From the NCBI GenBank assembly GCA_963733035.1, contig CAVTBU010000001.1:1-64000 (forward strand): a stretch of DNA of 64,000 nt, given 5' to 3'. The notes below the pieces were generated by a model, which saw only the letters and a program-made list of their open reading frames with translations, was not told the DNA's origin and did not search any database. A program made the translations under genes and the position numbers. The stretch's first letter is position 1; each line of letters starts with the position of its first letter. Source of the DNA: Pirellulales bacterium (GTDB lineage: Bacteria; Planctomycetota; Planctomycetia; Pirellulales; PALSA-1355). Shown in pieces: positions 1-64,000 of the stretch.

Positions 1-41
1 CGCCCGTGTACGATTCGTCACTCTTGAAAATCCGAGTGCGT

Positions 42-1631
42 ATGACAACCGAACCCGTGTTAATCGCTGGCAGCTGGCGTTCTTCCACCGCCAGTGGAAC
101 GTTCCAAGCCGACAATCCGGCCACCAAGTCCCCGCTTGCGGCCGAATTCCCGATAAGCAGTTGGGCCGACGTCGATGCAGCGCTCGAAGCCGCGGCCGTA
201 GCGGCGGTCCAATTGCGGCAAATGCCCGGCGATCAACTCGCGCGCTTCCTGGAACGATATGCCGAGAACCTGGAGCAGCGCAACGACGAGCTTGTGGCAA
301 GCGCCCACGCCGAAACGGCACTGCCAAGTCAACCGCGACTGGCCGACGTCGAGTTGCCGCGTACTACGGGGCAACTGCGAGCTGCGGCCGGCGCAGTGCG
401 CAGTGGTAGTTGGCGCCTTCCTACGATCGACTCGCAATTGAATATTCGCTCGTATCACGCGCCGCTTGGTCCAGTGTGGGTGTTTGGTCCAAATAACTTT
501 CCGTTTGCATTTAACAGCATTTCGGGGGGAGATTTTGCGGCGGCCATCGCCACCGGCTGTCCAGTCATCGCCAAGGCAAACACATCACATCCCGGAACGA
601 CTAAGCTGCTCGCCCAGCTGGCACACGTCGCGGCCAACGAAACGGACATGCCACCTGGCTGCGTTCAAATGCTGTATCGCACGAGCCATGCCGATGGCGC
701 TCGCGCCGTCGCCGACCCGCGCACCGGCGCTACCGGTTATACCGGCAGCCGCGCCGCCGGTCTGAAACTCAAGGCGGCCGCCGATGCCGCGGGGAAACCT
801 ATCTACTTGGAGCTCTCGAGTATCAATCCAGTTGTTGTCTTGCCCGGCGCCATCGCTTCGCGTGGCGACGAGATTGCCGCGGAATTCACCGCTAGTTGCC
901 TGATGGGAACCGGACAATTCTGCACCAACCCCGGTCTGGTACTGTTGTTGGCCGACCCTCATACCGAGCGGTTCGTCCCCCTGCTTGCCGAACGTTTTCG
1001 TGCCGCTCCAGTCGGTACACTGCTCTCGCGCGGCGTGGCTGACTCCCTCGCTACGAATGTGGAAAGACTGGTCGGCGCCGGTGCGAAGGTCCTCGCCGGC
1101 GGAGCAACGGGAGGCGGCAGCGGCTACAGCTACGCCAACACGCTCCTGTCCGCCACGGGAGAACAGTTTCTGTCTAGCCCTGCGGAATTTCAGATCGAGG
1201 CCTTTGGCAACGCGTCGTTGCTCGTCGTTGCGGATGGCGTCGATCAGGCCGAGCGTATTCTGCAAACGCTCGAAGGCAACCTCACCGGGTGCATCTACTC
1301 CGATTCGAGTGGAAGCGATGAGGCGCTCTACGCGCGATTCGAACCAGTGCTACGGCTCAAAGTCGGACGTTTGCTCAACGACAAGATGCCCACCGGCGTG
1401 GCCGTCAGTCCAGCGATGAACCATGGGGGACCCTATCCGGCAACTGGTCATCCCGGTTTCACCGCCGTGGGAATGCCCGCGGCGCTACGACGGTTTACGG
1501 CGCTTGAGTGCTACGACAACGTGCGGGGCGCACGATTGCCGGAAGTGTTGCGCGACAAAAATCCCGCGGGTAGAACCTGCGCACTGATCGACGACGTCTG
1601 GACACAGGACGACGTTGAAATCGCGACGTAA
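42..1631 (+). CDS. NAD(P)-dependent aldehyde dehydrogenase, alpha-ketoglutaric semialdehyde dehydrogenase (KGSADH) type
   Basis: Motifs FGPNNFPFAF, GGDFAAA, YTGS, LELSSINPV, catalytic GQFCTNPG and NHGGPYPAT are typical of the KGSADH subfamily. Start chosen at ATG 42. Confidence 0.9.
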   Translation: MTTEPVLIAGSWRSSTASGTFQADNPATKSPLAAEFPISSWADVDAALEAAAVAAVQLRQMPGDQLARFLERYAENLEQRNDELVASAHAETALPSQPRLADVELPRTTGQLRAAAGAVRSGSWRLPTIDSQLNIRSYHAPLGPVWVFGPNNFPFAFNSISGGDFAAAIATGCPVIAKANTSHPGTTKLLAQLAHVAANETDMPPGCVQMLYRTSHADGARAVADPRTGATGYTGSRAAGLKLKAAADAAGKPIYLELSSINPVVVLPGAIASRGDEIAAEFTASCLMGTGQFCTNPGLVLLLADPHTERFVPLLAERFRAAPVGTLLSRGVADSLATNVERLVGAGAKVLAGGATGGGSGYSYANTLLSATGEQFLSSPAEFQIEAFGNASLLVVADGVDQAERILQTLEGNLTGCIYSDSSGSDEALYARFEPVLRLKVGRLLNDKMPTGVAVSPAMNHGGPYPATGHPGFTAVGMPAALRRFTALECYDNVRGARLPEVLRDKNPAGRTCALIDDVWTQDDVEIAT

Positions 1632-1652
1632 GCAGCCGGCCGTTTCGGACGG

Positions 1653-2174
1653 CTATGTCGGGCTTGAAACCGCCGCGTCGGCTTTGGCTTTTGCACGAGC
1701 CGCAGCTTCCGCCTTGCGTGCCTCGGCGCGTTCGCGTGCTTTGCGTTTTCGCTCCTCGCGAGCCGCCTGGTATTCAGCCTTCTTTTCCGCGACGGTCTTC
1801 TTGTCACTCGCCAGGTTCTGATCGGCCGGGGCGTTTTGCGCGGCGGGCGCAGCCTGATTTTGCGGCATCTGATTCTGCATCATTTGGTTCGGCATGAAGT
1901 TATTGCCGAAGGGAGAGAATTGGGATGCGCCCCGTTGCACGTAGCCGTTGCGACCGCGCCGAGCCTGCAAGTAACGCAACAGCATGATCTGCTGAAGCTG
2001 CTGCGAGCTCACATTGCTAGGTAGCTGCCCGAGGCCCTTCGTGATCGTACTCATACCTGGAAGCGTCGTGTTTCCCGGCTGAAAGAACTGCGCACGAGCA
2101 GGGCTGGCACTGATCAGCATCAGCAAGCCGAGTAGGCAAAGCACGCCAACGGTCGTAGGTAGATTTCTCCGCAT
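1653..2174 (-). CDS. Hypothetical secreted protein, Gln/Met/Asn-rich with charged C-terminal helix
   Basis: GGAGG Shine-Dalgarno before ATG 2174, signal peptide MRRNLPTTVGVLCLLGLLMLISASPARA, and an upstream promoter-like motif. Confidence 0.7.
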   Translation of the reverse strand: MRRNLPTTVGVLCLLGLLMLISASPARAQFFQPGNTTLPGMSTITKGLGQLPSNVSSQQLQQIMLLRYLQARRGRNGYVQRGASQFSPFGNNFMPNQMMQNQMPQNQAAPAAQNAPADQNLASDKKTVAEKKAEYQAAREERKRKARERAEARKAEAAARAKAKADAAVSSPT

Positions 2175-2246
2175 GCTGATACCTCCCTTGGGACTCCCCC
2201 GAAGAGTCGCTCTATTTGCCGTGAACACCGCATTTCCACTGCTTTT

Positions 2247-2275
2247 ACAATATCCGCGTGAAGGCGGTGTTGCAA
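2247..2275 (-). promoter_or_regulatory. sigma70-type promoter for the 1653-2174 gene
   Basis: Minus strand reads TTGCAA-17 nt-TATTGT. Confidence 0.5.
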
Positions 2276-2351
2276 ACGGGACCAGCGGGAAACCGGCGAA
2301 TCTTACGGGTTTTTTAGCCGAATTGGGCCGAGCGGCCCCAGTGAATTTAGT

Positions 2352-2379
2352 CAACATGCGACGTCCAACATGCGACGTC
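2352..2379. repeat. Perfect 14-bp direct tandem repeat CAACATGCGACGTC x2
   Basis: Read directly at 2352-2365 and 2366-2379 in an intergenic region. Confidence 0.85.
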
Positions 2380-2500
2380 ACGCGGCCCGGAAGAACCGAG
2401 ATTTCGACGCAAGTTGTTGTCTTCAGGATACCTACGTCGCCCGGCCCAGGCTTGGGCCCAACCCGGGAAAGCCACGCGGTTGATTTGTCCAGGCGCCGGT

Positions 2501-4447
2501 TCAGCGGGGCTCCTTGGCCGGTAGCTCGACGACGACATGGGAGCCCTGGCCCGGCTGGCTTACGATCGATGCCCAACCGCCAACCAGCCGCGCCCGTTCC
2601 CGCACGCCGTCCAAACCGTAGTGTCGTTCGCCCACACCCTCGACGTCGAATCCGGCCCCACGGTCTCGAACCTCGATGCGAATCGTGGCTCCCCGCTGAC
2701 TGACTCGGACCTCGGCCTGCTTCGTGCCGCTGTGCCGTTCGACGTTGGTCAGGGCCTCCTGCACGATGCGAAAAATCGTGGTCTCCAAATCGGGTTCGAG
2801 CCGCTCGGCATGCATTTCGTGGGAATAGCGAATCGCCATTCCGCGGGCATTGAACTCACTAACCAGATAGTCAATCGCCCCAACGACTCCTTGTTCATCG
2901 ATGACAGGGGGCCGCAATCCGCTGATCATCTGCCGAGCCTCGTCGATGCACTTACGGAGCAACTTACGCGTTAGCTCGAGTTGCCGACCGACGCTGCTGC
3001 TGGCAATGTTCTCGTTGGCGTAAATCGTATCGACGTACATCAGGGCCCCAATTACTTCCTGCAAAATCGTGTCGTGGATTTCATACGCAACTAGTTTGCG
3101 GTCTCGCTCCTGCACAGCCAACGATCGTTCCATGAAGCGCTGCTTCCGTTGCAGTTCGACATTCTTGCGGGTTAGCTCTTCCGTTCGCTCGGCAACGCGG
3201 TGTTCCAGTTCGTCCTTGGCCTGTCGCAAGAGTTCCTCGGCACGGCGGCGTTCAGTTACGTCCAAGGCGATGACGATGCGGTCGCCAGATGACAGCACAA
3301 TATTGGCCCACGAAAGGAGGCGCGTGCGTCCGTCAGCAACGTGTACGCGAAAATCCCGCCAGCCGGGCATGGCGGCTTCCAGGTAATCAATTGCCTGCTG
3401 CCGTTCGGTTGGGTCGGGATAGAATCGCTTCAAAAGTTCGACGAGGGGCACATCCTTGCCCCAGCCCGTGACGCGTCGCCATTCGCGATTGACGGCCTTG
3501 GCCCGCCCATCGGGTCCGTAGATTCCCACCAACACTGGAATTCGCCTGAAGAAAACGCGGAGAATCTCCCGCTGCCGTCGCAACTGGCGGTCCATCTTCT
3601 TGCGTCGTGTAACGTCGCGAAACACGGCCTGCACACACCGTTGGCCGTCGTAGATACACGAAGTACCCGTCACTTCGACCATGACTGGTTTGCCATCGAG
3701 CCGCACGTGGCGTTGTTCGATTAGCGGTGTATATCCTCCGGCCATTGCCGCTTCAACGCGGTGCGACGCGTTTTCGCGATCGCGCGGGTGGACGAAATCC
3801 AAAATATTGCGGCCGATGAAGTCTTCACGCGAACGGCCTCGCCACAGTTTCACTCCCGCATCATTGATAAAAACGATCGGACCGCCCCGATGTACGACGA
3901 TGGCGTCAGGCGAATTCTCGACCAGCCGCCTGTATCGGTCCTCGCTCTGCCGCAGGGACTCTTCAACGTGCTGCGGTTGGGTGCTGCCGACCACCGTAAC
4001 AAGTGCCGCCTCGGGGCGTCCCGTTGTCGGATCGAGCAACGGCTTGGCCGTGACGGTCACCCACAGAATGCGTTCGCCGGTCAATTTCACCCCCAGCGTC
4101 ACTCCAATCTGGAGTTCGCCGGACTGCATGCATTTAATCGGCGGATAGTCGTCGTAGCCGAGTGGCGTGCCGTCGGGCAAGATCGTAAAAGGTTCGAACT
4201 CGTGCAGCGAGATCCCCACCAGATCTCTGTCCGGAACCGTCAAGATCCGCCGTGCCTGCGCGTTCACATAGACAATTCGTCCGTCCCGGGAAATCTTCGC
4301 GATGCCAGCCGCCAAACAGTTCAACATTTGCCGCGCTTCATCCGCGCTCGGCTCACCGTCGGGAGGATCGTTGATTGACGGGACCCTGGAACCTACCGGC
4401 GAACGCGGAGTCTCGCTCGGTTCGCGACTCGCCAGCTTTTCAGACAT
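2501..4447 (-). CDS. Multi-PAS sensor histidine kinase (HisKA_3 / NarX-UhpB type)
   Basis: Three PAS-like segments, H-box ERDRKLVAYEIHD, N-box RIVQEALTNVERHS, DRGAGFD and YGLDGVRER. No TM segment. Confidence 0.9.
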   Translation of the reverse strand: MSEKLASREPSETPRSPVGSRVPSINDPPDGEPSADEARQMLNCLAAGIAKISRDGRIVYVNAQARRILTVPDRDLVGISLHEFEPFTILPDGTPLGYDDYPPIKCMQSGELQIGVTLGVKLTGERILWVTVTAKPLLDPTTGRPEAALVTVVGSTQPQHVEESLRQSEDRYRRLVENSPDAIVVHRGGPIVFINDAGVKLWRGRSREDFIGRNILDFVHPRDRENASHRVEAAMAGGYTPLIEQRHVRLDGKPVMVEVTGTSCIYDGQRCVQAVFRDVTRRKKMDRQLRRQREILRVFFRRIPVLVGIYGPDGRAKAVNREWRRVTGWGKDVPLVELLKRFYPDPTERQQAIDYLEAAMPGWRDFRVHVADGRTRLLSWANIVLSSGDRIVIALDVTERRRAEELLRQAKDELEHRVAERTEELTRKNVELQRKQRFMERSLAVQERDRKLVAYEIHDTILQEVIGALMYVDTIYANENIASSSVGRQLELTRKLLRKCIDEARQMISGLRPPVIDEQGVVGAIDYLVSEFNARGMAIRYSHEMHAERLEPDLETTIFRIVQEALTNVERHSGTKQAEVRVSQRGATIRIEVRDRGAGFDVEGVGERHYGLDGVRERARLVGGWASIVSQPGQGSHVVVELPAKEPR

Positions 4448-4522
4448 GACTCGACCTCTCTTGTCGGCAAGGCAAGGTCGCCATCAGCACCACAGCCGCG
4501 TGCAGTTGGGAGACCGTCGAAA

Positions 4523-5443
4523 TTATACGCCCTGTACGCGGACTGTCGTGACCCGCCCCAAAACCGCCCGCGGATCAAGCCGCGCCGGCAGCAACTGTCC
4601 GACGTTTTCCGCCGCCGCGGCGACACCCCGGCGCAGACACTCCGGCATCTCACGTTTCTCGACGATGCCCCACGCCACGCCGGCCGCCAGGCAGTCGCCC
4701 GAGCCGATCGGATTCACGACCTCAACGGTTGGTGGAACGAGCGAAAACTGGCCCGTTGGTCCGCTGACGAGCATGGGTCGGCCGCCATCGGTAATTGCCA
4801 CCCACTGAGCGCCGCGCTGGTGCAACTCGGCCACGGCGTCGCGGACATCGCTTTGATTGCTTAGCTCTCGTCCGACCGTCAGGGCGAGTTCCTCTCGATT
4901 CGGTTTGACCAAGAGCGGTTGGAATTCTAACGCCGCCCACAATTCCGGACCTCGAAAGTCGAGAATGGCAGGGCAGGGGGTCTCGCTGAGCAGTTCACGA
5001 TAGAAGTTCGGCGGAGCGCCCGCTGGCAATGAGCCGGCCAGAACGACCAACTCGGCGCGCTCGACGACTCGGTGGTAAGTCACCCGAAACGCGTCGAGCT
5101 CCCGTTGACTCGCGGCGGCCGTGTTTTCGACCAGTTCAGTCACCTTCGCCGAGCCCGCTTCGAGAAGTGTCGTGCAAACCCGGGTGGACGAGGCCGTGCG
5201 CACCCAGTGTCCGATGACCCCGGCATTCTCAACGTCGCAGCAAACCTGATCGCCTGACGAGCCGCCATACATGCAGACCATTTCGACGGGCACTCCCAAG
5301 CGTGCCAGCGCCAGGGCCACGTTGACGACTTTGCCCGAGGCACACCAATCCACCTTGGAGGCGCGGTTGACCTCGCCGAGCCGCAGCACGTCGAAGCGCA
5401 TGATCTGTTGCCAGGCAGGCGAAAGTCCAGCAACGACAATCAC
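4523..5443 (-). CDS. PfkB-family carbohydrate kinase (1-phosphofructokinase/LacC-like)
   Basis: ASGKVVNVA, VLAGSLP, LVKPNREEL, VNPIGSGD motifs. Confidence 0.9.
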   Translation of the reverse strand: MIVVAGLSPAWQQIMRFDVLRLGEVNRASKVDWCASGKVVNVALALARLGVPVEMVCMYGGSSGDQVCCDVENAGVIGHWVRTASSTRVCTTLLEAGSAKVTELVENTAAASQRELDAFRVTYHRVVERAELVVLAGSLPAGAPPNFYRELLSETPCPAILDFRGPELWAALEFQPLLVKPNREELALTVGRELSNQSDVRDAVAELHQRGAQWVAITDGGRPMLVSGPTGQFSLVPPTVEVVNPIGSGDCLAAGVAWGIVEKREMPECLRRGVAAAAENVGQLLPARLDPRAVLGRVTTVRVQGV

Positions 5444-6626
5444 AGTTGCGCCTCGAGAATGTGTTCCAATTCATCATCGGAAAGATTTCGCGGGTTGCCG
5501 CTCATACTATTGCCCCGCGAGTCACGCACCAGCGCAGGTATCTGATCGGCCCGTACGCCCAGCTCGGAAAGTCGACGCGGAATGCCGATTCGCTCGCAAA
5601 TCGCCTTGACTCGGTCGATGAGTGCCTCGGCCGCGGCGGCGTGAGAGGACGAATCAGTCAGACAGGCCGCGCGTGCCAACTCGGCCAACCGTTCACTGGC
5701 CACGGAACGATTCACTTGCAAGGCCGTCGGCAGCATCACGGCGCATGCCAGACCATGAGGAACATTGCAATGGACGCCCAGCGCCGCGGCCACGCCGTGG
5801 GCCATCCCCAGCCCGGAATTGGCCAGCGCCATCCCAGACAACAGCGCCGAGTGGGCCATCGCTTCGCGCGCCGGCGCGAGGTTCCATTCTCCACCGCCTC
5901 GACGATTGCCGGCAACGCTAGCTTCAAGCCCCCAACCGCGAGTGCTTGCGGAATTGGCCTGGCGCGAATCGAGATGTAACTTTCGATCAACTGCGTGATC
6001 GCGTCCATGCCGGTATGGGCCGTCGTCTTCGGCGGCAGCGTGACGGCCAATTGCGGGTCGACAACCACAGCCCTGGGCATCATGCCATTGTCGCGAAGAC
6101 TCTTTTTGACACTTGGAGAATCGACCGAAATCACCGCGTTCTTCGTGGCCTCGCTGCCAGTCCCGGCGGTGGTCGGCATCGCCACTACAGGCAGCGGCCT
6201 CAACAAAAGCTTGAGCCCACGGCCGACGCCTTCCAAGTAATCACGAACAGACTCACCCTCGGTGTTGGTTGCCAGGGCGGCCAGCGCCTTGGCGAGATCG
6301 ATCGCCGAGCCGCCGCCCAGTGCCAACACAACGTCTCCTTCGCGGGCACCCCTTCCGCGCAGCCGCGCCGCGGCCTGGTCGACCTCGGCCACCGTTGGCT
6401 CGCCGCGCGATTCGGCGAGCGCAACGGCCTCGACGCCATGGTCGTGTAACACGTCGTGCAGTTCCGCCACCAGCCCGGCGGCCTCCAGCGACCGCGATCC
6501 GGAGACGACCCACGCCCGACGGCCCAACGACGCCGCAAGCGGCCCGACCTCGCGCCAGCGTCCCCACCCAAACAGAATCTGCGGCGGCGCGAGGAAATCG
6601 TAGCTGGGCAGAGGTTCTTGGCTCAT
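5440..6626 (-). CDS. Iron-containing alcohol dehydrogenase (single frameshift near 5872)
   Basis: GGGSAIDLAK, PTTAGTGSEAT and GMDAITQLIES lie in ORF 5736-6626; GLGMAHG..HG.AC lies in ORF 5440-5859. One added base joins them as ENGTSRPAREAMAHSALL. Confidence 0.88.
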
Positions 6627-6717
6627 GCTGCGTATTATCTTGGTCTTACGATTTCTGGCAACCGGCAGGTGGAGGGCGCGACTTTCTCCTTCTGAAGCAC
6701 TTGTCTAGGATATTGGT

Positions 6718-7119
6718 ATGAACATCGACGGTACGCGACGTGTGATGGAAACCTCTTGCCAAGACACGGCCAACCAATATCTGCGCTTTGGTTGGCGGCT
6801 GATAAATCAATATGTCGTCGCGGCCACGGCGGATACACCGGCAAGAGTCATCTACGTACTGGCAAGCGTTCTCCGCCTGGAGGACACACGGCGGGTGGTC
6901 CCGCTCACCAATCCCGATTCACTCAATCAGTATCTCGAATTGGGCTGGAAATTGATTGAAAAGTATGTCACGGCGTCCAGCGACCCGAATCGCCGCGACG
7001 AAGTCTTGCACTACGTCGTTGCCTGGCAAACGGACGATCCGCCCCTGCATCCAGGGTCCTCCGGGGGCGGCAACAGACAGTTCGATTCCATTCTTCAACC
7101 CGACGACCAGCTATACTAG
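6718..7119 (+). CDS. Hypothetical protein built from two ~52 aa internal repeats
   Basis: TRRV...ANQYLRFGWRLINQYV and TRRV...LNQYLELGWKLIEKYV. Confidence 0.7.
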   Translation: MNIDGTRRVMETSCQDTANQYLRFGWRLINQYVVAATADTPARVIYVLASVLRLEDTRRVVPLTNPDSLNQYLELGWKLIEKYVTASSDPNRRDEVLHYVVAWQTDDPPLHPGSSGGGNRQFDSILQPDDQLY

Positions 7120-7217
7120 TGCGATGTCCGCGTTCGTTTGCGAGTGGAACGCTCTGTTGGACGCCGCGGCACATTTCGACCCGTTTTCCAAACTCAGCCC
7201 AGTCGCCACGCAACGCC

Positions 7218-8168
7218 ATGCCCTCTCAGCCCACACGACGCCAGATGCTCAGTCAATCGCTGACCGCTGCGGCCGCCGCCACCGTTCTTTCGCAATCGGC
7301 CATGGCCCAGGCCGCGGAGCGCCCGGAAAACGAACCGTTTGGCTATTGCTTTAACACCAGCACAATTCGCGGGCAGAAGCTCCCGCTGGTCGAGGAACTG
7401 GAGATCGCGGCGCGAGCCGGATTCCAGGGGGTTGAGCCGTGGGTGGCCGAACTCGACGAATATGTCAAGGGTGGCGGATCCCTCTCGGACTTACGAAAAC
7501 GGATTGCCGATCTCGGCCTTTCCGTCGAAAGCGTGATTGGCTTCTCGCCCTGGATTGTCGACGACGATGCCAAACGGGCAACTGGCCTCGACGATGCCAA
7601 GCGGGTGATGAATATGACCGCCGAGATCGGCGGCACGCGCATCGCCGCACCCGCTTCGGGAATCTCGGATGCCGATCGACCGGATCTGCCCACGATCGCC
7701 GAACGTTACCGCGCCCTGCTCGATGTGGGCGACCAGTGCGGCGTCGTGCCGCAGATCGAACTTTGGGGATTCTCGCCTCTGCTCAGCAAGCTCAGTGAAG
7801 TGAGTTACGCCGCCATCGCCAGCGATCATCCACGGGCGTGCATTCTGGCGGACTCCTACCACCTCTACAAAGGCGGCACGCCATATGAGAATCTGCGGCT
7901 GCTCAATGGTGGCGCGATGCATGTGTTCCATATCAACGACTACCCTGCGACGCCTGAGCGAGCCGAAATCACTGACGCGCACCGCGTCTTCCCCGGAGAC
8001 GGTGTGGCGCCGCTCGGCCCGCTGTTTCGCACGCTGCGCGACACGGGCTTCCGGGGCATGCTATCGCTGGAAGTATTCAACCGCGAGTACTGGAATCAAG
8101 ACGCACTTTATGTCGCCCGCGCCGGATTTGAAAAGACGCGTGAGGCGGTTCAAAAGGCGTTTGCCTAG
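7218..8168 (+). CDS. Sugar phosphate isomerase/epimerase (xylose-isomerase-like TIM barrel), Tat-exported
   Basis: TRRQML twin-arginine signal; IELWG, LADSYH, HVFHIND, RVFPGDG, LSLEVFN metal-binding motifs. Confidence 0.88.
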   Translation: MPSQPTRRQMLSQSLTAAAAATVLSQSAMAQAAERPENEPFGYCFNTSTIRGQKLPLVEELEIAARAGFQGVEPWVAELDEYVKGGGSLSDLRKRIADLGLSVESVIGFSPWIVDDDAKRATGLDDAKRVMNMTAEIGGTRIAAPASGISDADRPDLPTIAERYRALLDVGDQCGVVPQIELWGFSPLLSKLSEVSYAAIASDHPRACILADSYHLYKGGTPYENLRLLNGGAMHVFHINDYPATPERAEITDAHRVFPGDGVAPLGPLFRTLRDTGFRGMLSLEVFNREYWNQDALYVARAGFEKTREAVQKAFA

Positions 8169-8176
8169 AGCGCAAA

Positions 8177-8359
8177 ATGCGTGATGAAGCCAGCTATATC
8201 TGCGATTCGTGCGGAGAGGAGATCGTGATTCCGATCGATCCGTCGGCCGGCAGCGTGCAGCAATACGTCGAGGATTGCCCCGTTTGCTGTCATCCGCACG
8301 TGCTCCACGTCGAGTTCGACGACGAGGGGAACGCATTCGTTCATAGCCAGCACGAATAA
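8177..8359 (+). CDS. CPXCG-motif cysteine-rich small protein
   Basis: CDSCGE...IDPSAG..QQYVEDCPVCC pattern. Confidence 0.8.
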   Translation: MRDEASYICDSCGEEIVIPIDPSAGSVQQYVEDCPVCCHPHVLHVEFDDEGNAFVHSQHE

Positions 8360-8487
8360 TCGCGCGGCGAAACTGACGCTCACGGAATTCAAGAAGGGCG
8401 CCTGGCCTTTATCGTCGCAATCACCCGCGCCCTGCCAGGCCAACGGCACGCTGTCTACGTTAGCGCCTCCGGTTGGCGTGTGCTGTT

Positions 8488-9162
8488 CTAACTTGCCGTC
8501 GCGCATGCGGAGCGTGCGGTGGGCTGCGCGGCAATGTCGGGTTCGTGCGTAACCATGATGATCGTCTTGCCCGCCCCGTTGAGCGCTTCGAGCAGTTGCA
8601 TGATTTCCTCGCCCGTGGCCGAGTCGAGGTTACCGGTGGGTTCGTCCGCCAGGATGACGCGGGGGTTGTTCACCAGGGCTCGGGCGATCGCCACACGCTG
8701 TTGTTGACCGCCCGATAGCTGAAACGGCCGATGGTCAAGACGATCTTGAAGTCCTACCATTTCCGCCATATCGAGGCAGCGCTGTTTCGCCTCGCGAGAA
8801 ACGTCCCCCTGGTAATAGAGCGGCAGCTCGATATTCTCGACGACGGTCAATTGGGCAATCAGGTTGTACGATTGAAAGATGAAACCCAAATACCGGCTGC
8901 GGATTTCCGACAACTCGTCGTCGTCGAGCTGGGAGACGTCTTGCCCGGCGAGGACGTACTGTCCACTGCTGGCACGATCGAGACAGCCCAGAAGGTTCAG
9001 CAGGGTACTTTTGCCGGAACCGGAAGTACCCATGATGGCGACGAAGTCGCCCTCGGGAAAATCAATCGAAACGCCCCGCAATGCGCGCACGGTAATCCCG
9101 CCCTTCAGGACATAGTCCTTATGGACATCGATCACTCGGGCTGCCATCTTCACTTCGCTCAC
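8488..9162 (-). CDS. ABC transporter ATP-binding protein (MacB/LolD type); C-terminal frameshift near 8523
   Basis: Walker [39 protein letters not shown]. The natural ending (A)[11 protein letters not shown] continues in another frame. Confidence 0.9.
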
Positions 9163-9210
9163 TCGGGATCTTGCTCCGCAATCAAGTCGTGGGACGCTTT
9201 CAGTCTAGTC

Positions 9211-10536
9211 CTATTCGTGCCGCAATGCCTCAATTGGATCCATTTTCGCGGCCCGCTGGGCCGGATACAGGCCAAACACCACGCCGACGCCGACCGAAAT
9301 CAGGAACGCGGCAACGATCGACCACCAGGCGAGGCGGGGCTCGAGTTGCTGGATATTGGGTGGCAGCGAGGCGACTACATCCGGGAACAATTGTCCCATC
9401 ACGGCCCGCGTACCCACGATCGCCGGTCTGCAAAGAAATCCGAGAAACACTCCCAGCGCGCCGCCAGTGGCTGACAGCACGATGGTTTCGCTGAGGAATT
9501 GCGACACAATATCACGCTGTTTGGCGCCCAGGGCCCGACGAATGCCAATCTCGCGGGTGCGCTCGGTCACGGTAGCCAGCATGATATTCATAATCCCAAT
9601 GCCGCCAACGAGTAGCGCGATGCCGGCAATCAGCACCAGCAACAGGTTAAACATCATTTGCAGCACTTGAGCCTGCTGCAGCAGTTCCTTGGGGACGACA
9701 ATCGCGTAGTCCTGCACCGGATGAAACCGCGCCAGCAAGGCGCGAATGATGTCGGCCGTTTCGTCCACTTCTTCCATGTCGCGAACGGTGACGGTGATTT
9801 GGCTCAACTCGACTTGCTCGCCCTCGCGGCTGCCGGCCCGCGACGTGATGACCATGTCGCCAATCCGCGACCGCAAGGTTGACAGCGGGATATAGACGTC
9901 GAGGTTGAAGTCCTGCGCCGACATGCTGCCGCCGATCCCAGCCGAGGGCGTCTTCGACGCGGTCTGGCCGATGATCACGTAAAACGCGTCTTCGATCTGC
10001 AGAAACTGGTGAATGGGATCCTGATAGGGAAACAGCAGCCGTGCAGTCTCCGAACCGATAACGCAGACGTTTTCACCGGATTCCAGGTCCTTGTCCGAGA
10101 TGAAACGTCCGCGTGCCATCTTCAGGTTGTTCATCTGCAGGTACTTGGACGTACAACCGACAAGGCGAACGTCCGTGACGTTGTCGAGGTAGCGCGCCTC
10201 GCGGGTAATCTCGCGCATCGGTACCGCCTGCGTGAGCGTGGGCACGTTAGACGAGATTCGATTGAAATCATCTCGGAGCAACCCGTAAGCAATAACGAAG
10301 CCGCCGCCTCGCAACGTGTCGGCCGGGGGTTTCGTGCTGCGAATGATGATGTTATTGGCGCCCAGGTCCTTGATCTGCTGCTGGGCCTGGTAGCTGACGC
10401 CTTCCCCCATAGCCACCAGCCAGATCACGGCGGTGACACCAATCAGAATGCCCAAAATTGCCAGACCCGAACGGAGCTTGTGCAGCAGCAAGCTCTTCAG
10501 TCCCACATTCAGTGTTAGCCAGATTTTTGAGCCCAA
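9211..10536 (-). CDS. ABC transporter permease (MacB/FtsX family)
   Basis: KLRSGLAILGILIGV, GGIGIMNIMLATVTERTREIGIRRALGA, YPAQRAAKMDPIEALRHE. Confidence 0.93.
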   Translation of the reverse strand: MGSKIWLTLNVGLKSLLLHKLRSGLAILGILIGVTAVIWLVAMGEGVSYQAQQQIKDLGANNIIIRSTKPPADTLRGGGFVIAYGLLRDDFNRISSNVPTLTQAVPMREITREARYLDNVTDVRLVGCTSKYLQMNNLKMARGRFISDKDLESGENVCVIGSETARLLFPYQDPIHQFLQIEDAFYVIIGQTASKTPSAGIGGSMSAQDFNLDVYIPLSTLRSRIGDMVITSRAGSREGEQVELSQITVTVRDMEEVDETADIIRALLARFHPVQDYAIVVPKELLQQAQVLQMMFNLLLVLIAGIALLVGGIGIMNIMLATVTERTREIGIRRALGAKQRDIVSQFLSETIVLSATGGALGVFLGFLCRPAIVGTRAVMGQLFPDVVASLPPNIQQLEPRLAWWSIVAAFLISVGVGVVFGLYPAQRAAKMDPIEALRHE

Positions 10537-10620
10537 GGACGTTCCCTTGCTGTGGGAAAAAGACCGCGGCAGGCCCGCACGGCGGAAAGCACCGCAGACA
10601 CGCGTTTGGTCGAGCGCTAG

Positions 10621-12405
10621 TTACTGACCCGCGGCTCCGCCCGGACCCCGCGGTTCGCCTCCTTGCCGCGACATCTCTTGCATTTTACGGCGTAGCGCGG
10701 CAAGTTCCTTGGCGTCGATAAAGCCGTCGCCGTCGGTGTCCAAGCGGCTGAAGCCGTCCTTCATACGGCCGGGGGCTTCGTCCTGGCTGATCTTGCCATC
10801 GCCGTCCTTGTCAAGGGACTTCAGATCCAAGCCGGGCGGTTTGCCTGCCGGCTTACCAGCCGCCGGGTCACTGGCGCTTAGGGCGGGCAAATTGGCGGGC
10901 TTGTCGCCGCCAAAGCGATCCTTCACGTTGACAGTCTCTTCCGTGTGATCATCTTCGCGGGCGTCCGCGATGCTCGCCCGTGGATTTAGCAGTACGTTTT
11001 CGCCATCTTGTAGTCCGCTCTTGATCTCAATGCGCGTGTTGTTGCCCAGGCCCAATTTCACTTCGCGTTTCTCGACCCCGCCGCGACCATTGACCCAGCA
11101 ATAGAAGTGCCCCTTCTTCTCGACAATTGCCTGCACGGGCACGCTAAGCACATTGGGCAGATTCGCGACCAGAATCTCGACGGCCGCGGTCAAGCCGGGC
11201 CGCAATCCGGTCGGGTCGCTTTCAATCGCCACGACGCAGGCGTATTCCTTGACGTTGCCTGAGAACCAATTGCTGGGTTCGGGCTGGTTCTTAACCGTGG
11301 TGACGACACCCTGAAACTCGTGGTCTTGAACTTTGATTCGCGCCCGCTGACCGCGCTGCATACTGTCGATCTTCGACTCGTGCACGGTGCATTTGACCTG
11401 CATGTGCGAGAGGTCGGGAAGTTGGATGATGGTCTGCCGCTCGCGAACCAAGGCGCCTTCCTCAACGACGGTCGCTTCGCTGCTGCGGCGGCCCTGCTCG
11501 TTGGCAAACACCACCATGCCATCGGCGGGCGCGGTGATGACGCATTTTTCCAACTCGACCTCCAACTTTCGCAAGCGATCCTCCTCCAACTTGAAGGCCG
11601 CGTCTTCGGAGGCCATTTTTGCTTCGGCGGCGTCTCGAACGCTTTCCAGCCCCACCACCGTCTTGGCCTTGGTGAATTTTTCCAGCACCTCGATCGCCTT
11701 TTCGGCGACATCAAGGTCGAGCTGCGCCCGCTGCACGGCAAAGGCCTGCGCGTCACGCTGCAGCGTGGTCACATATCCCTTACGGTGCATGCGGTTCGTA
11801 AACAACAGATTGTTGCGGGCGCTTTCCAGATTCTCTTTGGCAACCGTGGCGGTAACCTGCAGCGTTTGCAACTGCTGAACGTACATGCCTTCGGTGTATT
11901 CCTGGACCGAGATCTTCGCGGCCTCGTAATTCTTCTCCGCTTCGATCTTGATGGCCTTGGCCTTCTCGTACGTAATCCGCTGCAAGTCGATCTTTTCCTG
12001 AATTCCGGCCGAGTCGAGCCGCACCAACTCATCGCCTTTCTTGACTTCCGTACCGTCGGGAATGATCCACAGGATCGTGCTTCCTCCCTGAACTTCGCAC
12101 TTGATGTCCAGGTTGTGGGCACTTTCCAACGTGCCATCCTCGGCGATCGAGACGACCAGGTTCGTGCGCCGCGCCTTTTCCGTCAGGATGTTGCCGCTGA
12201 CGGTCGTGCCCGAAAGCATGCTCGAGCCCAAAGTCGCATAGGCCAGCCCACCGGCTGCCACCACCAGGACGCCGATGATCAACCAACGAGATATGCGGCG
12301 GCGCCGACGGGGTGGTGGAGAGACGGCTGCGCCGCTGGACACGTTCTGCACGATTGCGGCAAACTTGGACGTGTGCTGCTGATCCTCACGTGTGGTGGTG
12401 CTCAT
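10621..12405 (-). CDS. Efflux periplasmic adaptor subunit (MacA-like) with C-terminal EF-hand pair
   Basis: N-terminal TM, VKKGDELVRLD lipoyl half, coiled coil, ITAPADGMVV, LRPGLTA; EF-hand loops DKDGDGKISQDE and DTDGDGFIDAKE. Confidence 0.88.
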   Translation of the reverse strand: MSTTTREDQQHTSKFAAIVQNVSSGAAVSPPPRRRRRISRWLIIGVLVVAAGGLAYATLGSSMLSGTTVSGNILTEKARRTNLVVSIAEDGTLESAHNLDIKCEVQGGSTILWIIPDGTEVKKGDELVRLDSAGIQEKIDLQRITYEKAKAIKIEAEKNYEAAKISVQEYTEGMYVQQLQTLQVTATVAKENLESARNNLLFTNRMHRKGYVTTLQRDAQAFAVQRAQLDLDVAEKAIEVLEKFTKAKTVVGLESVRDAAEAKMASEDAAFKLEEDRLRKLEVELEKCVITAPADGMVVFANEQGRRSSEATVVEEGALVRERQTIIQLPDLSHMQVKCTVHESKIDSMQRGQRARIKVQDHEFQGVVTTVKNQPEPSNWFSGNVKEYACVVAIESDPTGLRPGLTAAVEILVANLPNVLSVPVQAIVEKKGHFYCWVNGRGGVEKREVKLGLGNNTRIEIKSGLQDGENVLLNPRASIADAREDDHTEETVNVKDRFGGDKPANLPALSASDPAAGKPAGKPPGLDLKSLDKDGDGKISQDEAPGRMKDGFSRLDTDGDGFIDAKELAALRRKMQEMSRQGGEPRGPGGAAGQ

Positions 12406-12561
12406 CGTCGAGCCTCAGATCCTGGTTCAGGTGCGGGCGGGACTGGGTCAGGTAGGATGCACACGGCGCGGGGGCGATTGCACCGCAACCTCATTCTCAC
12501 CTGTTTGGGGGCCAAATTCAAGCCAAACAACCAACTTAAGCGGCGCCGGCCTGATGCCCGA

Positions 12562-15500
12562 TTAGCGCCGTAACCGCAGGTTCTGACCTGCTGAGACAGC
12601 TTTGCTGCCGTCCGCTCGAATCTCGATCGGAACCGGAACGGCAGATTCATCCTCCGGCAGTGCCATCAAACCCCTGTACTGCCCGCGTGATGCTCTCTGG
12701 GTCGAATCCCGCTCGGTGCTTTGCTTCGCTTGTTGCGCCCGACTCTCGGCGGCCGGTACCTCGTGATTCACTCGCAAGATTGACAGCAGTGGAACTCCGG
12801 CACCGATCGGTCGAGCCTTGGCGGGGACCCTTTCCGACTCGGCCAACTGCGAGCCCTGCAGTTCCGTATTTGCCGGGTCGGCCCAGTCACGCTCCGGCGC
12901 CGGAATCAATCCGGCGAATTGCCGACGAACGCCGCTCCGCCGCGCCTGCCGCATCTTATATTCCTGCAACAGGACTTCCGGATCCGCTTGCTCCACGTCG
13001 GTCGGACTGACGCCCGCATCATCCATCCATTCATTCGGTACTTCCGGAGGCATAGGGCACTCCGCTTCGGTCAAACACTCGGCATCCTCGATCGGACGCT
13101 CGATCCACATTCCGCAATCGTCAAGCTCCATGATTCCCAAGTTGCGGTACAGGAGCATACGGCTCTGATAGTAATTCAACACCACGCTCATCAGATTGTT
13201 CTGCGCGTTGGTGAGATCATTGAGGGCGAAAATCAGGTTTTGCCCCACCGTTGGGCCAAGCGCCTCAACCGGCATGCCCGGCTCGACCGGCGCAGGCGGT
13301 TTGTTCAGGTCCTCGCGGGTCTTATCCACGCGGCGAACGGCGATCACCACGGCGCGGCGCTGAATCTCCATGTTGGTTTCCAACTGTGCCAACGATCGGA
13401 GCAGGGCACGCAGGGTGAGGTTCACACCGTCTTTGTACTGGTACAAAGCCCGCCGCTGCTGCTGGTAGAAAATCAACGCCGAACGATAGTTATTTCGCTG
13501 CAGACGGCGGGTAAAGGGCGCATCGAACGCCAGGCCAACTCGCAGGTTGCCGTCCTTCCCGTTGAACGCCACGCCGTTGTTGCCGACCGTGCCCATATTG
13601 CCGTCAAAAGTCAGGTCCAATCCGGCCTTGAGCTGATTGGCGTTCCACGTGATCAGTCGCCACTGATCGACCAGGCTAGCGCGATTGTTCATCCAGTCCA
13701 GGCGGTTTGCCCGAGCGATACACAGGGCTTTCTCGCTATCGAGATCAACGTGCGGAATGGTCACGGTTTCCAGGCGGGTGCGGGCTTTGACGAGCGCGAG
13801 TTCCTGCGTCAAGCCGGAAAGCCCCACGCCGAGCGCAACGATCTGGTCGATCGCTTCGCCGCCGGCCCCGGCGGCCAGGTTGGCATGCAAGTTCTGCAAC
13901 ACCCCTTCAGTGTCGTTGAACCGAGTTTCGACGTCGCGCAGACTTTCGGTAAGTTTCTGGCGTTCCTGCTCAAAGTCCTGCCTTTGACGTTCCGTCATTT
14001 GCTTTTCGCGTTCGGGCACGGCGGCCGTCAGTTTCTCCATGTCGCCATGTGCCGATTGGAATTGCCCGGCCAATCGTTCGCGCAAGGCGGCCAGCGTCTC
14101 AGCGGCCTTGGCCAATTCGGCCGGACTCGGCTCCTCGGGCAAGTCTCCCACGACGCGCACAAACTCGTCGATCATCCTCTGCACGGCGATCGTATCAGGA
14201 TCGAGAAACTGAAACTGGGCGAGCATCGAGTCATCCAGTTCGATGGCCGTGTCTGGAGGCAGACCAATCGTGCCAGCTTTGAAGGAATCGAGCGAATTCT
14301 GGTAGCTAATTTGAGCCGAGAGCAGGTTGGCGCGCGTGGTCTCGATATTTTGACGGAACTGGTCAACTTGCACGATGTCGATCAATCCGGCATCGAGATT
14401 CGCCTCGAGCAGACCCAGCGTACTGATGAGTGAGTTTAGATTGAGTTGCAGGTTGGCGATTTGCTGTTTCTGCTGCAAAAGTCCGACGAAACCGCCCACC
14501 GTGCCGGCGCCTCCGCCCACGAAACCAGCACCGGCCTGGGCGCCACCACCGCCGTTGCCGCCGCCGCCTTGAATGCCGAACGTATTGCTACCGACACCAC
14601 CGAAACCGCTGGCACCCTGGCCGCTAAACCCGGTTAGTCCCGTGCCGCCGAAGAAACCACCCTGACGCTGCGGACCCGACCCAGCGCTTCCGCCCACCGC
14701 GACCGAAGTGTAAAAGCCCTGACGGTAGAATTGCATCGCGCGCAGGTTCGCCAGCAGGGCACGCTCCACGATGGTTAGTTGCTCCATCACGTACGCGCGG
14801 CCGCCATTTCGTAACAGCGGCTGGATAAAGCTGAAATTCAACAACGACGAGGTAAAATTCGTGTCTGGTCCGGCAAACTGCCACACGACCGAATTGGCAA
14901 GCCCGACGATCAACTCACCGCCGGCCGAGAACTCGCGATGGACCGAAAGATTCGACGTTTGCGTTAGCGAATTTTGCTCGCCGAGGGCCGGGTTCTTCAG
15001 CGGGCCCTCATGATCGAAGACCGTGTCTGAGTTACCAAAGAACTGCGAGTCGAAGCGGAAACGCTCCGTGCTCACGTCCAGGGCCGAGAGGTAGATCGTC
15101 TCGATTTGGGTGCGGTATGAAGCCGAATGCACTTGCGCAAGGCAAACCGCTCCGTTCATCGTCAGCTTGATGTTTCCGTCTTCGGTTACCTCGTTATACT
15201 GCGTCAGCAGATCCTTCCATCGCGGGTTTTCCAGGTAGTCCCAATGACCGTACATGTCCCAGCAGGGCCATTGCCGCCGCCCGGCAATGCATTTCATATA
15301 GCGATGCGAAGCCGGGTCGTCGTAGGGCATTGCTGGGCCGTCCGGGTTCGTCGGATCGAAGTAACGAGCCCTCGGGTCCATGCCAATTGTGTAGTTAAGA
15401 AACTGCCACCTCGGGTCGTTCGACTTCTGCGTCACCAGGTATTTGACTTCCTTGTCGGCGCGGAGCCGGAAGAACTGCCGGGTGCAGCCGGTGAGCGTGG

Positions 15501-15564
15501 AAATCAAGCCTGCCAGCACTCCACAGGCCAGCAGCGTTCGTTTTGTCGTTCCCGTCCAGTGCAC
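12562..15564 (-). CDS. Planctomycete-type large TolC-like outer-membrane efflux lipoprotein
   Basis: Lipobox-like LTGC, QPLLRNGG and ARANRLDWMN.RA.LVD.WR motifs; first gene of the adaptor-permease-ATPase operon. Confidence 0.72.
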   Translation of the reverse strand: MHWTGTTKRTLLACGVLAGLISTLTGCTRQFFRLRADKEVKYLVTQKSNDPRWQFLNYTIGMDPRARYFDPTNPDGPAMPYDDPASHRYMKCIAGRRQWPCWDMYGHWDYLENPRWKDLLTQYNEVTEDGNIKLTMNGAVCLAQVHSASYRTQIETIYLSALDVSTERFRFDSQFFGNSDTVFDHEGPLKNPALGEQNSLTQTSNLSVHREFSAGGELIVGLANSVVWQFAGPDTNFTSSLLNFSFIQPLLRNGGRAYVMEQLTIVERALLANLRAMQFYRQGFYTSVAVGGSAGSGPQRQGGFFGGTGLTGFSGQGASGFGGVGSNTFGIQGGGGNGGGGAQAGAGFVGGGAGTVGGFVGLLQQKQQIANLQLNLNSLISTLGLLEANLDAGLIDIVQVDQFRQNIETTRANLLSAQISYQNSLDSFKAGTIGLPPDTAIELDDSMLAQFQFLDPDTIAVQRMIDEFVRVVGDLPEEPSPAELAKAAETLAALRERLAGQFQSAHGDMEKLTAAVPEREKQMTERQRQDFEQERQKLTESLRDVETRFNDTEGVLQNLHANLAAGAGGEAIDQIVALGVGLSGLTQELALVKARTRLETVTIPHVDLDSEKALCIARANRLDWMNNRASLVDQWRLITWNANQLKAGLDLTFDGNMGTVGNNGVAFNGKDGNLRVGLAFDAPFTRRLQRNNYRSALIFYQQQRRALYQYKDGVNLTLRALLRSLAQLETNMEIQRRAVVIAVRRVDKTREDLNKPPAPVEPGMPVEALGPTVGQNLIFALNDLTNAQNNLMSVVLNYYQSRMLLYRNLGIMELDDCGMWIERPIEDAECLTEAECPMPPEVPNEWMDDAGVSPTDVEQADPEVLLQEYKMRQARRSGVRRQFAGLIPAPERDWADPANTELQGSQLAESERVPAKARPIGAGVPLLSILRVNHEVPAAESRAQQAKQSTERDSTQRASRGQYRGLMALPEDESAVPVPIEIRADGSKAVSAGQNLRLRR

Positions 15565-15803
15565 GATGTGCCGCCCGTTGTTCAGAGGATTTGGCGTTTT
15601 CCAACCGCATAATCCAGCCGAGGCGCAAGATCATTTCGTCGCACCTCGATGGGATTGGTCGGCTGTTGAAATGGGTCGACTTTAGCGATTACATGAAGAC
15701 TGCCGATAATGGCGACTCTGCGGACAGTCCAGCGTCGCAGAAACCCGCCATTTCTTCCCAAACCACCACGTCAATCCGACCACTCCGACCGATTCCTGAA
15801 CAC

Positions 15804-16112
15804 GCTCTCGTCCGCATTGATAGCATCGATGACTCGAAGTTGATGGGCCTACCGGTACACCTCAAGGCAACGAACGCCACCCGCCACAGCGGCCGCCTGA
15901 TCGCCAATGGGGACCAGTTGGTCCATCGTCTGATTGATGGCGGTCTCGAGGTCGATTCGTTATTGCTAGCGGCCCGCCACGCGGAGGACTTCCTGCCACG
16001 CGTCTCGGCTGCGACGTGCCGGCGGCAAATGACAATTCCGATGCGAACGGATTTTGACTCGCCGAACGCCGCCATCGCGGCCGCTGTTCCGCTCATCCAC
16101 CTGGCTTGCTGA
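15804..16112 (+). pseudogene. Internally deleted TrmH/SpoU-family RNA methyltransferase remnant
   Basis: TrmH-like N-terminus (IDSIDDSKL..HLKATNATRHSGRLIANGDQLVHRL) is fused directly to a degenerate C-terminal motif (TIPMRTDFDSPNAAIAAAV, cf. IPM...DSLN). The catalytic core is absent. Confidence 0.6.
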
Positions 16113-16181
16113 GGGCGTTTCCCAGGGCAAATTCGACGCTCCTAGATGGTCGTTAAACCGGGATGGCAGCGTGAAATTTAC

Positions 16182-16210
16182 TTGCTAGCCCGGGCCTCGC
16201 CAATTATCCT
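16182..16210 (+). promoter_or_regulatory. sigma70-type promoter for the DUF1598 genes
   Basis: TTGCTA-17 nt-TATCCT in an AT-rich intergenic patch. Confidence 0.5.
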
Positions 16211-16351
16211 ATTTATTAGGCGCCAAGCACCTTAGGGCGTTTTTTCGGGCCTTCGCTTTTCGGCGCCTTGGTACGGAGTTCAATGGCATCTCCTGGTCGC
16301 CCGTTCGATCTCGGTAACGTGCGCGATACGAGTTTCTTAAGGGACCCTCGC

Positions 16352-17707
16352 ATGTCGATCCATCGCCAAAGCAAGTCGCTTTTGCGACCGTGGCTCTTCG
16401 TCGTCAGCGCCGTTGTCGCTAGCCTCCTTGCTCCTGCCGCCCAGGCCCAGTTCTTTACACAGCAGGTGGGTGGCGTCTCGATTGACCCGAATGGATTGCT
16501 GTCGACGATCGAGCTGGATCAACTGAACGAGTTGAAGCGGGTGCGACAGGAAGCCTTTGCTCCGGTGCCCGATGCCTTGCAGGACCAGGGCCTGCGGAAG
16601 ATCTCGCTCCGCGGCCTGGAGGCGGCCATCGCCGAGTTGCACCGCGACGGCCTGCCGCTGACCGATGAGATCCGCTACCTGGGCGGACTACAACGCATTC
16701 AATACGTGCTGGTCTACCCCGAGCGGAACGATATCGTCATCGCCGGGCCGGCCGAAGGCTGGAAGCTCAACGCCCTGGGAGAAGTCGTCGGCCTGACGAC
16801 CGACCGCCCTGTGTTGCTGCTCGACGATTTGCTCGTCTCGCTCCGAGCGATCGAAGGCGCCCAAGCGACGGGGATCCTCTGCTCGATCGATCCGACCAAC
16901 GAAGGCCTGGCCCGGTCGGCCGCGCTGATCAAACGACTGACCAACCCGGGCTCGAACATCGAACCGGTGCTGCGGCAACTGGAAGAGGCCGTCGGCCCGC
17001 AAACGATCACCGTCAAGGGCGTGCCCGACACCAGCCACTTTGCTCGCGTGCTGGTGGCCGCCGACTATCGCATGAAGCGGATCGCGATGGGCTTCGACGA
17101 GTCGCCCGTCCGTCAGCTTCCCAGCTACTTGCAAATGCTTAGCGTTTCCAGCGCCCGCCAGGCTGGCAGCATGCCGCGGTGGTGGCTGGAACCGACCTAC
17201 GACGCCATCCTCGCGGATGCCGACGGTCTGGCTTTCGAATTCCGGGGAGCCAGCGTGAAGGCCATGACCGAGGATCAGTATCTGGATGCCAACGGGCAGC
17301 GGAAGGCCAGCGGCCGCGTGGACGGCATGGCCCGCAAGTGGTCGGACCTGATGACCAGGCACTACGACGAACTATCGCGGCAGGACGCCATCTTCGGCCA
17401 ATTGCGCAACTGTATCGACATGGCCGTGCTGGCCGCCCTGATCCACAAGGAAAACCTGGCCGAGAAGGTCCATTGGAGCATGCCGCTATTGCTCGATACC
17501 AAACTGCAGGTCGAGCGGCACTATCCCGCCCGGCAGGTCGCCTCGCAGGCCAGCGCGGTGCACAAAAACGGCGCCTGGATCCTGAGCGTCTCGGGTGGCG
17601 TGATGATCAACCCCTGGCAACTGGTAAACCACGTGAAACAAAACCCCGAGTTGGCCACCCTCCGCAAAACGACCACCCCACCAGCTGAACATTGGTGCTG
17701 GAACTAA
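16352..17707 (+). CDS. DUF1598 domain-containing secreted protein, copy 1
   Basis: Signal peptide; VGGVSIDPNG, LRKISLRGLE, GLQRIQYVLVYPE, SHFARVLVAADYRMKRIAMG, SGGVMI motifs. Confidence 0.82.
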   Translation: MSIHRQSKSLLRPWLFVVSAVVASLLAPAAQAQFFTQQVGGVSIDPNGLLSTIELDQLNELKRVRQEAFAPVPDALQDQGLRKISLRGLEAAIAELHRDGLPLTDEIRYLGGLQRIQYVLVYPERNDIVIAGPAEGWKLNALGEVVGLTTDRPVLLLDDLLVSLRAIEGAQATGILCSIDPTNEGLARSAALIKRLTNPGSNIEPVLRQLEEAVGPQTITVKGVPDTSHFARVLVAADYRMKRIAMGFDESPVRQLPSYLQMLSVSSARQAGSMPRWWLEPTYDAILADADGLAFEFRGASVKAMTEDQYLDANGQRKASGRVDGMARKWSDLMTRHYDELSRQDAIFGQLRNCIDMAVLAALIHKENLAEKVHWSMPLLLDTKLQVERHYPARQVASQASAVHKNGAWILSVSGGVMINPWQLVNHVKQNPELATLRKTTTPPAEHWCWN

Positions 17708-17738
17708 TTCAATTAAGCACGCAAGCCGGCACGCATCC
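16460..17738 (+). repeat. 1279-bp near-identical direct repeat, unit 1 (partner 17958-19236)
   Basis: Visual alignment at offset 1498; about 7 substitutions noticed. Confidence 0.95.
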
Positions 17739-17843
17739 TTCGACGTTTGCCGGTCGTCGCAGATGATCGAGCGTACAAGACAATTGAGTCGCCCGTCAGA
17801 TTTCGGGAGGCATCACGAAATTCGAAATCGGAAGGGAGCCTCC

Positions 17844-19205
17844 ATGTCGATCCAGCGAGAAAACACGTCGCGGCCATGCGCCTTGCTATTGGTGGCCACG
17901 TTCGTCTTAGTCCAGGCGGCGTTTACGTCGACTGCGCAGGCGCAGCTCTTCGGCCGTCAGCAGGTGGGTGGCGTCTCGATTGACCCGAATGGATTGCTTT
18001 CGAAGATCGAGTTGGATCAACTGAACGAGTTGAAGCGGGTGCGACAGGAAGCCTTTGCTCCGGTGCCCGATGGTTTGCAGGACCAGGGCCTGCGGAAGAT
18101 CTCGCTCCGCGGCCTGGAGGCGGCCATCGCCGAGTTGCACCGCGACGGCCTGCCGCTGACCGATGAGATCCGCTACCTGGGCGGACTACAACGCATTCAA
18201 TACGTGCTGGTCTACCCCGAGCGGAACGATATCGTCATCGCCGGGCCGGCCGAAGGCTGGAAGCTCAACGCCCTGGGAGAAGTCGTCGGCCTGACGACCG
18301 ACCGCCCTGTGTTGCTGCTCGACGATTTGCTCGTCTCGCTCCGAGCGATCGAAGGCGCCCAAGCGACGGGGATCCTCTGCTCGATCGATCCGACCAACGA
18401 AGGCCTGGCCCGGTCGGCCGCGCTGATCAAACGACTGACCAACCCGGGCTCGAACATCGAACCGGTGCTGCGGCAACTGGAAGAGGCCGTCGGCCCGCAA
18501 ACGATCACCGTCAAGGGCGTGCCCGACACCAGCCACTTTGCTCGCGTGCTGGTGGCCGCCGACTATCGCATGAAGCGGATCGCGATGGGCTTCGACGAGT
18601 CGCCCGTCCGTCAGCTTCCCAGCTACTTGCAAATGCTTAGCGTTTCCAGCGCCCGCCAGGCTGGCAGCATGCCGCGGTGGTGGCTGGAACCGACCTACGA
18701 CGCCATCCTCGCGGATGCCGACGGTCTGGCATTCGAATTCCGGGGAGCCAGCGTGAAGGCCATGACCGAGGATCAGTACCTGGATGCCAACGGGCAGCGG
18801 AAGGCCAGCGGCCGCGTGGACGGCATGGCCCGCAAGTGGTCGGACCTGATGACCAGGCACTACGACGAACTATCGCGGCAGGACGCCATCTTCGGCCAAT
18901 TGCGCAACTGTATCGACATGGCCGTGCTGGCCGCCCTGATCCACAAGGAAAACCTGGCCGAGAAGGTCCATTGGAGCATGCCGCTATTGCTCGATACCAA
19001 ACTGCAGGTCGAGCGGCACTATCCCGCCCGGCAGGTCGCCTCGCAGGCCAGCGCGGTGCACAAAAACGGCGCCTGGATCCTGAGCGTCTCGGGTGGCGTG
19101 ATGATCAACCCCTGGCAACTGGTAAACCACGTGAAACAAAACCCCGAGTTGGCCACCCTCCGCAAAACGACCACCCCACCAGCTGAACATTGGTGCTGGA
19201 ACTAA
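17844..19205 (+). CDS. DUF1598 domain-containing secreted protein, copy 2
   Basis: Mature region almost identical to copy 1, different signal peptide, GGGAG SD. Confidence 0.82.
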   Translation: MSIQRENTSRPCALLLVATFVLVQAAFTSTAQAQLFGRQQVGGVSIDPNGLLSKIELDQLNELKRVRQEAFAPVPDGLQDQGLRKISLRGLEAAIAELHRDGLPLTDEIRYLGGLQRIQYVLVYPERNDIVIAGPAEGWKLNALGEVVGLTTDRPVLLLDDLLVSLRAIEGAQATGILCSIDPTNEGLARSAALIKRLTNPGSNIEPVLRQLEEAVGPQTITVKGVPDTSHFARVLVAADYRMKRIAMGFDESPVRQLPSYLQMLSVSSARQAGSMPRWWLEPTYDAILADADGLAFEFRGASVKAMTEDQYLDANGQRKASGRVDGMARKWSDLMTRHYDELSRQDAIFGQLRNCIDMAVLAALIHKENLAEKVHWSMPLLLDTKLQVERHYPARQVASQASAVHKNGAWILSVSGGVMINPWQLVNHVKQNPELATLRKTTTPPAEHWCWN

Positions 19206-19236
19206 TTCAATTAAGCACGCAAGCCGGCACGCATCC
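17958..19236 (+). repeat. 1279-bp near-identical direct repeat, unit 2
   Basis: Matches 16460-17738, including the post-stop TTCAATTAAGCACGCAAGCCGGCACGCATCC. Confidence 0.95.
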
Positions 19237-20179
19237 GCCACAGCCCAGCCAGAATCATTCCACAAAGCAGTAGATACGCTGAGCCGGGCTCCGGCACGCT
19301 AAACGCGTAAAAGTAAATTGGCCGCGGTCCGGCTGAGTCCCATTCACTGGTGGTAAAAAAGCCGGAGCCGTCTGCAGCCCAGCCAATCGCCTCACCCTGC
19401 GTCTCCGCGGCCAGCGTTACGGGAAGCGGCGTCGTCTGCAGCGCATCGGTCACAGATTGACCGGGACTGCGATTCCACAGATAGGCCGTGGTTGAGCGAT
19501 TGCGGATGAGAATATGCAGTCCGTCGGGCGAAATGTCGGCGGCACTCGGCTCTCCGATGGCCACGTCGACGTTGCCGGCAAATTGCAGCACGTTCGTTTT
19601 TCCTGGCACATCGAAAACATCGGCCGTGGCCCGGTAAATTTGTCCGCCGGGATTCTTGGTCACAATAAACAAATCGCCGGTTAGCGGGTCGACCATCAAC
19701 GACTCGGCGTTCCGCGGACCGGTCGGGTATTGCAACAGCGCGGTCTGATACTGCGTGAAGACAATCGAGCCGCCGTTTGAATGGGTGGGCTCGGTCGTCC
19801 GATAGATCTCGATGGAAGTGCGCACACTATCGTTGTCGCCGATGTCGCCGAGATACAGGTAGCTGCCTCCGCCGGCCTTCGGCCCGATGGCAATGTCCTC
19901 CCAGTCCACGTTCGTCGCACCGATGAGCGAGAATTGGCCCAGGAGTGATCCGTCGGTCGCCACGGCAAAAAACCTCGCAGTATCGCCCGCGTCGTTGTGC
20001 ATCCAGAGAACGCCCGGCATCGAAACGCTGCCCGCCAGCCCGGAGGTCTCTTGCAGGCTAGTCGAAGTTGTCGTGCCCACTTGCACGGCGGGACCAATGG
20101 TCGTGGCCCATGCCGCGCCGCTCACGTATGTGCTCAATGAGAAAACGACACCAGCGAATACCCGCGGAATGTGCAACAC
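19211..20179 (-). CDS. PEP-CTERM sorting-domain surface protein (beta-propeller-like); start uncertain
   Basis: ETSGLA, WMHNDAGD, DWEDIA, GDIGDN, NAESL, QGEAI motifs; C-terminal VPEPGS + TM + basic tail. Confidence 0.8.
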   Translation of the reverse strand: MLHIPRVFAGVVFSLSTYVSGAAWATTIGPAVQVGTTTSTSLQETSGLAGSVSMPGVLWMHNDAGDTARFFAVATDGSLLGQFSLIGATNVDWEDIAIGPKAGGGSYLYLGDIGDNDSVRTSIEIYRTTEPTHSNGGSIVFTQYQTALLQYPTGPRNAESLMVDPLTGDLFIVTKNPGGQIYRATADVFDVPGKTNVLQFAGNVDVAIGEPSAADISPDGLHILIRNRSTTAYLWNRSPGQSVTDALQTTPLPVTLAAETQGEAIGWAADGSGFFTTSEWDSAGPRPIYFYAFSVPEPGSAYLLLCGMILAGLWRMRAGLRA

Positions 20180-20427
20180 GGCGGCAAGCCTTTCAAAACT
20201 GCAAACGACGGCCTCGGCGCGGAATTGTTCGGACGCCGGATGCTTCCCACACCCGAGCCAGTCGGCCGACTGATTGAGCCACAACACGCATTTCACACCT
20301 ACGTGAAGGCATGCAGAGTAAGTGTCGCCGCATAAAGAATCAATTCGATATTGCGTTAGGAACGTGTTACGAATTGATGAGGGGCAACTACAAATTGCGA
20401 TTTTCGATGGCCTGTCCGCAGGTCGCG

Positions 20428-23400
20428 TCAATCGACGCGTTGCAGTATCACAACGCCGTAGTCCGGCACGTTGAGCCAATCACGGCGTCCGATGCGGCGG
20501 TCGCGGCCGCCATTGGTGTGCTCGTCCTCGTTCTCGCAACGTACGGCAAACGCCGGCCAGGTCGAATTCCATAGTTCCCGGTAGGTTCCCTCTGGCAAGT
20601 TCAAGTCACTTGCGCCGCGGTATCCGGACCAACCGCCGAAATTGAGCAGCACGAAGAAATCGTGCGTCTGACCTCGCGTGAACGTCAGCACTTGTTGCTC
20701 CGCCGCGCGCACTTCCAATGGCGCGGGCCCGTGAATCGACTCGTCGCGGTGCAACCAGCAGAGCGTGCGCCACCACTGGCGAACTCTCGAGCGATCCTCG
20801 TCCTGCAAATAGCCATCCAAATCCAGGGAGTTTGTGCCGCCGAACGTGAACTGGCGGTCTTCGGCCGACTCGGCCCCCATGAACAGCAGCGGGATGCCAC
20901 GGGAGAGGAGCGTGCAGGCCGCGGCGACCTTCGACATCCGCAAACCTTGCGACCAGCCAGCAACGTAGGCCACGCGGTCGCGAACGTTGCCAACCTCGTC
21001 GTGGCTCTCCGGGTAGTTCGTCACCTTGTACCAATCATCGCAAGCAGTGTGGCTCAGTTGCAGAGACGCCGCCAGGCGGGCCATGCCAAACTGGCGCCGG
21101 CACGCGTCGACGACGCGGTCGTGAAAATCGTCGCACCACTGCGTATCCATCGGGCCGCCATCGTTTGTCAACGACCACTCGTTGGGAAGGTGTTCGGCCG
21201 CCAACAAACACTGTGCTCCGGCCTGCGTTCGGACCGCATGCCGGAGCGTCTGCAGGAACTCCCAACCGCCGCCCGAGCCGAGCTGACGCACGAAGGTGCT
21301 CCACGAGTCCCAAGCACCGGAGTGTACGATCGTGGCGGTATGATCGAGGCGGAAACCGTCGATGTGATATTCCTGGGCAAGGTAAACCAGGTTCTGGGCA
21401 AAGAAGTGCCGGCACTGTGGATGATCGAAATTGATCATCGCGCCCCATTGGGTATCGCCGTCGAAGAAGCTCTCTCTCGCAATTTGCCACAGAATGTTGT
21501 CGATACTTCCGGCGTGATTGAACACCACGTCCAACAGCACGGCAAAGCCATGGCAATGACACGTGTCGACGAATTCCTTGAGCGCGTGCGGCCCCGCCTC
21601 GCCACAATAGCTGCTTTCGACCGCATAGAAGAACGCCGGGTCGTAGCCCCAGGAGTGCGTACTGCCAAACTCGCTGACGGGCAGCAACTGGATGGCCGTC
21701 ACGCCCAAGTCGCGCAAATAGCCGGCCTGGCTGTCGATCTCGCGGGCGAGGCGCAACAGCGGGGGCAAATCCTGAAAACGGTTCGTGAAGCGGCTGGCAT
21801 GCAATTGATAGACAATCAGGTATTCCCAACCCGGCCGTTGCCATTGCTGATCGTGCCAGGTGTACGCATCGGAGCGCACGAGCCGCGAGCATGCCGTTTC
21901 ATTCCAGGTGTCTTCGACCCATCCGGCGGCCGGATCCTGCAATCGCTTCAGACCGTTGAATAGATACTGATACTTGACCCCGTGGTAGTCGGCGGTGCCG
22001 TTTCCCAGACCGTGCATCACCTGGCCGATCGGAACGCGAGCCCACCAATAGGTGTCGTCGCACGTCGAGTGCATCGGCACCGCGCCAGTCGACTCGCCGG
22101 TCCAGGGACCGACCACGTGCACCGTCGCTGCCTCCGGCGCATGCACGACGAAGTGCAAGAAGCCCCCTTCGGCATAGGCACCCGGACGCCGGATGGTGAA
22201 CGGCGGATCCTGAAACAAATCGTCGGGCGGCGGAACTTCCAGCAGCGGTGGGCGGTCCAGCACGACATAGCGACGCACTTCCGCGGCCTCGGGCGCCAGT
22301 CGCAGTGCATGCCGCGTACGTTCCCATTGACCGTCGCCATCGTGAAATTTCAATGAGATGGTGACCTCGGGGTAGACGTCAACAGAAACGTTGCCCTCGG
22401 CGTCGACCGGTACGTCCGCAAGCAACGCGCCGCGGGCTTGATTGACCCAAAGATGGACAAATCGGCGATTGCCGTTGGGCCAAGCCCTCGAACACGAGGC
22501 AATGCTCAAGTGCAGTCGACAATTTTGATGAGGCAACTCGCTGAAAAGGTGGTTGTCTCCCTCGAGCGTCCAAAACTCACAATCCTCGACGAGGCGAATT
22601 GACCTACGTTTGGCTTCCGCATGTTCCCACGAGTCGGGCGCGTCGGGATTCCAGAAAAGCACTCCGTAGGGGAAGTCCTCAAACAAGTCGGTTTCGAAGC
22701 ATTGCCACCCGCCGGGCTGCTCGCTGCCGCTGACGTCGATCTCATAGTCACCGCACTCGGACCACAACCGCATCTTCGTTGGGGCTTCAAACTCCTGCCG
22801 GTAATGGAGACGCAAAGTCCGCAGCGCCGGCCGTGTCGGAGTCATCTCCGCGGCTCCGCTGTGTGTCCACAAGAGCGGTCCGTCCTGCGCGGTCCAAATC
22901 CGATTGGCGCTTTCGGCCTCAAACAAGGAGAACTGCCCCGGTTCGTCCAGTCCAACAAACTTGAAGTTGAAGAACGATTGTTCTTGGCCAACCAGCTCGA
23001 CGTCGAAGAATGGGCCCGATTCATCTTCGCCGCTGGCATCCACCCGGCGGCCCGCCAGCGTCGCCGCGTCCCACAGGTACATCTGACCGGGACGGTACTT
23101 TCGCTGTGAAATCAGATGCACGCGAATTCGCTCGTGTCGCGTCGCGCGAGGATCAGCCAGCAATACGCGCAGCGCCCTCGACGAACCACACTGTTTCAGG
23201 AAACGTGCCCTCGGCGGCGCGGGGCATTTCGCGCTGATGGGCGTCGGGTTCAAATGCGCCGGGTGACCCTTCAACAGCGAATTCAAACAACATAAATCGC
23301 ACATGTTCGAAAACGGCGGGCTCAAAGTCGTAATCGAATTCGACCCAACCGGGACCCTTCGCGCCGGGAAGTGGCGGCAGGTAGAGTTTGACGTTGGTGC

Positions 23401-23461
23401 CTTCGCGCCAGACGTGTAGGCCAGGGTTTTTCAGGTGCGTATAAGCGATGAATCGCGACAC
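20428..23461 (-). CDS. GH13 alpha-amylase-family enzyme (branching enzyme/TreZ-like) with four N-terminal CBM41-like repeats and a CBM48-like module; frameshift near 23165
   Basis: WGYDP, LDVVFNH, DGFRLD, AAEH and ESHDEVGN catalytic regions. N-terminal ORF 23153-23461 continues into ORF 20428-23325. Confidence 0.85.
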
Positions 23462-23681
23462 AGGACCGATGCTCCACGGACCCCTCTTGGCCGCATCCGC
23501 AAGTTCGCCCCAAGAATAGCATGTGGGTGATAAAAGGAAAGCGAGAGCAGGGAATCGCCCTGTTGTCGACCTTCGTGACGCTCTGGTGCGGCAAGCCGTT
23601 GAGATACGGTAGACTGGTCACACGTCGCGCAACGGAATGCAGTGGCTTATTCCGTGCGCCCATTCGGAGAGAAAACGCGAT

Positions 23682-24836
23682 ATGCCCAACACCAACAAAA
23701 TGCAACAGGACGTCGTCGCCAGCATCCGGCAGTTTGTCGAGCGAGTTATTCTTCCGGTCGCCAGCCGGCTCGAGCATGCCGACGAGTATCCGCGCGAGAT
23801 CGTCGAAGGGATGCGCGAACTAGGGCTGTTTGGCTGCAACGTGCCGGTCGAGTTTGGCGGGCTGGGGCTCGATTACACGACCTTCGCGAGGATCGTTGAG
23901 GAAATCTCGCGCGGCTGGATGAGCGCGGTCGGTCCGCTCGGCACGCATTCGGTCATCTGCGACGTCATCGCTCGCTTCGGCACCGCGGAGCAACGAGGGC
24001 GGTTTCTACCCGGTCTTGCCAGCGGCGAGCGCCGCGGCGGTCTGGCACTTTCAGAAACCGACGCCGGGACCGACGTGCAGCGAATTCGCACCACGGCGAC
24101 GCTCGATGGCCACGGTTATCGCATCAACGGTTCGAAGATGTGGATCACCAACGGCCGACACGGCAACACCTTCGTGCTCGCCGCGAAGACCGACACTGCC
24201 GCCTCTCCAGCATATGCCGGCATTTCGGCATTCATCATTGAGAAAGGGGGCGAGGGATTCCGAGTCGGCCGCGACATCGACAAGCTCGGCTACAAGGGCG
24301 TTGAGACCTGCGAGTTGTTCTTCGAGGACTTCTACGTGCCGGCTGCCAACCTGATCGGGGGCCAGGAGGGGGAGGGCTTCAAACAAATCATGACCGGCCT
24401 GGAAAGCGAACGCATCAATGTCGCTGCACGGGGCGTCGGTCTGGCCCGGGCCGCGTTCGAGGACGCGATTCGCTACGCCCAGCAGCGGCAAACGTTTGGC
24501 AAGCCAATTTGCGAGCACCAGACGATTCAAATCAAGTTGGCCGACATGGCCACCAAGATCGAGGCCGCCCGGCTGTTGGTCTATTCAGCCGCCGAAAAGA
24601 AAGATCGGGGAGAACGTTGCGATTTGGAAGCAGGCATGGCGAAACTGTTTGCCACCGAAACAGCCCAGGAGGTGGCCTTGGAAGCGTTGCGCGTGCACGG
24701 CGGCGCTGGTTATTCCAAGGACCTCAACGTTGAGCGCTATTATCGCGACGCTCCGCTGCTCATCGTCGGCGGCGGCACGAACGAACTGCAGCGTCTCGTA
24801 ATCGCCAAGGGACTTATCGCCAGGTACGCCATTTAG
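23682..24836 (+). CDS. Acyl-CoA dehydrogenase
   Basis: ALSETDAGTD, INGSKMWITNG, ERINVAA, RQTFGKPI, HGGAGY, VERYYRDA, GGTNELQR. Confidence 0.93.
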   Translation: MPNTNKMQQDVVASIRQFVERVILPVASRLEHADEYPREIVEGMRELGLFGCNVPVEFGGLGLDYTTFARIVEEISRGWMSAVGPLGTHSVICDVIARFGTAEQRGRFLPGLASGERRGGLALSETDAGTDVQRIRTTATLDGHGYRINGSKMWITNGRHGNTFVLAAKTDTAASPAYAGISAFIIEKGGEGFRVGRDIDKLGYKGVETCELFFEDFYVPAANLIGGQEGEGFKQIMTGLESERINVAARGVGLARAAFEDAIRYAQQRQTFGKPICEHQTIQIKLADMATKIEAARLLVYSAAEKKDRGERCDLEAGMAKLFATETAQEVALEALRVHGGAGYSKDLNVERYYRDAPLLIVGGGTNELQRLVIAKGLIARYAI

Positions 24837-24845
24837 GCACCGAAT

Positions 24846-25670
24846 TCAGGCGATAAACTCGCGGTAGAAGTAATACCCCGCCAAACTGAAACCAATCGTC
24901 ACGATCAGTGCCCGGGCAAGCCTTTTGTCAACGCGCCGAATCGTACGGGCGGCCAGGTAGCCGCCGAGCATCGACGCGACCGCCATCATGGCCGCGATGC
25001 GCCAGTAGACGTTCCCGCTGCTCGCGAACACAATTACGCTGGTCCCGTTGATCACCAGATTCAGCAACATCTTGACGGCGTTCATCCGGTGAATGTCGGA
25101 CATGCCCATGATCGCCAAGGCGCTGAGCATCAGAATGCCGATGCCGGCGCCGAAGTAACCCCCGTAGATAGCGACCAGGAATTGAAATCCGATTGCAGCC
25201 GCGATTGGAACCGCGGAACTGGGAGGACGAGCCCGCCCAGGGTCCGCCGCGCTGCCGTCCGGGAGCTGTTGTGGTTGGTTGAGCCCAATCCACCGCGCGA
25301 TCTGCGGCTGCAGCGCGAACAGCATGGCGGCCACGAGAATCAGCCAGGGCACCAGATTCTTGAACGTGGCGCCCGGAAGCATGACGAGCAGCAGAGACCC
25401 GATCAATCCACCCACCAGGCTAGGACCAATCAGGAGCATCGCCCAGCGCAGTTCTTGGCGAATCTCATCGCGATAACCGGCCAGCGCGGCGACCGCGCCA
25501 GGCACCAGCGCTACGGTGCTCGTGGCATTGGCCATCACAGCCGCCTCCCCGGAAGTACCGAGCGCGGCATAGAGAACCGGAAACGTCAAAAGCGTGCCGC
25601 CCCCCGCGACGGCATTGATCGCGCCGGCCAAAAACGCGGCGAGGCATAGTAAGAGATACTCGGCCAGCAA
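24846..25670 (-). CDS. TauE/SafE (sulfite exporter family) membrane protein
   Basis: AGAINAVAGGGTLLTFP and YGGYFGAGIGILML; about 8 TM segments. Confidence 0.9.
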   Translation of the reverse strand: MLAEYLLLCLAAFLAGAINAVAGGGTLLTFPVLYAALGTSGEAAVMANATSTVALVPGAVAALAGYRDEIRQELRWAMLLIGPSLVGGLIGSLLLVMLPGATFKNLVPWLILVAAMLFALQPQIARWIGLNQPQQLPDGSAADPGRARPPSSAVPIAAAIGFQFLVAIYGGYFGAGIGILMLSALAIMGMSDIHRMNAVKMLLNLVINGTSVIVFASSGNVYWRIAAMMAVASMLGGYLAARTIRRVDKRLARALIVTIGFSLAGYYFYREFIA

Positions 25671-25779
25671 CGACGGACCCTTCACACACAATCCGAGAGC
25701 GACGTGCCGAGTATAACCGGCCCCCAGGTGACCTTCTACCGGAAACGCAAGACGCCATGCAGGTTATTGCGGGCCAAGT

Positions 25780-25808
25780 TTGACGACGCTGGAGGCCCTG
25801 CCTACGAT
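25780..25808 (+). promoter_or_regulatory. sigma70-type promoter for the small gene at 25880
   Basis: TTGACG-17 nt-TACGAT. Confidence 0.6.
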
Positions 25809-25879
25809 TCCGTTGGCAACTGTCCTTCCATGAATCGATTTCAAACGAGTATCAATTTGCGGCAGCGAAGGAGAATGCA

Positions 25880-26071
25880 ATGAGTCAAGACCAGCCGGCC
25901 ACTAGGAGCGACCCGACGCGCGACGCCGCTCAACGGCAGGCCGAGTTGGCCCGCAAACTTGCGGCCAGCAAACAGCCGGACGCGGTGGATGAAGCGTCGG
26001 ACGAATCATTTCCGGCCAGCGATCCGCCAGCCTGGACCGAGACGACCGCCAGCAAAAACCGCGGTAAATGA
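25880..26071 (+). CDS. Small conserved hypothetical protein with VDEAS.ESFPASDPPAW motif
   Basis: AAGGAG SD, own promoter, recognisable C-terminal motif. Confidence 0.78.
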   Translation: MSQDQPATRSDPTRDAAQRQAELARKLAASKQPDAVDEASDESFPASDPPAWTETTASKNRGK

Positions 26072-26095
26072 CGCCGCCAATTTGTTGACGGCAAA

Positions 26096-27127
26096 TTACG
26101 TTGCGGGTGCCAATTGAAGCACCCACTGCTGAAAGTCGCGATCGAGCTCCTCGATCGCGACGTTGGGAAATGCCTCGCTTAACGATCGCTGCCCGCGGGG
26201 ATCATTGGCGTGCCGCTGACGAAAGGCGCGATAGAACTCCGCAAGCAGGCCCCGTTGCTGCAAGTATAAGCAGAAGTACCTCGCCTGGGCGTAGTTGGTG
26301 CCCTCGCCTGGACCGCGAAAATACGGGTTCTCCATCAGTCGAGACAACGAGGCAAGCTGCCCGGCACGAGTTACGGCCTGCAAACCCTCGAGCCGCCAGT
26401 TGACCAGCCCCTCGATCCAGGGTCCGTCGTCGCTCGAGCGGAATCTCGACTGTTCGTGCAAACTCGCTAGCCCTTCGTTGAACCAATCGGGAGCCTGCGG
26501 AAAGTCGAAATCCATCAGCGCGTGCGTCAGTTCGTGCAGCAGTGTTCCCTGGCCGGTTCCCAGATTCAGCACCAGCGTGCGCAGCTTCGGCTTGTAGTAG
26601 CCGTAGATCGAGATGCCGCGCTCGCCGAACAGCTTTTCGCAATAGCGATTGTAACTCTCCTCACCGCGAAACACGAGCACCGTGACCGGCGCGTCGGGCT
26701 TGGCGTCGAAGTAGCTGTGATGCATCGCGCGGACGGCCGGCTTGATTGTCCGCTCGTGTAGTTCGGCAAGTGCCCGTTCATCGAAATCGCCCGCCAACAC
26801 GAACGGTGCTCGCACAAGCACGCGACATTCGGCGTCAAGCGCTTTGTCCAAATCGTCCGCGGCCCGCCGACACGCTTGTTCGAGATCATCAACAACGATC
26901 TCCCGCGCAGGCACGTCGCGAGCAGCCAACGCCCACTCGCCCGTGTGTGTTGGCAGGAGGCTGTTGCGCATCACGACGGCCGGTGGTTCAGACTTAAACC
27001 ACGCGGATAACGCCCAGGACGAGCCCACAATCGGCAGCGGTCCGAGGATCAAAATTAACCAGCGGAGGCGATTCAAACGCGCGGATTCCTGCACCTGGAA
27101 ACAAGAACTTTGTTGCGTGAGTTTCAA
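26096..27127 (-). CDS. HExxH zinc metallopeptidase-like protein (DUF1570/peptidase MA-like)
   Basis: LLHELTHAL...PDWFNEGLASLHE and NYAQARYFCLYL; N-terminal hydrophobic segment. Confidence 0.75.
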   Translation of the reverse strand: MKLTQQSSCFQVQESARLNRLRWLILILGPLPIVGSSWALSAWFKSEPPAVVMRNSLLPTHTGEWALAARDVPAREIVVDDLEQACRRAADDLDKALDAECRVLVRAPFVLAGDFDERALAELHERTIKPAVRAMHHSYFDAKPDAPVTVLVFRGEESYNRYCEKLFGERGISIYGYYKPKLRTLVLNLGTGQGTLLHELTHALMDFDFPQAPDWFNEGLASLHEQSRFRSSDDGPWIEGLVNWRLEGLQAVTRAGQLASLSRLMENPYFRGPGEGTNYAQARYFCLYLQQRGLLAEFYRAFRQRHANDPRGQRSLSEAFPNVAIEELDRDFQQWVLQLAPAT

Positions 27128-27280
27128 GCTAGCCGAGGCTCACGCGACTCACAAGTCGCGTAGCATGCCAATTGCGAGCCGGTCAGGCCGGCAATTTTGA
27201 GGGCAGCAGGTAAAATCCTTAAAACCGCTCGACCTTCCGCCGCCTGCGCCTCAACCAGTGTAGCCCACGCCAATTGCAAG

Positions 27281-27296
27281 TGGCGCACGGTTTGCA
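27281..27296 (+). promoter_or_regulatory. Putative sigma54 (-24/-12) promoter for the DUF883 operon
   Basis: TGGCGCACGGTTTGCA has exact GG-N10-GC spacing and matches TGGCAC-N5-TTGCW except at one base. Confidence 0.6.
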
Positions 27297-27497
27297 ACCG
27301 AAGTAGACCGGATTTTCGTAAGTCCTTGTGCATTTGTACTGTTTTGGCCCGAACGCGGCGGCAATGCTAGGTTTGAAAGCGCAAATGAGGCAGTTGCCTG
27401 CTGCCGCGTCAACCACGATGGCTGGTATTCTGCCATTAACTTGTGAGTGCGTTTTTGCAGCAAATTCACGCTTGTTTACCTGCGGAGGAATGAGGCC

Positions 27498-27740
27498 ATG
27501 CCCACAAACCGAAACCATATTGGCGCCCACGCTCGGAATGCTGTCGCGGAGATGCAAATGGAAGCCAAGACCATTAAGAACAAAGCTCAAGAGCGCGCAT
27601 GTGAACTGAGCGAAGCCGCTCGGGAGCGCGCTGCCGGAGTTCAAAACCAGTTGGAGCAGCGCATTACTCAAAATCCGCTGAAGTCGATTCTGATTGCCGC
27701 CGGTGTCGGCGTCGTGTTGGGATTCCTCTGGCGGAGGTAA
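27498..27740 (+). CDS. DUF883 / ElaB-YqjD family membrane-anchored protein
   Basis: Helical N-terminus, then ITQNPLKSILIAAGVGVVLGFLWRR. Confidence 0.85.
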   Translation: MPTNRNHIGAHARNAVAEMQMEAKTIKNKAQERACELSEAARERAAGVQNQLEQRITQNPLKSILIAAGVGVVLGFLWRR

Positions 27741-27790
27741 ACGGCGCTAGCGTTCCATTGGATTTGTTTCGTTGAGCGAAGGGTGCGAGG

Positions 27791-28297
27791 ATGCCAGTCA
27801 ATCGCTTTGACAGAACCGCCTCCGGCGACGATGCGGATCCCGAGGAAACCGACAAGGGATTCGATCGCGGTGGGCCCGAGGCGGTCCACCGCCTGCAAGC
27901 CCAGCTCGAAGAATTGGGTGAGCATGCGCGGATGTATGTCCAGGCCAGGAAGGACGCGATGTTGGCCACGTCCCGCAAACTCGTCTTGTGGGCTCTGGCC
28001 GGCATCATTGGTTTTGCGGTTCTCTGCACCATGCTGATCACAGCGACCGTACTCGGCATGACCGGATTGGCACAAGTCATCGGCGTCGGTCTGGGAGACC
28101 GGGCCTGGGCTGGAAATTTGATTGCCGGCTTTGGCCTGCTTCTGCTGGTCGCGGTCGGACTGGTCGTGTCTATCCGTCTGGTTCAAAGCCGCTTCCACAA
28201 ACAAACGGTGAAGAAGTATGCCCAGCGACACCAGGCACAACGGTCACGCTTCGGACACGACGTCGGCCAAGCCGGCAGCGAAGCTGAGCGAAACTGA
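27791..28297 (+). CDS. YqjE-like / holin-superfamily membrane protein
   Basis: Two TM segments, directly after the DUF883 gene; GAGG SD. Confidence 0.6.
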   Translation: MPVNRFDRTASGDDADPEETDKGFDRGGPEAVHRLQAQLEELGEHARMYVQARKDAMLATSRKLVLWALAGIIGFAVLCTMLITATVLGMTGLAQVIGVGLGDRAWAGNLIAGFGLLLLVAVGLVVSIRLVQSRFHKQTVKKYAQRHQAQRSRFGHDVGQAGSEAERN

Positions 28298-28790
28298 ATA
28301 CCTCGCGCGCGAAGCCGACGACGCCCGCGGCGCCATCTCCGAGACGATCGGCAACATGCGCACGTCGCTCGTCGAGGCGGCCGATGTGCGGGCGTGGGCG
28401 CGCAAGTATCCCTGGGCAACACTCGGTGCCGCCACGGCAGCCGGTTTTCTGGCTGCCGCGGCTCTGAAGCCACGGCGAACGACTGCAGAAGAAGAGGACG
28501 AGCCGGCATTGCTCGAGCGGATCCTCGCCGACGAGCAGATCGCCGAGCGGATTAAGAAACTGGCCGAGGAAGACGAGAAGGGTGCCCGCAAGCGTTCCAG
28601 CATGCTGCGGTCCGTGGCCTCCACGCTGCTCGATACCTTTGGACCGGCAATCCAGCAGTCGATCGCCACGGCTCTGGCCGCCCGAGCCGCAACGCCCGAA
28701 CCGGAAGAAGTTGCCGAGGCCGCCGAACAAGCAGACGGCGAAACAAGCGGCGCGGATGAGCCCCCGCCTACGGGACACGCCGGGAGTTAA
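28218..28790 (+). CDS. YqjK/DUF3618-like hypothetical protein (start uncertain)
   Basis: Acidic helix then WARKYPWATLGAATAAGFLAA; third gene of a yqjDEK-like triad. Confidence 0.55.
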   Translation: MPSDTRHNGHASDTTSAKPAAKLSETEYLAREADDARGAISETIGNMRTSLVEAADVRAWARKYPWATLGAATAAGFLAAAALKPRRTTAEEEDEPALLERILADEQIAERIKKLAEEDEKGARKRSSMLRSVASTLLDTFGPAIQQSIATALAARAATPEPEEVAEAAEQADGETSGADEPPPTGHAGS

Positions 28791-29050
28791 CCTCCGCCAA
28801 TCGCCGGCAGGAAGTGCACCTCGCCATCGGCGGGCACCGGCGACCGTAGGCCGCGCGAAGCAATCGCGCCGTCAATCGAAACCGCCAAGCCCGAGGCAAT
28901 TGCCTCCCCGTCGCAAAGTCGCTCGCGGATCCCCGGGAATTGCCGTTCCAGGCCGTTGGCAATTTCGCGAAGCGTGGCTCCGCTGAGTTGCAACTGATCC
29001 ACCTCGCCCGTCAGGTCTCGCCATTGCGTAGGAATGAAGACGGTTGCCAT
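28787..29050 (-). CDS. MoaD/ThiS-family ubiquitin-like sulfur carrier
   Basis: 87 aa beta-grasp pattern ending HFLPAIGGG; last gene of the molybdo-enzyme operon. Confidence 0.85.
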   Translation of the reverse strand: MATVFIPTQWRDLTGEVDQLQLSGATLREIANGLERQFPGIRERLCDGEAIASGLAVSIDGAIASRGLRSPVPADGEVHFLPAIGGG

Positions 29051-29071
29051 GGGCCTGCCAGTCCGCGCACT

Positions 29072-31339
29072 TCAGAGATCGCTCTTGGTGGCCATCGCGG
29101 CCCACAACCTGGGCGGCGACATGGGCAACTCCGTCATCCGCACGCCGGTGGCGGCGAAGATCGCATTGGCGACGGCCGCCGGCGGGGCGATGATCGGCGT
29201 TTCGCCCACTCCCCGCACTCCGTAGGGATGATCGGGATTGGGCACTTCGACAATGATCGTTTCGATGTTTGGCACGTCGAGCGTCGTCGGCATGCGGTAA
29301 TCGAGATAGCTCGCATTTTGCATGTGCCCTTGGCCATCGAACACATACTCTTCGTTCAAGGCCCAACCGATGCCCTGCACGGCGCCGCCTTGCATCTGGC
29401 CTTCGACATAGCTGGGGTGGATTGCTTTGCCGGCATCCTGAATGGCCGTGTAGCGCAGGATGGTCACCTTGGCCGTATCCGGATCGACTTCCACGTCGAC
29501 AATGTGCGTGCCAAAGCCGTTGGTGGGTCCCTCGGGATTGACCGTCGCCCGGCCGACGACCGGTCCGCCGGTATGGCCTAGTTGACCGGCCAATTGAGCG
29601 AAGGTCATCGACTTGTCGTTGTGCCGAAAAACCCCGTCCTCGCACTCGACCAGCGAGGCGTCGCACTCCCAGAGAATTGCTGCCCGCTCGCGCATTTGCC
29701 GCAGGATGTCGAGCCCTACCTCATAAGCCGCCAGCCCGGTGGCAAATGTAACGCGGCTTCCGCCGGTCACGTCGGTGTAGCCGACGCTATCGGTATCTCC
29801 CACGTGCGGCTGCACGGCCTCGGCCGTAATGCCCAGGGTCTCGGCCAACTGCATCGCGACACTGGTGCGCGTGCCGCCAATGTCGGTCGAACCTTCGATC
29901 AAGCTCACGGTGCCGTCCGAGTTGACGTTGGCCGCCGCGCTGCTCTTGAGCCCGATGTTAAACCAATAACCGCTGGCGATGCCGCGGCCGCAATGCTTGC
30001 CCGTGAGTTTTGATTTCCAATGCGGGCTGTGCTTGGCGGCTTCCAGAGTCTCGACCAGGCCAACGCGGGGGTACACAGGACCATCGACGCGTCGCGTCCC
30101 TTCCTTGGCGGCATTGCGGAGGCGAAACTCGATCGGATCGAGACCGAGCTTGCGGGCCAATTCATCGATGACCGACTCGCAAGCGAACGCGGCCTGCGTG
30201 GCACCGGGGGCCCGGTAGGCTTGCGTTTTGGGCTTGTTGTCGAGCACGTCGTAGCCGTCGACGCGGGCATGCGGCAAATCGTAACAACTAAACACGCACA
30301 TCGCCCCCGGCCCAATCACGCCGCCGGGGAACGCACCTGCGTCGTAAGCCAACCAGGCTTCGCCAGCCACGAGCTTGCCGTCCTTCGTTGCGCCGAGCTT
30401 AACCCGCATGAACGATCCCGGCGTGGGACCCGTGCCTTCGAACACTTCGTCGCGATTCATCACCATCTTCACGGGTCGACCGCACTTGCGGCTAAGCATT
30501 GCCGCCACGGGTTCGAGATAGACGGAAATCTTTCCGCCGAAGCCTCCGCCGATTTCGCAGGGCACGACCGTTACTTGAGAAACGGGAATCTGCAGCAATT
30601 CGGCCGTCTGTTGCCGGGCCGTGAATGAACCTTGGGTTGCTGTCCAGATCGTCACGTGGCCGTCCTGATTCCACAGCGCGGTCGAAACATGCGGTTCGAT
30701 GTAGCCCTGGTGCACGCTCGCCGTCTTGAACTCGCGCTCGATGACGACGTCGGCGGACTTAAAACCGTCTTCCACGTTTCCCTTTTCAAACCGCAGGTGG
30801 GTCGAGACGTTGCTGGGCTTCTCGGACTTTTTTCCCATGCTCTTGGTGTGGACATCGTCGTGCAGGAGCGGCGCGTCGTCTTTCATCGCGTCGAGCACCC
30901 ACGTGACCGACGGCAACTCTTCATATTCGACCTTGATCCGTTTAACTGCCGCCTCGGCGATGTTGCCACTCGTGGCTGCCACGGCCGCGACGGCATGTCC
31001 CTTGTACAGCACCTTGCCGTGTGCCAGCACGTTGGCACCCAAGTGCGCCAGGTTGACCGAGCCTTCTCCCAGGTCGGCAATCTTGTCCTTCAGGTCCGGC
31101 ATGTCCTTCGCGGTCACCACGGCCAGCACGCCGGGAAACGTCTCAGCTTCCGAGGTATCGATCGACTTGATGCGTGCGTGAGCGTGCGGACTGCGCAAGA
31201 TTTTGCCGTGCACCGTTCCTGACAGGCGCATGTCGGCCCCATAGATCGCTCGGCCGGTGACCTTGTCGGCGCCGTCGTGCCGCACGGGGCGCGTGCCGAT
31301 TACTTTGTACTGCTTCTTGCCCGCTTTCGACGACGTCAT
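29072..31339 (-). CDS. Xanthine dehydrogenase family molybdopterin-binding subunit
   Basis: DKVTGRAIYGAD, SPHAHARI, GGGFGGK, AYRAPG, VEGQMQGG, RGVGE. Confidence 0.95.
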   Translation of the reverse strand: MTSSKAGKKQYKVIGTRPVRHDGADKVTGRAIYGADMRLSGTVHGKILRSPHAHARIKSIDTSEAETFPGVLAVVTAKDMPDLKDKIADLGEGSVNLAHLGANVLAHGKVLYKGHAVAAVAATSGNIAEAAVKRIKVEYEELPSVTWVLDAMKDDAPLLHDDVHTKSMGKKSEKPSNVSTHLRFEKGNVEDGFKSADVVIEREFKTASVHQGYIEPHVSTALWNQDGHVTIWTATQGSFTARQQTAELLQIPVSQVTVVPCEIGGGFGGKISVYLEPVAAMLSRKCGRPVKMVMNRDEVFEGTGPTPGSFMRVKLGATKDGKLVAGEAWLAYDAGAFPGGVIGPGAMCVFSCYDLPHARVDGYDVLDNKPKTQAYRAPGATQAAFACESVIDELARKLGLDPIEFRLRNAAKEGTRRVDGPVYPRVGLVETLEAAKHSPHWKSKLTGKHCGRGIASGYWFNIGLKSSAAANVNSDGTVSLIEGSTDIGGTRTSVAMQLAETLGITAEAVQPHVGDTDSVGYTDVTGGSRVTFATGLAAYEVGLDILRQMRERAAILWECDASLVECEDGVFRHNDKSMTFAQLAGQLGHTGGPVVGRATVNPEGPTNGFGTHIVDVEVDPDTAKVTILRYTAIQDAGKAIHPSYVEGQMQGGAVQGIGWALNEEYVFDGQGHMQNASYLDYRMPTTLDVPNIETIIVEVPNPDHPYGVRGVGETPIIAPPAAVANAIFAATGVRMTELPMSPPRLWAAMATKSDL

Positions 31340-31373
31340 GGCCTACGCTCCTGCAAATTGAAATCAATTGGTG

Positions 31374-31862
31374 CTAGTTCCCTGCCTCGGCCGACATCCG
31401 GGCCGCCGAATCCTTCACGGCCCTGACGATCTTGTCGTAGCCCGTGCAGCGGCACAGGTTTCCCGCCAGCTGGAAACGAATCTCGTTCTCGGTAGGGCTT
31501 GGGTTGCGGTCGAGCAGCGCCTTGGTCGACATGATGAAACCGGGCGTGCAAATACCGCATTGCAGCGCGGCGTCTTCCAAGAAGCATTGCTGGATCGGGT
31601 GCAGACGCGCGTCTTCGGCAAGCCCTTCGATCGTGGTGATTTCGGCTCCGTCGACTTCCACGGCCAGCACCAGGCAGCTATCCACTGGCTGACCGTCGAG
31701 CATGACGGTGCACGCGCCGCAGTTGCCGTTGTTGCATCCTTCCTTGGTTCCGGTCAACCCGAGCGTATCGCGCAAAACTTCGAGCAGACTCTGCCGCGCC
31801 TCGCACAAGAATTCGACCGTTTCGCCGTTGATCGTTGTTGCGACGTGTGTTTTGCGAACCAC
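31374..31862 (-). CDS. Xanthine dehydrogenase family [2Fe-2S] subunit
   Basis: GCNNGNCGACTV, QCGICTPG, GNLCRCTGY. Confidence 0.95.
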   Translation of the reverse strand: MVRKTHVATTINGETVEFLCEARQSLLEVLRDTLGLTGTKEGCNNGNCGACTVMLDGQPVDSCLVLAVEVDGAEITTIEGLAEDARLHPIQQCFLEDAALQCGICTPGFIMSTKALLDRNPSPTENEIRFQLAGNLCRCTGYDKIVRAVKDSAARMSAEAGN

Positions 31863-31921
31863 GTGAGATCCTTTGCTAAGGGAAACGGTGAAATGTCAGT
31901 TAAATCGCGGCCGAACCGCAA

Positions 31922-32812
31922 CTAGTGACCCGCGGTTTTGTGGCCCTGGGCTCGATCCAAGGCAAGGGCCAGCGTGCGCTCGGTGAGCACACCGGCCAGA
32001 TGCTTACGGTACTCGGTGGTGCCGCGTTTGTCGCTGATCGGTCGGGCTGCGTCGCGGGCCATCGCGCCAGCCTGGGCAAAGCTTTCGTGAGTTGCCCCCT
32101 TACCGGCCAGCCAGGCCGACGCTTCGGCCAGGAACAGTGGCGTGGGAGCCACCGCCGCCAATGAGATGCGGGCCGCCTGGATGTTCTTGCCAGACGAATC
32201 AAGTTGCAGCCAACTCGCCGCGCCCACCACGGCAATGTCCATTTCGTTGCGCGGAATGAACCGCTGGTAGGCAGACGAGCTGCCTTTGGCGACGGGTGGA
32301 AATTCGAGCGCCGTCAGGATTTCGCCCCGCTCGAGGACGTTGCGTCCAGGCGCCGTGCAAAACTCCGCGGCCTTAACCGTGCGGCGCCCTTCGGGTCCGG
32401 CCAGATGGCATATCACGTCGTAAGCGATCAGCGATGGGATCGAATCCGCCGCGGGTGACGAATTGCATAGATTGCCGCCGACGCTCGCCCGACTCTGGAT
32501 CTGCCAGCCGCCAATGATTCGAGCCGCGTCGATCAGAGCCGGGTAAGCCTCGGCCAACGTGTGGTCGCCGTAGATCCGATAGCAGGGAACCGCCGCGCCC
32601 AGCCGCAATCCCTTCGCCGGACTGTAGCTGACTTCCATCAACTCAGGAATCTTCTTGACGTCAACAACCAGGTCGGCCTCACGCAGTCCCTCGCGGAGCT
32701 GCACGATCAGATCGGTACCGCCCGTAAGCACCTTGGCTCGATCGCCTTTGGCCGATAGCAGGCTGACGGCCTCATCGACAGTCGTAGCCGTCTGAAATTC
32801 AAAATCGTTCAC
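31922..32812 (-). CDS. Xanthine dehydrogenase family FAD-binding subunit
   Basis: GGTDL, QIQSRASVGGNLCNSSPAAD, PISDKRGT.EYR; GTG start at 32812 preferred. Confidence 0.93.
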   Translation of the reverse strand: MNDFEFQTATTVDEAVSLLSAKGDRAKVLTGGTDLIVQLREGLREADLVVDVKKIPELMEVSYSPAKGLRLGAAVPCYRIYGDHTLAEAYPALIDAARIIGGWQIQSRASVGGNLCNSSPAADSIPSLIAYDVICHLAGPEGRRTVKAAEFCTAPGRNVLERGEILTALEFPPVAKGSSSAYQRFIPRNEMDIAVVGAASWLQLDSSGKNIQAARISLAAVAPTPLFLAEASAWLAGKGATHESFAQAGAMARDAARPISDKRGTTEYRKHLAGVLTERTLALALDRAQGHKTAGH

Positions 32813-32927
32813 GAAACAATCCCCGCCAGGGCCCCAGGTCGGAACAGGCAATAGCAATCAATATGTGGCCCGGCGCGTGCGACTGTCAAGCGCGGGCGGA
32901 AAGTGCAAAGGCCTGCGAGCTGCGGCC

Positions 32928-35900
32928 TCACTTGCCTGCTTCAGCCAATGGGCTGGGACGGCGCACGTGAATCGTCACCGGTGGCGAGCATTGGCCGCCG
33001 GCCTGCTGTTCGACGGCGAAGCACAAGCGGGTCGTCTCCGGCACCCAGGCGTCGGCCGTGAGAAAGATTTGGCGTTCGTTCTCGCCCTTGGGCATTAGCA
33101 CCCCGCTCAGGCCGATGTTGTCGACGATCACTCCGTGCGGCAAGTTCTGCACCTCAAACTTGATCAGGTCGTCATATCCGTTGCGCTCCACGCGCAGGGT
33201 AGCCGTGATCGACGTGCCGGGCGCGATCACCAGTTCGGCCGGCTCGAGCCGCACCATGAGCTTCGGCTTGGCCTCGAGTTTGAGGCCCGCAAAGGCCTGC
33301 ACCGGCTTGACGACCTCGGTCCCGGCGATTTTCGCCTTGGCCTCGACCTGGATCTGTTTGAGCTGCTCGGTCGTGGGCTGCTTCGCATCGGCTTCGGCAA
33401 ACAGCACACCCTGCGCCTCGCGGTGGCCTGCTTGAATGACGATCGGCGAAGAAACGCGAAATCCTGCCGGCAGATTCGTGATGGTGACTTCCACCTCATC
33501 GTTAAAGCCGTCGATCCGATCGACCACGACGGCGAACTCGTCGCCGCTGTCTGCGCCCGGCCGGTCTCCGCCTCGCAACGTGACGTTGAAGTCAGGGCGC
33601 GGCTCGCGAATGGTCAGGCGATAACCAAATCGCACGCCGCCGTCACCGCGGGCGTCGCGCACTCGCACGAGGTAAGTGCCATCGGCCGGCGCGGTGAACG
33701 CTAACCGCGAGTCGCTTCCCAATCGGCGGTCGGCGTCGTCGTCATTCGCATAGTAGACCGGAAACACCGGTAGTCCCGTCGAAATCAGCTTCGCGCCCGG
33801 TGCGTGAGGCTCCACGATAAAGCACGGTTCGTCAACGGCGTGCACCGTGGCACTCGTATCGAAGTACAACAGCCGCTTGCCACCGTCTCCTTCGTAGAAC
33901 ATGAATCCGGAGTCAGGGCCGCGCAGAGCGCGAAACAGCTTGACGACCTCGCCGTTCAGATACAGCCACTGATTGAGCTGCATCTCCTCCCAGTTCGTCA
34001 GCCGGCAGTCACGCGTATTTCCGTCGATGCCGCGGAACGTCACCGTCGAATCGCGCACGGCCTGCAACAACACCCGCTCGATTTGTCGCCCCTCGGCATC
34101 GAGCACTTCGATCACGGTATCCACCGGCGAGCCGCGGCGGGCCGCATCGGTTTCCAAAATCCAAGTTTTGCCGGCTTTGCTCTCGAAGCGATAGTAATCG
34201 TCGTCCGGAGATTCGCCCTTCGAAAAAACGCGGCCGTTCGCAGTGATCGGAACCGCTACCGCTGTCGCACTGGCCGGTGCGTCGTTCGGCTCGGTTTCCA
34301 ATATCTCGGGCAACGTGCCGACGACGACCTTGAGCGGCTGGCGCAGTCGAAAACGCTCGCGATCGAGCGGAACCTCGACGTCGCCTTGCGCCGCGGCCGG
34401 CACCTGCACTTTCCAGTTCGAAACGTTGAACCCACTGACGGTGACTTCCGTCTCCTTGTTCGCCGGAACACTCAGCGGGAACACGGCGGTCGGCACGGCC
34501 AACTCGCCGACCGTCAGGCGATAAAAGTGTTCGCCGCCACCATCGAGCATCAGGTCGCTCACTTCGACCACGTACTTGCCGTCGGCCGGAACCTTGAACG
34601 AGAGGAGCGGGTCGCTGGAACCGCCAAAGTCGTTGTTGTCGGCCAGCACGCGCCCCGTCGCGTCGGAAAGGGTCACGACGATGTTCGCCTTGGAACCAAT
34701 CGGAGAGGCCGTAACGTCGAGCACGAGGTTCTGGCCAGCTTGGGCATCGAATGCAAAGCGATCAATGTCCCCTTTGGCTGCCAGCACGCCCCAGACGCCG
34801 GACTCCAGCGGCATCGCGTTCGCATTGGCCAACAAATCGTTCGGTTCAGTCTCGATCGCCTGGGGCAGTTCGTCCAGATAAATGCGATGTTTCTGACTCT
34901 CGCCGGCGGGCGAGACCACCCACAGCTCATAACGACCGCGCGGCAAGTCCACCGCCGGCGTAACGTCGACCTGCAGCTGCGTCTCCGTTTTGTCGCCCAC
35001 CAGGACGGTAGCAATCTTGTCGTGGCTTGCCTTGATCGACGTGGCGTCGGCGAAGTGTTTGCCCGCGAGCGTCAGCCGCGTGGTCGTGCCTTTCTGAATT
35101 CCGCGGACGCCAAGCGATGCGAGTTCCGGCTTTGGTGGCGGCGGAGGGGGCACCAGGTCTCCACTGGCCACGTCGTAGAATGCCAGGCTGCCGTCGAGCC
35201 GGCCCACGGCGATGCGCTTGCCGTCAGGACTGATCGCCAGCGCCGGCGCCCAGTCGCTTTGCGGTTCGAGCGCCAACCGCTCGTGCATCGTCTCGGCATC
35301 CCATATTTTTACGGTCCGGTCCTCACCAGCCGAGACGATCGTCTTGCCGTCGGACGAGTAAACCAGATTCACCACCGCCCCCTCGTGCGCAAATCGAGCG
35401 TAGACAAGTGGGCTCGTGTTCTCCTTACCGGTTTCGCTTACCTGCCATACACGAATGCGATTGTCGGCGCCGCCAGCGGCCACGCGTTTGCCGTCTGGGC
35501 CGAACGCCAGGCAGTATTGTTCCTTGGTTGGCTGGCTAAGTGTGTCGAGCCGCTGGCCAGTGGCCACGTCCCACAGCTTGACCGTGCGATCGCCACTGGC
35601 ACTGGCCAGAATCTTTCCGTCGGGCCGAAAGGCCAGATCGAACACCGCATCGTTGTGTCCGGTGAGCGTACGCAATTCCTTTTCGCCGGCCACGTCCCAT
35701 AGCTTGATCGTTTGGTCGTAACTGCTCGTGGCCAGCAACTTGCCGTCGGGACTGAGAACCGCGGCATAGAGACTGTCGGCATGACCCTGGAACGTGCCGG
35801 CCGGCTGGCCATCGGCGACGTTCCATATTCGCACTTCGCCGAAGACGCCCGGCTCGCCGGCCGCGGCCAGGACGCGCGCGCCATCAGGTGAAAACTGCAC

Positions 35901-36485
35901 GGCGTTGACGCGTCCGCGATGCGGACCCAAGCGCCGCACGAGCGAACGTTCGGGAAGCGAGAGAATTTCGACTGCGTCGAACCGCGCCACGGCCAGCGAC
36001 TTGCCATCCGGCGCGAAGGCCAGCGCTGAAACCGCTTCGTGGACCGGAGCCGTCGGCTTGATCTTGGGCACCACGACGACGGTCGGGTCGGGCGTTTCGC
36101 CGAGCGGCTCCTTCGCACCGGCATTGATCCAGGCGGCCAGCTTCGCGATTTCGTCGGCCGTTGGCCTGGCGTTGTCTTCCGGCGGCATCGACGGTTCTTC
36201 CTTGCCGGTAAGAACGCCGATCAGCCGGCTTTCGTCGGCCTTGCCCGGCACGATCAGCGGCCCGCTCGGCCCTCCGGCGAACAGGTTGGCATAGCTCTCC
36301 AGCACGAGCTCGCCTTCCTTGTCCTGGGCATTGTGACAGCCGGCGCAGTATTTCTTGAACAGCGGTGCGGCGCTGCGGTTGTAGTCCTGCGTGGCAGGAA
36401 CGTCAGCCCACGCCGGCACGGTCGCCAGCGTGCAGACGATTCCGATCAGAAGTTGGCACCACTTGCACATCACACTTGTCTCCAT
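32928..36485 (-). CDS. Planctomycete cytochrome c + WD40 repeats + PPC (pre-peptidase C-terminal) domain protein
   Basis: Signal peptide, CAGCH...MPP haem motif, multiple GH...WD repeats, two ETEPND..A PPC repeats. Confidence 0.85.
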   Translation of the reverse strand: METSVMCKWCQLLIGIVCTLATVPAWADVPATQDYNRSAAPLFKKYCAGCHNAQDKEGELVLESYANLFAGGPSGPLIVPGKADESRLIGVLTGKEEPSMPPEDNARPTADEIAKLAAWINAGAKEPLGETPDPTVVVVPKIKPTAPVHEAVSALAFAPDGKSLAVARFDAVEILSLPERSLVRRLGPHRGRVNAVQFSPDGARVLAAAGEPGVFGEVRIWNVADGQPAGTFQGHADSLYAAVLSPDGKLLATSSYDQTIKLWDVAGEKELRTLTGHNDAVFDLAFRPDGKILASASGDRTVKLWDVATGQRLDTLSQPTKEQYCLAFGPDGKRVAAGGADNRIRVWQVSETGKENTSPLVYARFAHEGAVVNLVYSSDGKTIVSAGEDRTVKIWDAETMHERLALEPQSDWAPALAISPDGKRIAVGRLDGSLAFYDVASGDLVPPPPPPKPELASLGVRGIQKGTTTRLTLAGKHFADATSIKASHDKIATVLVGDKTETQLQVDVTPAVDLPRGRYELWVVSPAGESQKHRIYLDELPQAIETEPNDLLANANAMPLESGVWGVLAAKGDIDRFAFDAQAGQNLVLDVTASPIGSKANIVVTLSDATGRVLADNNDFGGSSDPLLSFKVPADGKYVVEVSDLMLDGGGEHFYRLTVGELAVPTAVFPLSVPANKETEVTVSGFNVSNWKVQVPAAAQGDVEVPLDRERFRLRQPLKVVVGTLPEILETEPNDAPASATAVAVPITANGRVFSKGESPDDDYYRFESKAGKTWILETDAARRGSPVDTVIEVLDAEGRQIERVLLQAVRDSTVTFRGIDGNTRDCRLTNWEEMQLNQWLYLNGEVVKLFRALRGPDSGFMFYEGDGGKRLLYFDTSATVHAVDEPCFIVEPHAPGAKLISTGLPVFPVYYANDDDADRRLGSDSRLAFTAPADGTYLVRVRDARGDGGVRFGYRLTIREPRPDFNVTLRGGDRPGADSGDEFAVVVDRIDGFNDEVEVTITNLPAGFRVSSPIVIQAGHREAQGVLFAEADAKQPTTEQLKQIQVEAKAKIAGTEVVKPVQAFAGLKLEAKPKLMVRLEPAELVIAPGTSITATLRVERNGYDDLIKFEVQNLPHGVIVDNIGLSGVLMPKGENERQIFLTADAWVPETTRLCFAVEQQAGGQCSPPVTIHVRRPSPLAEAGK

Positions 36486-36520
36486 CGGGCAAGCCGCTGT
36501 CGTACGGCACGCCCGTCCGC

Positions 36521-38953
36521 CTAGTGATTGAATAGGAATTCCTTGCTACTGAGGATGCTCCAGTAGAGATCCTCAACGAGAAGTCGGCGCTCAACGTCGG
36601 GCTCGCTGAGTGCCGCTGCGAGCCGCGCCTGCTCGGACTCAGTCGGGTATCGCGACAACGCCGCCAGGTAGGCTTCCTCGATGATCTCCTCGTTTGAGCG
36701 TCCGGCGGCCAATTGCTTTTCCAGCCGATTACCTTTGTCTTCCAGTTTCTGGTTGACCGTGTCACCGTTCGAGATGTGCAGAACTTGCACCATGCTGGGC
36801 TGGGCCGTGCGTTCGCATTCGCAGGTAATCTCGCGCAGCGGCCGTCCAAACGACTTCAGGAAGTAGGAATTGACGTTGACGTCGGGCAGTTGAATGGCCC
36901 GCGTTCCACCCGCATAACCTGGAAACTTCGTCTCCGCACCGCTCACCTGCGAGAGGGCGTCGAGCAGCACTTCGGCCATGAGTCGGCGGGGATAGTAGCG
37001 CGAGTAAAATCGCTCGTCCTGCATGTTTCCCGGCAGCGGCTGGCTACTGCGGGCGTAGGTGGCGCTAGTCAAGATCGCCCGCATCAGGGCTTTCACGTCA
37101 TAACCGCCTTCGACCAGATAATCGGACGCGGCGGAAAAGAGTTCCGCGTTGCTGGGCGGGTTAGTCAGCCGCAAGTCGTCAACGTTCTCGACCAGCCCGA
37201 CGCCAAAGAAGTTTGCCCACACGCGATTGGTGATCGCCCGGCTGAAGTACGGGTTGTCTGGCGAGGTGAGCCAATCGGCCAGATGTTCACGGCGATCGGC
37301 TTCGGCATCGAACGGCACGGCCTCGCCGTCGAGCGGCCTTGGCGGTTGCGGTTTGCCAGTCCGCGGCTGGATCCACTCGCCGCTCGTCACCGGATAAACG
37401 ACCCGATTGCCCGCGCCGCTGGCTTCCTTCGAACGAACGCGGGCGAACAGGTTCGCCATTCCGTAGTACTGGTCGTTAGTCCATTTTTCGAGCGGGTGGT
37501 TGTGGCACTTGGCGCAATTGATCGACATGCCCAGAAAGGCAACTGAAACGGTCTCCGCCAGATCGGGCGGATCCTGATGCAACACAAAAAAATTCGCGGC
37601 GCCGTTTTCCAGCGTGCTGCCGGTGGCCGTCACCAATTCTCGGGCAAACCGATCCCAGGGCGTATTTGCGGCGACGTTGTTGCGAATCCAGTGATAGTAG
37701 GCCCACATTGCCGCCGGTTGCAGCTTCTCGCTATTGACCAGCAGCAGGTCGCTCCACTTGTAGGCCCAGTAGTCAACGAACTCCGGCCGCGCGAACAACT
37801 CATCGATCAGTCTGTCACGTTTGTCGGATGAGTCGTCGGCCAAGAACTTCCGCGTCTCGTCCACCGTCGGCAACACGCCGATTGTATCAACGTAGGCTCG
37901 CCGCAAAAACTCGCCATCGCTGGCCGGTGGAGAAGGGGGGAGGTTCAGGTTCTTTAGCTTCTGGAGCACCAGTTCGTCGATGAAATTGCGCCGCGGAGCC
38001 TTGGCGAATAAATCCGGGTCGACGTCCTGCTGATACGGCACGCTGACCGTGCCGACCACATTCCAACTCAGATACCAGGCCCTAATTGCCGCTTCGCCTT
38101 GCCCGATGACCTGCACCCGTCCGGCATCGTCGACCGTGGCGACCGACTCATTGGTGGAGGTAAATTTGGCCCACCGTGTCACGTCTTCGGTATGTCCGTC
38201 ACTGAATTCGGCGCGCACGATCAGCGGCTGATTGGTTCCCGACGACAGGACCGAGGCCTCGGGCAGCAGTTCCAGGCGCGTCAGGCGAGGATCATCGTCG
38301 CGCGGCTCCGGCGCGCCGGCGGCCAGCCACTCCACAATGACCCGGTATTCGGGCGAGTCGACTTCGAACCGCACGCCGCCTTTGTGCGGGACCGCGCCGG
38401 TCGGCTTTTCGAGAACCAGGCTGCGGCCGGGGTCGCTCAGCACGACACGGCGCGCGCGGGCCTGGCGGGTAATGTAAAAGTAGTCGGCCACCGGATCGAA
38501 CGCCCCGAGCGTGAGTTTGAATCCCTTTTTTCCGGCCAGCGCCCCATGGCACGCGCCTCCGTTGCAGCCGGATTTCGAGAGCACCGATTCGACATGGTTG
38601 CGGAAGTTCCAGACGAAGGGTTCGGACATGCCGGCGACAGTGGCTTCGAGCGACGCGCTTCGCTCGCCCACCGTGGCCGTGATCGTGGCCGCGCCGTCGG
38701 CTACCGGCAGCGCCACGCCGTCTTCAATGCGCACCACGGCCGGGTCACTGGAGATGAACGTCACATCGTTCGTTACAGGTCCCGTGGCATTCCTTCCGTC
38801 AAAGCTCTCGAGCACCAGCGATTGCCGCGCTGCCGAACCGGTGAGGGTGAAATCGCCTGGCAGCAATTGCAATTCCTCTGCCACGGCGCCGGTCATGGTG
38901 AAAACGATTGCCCATCCGGTGAATAGAACCGGCGGTAAGCATGATCGTCGCAT
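36521..38953 (-). CDS. DUF1549/DUF1553 (PSCyt2/PSD1) protein with Ig-like domains
   Basis: GCNGGACHG, NFIDELV, FLRRAY.DTIG.LPT, CAKCHNHP, NPYFSRAITNRVW, TCECER, EFLFNH. Confidence 0.9.
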   Translation of the reverse strand: MRRSCLPPVLFTGWAIVFTMTGAVAEELQLLPGDFTLTGSAARQSLVLESFDGRNATGPVTNDVTFISSDPAVVRIEDGVALPVADGAATITATVGERSASLEATVAGMSEPFVWNFRNHVESVLSKSGCNGGACHGALAGKKGFKLTLGAFDPVADYFYITRQARARRVVLSDPGRSLVLEKPTGAVPHKGGVRFEVDSPEYRVIVEWLAAGAPEPRDDDPRLTRLELLPEASVLSSGTNQPLIVRAEFSDGHTEDVTRWAKFTSTNESVATVDDAGRVQVIGQGEAAIRAWYLSWNVVGTVSVPYQQDVDPDLFAKAPRRNFIDELVLQKLKNLNLPPSPPASDGEFLRRAYVDTIGVLPTVDETRKFLADDSSDKRDRLIDELFARPEFVDYWAYKWSDLLLVNSEKLQPAAMWAYYHWIRNNVAANTPWDRFARELVTATGSTLENGAANFFVLHQDPPDLAETVSVAFLGMSINCAKCHNHPLEKWTNDQYYGMANLFARVRSKEASGAGNRVVYPVTSGEWIQPRTGKPQPPRPLDGEAVPFDAEADRREHLADWLTSPDNPYFSRAITNRVWANFFGVGLVENVDDLRLTNPPSNAELFSAASDYLVEGGYDVKALMRAILTSATYARSSQPLPGNMQDERFYSRYYPRRLMAEVLLDALSQVSGAETKFPGYAGGTRAIQLPDVNVNSYFLKSFGRPLREITCECERTAQPSMVQVLHISNGDTVNQKLEDKGNRLEKQLAAGRSNEEIIEEAYLAALSRYPTESEQARLAAALSEPDVERRLLVEDLYWSILSSKEFLFNH

Positions 38954-39097
38954 GGTTCGCCCTTTGTTCGTCTGCGCCGCGAGCTTCGTGATGAAAGCTC
39001 CGCCTTACTAGTCCGTCGCCGGCGAGGAAACGTCGCTTCCGGCCGTCGCGCTGGCGCGTGTGGCTGGTGGGGACACCTTGCGGTGCCGTTTGCCAGG

Positions 39098-40474
39098 TTA
39101 AAACAACTCGTGTATTTCGTGCTTGCCAAAGTTGACCAGCGGAAACGGTCGCCCCTGAGGACCGGGGAGCTTGGTTTCCAGGTCGAGCCCCAAGCTGCGA
39201 TAAATCGTGGCCACGACTTCCGGCGGCTCGACCGGACGCTCGGCCGGCACACCGCCAATGGCGTCGCTCCGACCCACCACGCGGCCGCCCTGCACGCCGC
39301 CACCGGCGAAGTAAACCGTCCAGCACTGCGGCCAATGATCGCGACCGCCCGCCGGGTTCACGCGCGGCGTGCGGCCGAACTCCGCCAGATTGCAGACCAA
39401 CGTGTTGTCGAGCATGCCCCGCTGCGTGAGATCCTCCAGCAGCGCCGTGTAAGCCTGATCGTACATCGGTGCCACGATGTTCTTCATCCCGTCGATTGAC
39501 GTGAAGGGGCTCGAACCGTGAATGTCCCAGGTGATTTCGTTGAACACCGTGAGGAACGTGTTCACGGTGACGAACCGCACGCCGGCCTCGATCAAACGCC
39601 GAGAAAGCAGGCAGCACTGACCAAAGCGATTCATACCGTACCGCTCGCGCACATCCTTCGGCTCCTGAGAAAGATCGAACGCGGCGCGCGCCTGGGGGCT
39701 GGTCATCATGCGAAACGCGGCTTCGAAGTTGCTATCCAGCAGCTTTGCGTTGTCGCTGGCTTCGAAGCTGGCCACCGTTTCGTCGACGATCGACCGCAGC
39801 TTGCGACGCCTCGCCAGCCGCGCCTCGCCAATTTGTTGGGGCGGCAAGAGGTCAGGCACCTTGAAGTTGGGCTTCGAAGGGTCGGTCATCAGGGCAAATG
39901 GATCGTACGCTTTGCCCAGGAAGCCGGCATCCTGGCCGTGCGGCAAATTGCCGCCGGTCGGACCCATCGGCTCGGGCAGAATCACGTGGGCCGGCAAGTC
40001 GCTCTTGCGGCCACGCAAGTAAGCCAGGGCGCAGCCGGCATGCGGCGAATTGATGCCGCCGGTGAATAACCGGCCGGTTTGCAGCATCTGGTGCCCCGTG
40101 TCGTGCACGGCGGCCGCCGTGTGGTAGCAACTGCGAACCAGCGAGAACTTGTCGGCGTGCTTGGCGTGCAGCGGCAGAATCTCGGAAATCTCCATTCCCG
40201 GCGCCGCGGTCTTGATCGGCTTAAACGGACCGCGAATCTCCGCCGGCGCGTCGGGCTTCATGTCGAACAAATCGAGCTGGCTGGGAGCCCCCAAATTGAA
40301 AATCATGATCACGCTGCGTTCGTCGTGATCCTTGGCCACGGCCCCCTGGGCTTTGGCGGCCATCAGTTCCGGCAGCGAGAGGCCAACGGCGCCCAGGGTG
40401 CCAACCTGCAGAAAGTCGCGCCGCGAGATACCGTCACAGGTGTGGGCTTGTCCTTTTCCGGTCACGTTGAGCAT
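39098..40474 (-). CDS. DUF1501 domain-containing protein (Tat signal)
   Basis: SRRDFLQVG, PSQLDLFDMKP, RRLIEAGVRFV, WDIH, EFGRTP..N..GGRDHW. Confidence 0.92.
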   Translation of the reverse strand: MLNVTGKGQAHTCDGISRRDFLQVGTLGAVGLSLPELMAAKAQGAVAKDHDERSVIMIFNLGAPSQLDLFDMKPDAPAEIRGPFKPIKTAAPGMEISEILPLHAKHADKFSLVRSCYHTAAAVHDTGHQMLQTGRLFTGGINSPHAGCALAYLRGRKSDLPAHVILPEPMGPTGGNLPHGQDAGFLGKAYDPFALMTDPSKPNFKVPDLLPPQQIGEARLARRRKLRSIVDETVASFEASDNAKLLDSNFEAAFRMMTSPQARAAFDLSQEPKDVRERYGMNRFGQCCLLSRRLIEAGVRFVTVNTFLTVFNEITWDIHGSSPFTSIDGMKNIVAPMYDQAYTALLEDLTQRGMLDNTLVCNLAEFGRTPRVNPAGGRDHWPQCWTVYFAGGGVQGGRVVGRSDAIGGVPAERPVEPPEVVATIYRSLGLDLETKLPGPQGRPFPLVNFGKHEIHELF

Positions 40475-40637
40475 GGGAATGACACTCGGCGGGGTGGCGG
40501 GGAGGGCCCTCTCTGCGCGCGAGCGCAGTGCCAATCAGACTAACACAGCTAGCACGCAAGATCAAGAAGCCGCGATAGTTAGGTGCGCACGGGGAAATGC
40601 CGTTGCCACCTGGTCTTACTCTGCGAGAGTCGCTCGA

Positions 40638-42434
40638 TCAGCGTGCGGAGCCAGCCGCTTGGCGGCTGCGGGCAACGGCGGTCTTTCGCGGTCGCCCCAA
40701 GAGCATGACCTGCTCGTCCTGACCCGGCAGCTGGCGAGTTTCCAGCACGCCGACGTCTGAGGGCAGCGTGCCGGCGAGCTTCGTGTATTGCCGGTCATTC
40801 GTAATTACGAAAGCGGCTTTGGGATGAGACTCAAAAAACACCCGCACATCGTCAGGCGATTCGATCTTTTCGACCACGCTCGACGTGTAGAAAACGTAAC
40901 TCGGGCGAAAGTGATGAAACGAACGAACGACCGGCTCCGATTCCCCGCTCTCCGCGGCGATCCGCGTAGCGAAGGCGGGACTCTCCTGATAGCGGTCAAC
41001 ATAAACCGCGAAGAAGCCAAACACTATCATCCACATTCCGGCGCCGGCGGCGGCCAAGGTCCACGCCGAGCGACTCGGTTGCGAGCGTTCGCTATAGACC
41101 CAGCCGAGGATGGCGGCGACCAGCGGAATCAGGCCCAGCGTGCCCAGGAACCATTCGTCTTGCAGCACCAGGTGGGCCGCAATCGGCAGGCCGATAAGCA
41201 ATCCAATGCCCGTCAATGCCACGCACCCCCAGGCCAATCGAGTAAAGAGGCGTGGCACTGCGGCGGGCTCGCGAATCCAACTGGCCACAAAACACCCTGT
41301 GACCAATGCCAGAGCCGGGTAAGCCGGAATGATGTAGCTCGGCAGCTTGGTGCCCGCCAGCGAAAAGAAGCCAACCCAGACCACGATCCACGAACAGACC
41401 AGCACGTAGCCCGGTCGCCAGGGATGGTTCGCACGAAGTAGCCTTCGCATATGCAACAGCGTGGGACTGGTAAACACCGACCACGGAAAAAAGCCGATCG
41501 CAATCGCCAGCAAATAGTAAAAGATCGGGCCGCTATGATCGTCCATCGCGTGAGCAAAGCGGCCAAAGTTGTGCACTCCGAAGAAGCCAATCAGCCACTC
41601 GCCATGCGTGGCCATGCCAACCAGCACGTACCACGGCGCGGCTACCAGCAGCACCACCGCCACGGCCGTGAGTGGCCGCATGCTCCAGATCGTGCGGGCG
41701 ACATACAGCGGTGCCAGGATGCGTGCCAACCACTGTGCCTGGTTCGCTGCAACGCCTTTCCAACCAGTCGCATCAACCGGTGGCAACCGCTCGGCACGCA
41801 TGACGAGCAAGAACAGTCCAATCGACGCCGTGGGTAGCACAACGCCAACAGGCCCCTTGGTGAGCACGGCGGCGCCCATCGCGGCGTAAACCGTGCACCA
41901 ACCCCACCAACTCGGCTCGAAGCGGGTTTGGCCGGCCCAAGGTACGTTCCTTTCGTTTTCCTCTCCGGAAAGCGGGCGAGCCTTGGCTGTCGCGGCCACG
42001 AATAGCAGCATGGCCAGCGTGCAAAAAAACGTCAGAAAAGAGTCGGGCGTGGCGGCCCGCGCGATGACGTTGAAATTCAAACTCGTGGCCAGGATCAAGC
42101 CAGACCAAAAGGCGACGCTGGGCGAAAACACAAGACGCGCCAACCGGTACGTAAGCAGCACGCTACCCACGCCGAACACGGCCGACCAAAAGCGTGCCGC
42201 GAACTCCGTCGTGCCGAACGCCTCGTAGGCGGTCATCATCAGCCAATACATCACCGGCGGCTTGTCTGGAAACACCGCGCCGTTGAAGTAGGGCGTGACC
42301 GCGTCGCCGCGCTCGTACATCTCCTTGGCGGCCTGCGAGAAGATCGCCTCGTCGACGTCCCACAAATGGGTCGCACCCAAATTCACAAAGAACAAAATGC
42401 CAGCAATCGCCGCTAGCAACAGTTGAGGTCGCAC
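40638..42434 (-). CDS. ArnT/PMT-like GT-C membrane glycosyltransferase
   Basis: LWDVDEAIF, FPDKPP, LTKGPVG, APWY, TKLPSYIIPAYP; many TM segments. Confidence 0.88.
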   Translation of the reverse strand: MRPQLLLAAIAGILFFVNLGATHLWDVDEAIFSQAAKEMYERGDAVTPYFNGAVFPDKPPVMYWLMMTAYEAFGTTEFAARFWSAVFGVGSVLLTYRLARLVFSPSVAFWSGLILATSLNFNVIARAATPDSFLTFFCTLAMLLFVAATAKARPLSGEENERNVPWAGQTRFEPSWWGWCTVYAAMGAAVLTKGPVGVVLPTASIGLFLLVMRAERLPPVDATGWKGVAANQAQWLARILAPLYVARTIWSMRPLTAVAVVLLVAAPWYVLVGMATHGEWLIGFFGVHNFGRFAHAMDDHSGPIFYYLLAIAIGFFPWSVFTSPTLLHMRRLLRANHPWRPGYVLVCSWIVVWVGFFSLAGTKLPSYIIPAYPALALVTGCFVASWIREPAAVPRLFTRLAWGCVALTGIGLLIGLPIAAHLVLQDEWFLGTLGLIPLVAAILGWVYSERSQPSRSAWTLAAAGAGMWMIVFGFFAVYVDRYQESPAFATRIAAESGESEPVVRSFHHFRPSYVFYTSSVVEKIESPDDVRVFFESHPKAAFVITNDRQYTKLAGTLPSDVGVLETRQLPGQDEQVMLLGRPRKTAVARSRQAAGSAR

Positions 42435-42597
42435 GAAATGGCATCCTTGCCAGGAGATTCGGTCATGCCGGACATTCCCGCAGCCGCGGCATGCCCAACG
42501 TCCGTCGCGGAGTCTATGAAGGAGACCGGCAGAACGACAACATCAGTTTCCGTCGAGCCGGCGAATCTCGACGTCGCAGGTGGGCTCGAAACGCGCG

Positions 42598-45500
42598 TTA
42601 GAAAGCCCTCATCCACGAAAACAACCAGTTCGACACTTCGTCAAATCGTGTCAGGATCAAAACGACGAGCGGCGAAGCATACGCGGCAAAGCTAAGCGCC
42701 AAGTCTCTATCCATCGTCAGGTAAAAGGGGGCCGTTTGCGAGATGTAACTAAACGTCTCGTCGCGATTGATCTGGACAATCAATTTGAGCGACAACAAAA
42801 CGGACGCAATGATCAGCCCATCGACAACGACCGTCAAGAAGTATTGCGGCTCGAAGCGGTACAAGGTGACAGCCAACAGCATCATGATGGGTGCCACGGT
42901 AACCATGAACATCTGATGACGCAGATAGACCAAGAACTGACTGAGATAGAGCATCGTGCAAATGGCCACGAATTCCTCGAGTTGCTCGAGTTGCTTGTCG
43001 AGCGAATTTTGCGCAGGCGCGGGGGGCCCGGCATCAACAGCGGGATACGCCGCCCGAAGGGAACTGCGCGCCCATTTCCCTCGACTGAGCTTAACTATGC
43101 TCCATAGTGCAAATGCCCGCAACAGCCTTGGAGTGACGAGCCGCGCCGGCGGCGTGGTGGCGCCGTCCGCTCGCTGAAGATCGCCCTTGAATGCGAAACG
43201 AAGCCACGGTACACCCGACAGCGCATCCCATTGCTGCACGGCAAATTCGAATTCTTCCAAACCCGGGCGGCGCGCGGTAAAGAAACGCCCGTATCGCTGA
43301 CTGGCTTTTTCCGGCAGTCGGCGAAATGCGTTTTGCAGGGGGTAGTAGCCGATCGCTTCAGTCAACCGGAACAGGGCGCTCGCTACCAGTTGAATGTGGA
43401 ATAGCCCCGCCACGGCAGCCGCGGCCAAGAAACTAAACAGGGCATGAAAGATCAGCGAAAAGAGCACGCCTTCGTAGGTCATTCGCAGGCGCAAAGCACA
43501 CAGCAGCAACAGCAAGGCGGTGACCGCCAACCAGGGCAGAAAGTACCGTCGTCCGTGCTTGCCCCAAGGCCACAGGATGGCTGCGAATAGCGTTTGATCC
43601 GCCCGGTACGGTTCCGAGTTCTTGGGAAAAGGACTTGGAATTCGGTATTGCGCGAGTTGCTGAGTAACCAATAGCTGGCTGCGACCCCAACCAAAAACAA
43701 TGGCCCCCAGCAGCGTGACACTCAACAGTGGCGACAGTCCACTCTCAAAGTGGATCGCCCGAGCGAATCGAAACGCCTGTTCGTTTGTCCGCACGGGCAT
43801 GGTCAGAGCATAGACGCCCAGGATGCCAATTCCACCGACGGCGCAGCCGAGCAAGAGGAATGCCTTGCCCTTGGGCGCCACTCTTCCCTGGAGCATCTTT
43901 CCCAGTTGAACGGCCATGGCAATCGAGAACAAGGCCACTGTGACAAATAGCTCGGCCATCAAACAAGGGAGCACGAAACGCGGCCGGAGATCGACGGGGC
44001 TTTTCAGCGGGATGGTCCAGACAAGTAGGAAGTAAAGCGATACGCCCAATATTCCCGCGATGCACAACCCCCCCCACACCGCACGCCGAATGACAAGTTC
44101 GCGGGACGCCAAGACGGGACGGGGCGTCGCAACGCGGTCCCAAAAGTACTTCGGAAGGCCCCACAAGGCCGTGATACAAACCATGCCCACGATCAGAGAA
44201 AACAGCGACTCCACCGTCGAGTAGTCCAGCGTCAGGGGTTCGCCCCTCAATGGCGGTTTCTCAGGCACAAACAGGTAGGAAGCGCCCTCACAGCTTTCTG
44301 AACAATACTTGAGAGGCCAAAAACCGCTTTCACCGACGACGCTCAGCCAGATCCCCGGGTGGTTTCCGTCTTTGACTTCTGCGCCACAATCGAAGTACGG
44401 CGGCGCATACTCGATCATCTCTGTTGGCTTGTTCAACAGTGCCAGTACGGCGTTGTAGGTGCCGTAACCTTCCTGGGAACCAAACGTCACGTGACGAACC
44501 GCGGGTAGTTGATCCAAATTCTTCGGAGCTTCCCAGACTTTCGATCCTTGGTACAGCGGATAGGTGTGAGCGCAGATCGTGCCAGCCAGGTAACGCCGGT
44601 GCTCGCGGTTCGTCAGCAAGAGTTCCGTATCGGTGGTAAACAGCGTCGTCAAAGGGCAATACTTCTTCACCAGGTAGGCTAGAAATATCTTGTCGCGTAC
44701 GTCCGTGGCCACCAATCCGACCGCATCAAACTGGCCCTCGGAGAGCAGCTCGACGAGTTGCGTCATGAGCTGATCGGAGGCGACGGCCGTCATGCCGCCG
44801 TCCATCGTGGGCACGACGTCCCGGGTTCCATGACTCGTATCGAACGGAATGGGCACCTGCGATGCAAAGGGATCGTACTTGGAGACGAGCTGGCCGCGCC
44901 TCGATCGCTCCGCCTCGTACACCGGGCGCAGCGCGGCAATGTGCATTGGGAACCGAAACGTGACGACACTGTCATCGCTTTCGCTGTCATTCGCGGTCGC
45001 CCTGCCATAGGCCGTATTGGATTCGCTTAACACCGCGATTCGATGCCGCCCCATCTCCTTTCGCAGGAACTCTCGCAGCCTTTTCAGCACTGCCGTGTCC
45101 GGATGCACCGTGGCTGAGAAGGAGATGCCTTGGTCTTCGTCGGCAAAATCCGAGACACTTGTCGCCGACGGAGAAATGAAGCGGAACTTGTCGCCGTGAT
45201 GACTGCGTCGCCATGCCGCGATGGCGATGCGTAGCGAGTCGACCGTACCGGAGCAGGTCGGCCCCAGGACGCTGTACTGTCTTGGTTTCCTGGTTTTGTC
45301 GAGATGGCCGATAATTTCCAAACAACTGCGAAATGCCGTTTTGTGAATTCCCGCCGAGGCGGTCTCGCCAACCAAAAACACGACGAGCAGCTCGATTTGG
45401 TTGTTGCCGGGCGATTTCTCTTTGGAGTCTCCCTCATCGTGTGACTTCTGCTTCTCGGCGGGCGACATCGGACGGAACAAGAGTATTCCCGGAATCGACT

Positions 45501-46000
45501 CGAACTCTCGCGCCGAGCTTCCGGCTGTCGTCGTCTTGGACAATTGCTGCTTCATCGCGGCGGCGCTCGTCCCGCCGCCAGTGTTCGGCCACGGAAGCCA
45601 CCACCGATCAAAGGTGTAATCGGCCGCCTCTGCCGCAGCGCAAATGGCATCAAGTTGCGTATCGAACGTATACGCCAATCGAGAATCGACGGGGTCCATG
45701 ACCGTCGCAATCAGACATGTGTATTTAGCATTGCGGGGAATGCTCGCTTGATTTGGAAGAACCCCAGAACTCATCGATAAGTTTGTCGAACTGAGCCTGC
45801 GCGCTTGAGATGTTCCGTGCCGGTCCGCTCGCGGAGTTGGATGCCGCACTTGCCAGAGGCGTGCTGGCATCGCCCCCTTGCTGGCCCGTGTTGCCGGTCG
45901 GGAAGACGGGTCCGCCGATCACGTAGGCGACGATTGCCGCCAATAGCATCAAGAGCAGCCCCGATGGCTGGCGCGAAGCATCCTTCGTGCTGGCTGTCAT
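42598..46000 (-). CDS. Large membrane protein: periplasmic-binding-protein type 1 (Venus-flytrap)-like domain plus ~10-11 TM helices; frameshift near 45730-45770
   Basis: N-terminal TM in ORF 45725-46132 (ATG 46000) continues into ORF 42598-45870. Motifs VLGPTCSG, FISPSATS, ATVHPD, IAVLSESNTAYG; hydrophobic C-terminal half. Confidence 0.65.
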
Positions 46001-46190
46001 CCCCCCGGACATACGATGCCCCCCAACGGAAATAACCGATCCCCCTGAAAGTATAGCCAGCGAGTTGAGCTTCACAAGAGGCCGGACCTCGACGACGAAT
46101 CCGCCCAAGTCGGTCTTATTCCACGCGAGCAAGTTTGCTATTTTTCCGCCGCGTTCATTTCCCCGCCGGACTCGGTCGAGGCATTGGTGG

Positions 46191-46958
46191 ATGACTCCTG
46201 ATCCTTACAGCGATTGCGAAATCCCCCTGCCACGCCTGCGAACCATCTCGCACCTGTGGAGCTGCGCAGCCGTGCTGGCCGCCATGGGCGTGGCCATGCT
46301 GGCGATCGATGTGCCGCTGGCCGCTTGGTTCCGCGCGGGGTACACGCCAAGCATGCTCGAAAAGGTGTGTGGGCTGGCGGAGATATTTGGTCACGGCCTT
46401 GGGGTTGTGGCGATCGTGGCCGTCATCTTCGTGCTCGATCCCTGGCACCGCTATGGCATTCCTCGAATCTTGGCGGCATCGCTAGGGGCGGGTTTGGCGG
46501 CCAATATGCTAAAGCTGCTGGTGGCCCGCGTGCGCCCAAATCACGTCGATTTCACCTTGATCGACCACGGCATCGATACGTTCGGACGTTGGTTTCCGCT
46601 GGCCCGGAATCCGAGTTGGGAGCAAGGGTTTCCTTCGTCGCATATGGCAACCGCGGCCGGACTAGCCATTGTGCTCTCAGCTTTCTACCCGCGGGGCCGC
46701 TGGCTGTTCCCGACGTGCGCGGCACTGGCCGGCATGCAGCGTTTGTTGCACGGCTCGCATTTCGCCAGCGACGTTTTCTGGGGAGCGGCCATGGGGTGCA
46801 TTTTTGCGCCGCTGTGTGTTTACGGCAGCCGGTTATCACAAACCTTCGATCACTTGGAAGACGCTCTGCTGGCGCGGCGCGAACGCGTGGCGCGAGCGCG
46901 ACGCATCCGGCCGCGGGGTTCCGCCCCGGCGCCGGTCGCCGCCAAGCCGATGGTTTGA
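46191..46958 (+). CDS. PAP2-family membrane phosphatase
   Basis: KLLVARVRP, FPSSH and QRLLHGSHFASDV catalytic motifs. Confidence 0.88.
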   Translation: MTPDPYSDCEIPLPRLRTISHLWSCAAVLAAMGVAMLAIDVPLAAWFRAGYTPSMLEKVCGLAEIFGHGLGVVAIVAVIFVLDPWHRYGIPRILAASLGAGLAANMLKLLVARVRPNHVDFTLIDHGIDTFGRWFPLARNPSWEQGFPSSHMATAAGLAIVLSAFYPRGRWLFPTCAALAGMQRLLHGSHFASDVFWGAAMGCIFAPLCVYGSRLSQTFDHLEDALLARRERVARARRIRPRGSAPAPVAAKPMV

Positions 46959-47058
46959 TCTCAGAGCGATACGCCGGCGCCAATTTCGCGCTTTCTTGAT
47001 GGGCATCCGGTATACTGACCGTCGGGCTGATGGTATCGCATGTCAAGGAGGCATCCGC

Positions 47059-47799
47059 ATGATGACGAAGCCAATTGTTGTCGTGCTGTTGGCTGTCGTG
47101 TCGGCCACGCCGTTTTTGTGCCAGGCGGCGGAAAGGTCGGCCCCTGCTCTGCGCGGAGCCGTGCACGACGCCTTGCGTCGTCACGCAACGACTTGCGGAA
47201 CGGAACAAGAGGCGACCATCCGCCAGCTGGTGGCCCTCTACCGAGAAGTGCAAGCCAGCACAAAGTTCAGCGACCGCTCTCGGCAACAACTAAGTGGACT
47301 GGTTCGCAATCGGTTGCGACGCACCCAAGAGGCTCTCGCGAAGCAAGTCTCTGATGATTCCGTCACGCCCGCGCGAAACGGTGGCTCGACATCGCTGTCA
47401 GAACCCGCCGCAGGGGGAAACTCGCCTGCCCAACGGGCAATCCTCGCTCAAAACGCGGGCATCGCAGCCGGCCAAAAACCGCTAGCAGGTGCCGCCGGCG
47501 GAAATTTTCAGCCGCCCGGCGGCGCCGTTCGCGCGGCCGCAGGCCAAGCGGGCGGTTTTGAGGCCGCGACGACCCAAAATGCGCAGGAACTGGTCGACCT
47601 GATCCAGACCACGATCGCCCCCAAGTCTTGGCAAGCCAATGGCGGACTCGGCTCGATCATGTACTTTTCGCCGTCGCGAATCCTCGTCATCCGCCAAACC
47701 GACGGCATCCACACGAAAGTTGGAGCGGCGCTCAACGAGATGCGCGGCGCCAGCCTTAGGAACGCTCAATTCGAGCGGCCGAGAAACTGTTCCGCATAG
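47059..47799 (+). CDS. Secreted hypothetical protein with planctomycete secretin-N-like C-terminal domain
   Basis: AAGGAGG SD, signal peptide, LVDLIQTTIAPKSW..NGG.GSI...LVIRQT..IH motif. Confidence 0.65.
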   Translation: MMTKPIVVVLLAVVSATPFLCQAAERSAPALRGAVHDALRRHATTCGTEQEATIRQLVALYREVQASTKFSDRSRQQLSGLVRNRLRRTQEALAKQVSDDSVTPARNGGSTSLSEPAAGGNSPAQRAILAQNAGIAAGQKPLAGAAGGNFQPPGGAVRAAAGQAGGFEAATTQNAQELVDLIQTTIAPKSWQANGGLGSIMYFSPSRILVIRQTDGIHTKVGAALNEMRGASLRNAQFERPRNCSA

Positions 47800-49181
47800 T
47801 GCTCGGCCAATTGCTTGTTGGCAAACGGCATGATCTGAAACCGAGTTGCCGCGCGAATTTGCGGTGGAAGTCGAGTGAGCGCCTCTTGCTGGAATTTGCG
47901 GGCCCCGGCGGGCGAAGTCGTGACGCCCGCGGTCCGCCGCGTCGTCGAGTCGAGCAACACCACGTAGTGCGTTTGATTGGCGACTGGATCGACATAGGGC
48001 AGTGACTTGAGATGCTCCACGAGCGCCTTCTCGATCGCCGCGTAATCATCGCCGAAATACTTCACGAAGAGTCGCCGGCCCACGACGGCAGAGCGGCCAT
48101 CCGGCGGTTCGAGCGGACCTAGCTGTGCCACTTCACGCAGAAAATCCTGGAATTTTTCCTTCTGCCGCGATGCCAGGTAATGCGTGAGCGACCAGGCGGC
48201 CGCATAGCCGCTGGATGTTAATCGCTCGGCACCCACAACTTCGTCGATGATCTGGCCATTGGTTTCAGGGCGCGCCTTCATGAATTGCGCCAGTTCATGC
48301 ATCCGCAGGTCATGCGGCATGCCGACGCCCTTCCAGCGCAGCCTGTGATCTACCGACGTGGGGGCGAAGTATTCCGCCAGCCCCTCGGAAACCCACATCG
48401 GCCACCGCGACAACCGCTGTTGGGCGCCAATGTTGTGAAGGATCTGATGGATGCCCTCGTGAGCGATGGTGCCAATGGACTGCTTCATCGCCAATTCCGG
48501 AGCCACCTCCACGAGGTCCGATTGTTCGTACATCACGATGTGATTCGAGATCGTGTTGTAGTAGGCGGCGATGCCGGCTGGGATGGGTTCGAATTTCTGA
48601 AACTCTTCCTCCGTGCGAAACATGATCGCCACCAGCGGCACTTGCGGATGATCGACCGGGAGCTTCAATCGCTTGAAATAGGCCAAAACCGCCGGATACA
48701 TCGTCTCCAGAATCCGACTCGTACCCTTATAGAAGGCCGCGCTGGTGTTGTAGACGTAAATGAAACGGGCCGTGCTGCGAACGTTGAAATTTCGAAACCC
48801 CTTGGCCTTGAGCTGCTCGGCAATTTCCTCCTTCGTGGCGGGTCGAAACGGCTCGCTCGTGATTGGAGCGCGCGACGTGGCCACCGACTCGAGTCGGCCA
48901 TCGGACAGTATGACCAGCCTGCGGTCGCCAACGTCGGCATGCAGCAGCGCAACCACGTCTGCTCCGGCCGAGTCCTTCATCAATACGTGCTGCCCCTGCC
49001 CGCGACGAACAGGCGCACCCTCGGGCACAAACAGCGCCGAATCGCGAGGGTCGGCTTGGGGCCGACGATCTTGCGCGTCTGCCTGCTCTCCGACGGCTGC
49101 GCAACCTACCAAGAGGGCGATAATCCAGCCAAGCGCGGCTGCGATTCGGCGCCATGCACGTGTCCACCGTTGGCAATCCAT
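47766..49181 (-). CDS. DUF1570 domain-containing protein (HExxH)
   Basis: TIAHEGIHQILHNIG...RWPMWVSEGLAEYF, YAAAWSLTHYL; signal peptide. Confidence 0.82.
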   Translation of the reverse strand: MDCQRWTRAWRRIAAALGWIIALLVGCAAVGEQADAQDRRPQADPRDSALFVPEGAPVRRGQGQHVLMKDSAGADVVALLHADVGDRRLVILSDGRLESVATSRAPITSEPFRPATKEEIAEQLKAKGFRNFNVRSTARFIYVYNTSAAFYKGTSRILETMYPAVLAYFKRLKLPVDHPQVPLVAIMFRTEEEFQKFEPIPAGIAAYYNTISNHIVMYEQSDLVEVAPELAMKQSIGTIAHEGIHQILHNIGAQQRLSRWPMWVSEGLAEYFAPTSVDHRLRWKGVGMPHDLRMHELAQFMKARPETNGQIIDEVVGAERLTSSGYAAAWSLTHYLASRQKEKFQDFLREVAQLGPLEPPDGRSAVVGRRLFVKYFGDDYAAIEKALVEHLKSLPYVDPVANQTHYVVLLDSTTRRTAGVTTSPAGARKFQQEALTRLPPQIRAATRFQIMPFANKQLAEHYAEQFLGRSN

Positions 49182-49367
49182 CTGGTTTCTCCGTCCAAAA
49201 CTTCGCAAGCCCGCAATCTCGCTGATCTTCGGGCCACGGTGGGTCTCTTGCAAATTGCGCCGATCTCGGATACTTGTGGAGGCTTATATTTTACCGTATT
49301 AGCCAGCCAAACGCCTACATTTGGGGCGTCCCCAGCTCACAAACCTTTCTCCGAGGTCCACCGCAAG

Positions 49368-49754
49368 ATGGCAGAAGACAAGAGTGAAACGAAGCGGCAG
49401 CGCGTGCTGATCGTCGACGACGACCACGAAATCGTCGAAAGCGTCCGCTTCGCCCTCGAGGCCAACGGCTACGACGTGCTCGTGGCCCGCGATGGCAACC
49501 AGGGGTTGGCCATGGCCGAACGGGAAGATCCCGACCTGGTGATCCTCGACATGATGATGCCCAAGCGGAGTGGCTTTTTAGTGCTGGAAAAGCTGCGGCG
49601 CTCGCGCCCCGTGCCTTTGCGAGTAATCATGATCACGGCCAATGAAGGAAGTCGGCACAAGGCCTACGCCGAGATGCTGGGAGTCGATGACTACATTCGC
49701 AAGCCGTTTGCAATGGACCGGTTGATGGAAAGCGTCAATCGGCTGCTCAGCTAG
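49368..49754 (+). CDS. Single-domain response regulator (CheY-like)
   Basis: VLIVDDD, PDLVILDMMMP, MITA, DYIRKPF. Confidence 0.92.
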   Translation: MAEDKSETKRQRVLIVDDDHEIVESVRFALEANGYDVLVARDGNQGLAMAEREDPDLVILDMMMPKRSGFLVLEKLRRSRPVPLRVIMITANEGSRHKAYAEMLGVDDYIRKPFAMDRLMESVNRLLS

Positions 49755-50069
49755 CCGCCGGCCGCGCAAGAGCGGGTCAAAGGATGCCGACGTGACCTGT
49801 TTCGACCACGGGTCGTGGGCCCAGCTTCGCATAGATCGTCGAATAACGACTTACACCGCTTGTTCGCCGTTCGATTGCTTCACTACACCGATAGCCCGGT
49901 TGCACCGGACTTCGTGCTTTTTCGCACGGTTGGTAGCCCCAAATACCTGCCCAAGTGTCCAGGTGCAAAATCGCTACAGGCCTCGTGGGTGGAATTCGAT
50001 TCTTGAGAATCTGGCCGGCACCCCCTACCAAGCAAAACCGGGCCGGGATTCCGGAATAAATGACGTACA

Positions 50070-50086
50070 TTGGCAAGCCATTTGCT
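50070..50086 (+). promoter_or_regulatory. Putative sigma54 (-24/-12) promoter upstream of prkA/yeaG
   Basis: TTGGCAAGCCATTTGCT with exact GG-N10-GC spacing. Confidence 0.62.
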
Positions 50087-50130
50087 GGTGGGAATAACGT
50101 TGTGCGGCTGGATTGGCCGCAAAGTCGATA

Positions 50131-50159
50131 TTGTCGACCCCCGGGGTTGTAAGCATACT
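50131..50159 (+). promoter_or_regulatory. Second, sigma70-type promoter upstream of prkA/yeaG
   Basis: TTGTCG-17 nt-CATACT. Confidence 0.45.
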
Positions 50160-50584
50160 TGGCATAGGTAAGAGATGGTCGCGGCAAGGATCGCACGGCC
50201 TCGCAATACCCGACGAAAGAGAAGTAGGCTTGCTGTAGCATCCTGCCCGCCGCGCCTCGAGCGTTCTTTTCCAATTTCTCTCTCTGCTGGCCATCAAGTT
50301 CGCGTCGCTGGAACTTTCCCCTGTGCGCTGCGAACGGGTGCGCCCTGGTGCCGCTTGCCAAGCCGTCGCACGTGCATGGCGCGTGCGCGCATCGCCAACG
50401 GTAACAGCAGAACAACAATCAGGAAACGAAACTCGGAGACGCGGTAACTAAACTAGTAACGATAGGCGACAAAACGCAACGCAATTGATTCGGGCCGCTC
50501 GGCGCTATTTCGCCGCGAAGCCCCTGGCGTTCAGGGACACTCCGGCGAAAGGTGCCATTTGGCGCCCTTACCGGAGGATCATTC

Positions 50585-52627
<2,043 letters not shown>

Positions 52628-52841
52628 TGCCCCGCGGCGCGATTCGCGAAAGCGTCGCGTTCATCCATCAGCCCCCGGCTCTGCCGGGGGGCCTCGCACT
52701 GAGAACGGCGCGAGACTGATCGAGCGGGCCACTGCAAACCGAATAAATACGAAAGGGCAGGGGTGCGCCAGCCGGCGCGTCGCCCCCGAGAACGAGGCGA
52801 CGAGCGGCGGCGGGTATTACCCCGACCAACGGAAACCGCCT

Positions 52842-53939
52842 ATGAGAATCGAGCACGACCTGTCGCGATTCAAGCAAATCGTACGCGGCAAGATTCGCCA
52901 GAATCTGCGCAAGTACGTCACGCACGGCGAGATGATCGGCCGCAAAGGTCGCGATCTGGTCAGTATTCCAATTCCCCAGCTCGACGTCCCTCACTTTCGC
53001 TACGGCAAAAATGGCTCAGGTGGCGTCGGCCAAGGCGATGGCGAAGAAGGCACCCCGGTCGGCAAAGCCGGTGACTCGGAAAATGGCTCCGGGGCCGCCG
53101 GCAGCGATCCGGGCGCCCATCTGCTGGAAGTCGAAGTCTCGCTCGAGGAGCTGGCCGCCATCCTTGGCGAGGAACTTGAACTGCCGCGCATCGAGCCCAA
53201 GGGTACGGCCAACATCGAACAGGAAAAATCTCGCTACACGAGCATTCGCCGTAGCGGGCCCGAGTCGCTTCGCCACTTCAAACGGACCTACATGGAAGCC
53301 CTTCGCCGGCAGATCTCTTCCAATTCGTATGTGCCCGATCGCCCCCGCGTGGTCCCCATTCGCGAAGACAAACGCTACCGCGCGTGGAACGAAGTCAACC
53401 TGCCCGAAGCCAATGCGGCAATCATCTACATGATGGACGTGTCGGGCTCGATGACCGACGACCAAAAGGACATCGTTCGCACGGCGGCCTTCTGGCTCGA
53501 TACGTGGCTCAAGAGCCAGTACAAGGGGCTGGAACGCCGCTACATCATTCACGATGCCGCGGCCAAGGAGGTCGACGAGGAAACCTTCTACCACACCCGC
53601 GAAAGCGGCGGCACGCGAATCAGCTCGGCCTACAAGGTGGCCGCCGAACTGATTTCCCGATCGTTTCCCGCCAGCGAGTGGAACATCTATTGCTTCCAAT
53701 TCTCCGACGGCGACAACTGGGGCGAAGATAACGAACGAAGCCTGGAACTACTGAAGAATGAGATCTTGCCGCACGTCAACTTGTTCTGCTACGGCCAGGT
53801 CGAAAGTCCCTACGGCAGCGGCGAGTACATTCGTTCGCTCGACTTTGCCGAAGACGAGCCGCGGCTGCTTACGGCCGAGATCGAAAACAAAGAGGCGATT
53901 TACGGCTGCCTGAAGGAATTTCTGGGCACCGGGGTTTAG
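52842..53939 (+). CDS. yeaH: YeaH/YhbH (DUF444) vWA-like protein
   Basis: MMDVSGSM, ESGGTRISSAY, WNIYCFQFSDGDNW; located between prkA and spoVR. Confidence 0.9.
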   Translation: MRIEHDLSRFKQIVRGKIRQNLRKYVTHGEMIGRKGRDLVSIPIPQLDVPHFRYGKNGSGGVGQGDGEEGTPVGKAGDSENGSGAAGSDPGAHLLEVEVSLEELAAILGEELELPRIEPKGTANIEQEKSRYTSIRRSGPESLRHFKRTYMEALRRQISSNSYVPDRPRVVPIREDKRYRAWNEVNLPEANAAIIYMMDVSGSMTDDQKDIVRTAAFWLDTWLKSQYKGLERRYIIHDAAAKEVDEETFYHTRESGGTRISSAYKVAAELISRSFPASEWNIYCFQFSDGDNWGEDNERSLELLKNEILPHVNLFCYGQVESPYGSGEYIRSLDFAEDEPRLLTAEIENKEAIYGCLKEFLGTGV

Positions 53940-53958
53940 AGCGAAAGTCGAGCATCCC

Positions 53959-55485
53959 ATGGCCACCGTGAGCTTCGAACCACTGCCCGCCAATCTGGCC
54001 GAAATCCAAGTCAAGATCGAGGGCTATGCCCGCGACTACGGGCTTGATTTCTATCCCACGATCTTCGAACTGATCGACGCCGACCAGCTCAATGCCGTGG
54101 CGGCCTACGGCGGCTTTCCCACGCGCTATCCGCATTGGCGATTCGGCATGGAGTTCGAACAACTCAACAAGGGATATACCTACGGGCTGCAGAAGATCTA
54201 CGAGCTGGTGATCAACAACAATCCGTGCTACGCCTATCTGATGCGCTGTAACGGATTGGTCGATCAGAAGTTGGTGATGGCCCACGTGTACGGGCACTGC
54301 GACTTCTTCAAGAACAACTATTGGTTCAGCCAGACCAACCGCAAGATGATGGACGAGATGGCCAACCACGGCAATCGCATCCGTCGTTACATGGACCGCT
54401 TTGGCGTGGAACCGGTCGAGACCTTCATCGACGCGTGCCTGAGCATTGAAGACCTGATCGACATTCACTCGCCGTTCGTCAAACGCTTCGACCAGCCGAA
54501 CCGCTACGACTTTGATCGGGGACACGACGAGGTGGAAGAGTCGGTAACGCCAGGCCGTTTTCAGGCAAAAGATTATATGGACTCGTTTATCAACCCGCCG
54601 CAGGTCCTCTCGGCCGAAGCCGACCGTATGCGGCAGGCGCAGGAAAAGCAGCTGCACTTTCCGCCGGAACCAGTGCGCGACGTGATGTTGTTCGTGCTCG
54701 AGAACGCGCCGCTGCGTCCTTGGCAGCTCGATGTGCTTTCGATCGTCCGCGACGAAGCCTATTACTTCGCGCCGCAAGCGCAAACGAAAATCATGAACGA
54801 AGGCTGGGCCAGCTACTGGCACTCCACGATCATGACCCGGCAGGGACTCGAAGCCGCCGACGTGGTCAACTACTGCGATCATCACTCCGGCACGCTGGCA
54901 AGTTCCCCCACGAAGCTCAATCCTTACAAACTGGGCATCGAGCTGTTCCGCGACATCGAAGAGCGCTGGAACAAGGGTCGCTTTGGCAAGGAATATGAAG
55001 AGTGCGACGACCTGGCTCGCAAGCGAGACTGGGACACCGGCGCGAACCTGGGGCGGCAAAAGATCTTCGAGGTCCGCAAGATCCACAACGACCTGACGTT
55101 CATCGACGAGTTCCTCACGCTCGACTTCGTCCGGCAATACAAGCTGTTTTCATTCGGTTACAACCCGTCGAGCGATGCCTACGAAATCGAAAGCCGCGAG
55201 TTCCCCAAGGTCAAACAGCAATTACTGTTCAGCCTGACTAACGTCGGTCGGCCGTTGATCGCGGTTCGCGACGGCAACTACAAGAATCGCGGCGAGCTCT
55301 ATCTGGAGCACACGTTCAACGGGGTGGAACTGAAACTGAATTATGCGCACGACACGCTGGTCAATCTGCATGCCCTGTGGTGCCGGCCCGTGCACATCGA
55401 AACCGTGCTCGACGGAACCCGCACGATTCTCTCGTTCGACGGAAGTGAGCACAAAACCGAGAAATGTGAAGAGGCGGAACCATGA
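53959..55485 (+). CDS. spoVR: SpoVR/YcgB family protein
   Basis: RYPHWRFG, YELVINNNPC, AHVYGHCDFFKNN, QTKIMNEGWASYWH, NPYKLG. Confidence 0.95.
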   Translation: MATVSFEPLPANLAEIQVKIEGYARDYGLDFYPTIFELIDADQLNAVAAYGGFPTRYPHWRFGMEFEQLNKGYTYGLQKIYELVINNNPCYAYLMRCNGLVDQKLVMAHVYGHCDFFKNNYWFSQTNRKMMDEMANHGNRIRRYMDRFGVEPVETFIDACLSIEDLIDIHSPFVKRFDQPNRYDFDRGHDEVEESVTPGRFQAKDYMDSFINPPQVLSAEADRMRQAQEKQLHFPPEPVRDVMLFVLENAPLRPWQLDVLSIVRDEAYYFAPQAQTKIMNEGWASYWHSTIMTRQGLEAADVVNYCDHHSGTLASSPTKLNPYKLGIELFRDIEERWNKGRFGKEYEECDDLARKRDWDTGANLGRQKIFEVRKIHNDLTFIDEFLTLDFVRQYKLFSFGYNPSSDAYEIESREFPKVKQQLLFSLTNVGRPLIAVRDGNYKNRGELYLEHTFNGVELKLNYAHDTLVNLHALWCRPVHIETVLDGTRTILSFDGSEHKTEKCEEAEP

Positions 55486-55961
55486 CGCTCAAAGACCAAC
55501 TGCAGCAAACACTGGCCGCGCTGCCGCTGTTTTCCAGCGGCCAGCAGAGTGTGGACCTGTGCGAAAACAACCAGCATCTCAGTTGCCAGCTGACAGCCCT
55601 CGACACGCTGGCCTGCGCCTTTACGCGGCTCGCGTTGCGGGCAGACAGCCTGGCCAACCGTGCGCCAGACGACCTCAAGTGGATTGCCGAAAACCTCTCG
55701 GCTAAGCTCACCTACCTGCTCGAACCAATCAGCCCCATCGAGACCGACTCCGAGGGCTGCGTCGTTCAGATGCGCTCCAATCCGCCTCAAAAAGACGCCG
55801 ACCGCACGAGCTACTACGAACTGCTCGTCGCGCGGACCGGCGAATTGAGCCTCGCCCGCTACACGCGGGCAGTCGGCCAAGCGCGCGAGGTGGTGCCGGC
55901 CGAGGTAACTCGCGAAGTCTTGTGCCGCCTGGCCGGCGACCTTTCGGTCGCTGCTGTCTAA
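55482..55961 (+). CDS. Hypothetical protein translationally coupled to spoVR
   Basis: ATGA start/stop overlap, GAGG SD, host-like codon usage, motif LTYLLEPISPIE.D...VQMRS.PP. Confidence 0.8.
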   Translation: MTLKDQLQQTLAALPLFSSGQQSVDLCENNQHLSCQLTALDTLACAFTRLALRADSLANRAPDDLKWIAENLSAKLTYLLEPISPIETDSEGCVVQMRSNPPQKDADRTSYYELLVARTGELSLARYTRAVGQAREVVPAEVTREVLCRLAGDLSVAAV

Positions 55962-56211
55962 CGATTCAGACCGCCGTACTGACACGCCGAATCTTTTTGA
56001 GCGTCGTGGTCTCTCTGCGCACATCGTCGCAATTGGTAGCACCGCAACTTTCGCTGACGAAATCGTTCGGATGCGGAATCCGTCCCAATACGCCAATTGC
56101 CACAGCCTGACGTTCCGGACATTGGCACCCACCATTTCAGGGCATACAATCGCCCCAGAGACAGCACTCAGCTTGCCTCGATGGTTCTCGCCCGCATTAG
56201 GAGCCCCTGAG

Positions 56212-58097
56212 ATGTCTGATAAGGTTGAACGAGTCGCCGAGGCCGAGGAACCTGCCGAAACGGAATACTCGAACTGCGAGGTTGATGATTCTGGTGCAAC
56301 TGAACTTTCCCCGCCTAAGGCTCGAAATGCCGATCAGGAAGATCAAGAGACCGTCGACCAACCAGACACCGCTAGCGCCCACTCCGACTTGTGTGACGAA
56401 GCGACAGAATTAGACGCGCTCGAATCGATTGAGAGTGACGCGCGCTCGACCGAAACCTGCGACGACACCCACCAACCGAACCGAGAAAGGAAGCTACACA
56501 AGCGTAGGCGAGTAGTACAGGCCCCGGCCGAAGCTCGGCTTCGCGGTCGGCGACAATTCTGCAAACGGATTGCCGATATTGCGCCGTACATGCTGAAGAC
56601 AGTCAAATTGAGGATCCTTGGGAACTACCTGAATTCCACGAAAGGACTTTCCGACGACGCCCTGACCGAGCAGTTGAGAAAAGACGCGGGCAAGATAGCG
56701 GCGAGGGATCGCATTCTTGGCGCCTTTGAATCTCTCGATTCAACGGCAGACTTACGAAATCTGAAGTGGATCATCCTAATTGGAGTACTCCTCCAAGAGG
56801 AAACCTACAGCCTCGAGGAATCGCGACTGGAAGAGAAAGTAGTCGATTTCGAAAAGCGAGTCGTAAAACGAGCCCGCACGCTGGATTTCTTCGACAAGAA
56901 GAGCCACGAAGAAACGCGATGGCACTTCTACGACACGTACCGAATCGTTCTCGAAGCGGCCTGGGCAAAGGACGAGGACATCTCTGTCGACGAAGCCAAC
57001 CTTTTGGCGGTCTTGCGAGACCATCTCAGCATTACGATGGAGGAGCACTGGGCCATTGGAGCGTACATAAAACGATTCCCGAAAACCAAGTGCCTTCTTC
57101 ACACACCAGAGGAAATCCATGACGCCCGTAAGCAACTTCAAAAAGAATCGCTATTGTGGAACTACCGCGACGAACATGACCGCCGAATTGATGTCATTCC
57201 ATACGAGGTCGTACAACTATTGGCTCAGGAAGTTGCGCGCAGGAACTTCAACGCACAAACTATCATCGACTGCTGCAAAACGACAGCATCAAGCTCAGCG
57301 ACCTGCGCGATGTCCTACAGGCCAACAGCATGGACCGCAATGGAAACAAGGACCTGTTGATCACCCGGATTGCCGAGAGCGACGTGCGGCCGAGCGATGT
57401 GTTGGGCGCGTTGGACAGCGATAAACTTGCAAAAATGTGCAGGGCTGTCGCCTTGCCTTCATCGGGCTCAAAATCCGAGCGCATCGTTAGATTGATCGAC
57501 TTCTATGATGACCTTACGTTCGAAGAGCGCACTACTCAGGATGCTCGAGAGGAATGGTACAGCAACTATGAACTTCTTGCTGCGAGGAGCTATTCGGATT
57601 TAAAAGCCAAGAAGGTCATCAACAGGGACCTCGATATCGAGCACCAATTCGAGAGGGCAACTGATTTCTTGTTTGAGACAAAACTGCGAGTGCCCGTCGA
57701 CCACAAACGGAAGGGCACCAAGGCCGACGGACGCATCTTGCTTGAAAACCGACAGTCCATTCTTTGGGATTGCAAGTCAAACGAGAAGTCCGTCAACCTG
57801 CAAGACCATCTGGAGAGCCAGTTTGATGGCTATCTTAGAAGGGAAGCCGCCTGCGGCAACCAATGTCTCGCATTCATCGTGATCGGACCCGCATTCACCG
57901 CGCAGTCACTTAAGCTCTGTCATCAATACAAGGCCAGAACAAACTGGGATGTTGCGCTCGTCACGGCAGAGGCGCTGAAGCATCTGGCTGAACTGTGGAG
58001 CACCACCTCTGGCGGAAAGCAATTTCCAATCAGGCTCCTCAACCGCACCGAGTTGATCGACAAAGAAAAGGCGGAGTATTTACACAGCTTGGCGTAA
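56212..58097 (+). CDS. TerB-like + tandem SAP + PD-(D/E)XK nuclease domain protein; frameshift near 57240
   Basis: AGGAG SD; AAWAKDEDISVDEANLLAVLRDHLSI; two SAP-like motifs; C-terminal FERAT...KADGRI...ILWDCKS. Confidence 0.65.
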
Positions 58098-58153
58098 CTA
58101 ACGGCGGGCAAGTGTATTGATTGACACCGCAGACGAACACGCGACCCTAACGG

Positions 58154-58182
58154 TTGCTCACTATTCATCGTAGGCTTATGAT
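58154..58182 (+). promoter_or_regulatory. sigma70-type promoter for hemQ
   Basis: TTGCTC-17 nt-TATGAT. Confidence 0.55.
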
Positions 58183-58245
58183 TCGGCATTCGTTCGACGA
58201 ATTCGCGCCGGACAGCGTTACTCCGTAGGAGAGCTTTAACCCACG

Positions 58246-59073
58246 ATGAGCCACTCGCCAGGAACCGAAATCTCCCTCAAGCCGGCCGAAGGCTGGCACT
58301 GTAGCCATTTATATTACCGATTCAACCGCGCCGAACTGAAGCAGCTCAGTGCGGCCGAATTGACCGCGGGGCGGGAGCAATTCGCCGCCGTGCTCGATCC
58401 GCAGGCAACGGGATCGCCGGCTCGACTGCAAACATCGGTCGTTAGCGGCCACAAGGCCGACTTCGGCCTGATGATTTTGGACGCCGATCCGTTGGTCGTC
58501 GACAACGTGCATCAGCGGTTGATGTCTGGACCGCTCGGCCCGGCGCTCGAACCGAGCTACTCGTTCGTCTCGCTTACCGAGGTTTCCGAGTACGTCCCCT
58601 CGGTCGAGCAGTACGGCCAGCGGCTGGTCGCCGAAGGCGAGGATCCAAACGGCCAGGCGTATGCCGCCAAGCTAAAGGCCTACGAAGGCCGCGAAGTCAT
58701 GATGCGCCGGCAGCGGCTCACGCCCGATCTGCCCCCGTGGCCCTCCACGTGCTTCTACCCGATGAACAAGAAGCGAAAAGTCGGCGAGAACTGGTTCCTG
58801 CTCAATTTCGACGAGCGCAGCCGGATGATGACCGAGCACGGCCGCACCGGCATGACCTTCGGCGGCAAGGTGACACAGCTCATCACCGTCGGACTTGGCT
58901 ACGACGACTGGGAATGGGGGGTCACACTCTGGGCCCGCAACCCCGAGTTCCTCAAGGACATCGTCTATCGCATGCGATTCGACGAAGCCAGTGCTCGCTA
59001 TGCCGAGTTTGGACCGTTCTACGTCAGCTACGTAATGAGCCCCGAGCAGGTGCTGAAGCACTGCCGGATTTGA
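58246..59073 (+). CDS. hemQ: Coproheme decarboxylase / chlorite-dismutase family haem protein
   Basis: GHKADF, SFVSLTEVSEY, FYPMNKKR..NW, MTEHG, DDWEWGVTL, MRFDEASARYAEFGPFY. Confidence 0.85.
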   Translation: MSHSPGTEISLKPAEGWHCSHLYYRFNRAELKQLSAAELTAGREQFAAVLDPQATGSPARLQTSVVSGHKADFGLMILDADPLVVDNVHQRLMSGPLGPALEPSYSFVSLTEVSEYVPSVEQYGQRLVAEGEDPNGQAYAAKLKAYEGREVMMRRQRLTPDLPPWPSTCFYPMNKKRKVGENWFLLNFDERSRMMTEHGRTGMTFGGKVTQLITVGLGYDDWEWGVTLWARNPEFLKDIVYRMRFDEASARYAEFGPFYVSYVMSPEQVLKHCRI

Positions 59074-59119
59074 CGTGGTGGGCCGGTTCGGTCCCCTTCG
59101 ACCGCGGCCGATAACAAAT

Positions 59120-59896
59120 CTACTTCTTCGTCTTCGGCGTCAGCACCATCCGTACCCGAGTGCCGACCGGCGGGATATGCTCGGTAAAGGCTTCGTACAG
59201 CAGGGCTTCGTTCGACTGGCTGCTTTCGACCGGCAGGTCGAGCATGGCGGTGGGAAAGTTCGAAACACAGATAAAGTCACCCGACTCGGCCAGGTAGGCC
59301 TTCTCGCCAGTTACTTCGTCCTGCCAAAAGCCGCTGCCGCCGAATACCCAGGGATGCGCAAGCGCTTTGCCAGTCTTGACGTTGCGAACCCAATCCTGGG
59401 CTCGGTCGCGGTGAACCTTGCCGTCTTTGTCGGTCCAAACGAGCTCGATGTCGATCTCGCTTCCCGTGGCCGGCTTATAGTCGGGCTGATACTGTACCGG
59501 GGTCCCCGCTTCGGCGCCTACGGCCAGCAGGCCGGCATGTACGGCATAGGCCCGCGTGTCGGCGGCGATGATTGACTCGTGCTCCTTGGTGCCACGGGGG
59601 CAGGCGAACATTTCGAGTTGCCCCTCCCGCAGGCAGACGGTGCCGTCGACGACGACCCGCTTATGCGCGGGATCGATCCAGACGTCGTAACCCTTCATCA
59701 GCCGCTTCATGCCGGCCGGATCCTTGGAAAGCGAACGTCCGGTTGCCGTCTCTGTCATCGGCTGTTCCGTCGCCGGCGATCCATCGGCCGCGGGCGGTTG
59801 CTCTGCCCGGAGCAGCGTCTGGACGCCAAACAGCCAGGCAAAAATGCCAAACAGGACGGCCAGACAAATCAAACGAGGCGACGGCAATCCTTGCAT
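59120..59896 (-). CDS. YdjY domain-containing secreted protein
   Basis: LEMFACPRGTKEHESI, VHAGLLAVGAEAG, WVFGGS, GDFICVSNF; signal peptide. Confidence 0.75.
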   Translation of the reverse strand: MQGLPSPRLICLAVLFGIFAWLFGVQTLLRAEQPPAADGSPATEQPMTETATGRSLSKDPAGMKRLMKGYDVWIDPAHKRVVVDGTVCLREGQLEMFACPRGTKEHESIIAADTRAYAVHAGLLAVGAEAGTPVQYQPDYKPATGSEIDIELVWTDKDGKVHRDRAQDWVRNVKTGKALAHPWVFGGSGFWQDEVTGEKAYLAESGDFICVSNFPTAMLDLPVESSQSNEALLYEAFTEHIPPVGTRVRMVLTPKTKK

Positions 59897-60085
59897 GAGG
59901 GGCTCGCTGGAAAGAGCTGCAAAAAAATCGGGGAAGGGACGCGATAAGCAGGCCTCTGATTGCTAAGATACCGACTTGTCGCACCCCCGTCCAATTTGAG
60001 GAAAAGGAAGGAGCCACGCTCGGCACGCTGCACTGGCCGTCTCATTTGACAGCTCTGCACACTCGGGCAGTTCCACTGCAAGAAC

Positions 60086-61885
60086 ATGGCCACGACGACC
60101 ACCTCGACTAAACGTTCCAAAAAGAATCGTGCCAGCTTGGCTTCCGGACCAGGCGGCCCGTGGAGCCCCGCGGCTCCCGACCGCGTGCGCGAAAACTACC
60201 AGGGCGATTCGAGCGGCGCCGGGTGGTCGATTTGGAAGAAACATCTCGCCAAGCGTAAAGTCCGGCCGCTGGGCAAACTTTTTCCAGGCCATCAGCCGGC
60301 ACTGTTTTGGGCTTTGCCCAACGATTGCAACGTCGAACCGGCGGTGCGGACCGTCGATTTGCTGCGTCACCCAACGGCCGCCGAGCGAGAAACGGCGGGC
60401 TTGGAAAACGCCGCACACTGTTGGCTTAGCGGGGTCGAGGTGGCCGCCGCGGACACAGCCTTCGCGTTGGATTGCCTGGCCTGGGCCGGGGCATTGCCAA
60501 GTTTGGTCCACTACCTGACGGAACGAACCTGGTGGAGGCTCTGCAATCGCCTGGTGCAAATTGCCGCCGATGAGCGCCGCGCTGCCGGCCCCTTGGCCGT
60601 CCAATTGCTGAACGCCGAATTGCCGGTGCTGCTTTTATACTGCTTGCCGGAGCTGGCCGAGTGCCAATCGCTGGCTGGCGTTGCCCACCGCACGCTCGAA
60701 CGAACCGCCATCGAGCCGGTCGACGACAATTCGATCGTGCACGGCCAGCGTCTGGATCTGCTGCGCCCGATGCTCGCCAGTTGGACGCGCATCCGGGTTT
60801 TGAGCCGCGGGCTGGAAGACAACCTCTGGAGCGACGAATCGCTGCAGCAATATTCACGGCTGGTTGAATATTCCCTGCGGTTGTCGCGCGCCGATGGCCG
60901 CATCGTTTTCGGTGAGGACTCGCCTCGCTGGAACAAGCGGCTGCTGAAGACCGCCGTGCGACAGGCAGACCACGGTAAGATCCGCCGCCTCGCGGAGCTA
61001 ATCGACAGCGGCGACTCGAAGGCCGTCCCATCGCCTCGCACGCCCCGTCCGCCACTCCAGCTTGAAGCCGCCGGCCTGGCCATCTTGCGGTGCGACTGGC
61101 AACGGCGTAGCCCGCAATTGGCGGTGAACTACAGCGCGCCGAAACTCGTCAGCGAGCTATCTCTCGGCAAGCAAATCATCTGGTCGGGCGCGCACGAATT
61201 GGATCTGCGCATCGACGGCCGACAGCTCGTCGGCCAGCAGCCCTGGGACCAGATCTGTTGGGAATCCGACGACGAGATCGACTATCTCGAATTGGAACTC
61301 GACCTTCCAGACGGAGTCCACGTTCAGCGGCACATAGCTCTGGCGCGCGAAGATCGATTCCTGCTGCTGGCCGACGCCGTGCTTGGAACTCACACCGGAA
61401 AGATCGAATACCGCAGTACGCTGCCTCTCGCCGCCGGCGTCGACTTCCAGCCGGAAGCAGAAACCCGCGAGGGAACGCTGGTGGCGGCCAAGACGTCGCT
61501 GCGCGTGCTGCCGCTCGAACTCGGCGAGTGGCGTTGTGGATCGACCTGCGGCGCGCTGCAGGCGGCGGACGGACGGCTCGAGTTAACACAGTCGACGACG
61601 GGCCAGCGCCTGTTCGCTCCCTTGTTTGTCGACCTCGCCCCGCGCCGTCAGGCGAAGGAGCTCACCTGGAGGCAACTCACCGTTGGCAAGGATCGTACGG
61701 CCGTGCCCCGCGACGAGGCGGTCGGCTATCGCGTCCAGATCGGGCGCGCGCAGTGGCTACTGTATCGGGCCCTCGGCGAAGCGGCGACTCGCACGGTGCT
61801 TGGTAAGAACTTGTACAACGAGTTGTTGATCGGCCGATTCAACACGGACGGCAAAGTTAAAACGCTGGTGGAAATCGAGGCATGA
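60086..61885 (+). CDS. Conserved hypothetical protein (helical N-half, beta-rich C-half, weakly heparinase II/III-like)
   Basis: 599 aa ORF with host-like codon usage and ATGA overlap with yggS. Confidence 0.65.
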   Translation: MATTTTSTKRSKKNRASLASGPGGPWSPAAPDRVRENYQGDSSGAGWSIWKKHLAKRKVRPLGKLFPGHQPALFWALPNDCNVEPAVRTVDLLRHPTAAERETAGLENAAHCWLSGVEVAAADTAFALDCLAWAGALPSLVHYLTERTWWRLCNRLVQIAADERRAAGPLAVQLLNAELPVLLLYCLPELAECQSLAGVAHRTLERTAIEPVDDNSIVHGQRLDLLRPMLASWTRIRVLSRGLEDNLWSDESLQQYSRLVEYSLRLSRADGRIVFGEDSPRWNKRLLKTAVRQADHGKIRRLAELIDSGDSKAVPSPRTPRPPLQLEAAGLAILRCDWQRRSPQLAVNYSAPKLVSELSLGKQIIWSGAHELDLRIDGRQLVGQQPWDQICWESDDEIDYLELELDLPDGVHVQRHIALAREDRFLLLADAVLGTHTGKIEYRSTLPLAAGVDFQPEAETREGTLVAAKTSLRVLPLELGEWRCGSTCGALQAADGRLELTQSTTGQRLFAPLFVDLAPRRQAKELTWRQLTVGKDRTAVPRDEAVGYRVQIGRAQWLLYRALGEAATRTVLGKNLYNELLIGRFNTDGKVKTLVEIEA

Positions 61886-62589
61886 GCCAACTCGCCAGGC
61901 GGATTGCCGACAACCTGGCCAAAGTTCGCGAGCGCATCGCCGCCGCGGCCGAGCGCAGCGGCCGAATTGCCGAATCCGTCACGCTGGTGGCAATCACCAA
62001 GTATGTTCCACCGCAGGCGGCCGCCGCGGTCGTCGAAGCCGGTTGTCACGATTTGGGCGAAAGTCGCCCCCAGGAACTCTGGTCCAAGGCGGCGACGCTG
62101 GCCGATTCGACCATTCGCTGGCACATGGTCGGACACTTGCAGCGCAACAAGGTCCGCCGCACGCTCCCGCTGATGCACCTGATGCAGTCGATCGACAGCC
62201 TGCGTATTTTGGAAGCTCTGGAGGAAGAATCCCAGGCCCAGCAGCGTTCGCTTCCCGCGTTGCTCGAAATCAACGTCTCGGGCGACGCGACCAAGACCGG
62301 CTTACCTCCGGACGAACTTGAACTTGTCGTCGAGCGGTCCGCGACGCTCCGCTACGTGGAAATCCGCGGATTGATGGGCATGGCCCGCCTTGAAGGTAAC
62401 GACGAAACCGCGCGAAACGACTTCATTCAGCTGCGCAGCCTGCGCGACCGCCTGCAATCGCGGGTCGGCACGAATCTGTCGCTGCGCGAACTCTCGATGG
62501 GAATGAGCGGCGACTTTGAAGTTGCAATCGAAGAGGGGGCCACGATCGTTCGCCTCGGATCGATTCTGTTCGAAGGCGTCGACACATGA
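61882..62589 (+). CDS. yggS: YggS family PLP homeostasis protein
   Basis: LVAITKY, LGESRPQE, WHMVGHLQRNK, LSMGMSGDFEVAIEEGATIVRLGS. Confidence 0.95.
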   Translation: MSQLARRIADNLAKVRERIAAAAERSGRIAESVTLVAITKYVPPQAAAAVVEAGCHDLGESRPQELWSKAATLADSTIRWHMVGHLQRNKVRRTLPLMHLMQSIDSLRILEALEEESQAQQRSLPALLEINVSGDATKTGLPPDELELVVERSATLRYVEIRGLMGMARLEGNDETARNDFIQLRSLRDRLQSRVGTNLSLRELSMGMSGDFEVAIEEGATIVRLGSILFEGVDT

Positions 62590-62906
62590 TCGCGCTGGAG
62601 CCGCATGCCGAGGGAACGATCCTGCCCGTCCGCGCTCAGGCCGGCGCGCGTCGCAACGGCATCAAGGGCATTCACGCCGGCGCGCTGCAGGTGATGGTCA
62701 CGCAGGCCCCAGAAAAAGGCAAAGCCAACAAGGCCATCATCGCCGTCCTTGCGGAATCGCTCAGCCTACGCAAGAGCCAGTTCGAACTGATCTGGGGCGA
62801 AACATCACCGCTGAAGCGGTTCTTGGTGCGTGGCATCGCATCGGATGAGCTGAACGAAAAGGCTTCCGCAGCCATGCGAGCCGGCGACCACGAAACGCTG
62901 CCCTAG
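62586..62906 (+). CDS. yggU: DUF167 / YggU family protein
   Basis: [30 protein letters not shown]. Confidence 0.88.
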
Positions 62907-63382
62907 CCGTCGAAGCGAATTTCGAGAATCTGGAAACTCATCGTTCCCTTGGGCACGGGGATTTCGACCTTTTCACCCTTTTTCTTGCCCATCAGGCCTT
63001 GGGCCAGGGGGCTGGTGACGTTGATCTTGCCGGCGTCGTAGTCTTCTTCGCCGGCGCCCACCAGAATGAAGATCTCCTCGTCGTCAAAGTCGAGGTCCTT
63101 CACTACCACCGTGGCTCCAAAAACCACTTCGTCCTTGGGCAGCTTGGACACGTCAACGATGCTGGACCGGGCCAGCTTGTCGCGAAGCAGATTGATCTTG
63201 GCTTGCAGCATGCCCTGCGACTCGCGGGCACCATGATATTCGGCGTTTTCGCTCAAATCGCCTTCGCTGCGCGCCTCCGCAATCCGGGCGGCGGCGGCCG
63301 GCATTTCGACTTGCTCCAGATGGTCCAGTTCGGCCTTGATCTTGTCGTAGCCGACTCGAGTCATGGGAATCAGGTCAGACAT
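62903..63382 (-). CDS. greA: Transcription elongation factor GreA
   Basis: [40 protein letters not shown]. Confidence 0.95.
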
Positions 63383-63411
63383 AGGTGCACCCAAGCATAA
63401 TCGTAGAGGCG

Positions 63412-63442
63412 AAAAAAAAGGGCCTCCTCGAGCGAGGAGACC
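63412..63442 (-). terminator. Intrinsic terminator about 30 nt upstream of the greA start codon
   Basis: Minus strand GGTCTCCTC-GCTC-GAGGAGGCC-C-T8: 9-bp stem plus U8 tract. Confidence 0.85.
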
Positions 63443-63541
63443 AACTACACCGTGCATTTTGATCGAATCGAGCCGTACTGTAAACCGCGAAATTAGAGGC
63501 CACTCACCGACCGCCGCGTGTCGAATCATGCGCCCGGCTGA

Positions 63542-64000
63542 TCAACCCGCCCCGGGCGTTCGATCTTCGGGCTTGTAGATTAACCGCCCGCAATTTCGGC
63601 AGACAATTGCACGCGACATTTGCAATTCCGAAAGGTTGTTGGGCGTGAGCTGCTGATAGCAGCCGCCGCAAAATTCCCCTTGAACTTCGGCCATGGCGTC
63701 CTCGCCCTTGCTTTTGACCAGCCGCCGATACGTTTCCAGGAAGTCGGCGGGCAGGCCGCTTTCTGCCTGCTGCAGGTCTGCTTCCAGGCGTTTGATATCG
63801 TCGTCGACCATGCCCGCCTGCTCGCGAACCGTCTGCTCCGTTTTGCTAAGCTCGGCCTTGGCCGCCTCGATGTTCTTTTGCTGCTCGTGCATGTGGGCGG
63901 CCAGCTCGTCGATCTTTTCCATTGCCTCCAGAATCTCGTCGGCCAGCACACTGCCGGCCATCTGGTCGGCGGCAATTTGATCCTTGAGGGCCTGGTACTC
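63542..64000 (-). CDS. Coiled-coil C4 zinc-ribbon protein (DUF164/CT398-like), 5'-truncated by the window edge
   Basis: Long coiled coil, then Y.RL...KG..AMA.V...CGGC...CRNCGRLIY. Confidence 0.85.
   Translation of the reverse strand, partial: EYQALKDQIAADQMAGSVLADEILEAMEKIDELAAHMHEQQKNIEAAKAELSKTEQTVREQAGMVDDDIKRLEADLQQAESGLPADFLETYRRLVKSKGEDAMAEVQGEFCGGCYQQLTPNNLSELQMSRAIVCRNCGRLIYKPEDRTPGAG

Follow-up and report, generated by a model that had tools for sequence, protein, structure and literature searches.

A split gene for a putative SAP and FokI-type endonuclease, proposed to act in defence, between spoVR and hemQ of a Pirellulales bacterium

The split gene and its reading frames

The window (the whole 64,000-nucleotide stretch analysed, positions 1 to 64,000 of contig CAVTBU010000001.1 from a Pirellulales bacterium) contains at 56212-58097 on the + strand a single gene that is split into two open reading frames by a one-base gap at 57239-57241. 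Pfam matches to the flanking genes, SpoVR (468 bits) and a chlorite-dismutase/HemQ-like protein (166 bits), place it between spoVR and hemQ as the first-pass annotation of this DNA had it, and no methyltransferase adjoins it in the window, in line with the nuclease without a methylase that was proposed there. The features of the locus are as follows, those of the C-terminal half being numbered on the C-piece.

56122..56150, + strand: promoter-like site TTGGCA-17-TACAAT, ~60 nt upstream of the start, 10/12 matches
56199..56203, + strand: AGGAG Shine-Dalgarno-like motif, 8 nt before the ATG at 56212
56071/56212..57360, + strand: frame A open reading frame, overlapping the frame C open reading frame 57330..58097
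56212..57240, + strand: N-terminal reading frame A, 343 codons (acidic disordered tail, basic patch, helical domain)
56917..57057, + strand: 'TerB-like' segment, aa 236-282, RWHFYDTYRIVLEAAWAKDEDISVDEANLLAVLRDHLSITMEEHWAI
57097..57240, + strand: helix / beta-hairpin / helix, winged-helix-like end of the N-domain (AlphaFold secondary structure)
57236..57241, + strand: frameshift site inside GCGCGC, frame A to frame C, one base short of intact homologues
57240..58097, + strand: C-terminal reading frame C, 285 codons and stop (SAP1, SAP2, linker, nuclease)
57291..57380, + strand: SAP motif 1, aa 14-43, Pfam PF02037 E 7.8e-7
57426..57509, + strand: SAP motif 2, aa 59-86, SAP_new25 21.3 bits, below the cut-off of 26.3
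57546..58064, + strand: FokI-type cleavage domain, aa 99-271, by fold match
57651..57776, + strand: putative catalytic residues E134 (57651), D159 (57726), D173 (57768) and K175 (57774)

The ATG at 56212 is equivalent to the methionine at which the homologues start, and the sequence to the left of the gene ends ...AGGAGCCCCTGAGATG, which contains the Shine-Dalgarno-like AGGAG. The promoter-like site is weak, with one found and 1.1 expected in shuffled sequence, and there is no Rfam match in 55000-59000.

Frame C is open already 5' of its ATG, where it reads ...QELQRTNYHRLLQNDSIKLSDLRDVLQANSMDRNGNKDLLITRI, and a read-through of the two frames gives a product of 628 aa (342+1+285). Intact homologues of 626-655 aa (n=19) align with both pieces and end to end with the read-through product, confirming the earlier proposal that one base added near 57240 yields a protein of ~630 aa. 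Intact copies are carried by Limnoglobus roseus PX52 and Zavarzinella formosa DSM 19928 (loci L022 and L023). The homologue consensus over the junction is ..V-A-(G/R)-Q-E-L-Q-R-T-N-(Y/F).., and the window codons (GAA GTT GCG CG|C AGG) differ there from those of the intact homologue L012 (GTC GCT CGG CAG GAA CTT), such that one base is missing at 57239-57241. A programmed frameshift was considered and dropped, as there is no slippery heptamer at the site and the homologues are unshifted. Two soil-metagenome runs among the public reads hold small shares of the stretch, including three 100%-identical pieces of 140-151 nt that fall on the gene within 57312-57841; the search of public reads gave no piece over 57240, and no RNA dataset listed as holding the stretch. 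With a frameshift that falls between the N-domain and SAP1, the gene copy in this genome is probably inactive, provided that the missing base is not an artefact of assembly.

Alternatively, the break could be functional, with the two halves made separately or with the GC tract acting as a slippage on/off switch (phase variation). The closest relative, P0172 (N-part 80% identical), loses its frame at the identical codon and enters the other wrong frame, as expected if the two alleles differ by one GC unit, and both halves of the window gene are free of further stops. However, the comparison with P0172 is at the protein level, a slippage tract would be expected to be longer than (GC)3-4, use of the downstream ATG at 57330 would halve SAP1, and most homologues are single intact open reading frames with no GC run at the site. 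With an assembly error at the gap also possible, we consider a functional break very unlikely.

SAP motifs and a FokI-type cleavage domain

The four motifs quoted in the first-pass annotation are all present in the window gene, and its assignment of two of them to SAP is supported, clearly for the first and more tentatively for the second. SAP1 scores 29.0 bits, above the PF02037 cut-off of 23.9, and SAP2, although sub-threshold in the window, is clear in the homologues: P0002 has two SAP stretches, and SAP is matched in 20 of the 21 rows of alignment A1, the remaining row being the N-piece. The AlphaFold model of the C-piece (57252-58094; mean pLDDT 94.4) contains two predicted helix-loop-helix units in the SAP region, which has a Foldseek match to DEK (probability 0.98), and a profile search gave weak matches to the SAP motifs in Ku70, DEK, SIZ1 and THO1 (E 0.008-0.2). 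SAP motifs are mostly eukaryotic chromatin tethers. The helix-extended loop-helix motif of ~35 residues is common to the window protein and eukaryotic Ku70, DEK, SIZ1/PIAS and THO1, but it is all that they have in common, and those proteins are not nucleases.

The PD-(D/E)XK nuclease proposed for the C-terminus can be refined to the FokI cleavage-domain type. The closest VIA structure matches are FokI 404-579 (Z 14.8, rmsd 3.1 A over 155 aa), N.BspD6I (13.3) and the small subunit of R.BspD6I (12.3), the next family being HindIII at 8.8, and Foldseek matches the cleavage domain at E 1.3e-5. The Pfam family FokI_cleav_dom (PF09254) is matched at E ≤ 0.01 by 14 of 41 relatives, among which P0052 alone passes the cut-off of 25 bits (32.2 bits); a PF09254 scan of the window C-piece gave nothing at E ≤ 0.1. 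A precomputed PF09254 match exists for the 255 aa open reading frame of the window.

The putative catalytic residues E134, D159, D173 and K175 are each kept in 53 of the 54 sequences in alignment A2, for which identity to the window sequence is 21-68%. Going by the motif, this E/D/D/K site would correspond to D450/D467/K469 of FokI. A homodimer is predicted for residues 95-281 using a custom alignment, with an ipSAE of 0.56 as compared with 0.01 for the best control; three runs have 94% or more of their contacts in common, with a partner pLDDT of 88 or above. The ipSAE mark was attained in calibration by 20 of 30 proteins with solved pair structures and 1 of 23 solved as single chains; as the FokI dimer is itself a solved structure, resemblance to it may account for the pass.

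Cleavage domains of the FokI type occur in type IIS restriction enzymes and underlie the ZFN and TALEN tools. The window protein resembles FokI (type IIS; PDB 1FOK/2FOK), N.BspD6I and R.BspD6I in its cleavage fold, and FokI also in its D...D-x-K site, an upstream E and the predicted homodimer. It differs from FokI in lacking both the FokI recognition domains and a partner methyltransferase, and sequence identity is 13-16%; DNA binding would here fall to the two SAP motifs and an unrelated helical N-domain. A single-gene, methylase-less nuclease with a separate DNA-reader region also recalls Mrr, MspJI and GmrSD, which are solitary type IV (modification-dependent) restriction enzymes, but no reader domain is in common with these and the MspJI nuclease reaches a VIA Z of only 6.2.

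The N-terminal half

The acidic-then-basic N-terminus noted earlier is confirmed by charge counts, with 28 D/E and 5 K/R in aa 1-90 and 3 D/E and 13 K/R in aa 91-125. In the AlphaFold model of the N-piece (mean pLDDT 82.5) residues 1-~100 are disordered and 120-343 are mostly above 90, with a helical domain that spans aa ~105-343. Its predicted end comprises helix 299-311, strands 316-319 and 325-328, and helix 331-342, and the best VIA-wide matches (model 156-343) are the winged helices of MarR, ORC2 and TubR at Z 7-8.2, values that are middling. A Foldseek search with the N-domain gave no match at E ≤ 0.001, and a PDB sequence-profile search matched only the SAP motifs and nothing in the N-domain.

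A segment of the N-domain had been described as TerB-like, for which there is a short and weak likeness. When the family profile A4 was compared by hhalign with six genuine TerB domains, the match (E 0.0029, probability 10.8%) covered 46 columns only, at the second aDG..i..E..L hairpin, and TerB is matched at E ≤ 0.01 in 4 of 41 distant relatives, all sub-threshold (P0052 being best, at 22.2 bits). Pfam TerB itself (PF05099; a domain of ~118 positions with a gathering score of 24.4 bits), by contrast, misses the gene: it matches neither of the window pieces and none of 21 close homologues, and a six-frame search of genomes G000 and G033 matched other genes but never the nuclease gene. TerB is absent from the best 50 VIA-wide structure matches, Pfam ENT matches to the family are weak, and TerB/ENT clusters of the ESM Atlas score 0.78-0.79, which is lead-level only. 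The TerB likeness of the segment is weakly supported by these sequence comparisons.

TerB-type helical modules occur in the phage-defence systems Shango (SngA), Bunzi (BnzA) and Dionysus (DinB), and the mechanism of the module is reported as unknown in all three (10.1101/2025.09.30.679545). Each of these systems comprises several genes, the partners being an ATPase and a helicase or a pore-forming protein; Dionysus combines TerB with a membrane pore protein, to be compared with the K+ channel that is paired with a subset of the nuclease family (below). The TerB likeness here is sub-threshold over its 46 columns, and no PADLOC Sng or Bnz model matches the protein. BrxD/SngB-like ATPase fusions (P0130, P0143 and P0145) were considered as sharing the N-domain and rejected, only the SAP pair being common; P0130, the sole fusion tested, gave a BLASTP E of 1.7 for the N-domain.

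A foreign insert in a conserved gene order

The gene is an accessory, horizontally acquired insert, and in this genome it is recent and compositionally foreign. Its GC content (0.528, as compared with 0.605 for the window) is the lowest among 622 segments of the same length (sd 0.020), and GC3 in its two pieces (0.59 and 0.66) is below the 0.78-0.80 of spoVR, orf159 and hemQ, so the AT-richness pointed out in the first-pass annotation is real. The order spoVR-orf159-[slot]-hemQ is kept in five of five relatives, in all of which the gene is missing from the slot: in G001 the slot is empty (127 bp) and in the other four it holds unrelated genes. Two of 41 relatives carry the gene, as do three of 401 genomes sampled from the phylum (G000 being counted in both), but none of 24 genomes of the same family does. 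Slot absence, rarity and composition together support the horizontal acquisition suggested earlier. The flanks of the insert contain no direct or inverted repeats and no att-like sites, and alignment to the empty site of G001 shows no clean insertion junction. Elsewhere, the GC content of the gene is at least 0.03 below that of its locus at 19 of 31 homologous loci, and above it at none.

Clustering of the 263 neighbouring open reading frames gives 245 clusters and reveals neither a conserved partner nor a recurring methyltransferase, and the Planctomycete neighbours are mostly housekeeping genes (PfkB, AlaRS, PolA, UvrC and permeases). Although PADLOC models match 11 of 106 Planctomycete neighbour proteins at E ≤ 1e-6, several do so generically, and 5 of 30 Planctomycete loci have a specific defence neighbour.

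These counts bear on whether the protein is an ordinary type IIS-like restriction enzyme, its methyltransferase encoded elsewhere in the genome and its recognition provided by the SAP motifs and the winged helix. The cleavage domain is a hallmark of type IIS enzymes, an MTase_II gene adjoins the family member L088, and a type II R-M pair lies beside L026. That pair is, however, a complete R-M system by itself, no adjacent methylase is found in the window or at 28 of 30 Planctomycete loci, and sequence-specific reading is not a known activity of SAP motifs. We regard an ordinary type IIS-like enzyme as quite unlikely.

Decayed copies recur in the family, at least five of which are disrupted. 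L017 has four stops, L026 is frameshifted, L034 is truncated, L031 is interrupted by two DDE transposase genes, and P0180/P0023 are apparently one split copy as judged from contig data; the window gene and P0172 add to these. Such decay suggests that the gene is costly or dispensable. The homologues are 60-80% identical across families and their tree largely tracks taxonomy, with Gemmataceae and Planctomycetaceae clades.

High conservation and partly taxon-congruent clades could instead indicate a chromosomal nuclease of the Planctomycetota for repair, recombination or nucleoid organisation, tethered by its SAP motifs as in Ku70 and DEK. The weak profile match to the SAP motifs of those two proteins would fit, as would some of the neighbours (PolA, UvrC and the DUF3686 'DNA repair ATPase'). 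Presence in so few genomes of the phylum and in none of the same family, the lack of conserved synteny, the atypical composition, repeated pseudogenisation, and relatives in defence islands and in a virus all speak against such a role, which we consider highly improbable.

A wider family near defence genes, on mobile elements and beside K+ channels

The window protein belongs to a wider family of ~500 aa proteins that is homologous over its full length (hhalign 99.9% to the member in Humcor1), and members of this wider family often lie near recognised defence genes. PADLOC models match 24 of 101 neighbour proteins at E ≤ 1e-8, spread over 15 of 31 metagenome loci, and matches of at least 150 bits occur at nine loci: HEC-05 twice, PDC-S05, PDC-S06, PDC-M57B and PDC-S24, with ThsB, type I R-M plus SIR2-HerA, and MTase_II at the rest. 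The GmrSD-like HEC-05 genes are directly downstream of the family member in L061 and L068, and Pfam identifies a NACHT protein, integrases, an IS91 transposase and a terminase among the neighbours. As a control, the 42 other open reading frames of the window, a small and unmatched set from one genome, gave four matches, all generic and none above 118 bits; none is specific and nothing defence-like is present in the 64 kb. Defence neighbours are thus frequent in the ~500 aa family and few at the Planctomycete loci, and the proposed enrichment of homologues in defence islands is at most suggested by comparison with this control. Context alone makes the gene a candidate for an anti-phage role.

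Several members are on mobile elements. One is inside the haloarchaeal provirus Humcor1, an inducible siphovirus, another is on the Natrinema megaplasmid pNVE500 next to an integrase and an N-6 methylase, and a 66% relative on an IMG/VR contig is 3 kb from an integrase. Together with the integrases, transposases and terminase beside several loci and the frequent decay of copies, this raises the possibility of a mobile-element weapon or addiction gene, one carried by proviruses, plasmids and integrative islands that would exclude competitors or penalise loss of the element and of which the chromosomal copies would be leftovers. However, there is a single match each in phage records (1 in 50,697), in plasmid records (1 in 72,556) and in IMG/VR, the insert has neither flanking repeats nor att-like sites, and most loci are chromosomal with ordinary neighbours, so that we think it unlikely that the gene serves an element in this way. 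The distinction from host defence is not sharp, because prophage-borne defence is common and the two explanations overlap.

The stand-alone status given to the gene holds in the Planctomycetota, but part of the family has a K+ channel gene as a partner. A Kv-like channel gene lies with the nuclease gene in 7 of 69 sequences, and the paired channel has a C-terminal CPHCG tail; the pairing spans Phycisphaerae to the haloarchaeal provirus. A channel partner in this genome was considered and rejected, the only homologue being unlinked (contig C6), 32% identical and without the CPHCG tail.

Proposed role

The gene is most likely a methylase-independent defence nuclease that is inactive in this genome. 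That the locus encodes a DNA endonuclease of ~628 aa from an uncharacterised mobile family, with a proposed methylase-independent role in defence and probably off here, is the account that we favour, if only by a little. From its N-terminus the protein would consist of a disordered tail, acidic and then basic, a helical N-domain that includes a TerB-like helix pair and finishes in a winged-helix-like element, a pair of SAP motifs, a linker and the FokI-type cleavage domain. Attachment to DNA would be through the two SAP motifs and perhaps also the winged helix, and two cleavage domains would pair as in FokI such that both strands are cut. The N-domain would restrain or trigger cutting, so that the enzyme could attack invading DNA with no companion methylase, either as a restriction enzyme that depends on DNA modification or structure or as a suicide nuclease set off by infection. 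Against a role in defence are the lack of any PADLOC, NCBIfam or PHROG match, the mostly housekeeping Planctomycete neighbours, the lack of a defence gene in the window, and a tree close to taxonomy with 60-80% identity across families, which exceeds the conservation of many defence nucleases. The frameshifted copy may do nothing in this genome.

A further and rather doubtful proposal is that the family provides the nuclease of an immune module, as yet undescribed, that is linked to membrane or ion status and has K+-channel pairing as its fuller form. The TerB-like N-domain would then read a channel or ion signal and license DNA cleavage by the FokI-type dimer, which the SAP motifs would tether. 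The solitary Planctomycete form, to which the acidic/basic tail has been added, would derive from this and act autonomously, and the GC run at 57235-57240 would serve recurrently to switch off a costly gene.

In the defence role favoured above, a FokI-type domain is joined to SAP motifs and an unexplained N-domain, without a methylase. If intact relatives protect cells, they would constitute a new defence system of one gene, or of two with the K+ channel, common to Bacteria, Archaea and an archaeal virus, and would offer a testable handle on the roles of TerB-like modules and of prokaryotic SAP motifs. For this genome the message is smaller, that of a foreign insert, probably already inactivated.

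Comparison with named systems

None of the outcomes that would have counted against the first-pass annotation was encountered: nuclease and SAP folds were found, and there is neither conserved vertical synteny nor an exact match to a characterised system in the collections searched. PADLOC-DB 2.0.0 gave no families for the two window pieces (E ≤ 0.1) or for P0002 and P0052 (E ≤ 1e-6), no NCBIfam or PHROGs model matches, and neither the architecture nor the channel pairing was found described in the literature searched, where candidate lists in supplements could name the family. Its description as an architecture outside the named systems thus stands as far as these collections go, but the architecture is not rare, as ESM Atlas clusters with SAP and FokI_cleav_dom have 1077, 235, 50 and 53 members.

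A single gene broken by a frame error

The gene is carried on two overlapping open reading frames in differing frames:

56071/56212–57360, + strand, first open reading frame
57330–58097, + strand, second open reading frame

A single gene split by a frame error near 57240 had been proposed in the first-pass annotation, and this is upheld by homologues spanning both halves. All 19 of the longer relatives of the first half (626–655 aa, 50–64% identical to it) align with both gene halves end to end, and G033, a genome of the same order, has an unbroken frame of 640 aa. The homologues read V-A-(G/R)-Q-E-L-Q-R-T-N at the junction, and comparison of the DNA of an intact copy (locus L012, GTC GCT CGG CAG GAA CTT) with that of the window (GTT GCG CG-C AGG AAC TT) places a single missing base at 57239–57241, within a GCGCGC run; the repaired read-through is 628 aa. 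Three-frame translation of 57100–57420 shows that the second frame is open well 5' of its own ATG and reads QELQRTNYHRLLQNDSIKLSDLRDVLQANSMDRNGNKDLLITRI there, so that the first SAP-like motif is indeed concealed in an unannotated frame. The window's copy is probably inactive.

The closest known relative of the N-terminal half, P0172 (341 aa, 80% identical), departs from the frame at the window's own breakpoint codon (57235–57241), directly after ...VAR, and continues in what is the third frame of the window (aligning there at a score of 71, versus 16 and 23 in the remaining two). The two would fit alleles one GC unit apart. Because they are broken differently at one codon, a mutational hot spot or switch is suggested, and a functional split or switch is one rival reading of the gene.

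Damage is seen at other loci, with four stops in the L017 copy, a frameshift in L026 and a truncation in L034, and the L031 gene (4612–8765) is interrupted by two DDE transposase genes:

L031 4612–5457, N-terminal gene fragment
L031 5545–6753, transposase gene
L031 6841–7983, transposase gene
L031 8001–8765, C-terminal gene fragment

One Gemmataceae MAG has two near-identical copies on separate contigs (L009 and L021), and the L009 copy lies between genes for a kinase/helicase protein of 2335 aa (matching PADLOC PDC-S37 at 327 bits) and an SNF2-type helicase of 1939 aa.

A FokI-type nuclease with SAP motifs

The C-terminal half is modeled confidently (pLDDT 94.4), and the PD-(D/E)XK nuclease predicted there is borne out as a FokI-type fold (Foldseek E 1.3e-5). 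Residues 99–271 (C-piece numbering) match the FokI cleavage domain with Z 14.8 (rmsd 3.1 Å, 155 residues), followed by N.BspD6I (Z 13.3) and the small subunit of R.BspD6I (Z 12.3); HindIII is the next family (Z 8.8). E134, D159, D173 and K175 are each conserved in 53 of 54 aligned relatives, which are 21–68% identical to the window. Of two SAP motifs claimed, SAP1 passes the Pfam threshold in the window, whereas SAP2 passes it in homologues only.

For the nuclease domain, structure prediction from an alignment built in this analysis gives a homodimer (ipSAE 0.56 versus 0.01 for the best control; runs agreeing on at least 94% of contacts, pLDDT at least 88). In calibration, 20 of the 30 pairs with solved structures reached the threshold, as did 1 of the 23 single chains, and the prediction may reflect resemblance to the FokI dimer, whose structure is solved. 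The SAP motifs would grip the DNA, and the N-terminal domain would control the nuclease. A type IIS enzyme whose methylase is unlinked is a rival reading.

The N-terminal half and its likeness to TerB

The N-terminus is acidic then basic, as described at first pass; residues 1–100 are disordered and 105–343 form a confident helical domain in the model. Foldseek gave no match to this domain, and a wide structural search returned only winged-helix proteins, at Z 7–8.2, rated middling by the tool. The TerB-like domain proposed earlier survives only as a motif-level likeness, in that residues 236–282 align with the second TerB hairpin (E 0.0029, probability 10.8%) when the profile is compared against six authentic TerB domains. 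Pfam TerB does not match the gene or its close homologues, and appears in 4 of 41 distant relatives at no more than 22.2 bits (cut-off 24.4).

A rare gene in a variable slot

The location between SpoVR and a HemQ-like gene, without a methylase, is confirmed, as is the low G+C: no other 1.9 kb stretch of the window is as poor in GC (0.528 versus 0.605, sd 0.020, 622 windows). Comparison of 55961–58246 with loci L040–L044, naming slot open reading frames from their sequence, shows that spoVR-orf159 and hemQ synteny is kept in all five relatives examined and the intervening slot varies. It is empty (127 bp) in a congener (G001), holds a 443 aa oxidoreductase-like open reading frame in G002 and G003, and in two other genera holds two unrelated open reading frames (G004) or PEP-CTERM-like ones (G011). 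Downstream of hemQ, a 258 aa YdjY-domain open reading frame (59123–59896, − strand; NCBIfam NF040466, 229 bits) is conserved next to hemQ in G002 and G003.

The gene was found in 2 of the 41 relatives and in 3 of the 401 genomes sampled from the phylum, this genome included in both, and in 2 of 244 genomes of at least 90% completeness. Scanning a single genome from each species yielded 31 loci, nearly all in Planctomycetota, with gene GC at least 0.03 under that of the locus in 19. Their 263 neighboring open reading frames form 245 clusters, and no recurrent partner was found among them. A repair or nucleoid nuclease is another rival reading.

A tree built on the last 281 residues from the window and 24 intact loci (copies that are broken or partial, and L005 as a duplicate, excluded) contains one clade of Gemmataceae and another of Pirellulales/Planctomycetales, and much of the gene's history is therefore within-lineage. 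The window, however, clusters with one Phycisphaeraceae and one Thermoguttaceae copy (90/94), its nearest relatives being L013 and L030. Near-identical copies occur in different genera. The gene's rarity, foreign composition and variable slot bear out the suggested horizontal acquisition.

A neighboring potassium channel gene

Of 69 sequences screened with tblastn, 7 have a small Kv-like K+ channel gene adjoining that of the nuclease; it encodes a TVGYGD filter, an arginine-rich S4-like helix and, in most copies, a C-terminal CPHCG. No channel gene lies beside the window's copy, and the source genome's only channel homologue is unlinked and without the CPHCG tail. The seven channels span Bacteria and an archaeal provirus and are mutually 34–42% identical; L078 is not independent of L077, the two being 95% identical. 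The Ion_trans gene at L073 is more divergent.

L013 9695–10528, channel gene, 33 nt downstream of the nuclease gene
L030 11929–12831, channel gene
L071 1564–2268, channel gene
L077 902–1702, channel gene
L078 445–1191, channel gene
L089 448–1179, channel gene
L045 8055–8882, channel gene HrrHm1_130 of provirus Humcor1

A wider family among defense and mobile genes

An exhaustive profile-free search with the C-terminal half gave 171 representatives, many of them about 500 aa, 30–40% identical and lacking the disordered tail. These share the whole architecture, with Pfam matches to SAP, FokI_cleav_dom (32.2 bits in homologue P0052) and, weakly, TerB, and their N-domain motifs align. The ESM Atlas clusters beside P0052 comprise 1077 and 235 proteins (mostly from Bacillota among the phyla named), 50 (Aminicenantota) and 53 (Archaea), none with an annotation beyond hypothetical, SAP-domain or FokI-domain protein; profile-library and literature searches matched no family name. 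The inducible Halorubrum provirus Humcor1 encodes a 546 aa member (hhalign 99.9%, E 7.6e-35, 488 columns), and the Natrinema plasmid pNVE500 carries another, with an integrase and an N-6 methylase nearby; each of the two members is annotated as hypothetical. A mobile-element competition gene is a further rival reading.

Among 34 metagenome loci of the wider family, 31 with callable neighbors, PADLOC matches at E<=1e-8 were found for 24 of 101 neighbor proteins at 15 of the 31 loci; as an approximate control, 4 of the window's 42 other open reading frames match, all through generic domains and at no more than 118 bits. Nine loci have matches of at least 150 bits (HEC-05 twice, PDC-S05, PDC-S06, PDC-M57B, PDC-S24, ThsB, a type I R-M plus SIR2-HerA block, and MTase_II), and Pfam identifies a NACHT protein, integrases, an IS91 transposase, a terminase and EcoRII-C among the neighbors. 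The Planctomycete loci are less telling, with a specific defense neighbor in 5 of 30 and mostly housekeeping genes nearby. A methylase-independent defense nuclease fits best, given the fold, conserved active site, predicted dimer and lack of a methylase, the rarity, foreign composition and decay of the gene, and the defense-island and provirus surroundings of full-length relatives.

A 489 aa DUF2779 protein is encoded directly upstream and co-directionally at two loci (L066 940–2406; L086 5467–6933), the L086 pair having type I R-M genes on one side and SIR2-HerA on the other; a Metallophos (calcineurin-like phosphoesterase) gene comes after the nearest further defense genes, PDC-S06 in L066 and the SIR2-HerA pair in L086. 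The IMG/VR contig L047 bears a 66% relative of the gene, adjoined by genes for an RNase_T exonuclease (weak TerB, 21.5 bits, and weak BRCT matches), a TPR protein and a tyrosine integrase (4283–5557 and 6356–7540). P0130, P0143 and P0145 are BrxD/SngB-like ATPases to which a comparable tandem SAP pair is fused (P0130: BrxD 260 bits, SngB 175 bits, PADLOC), and thus other defense-type proteins also bear prokaryotic SAP pairs.
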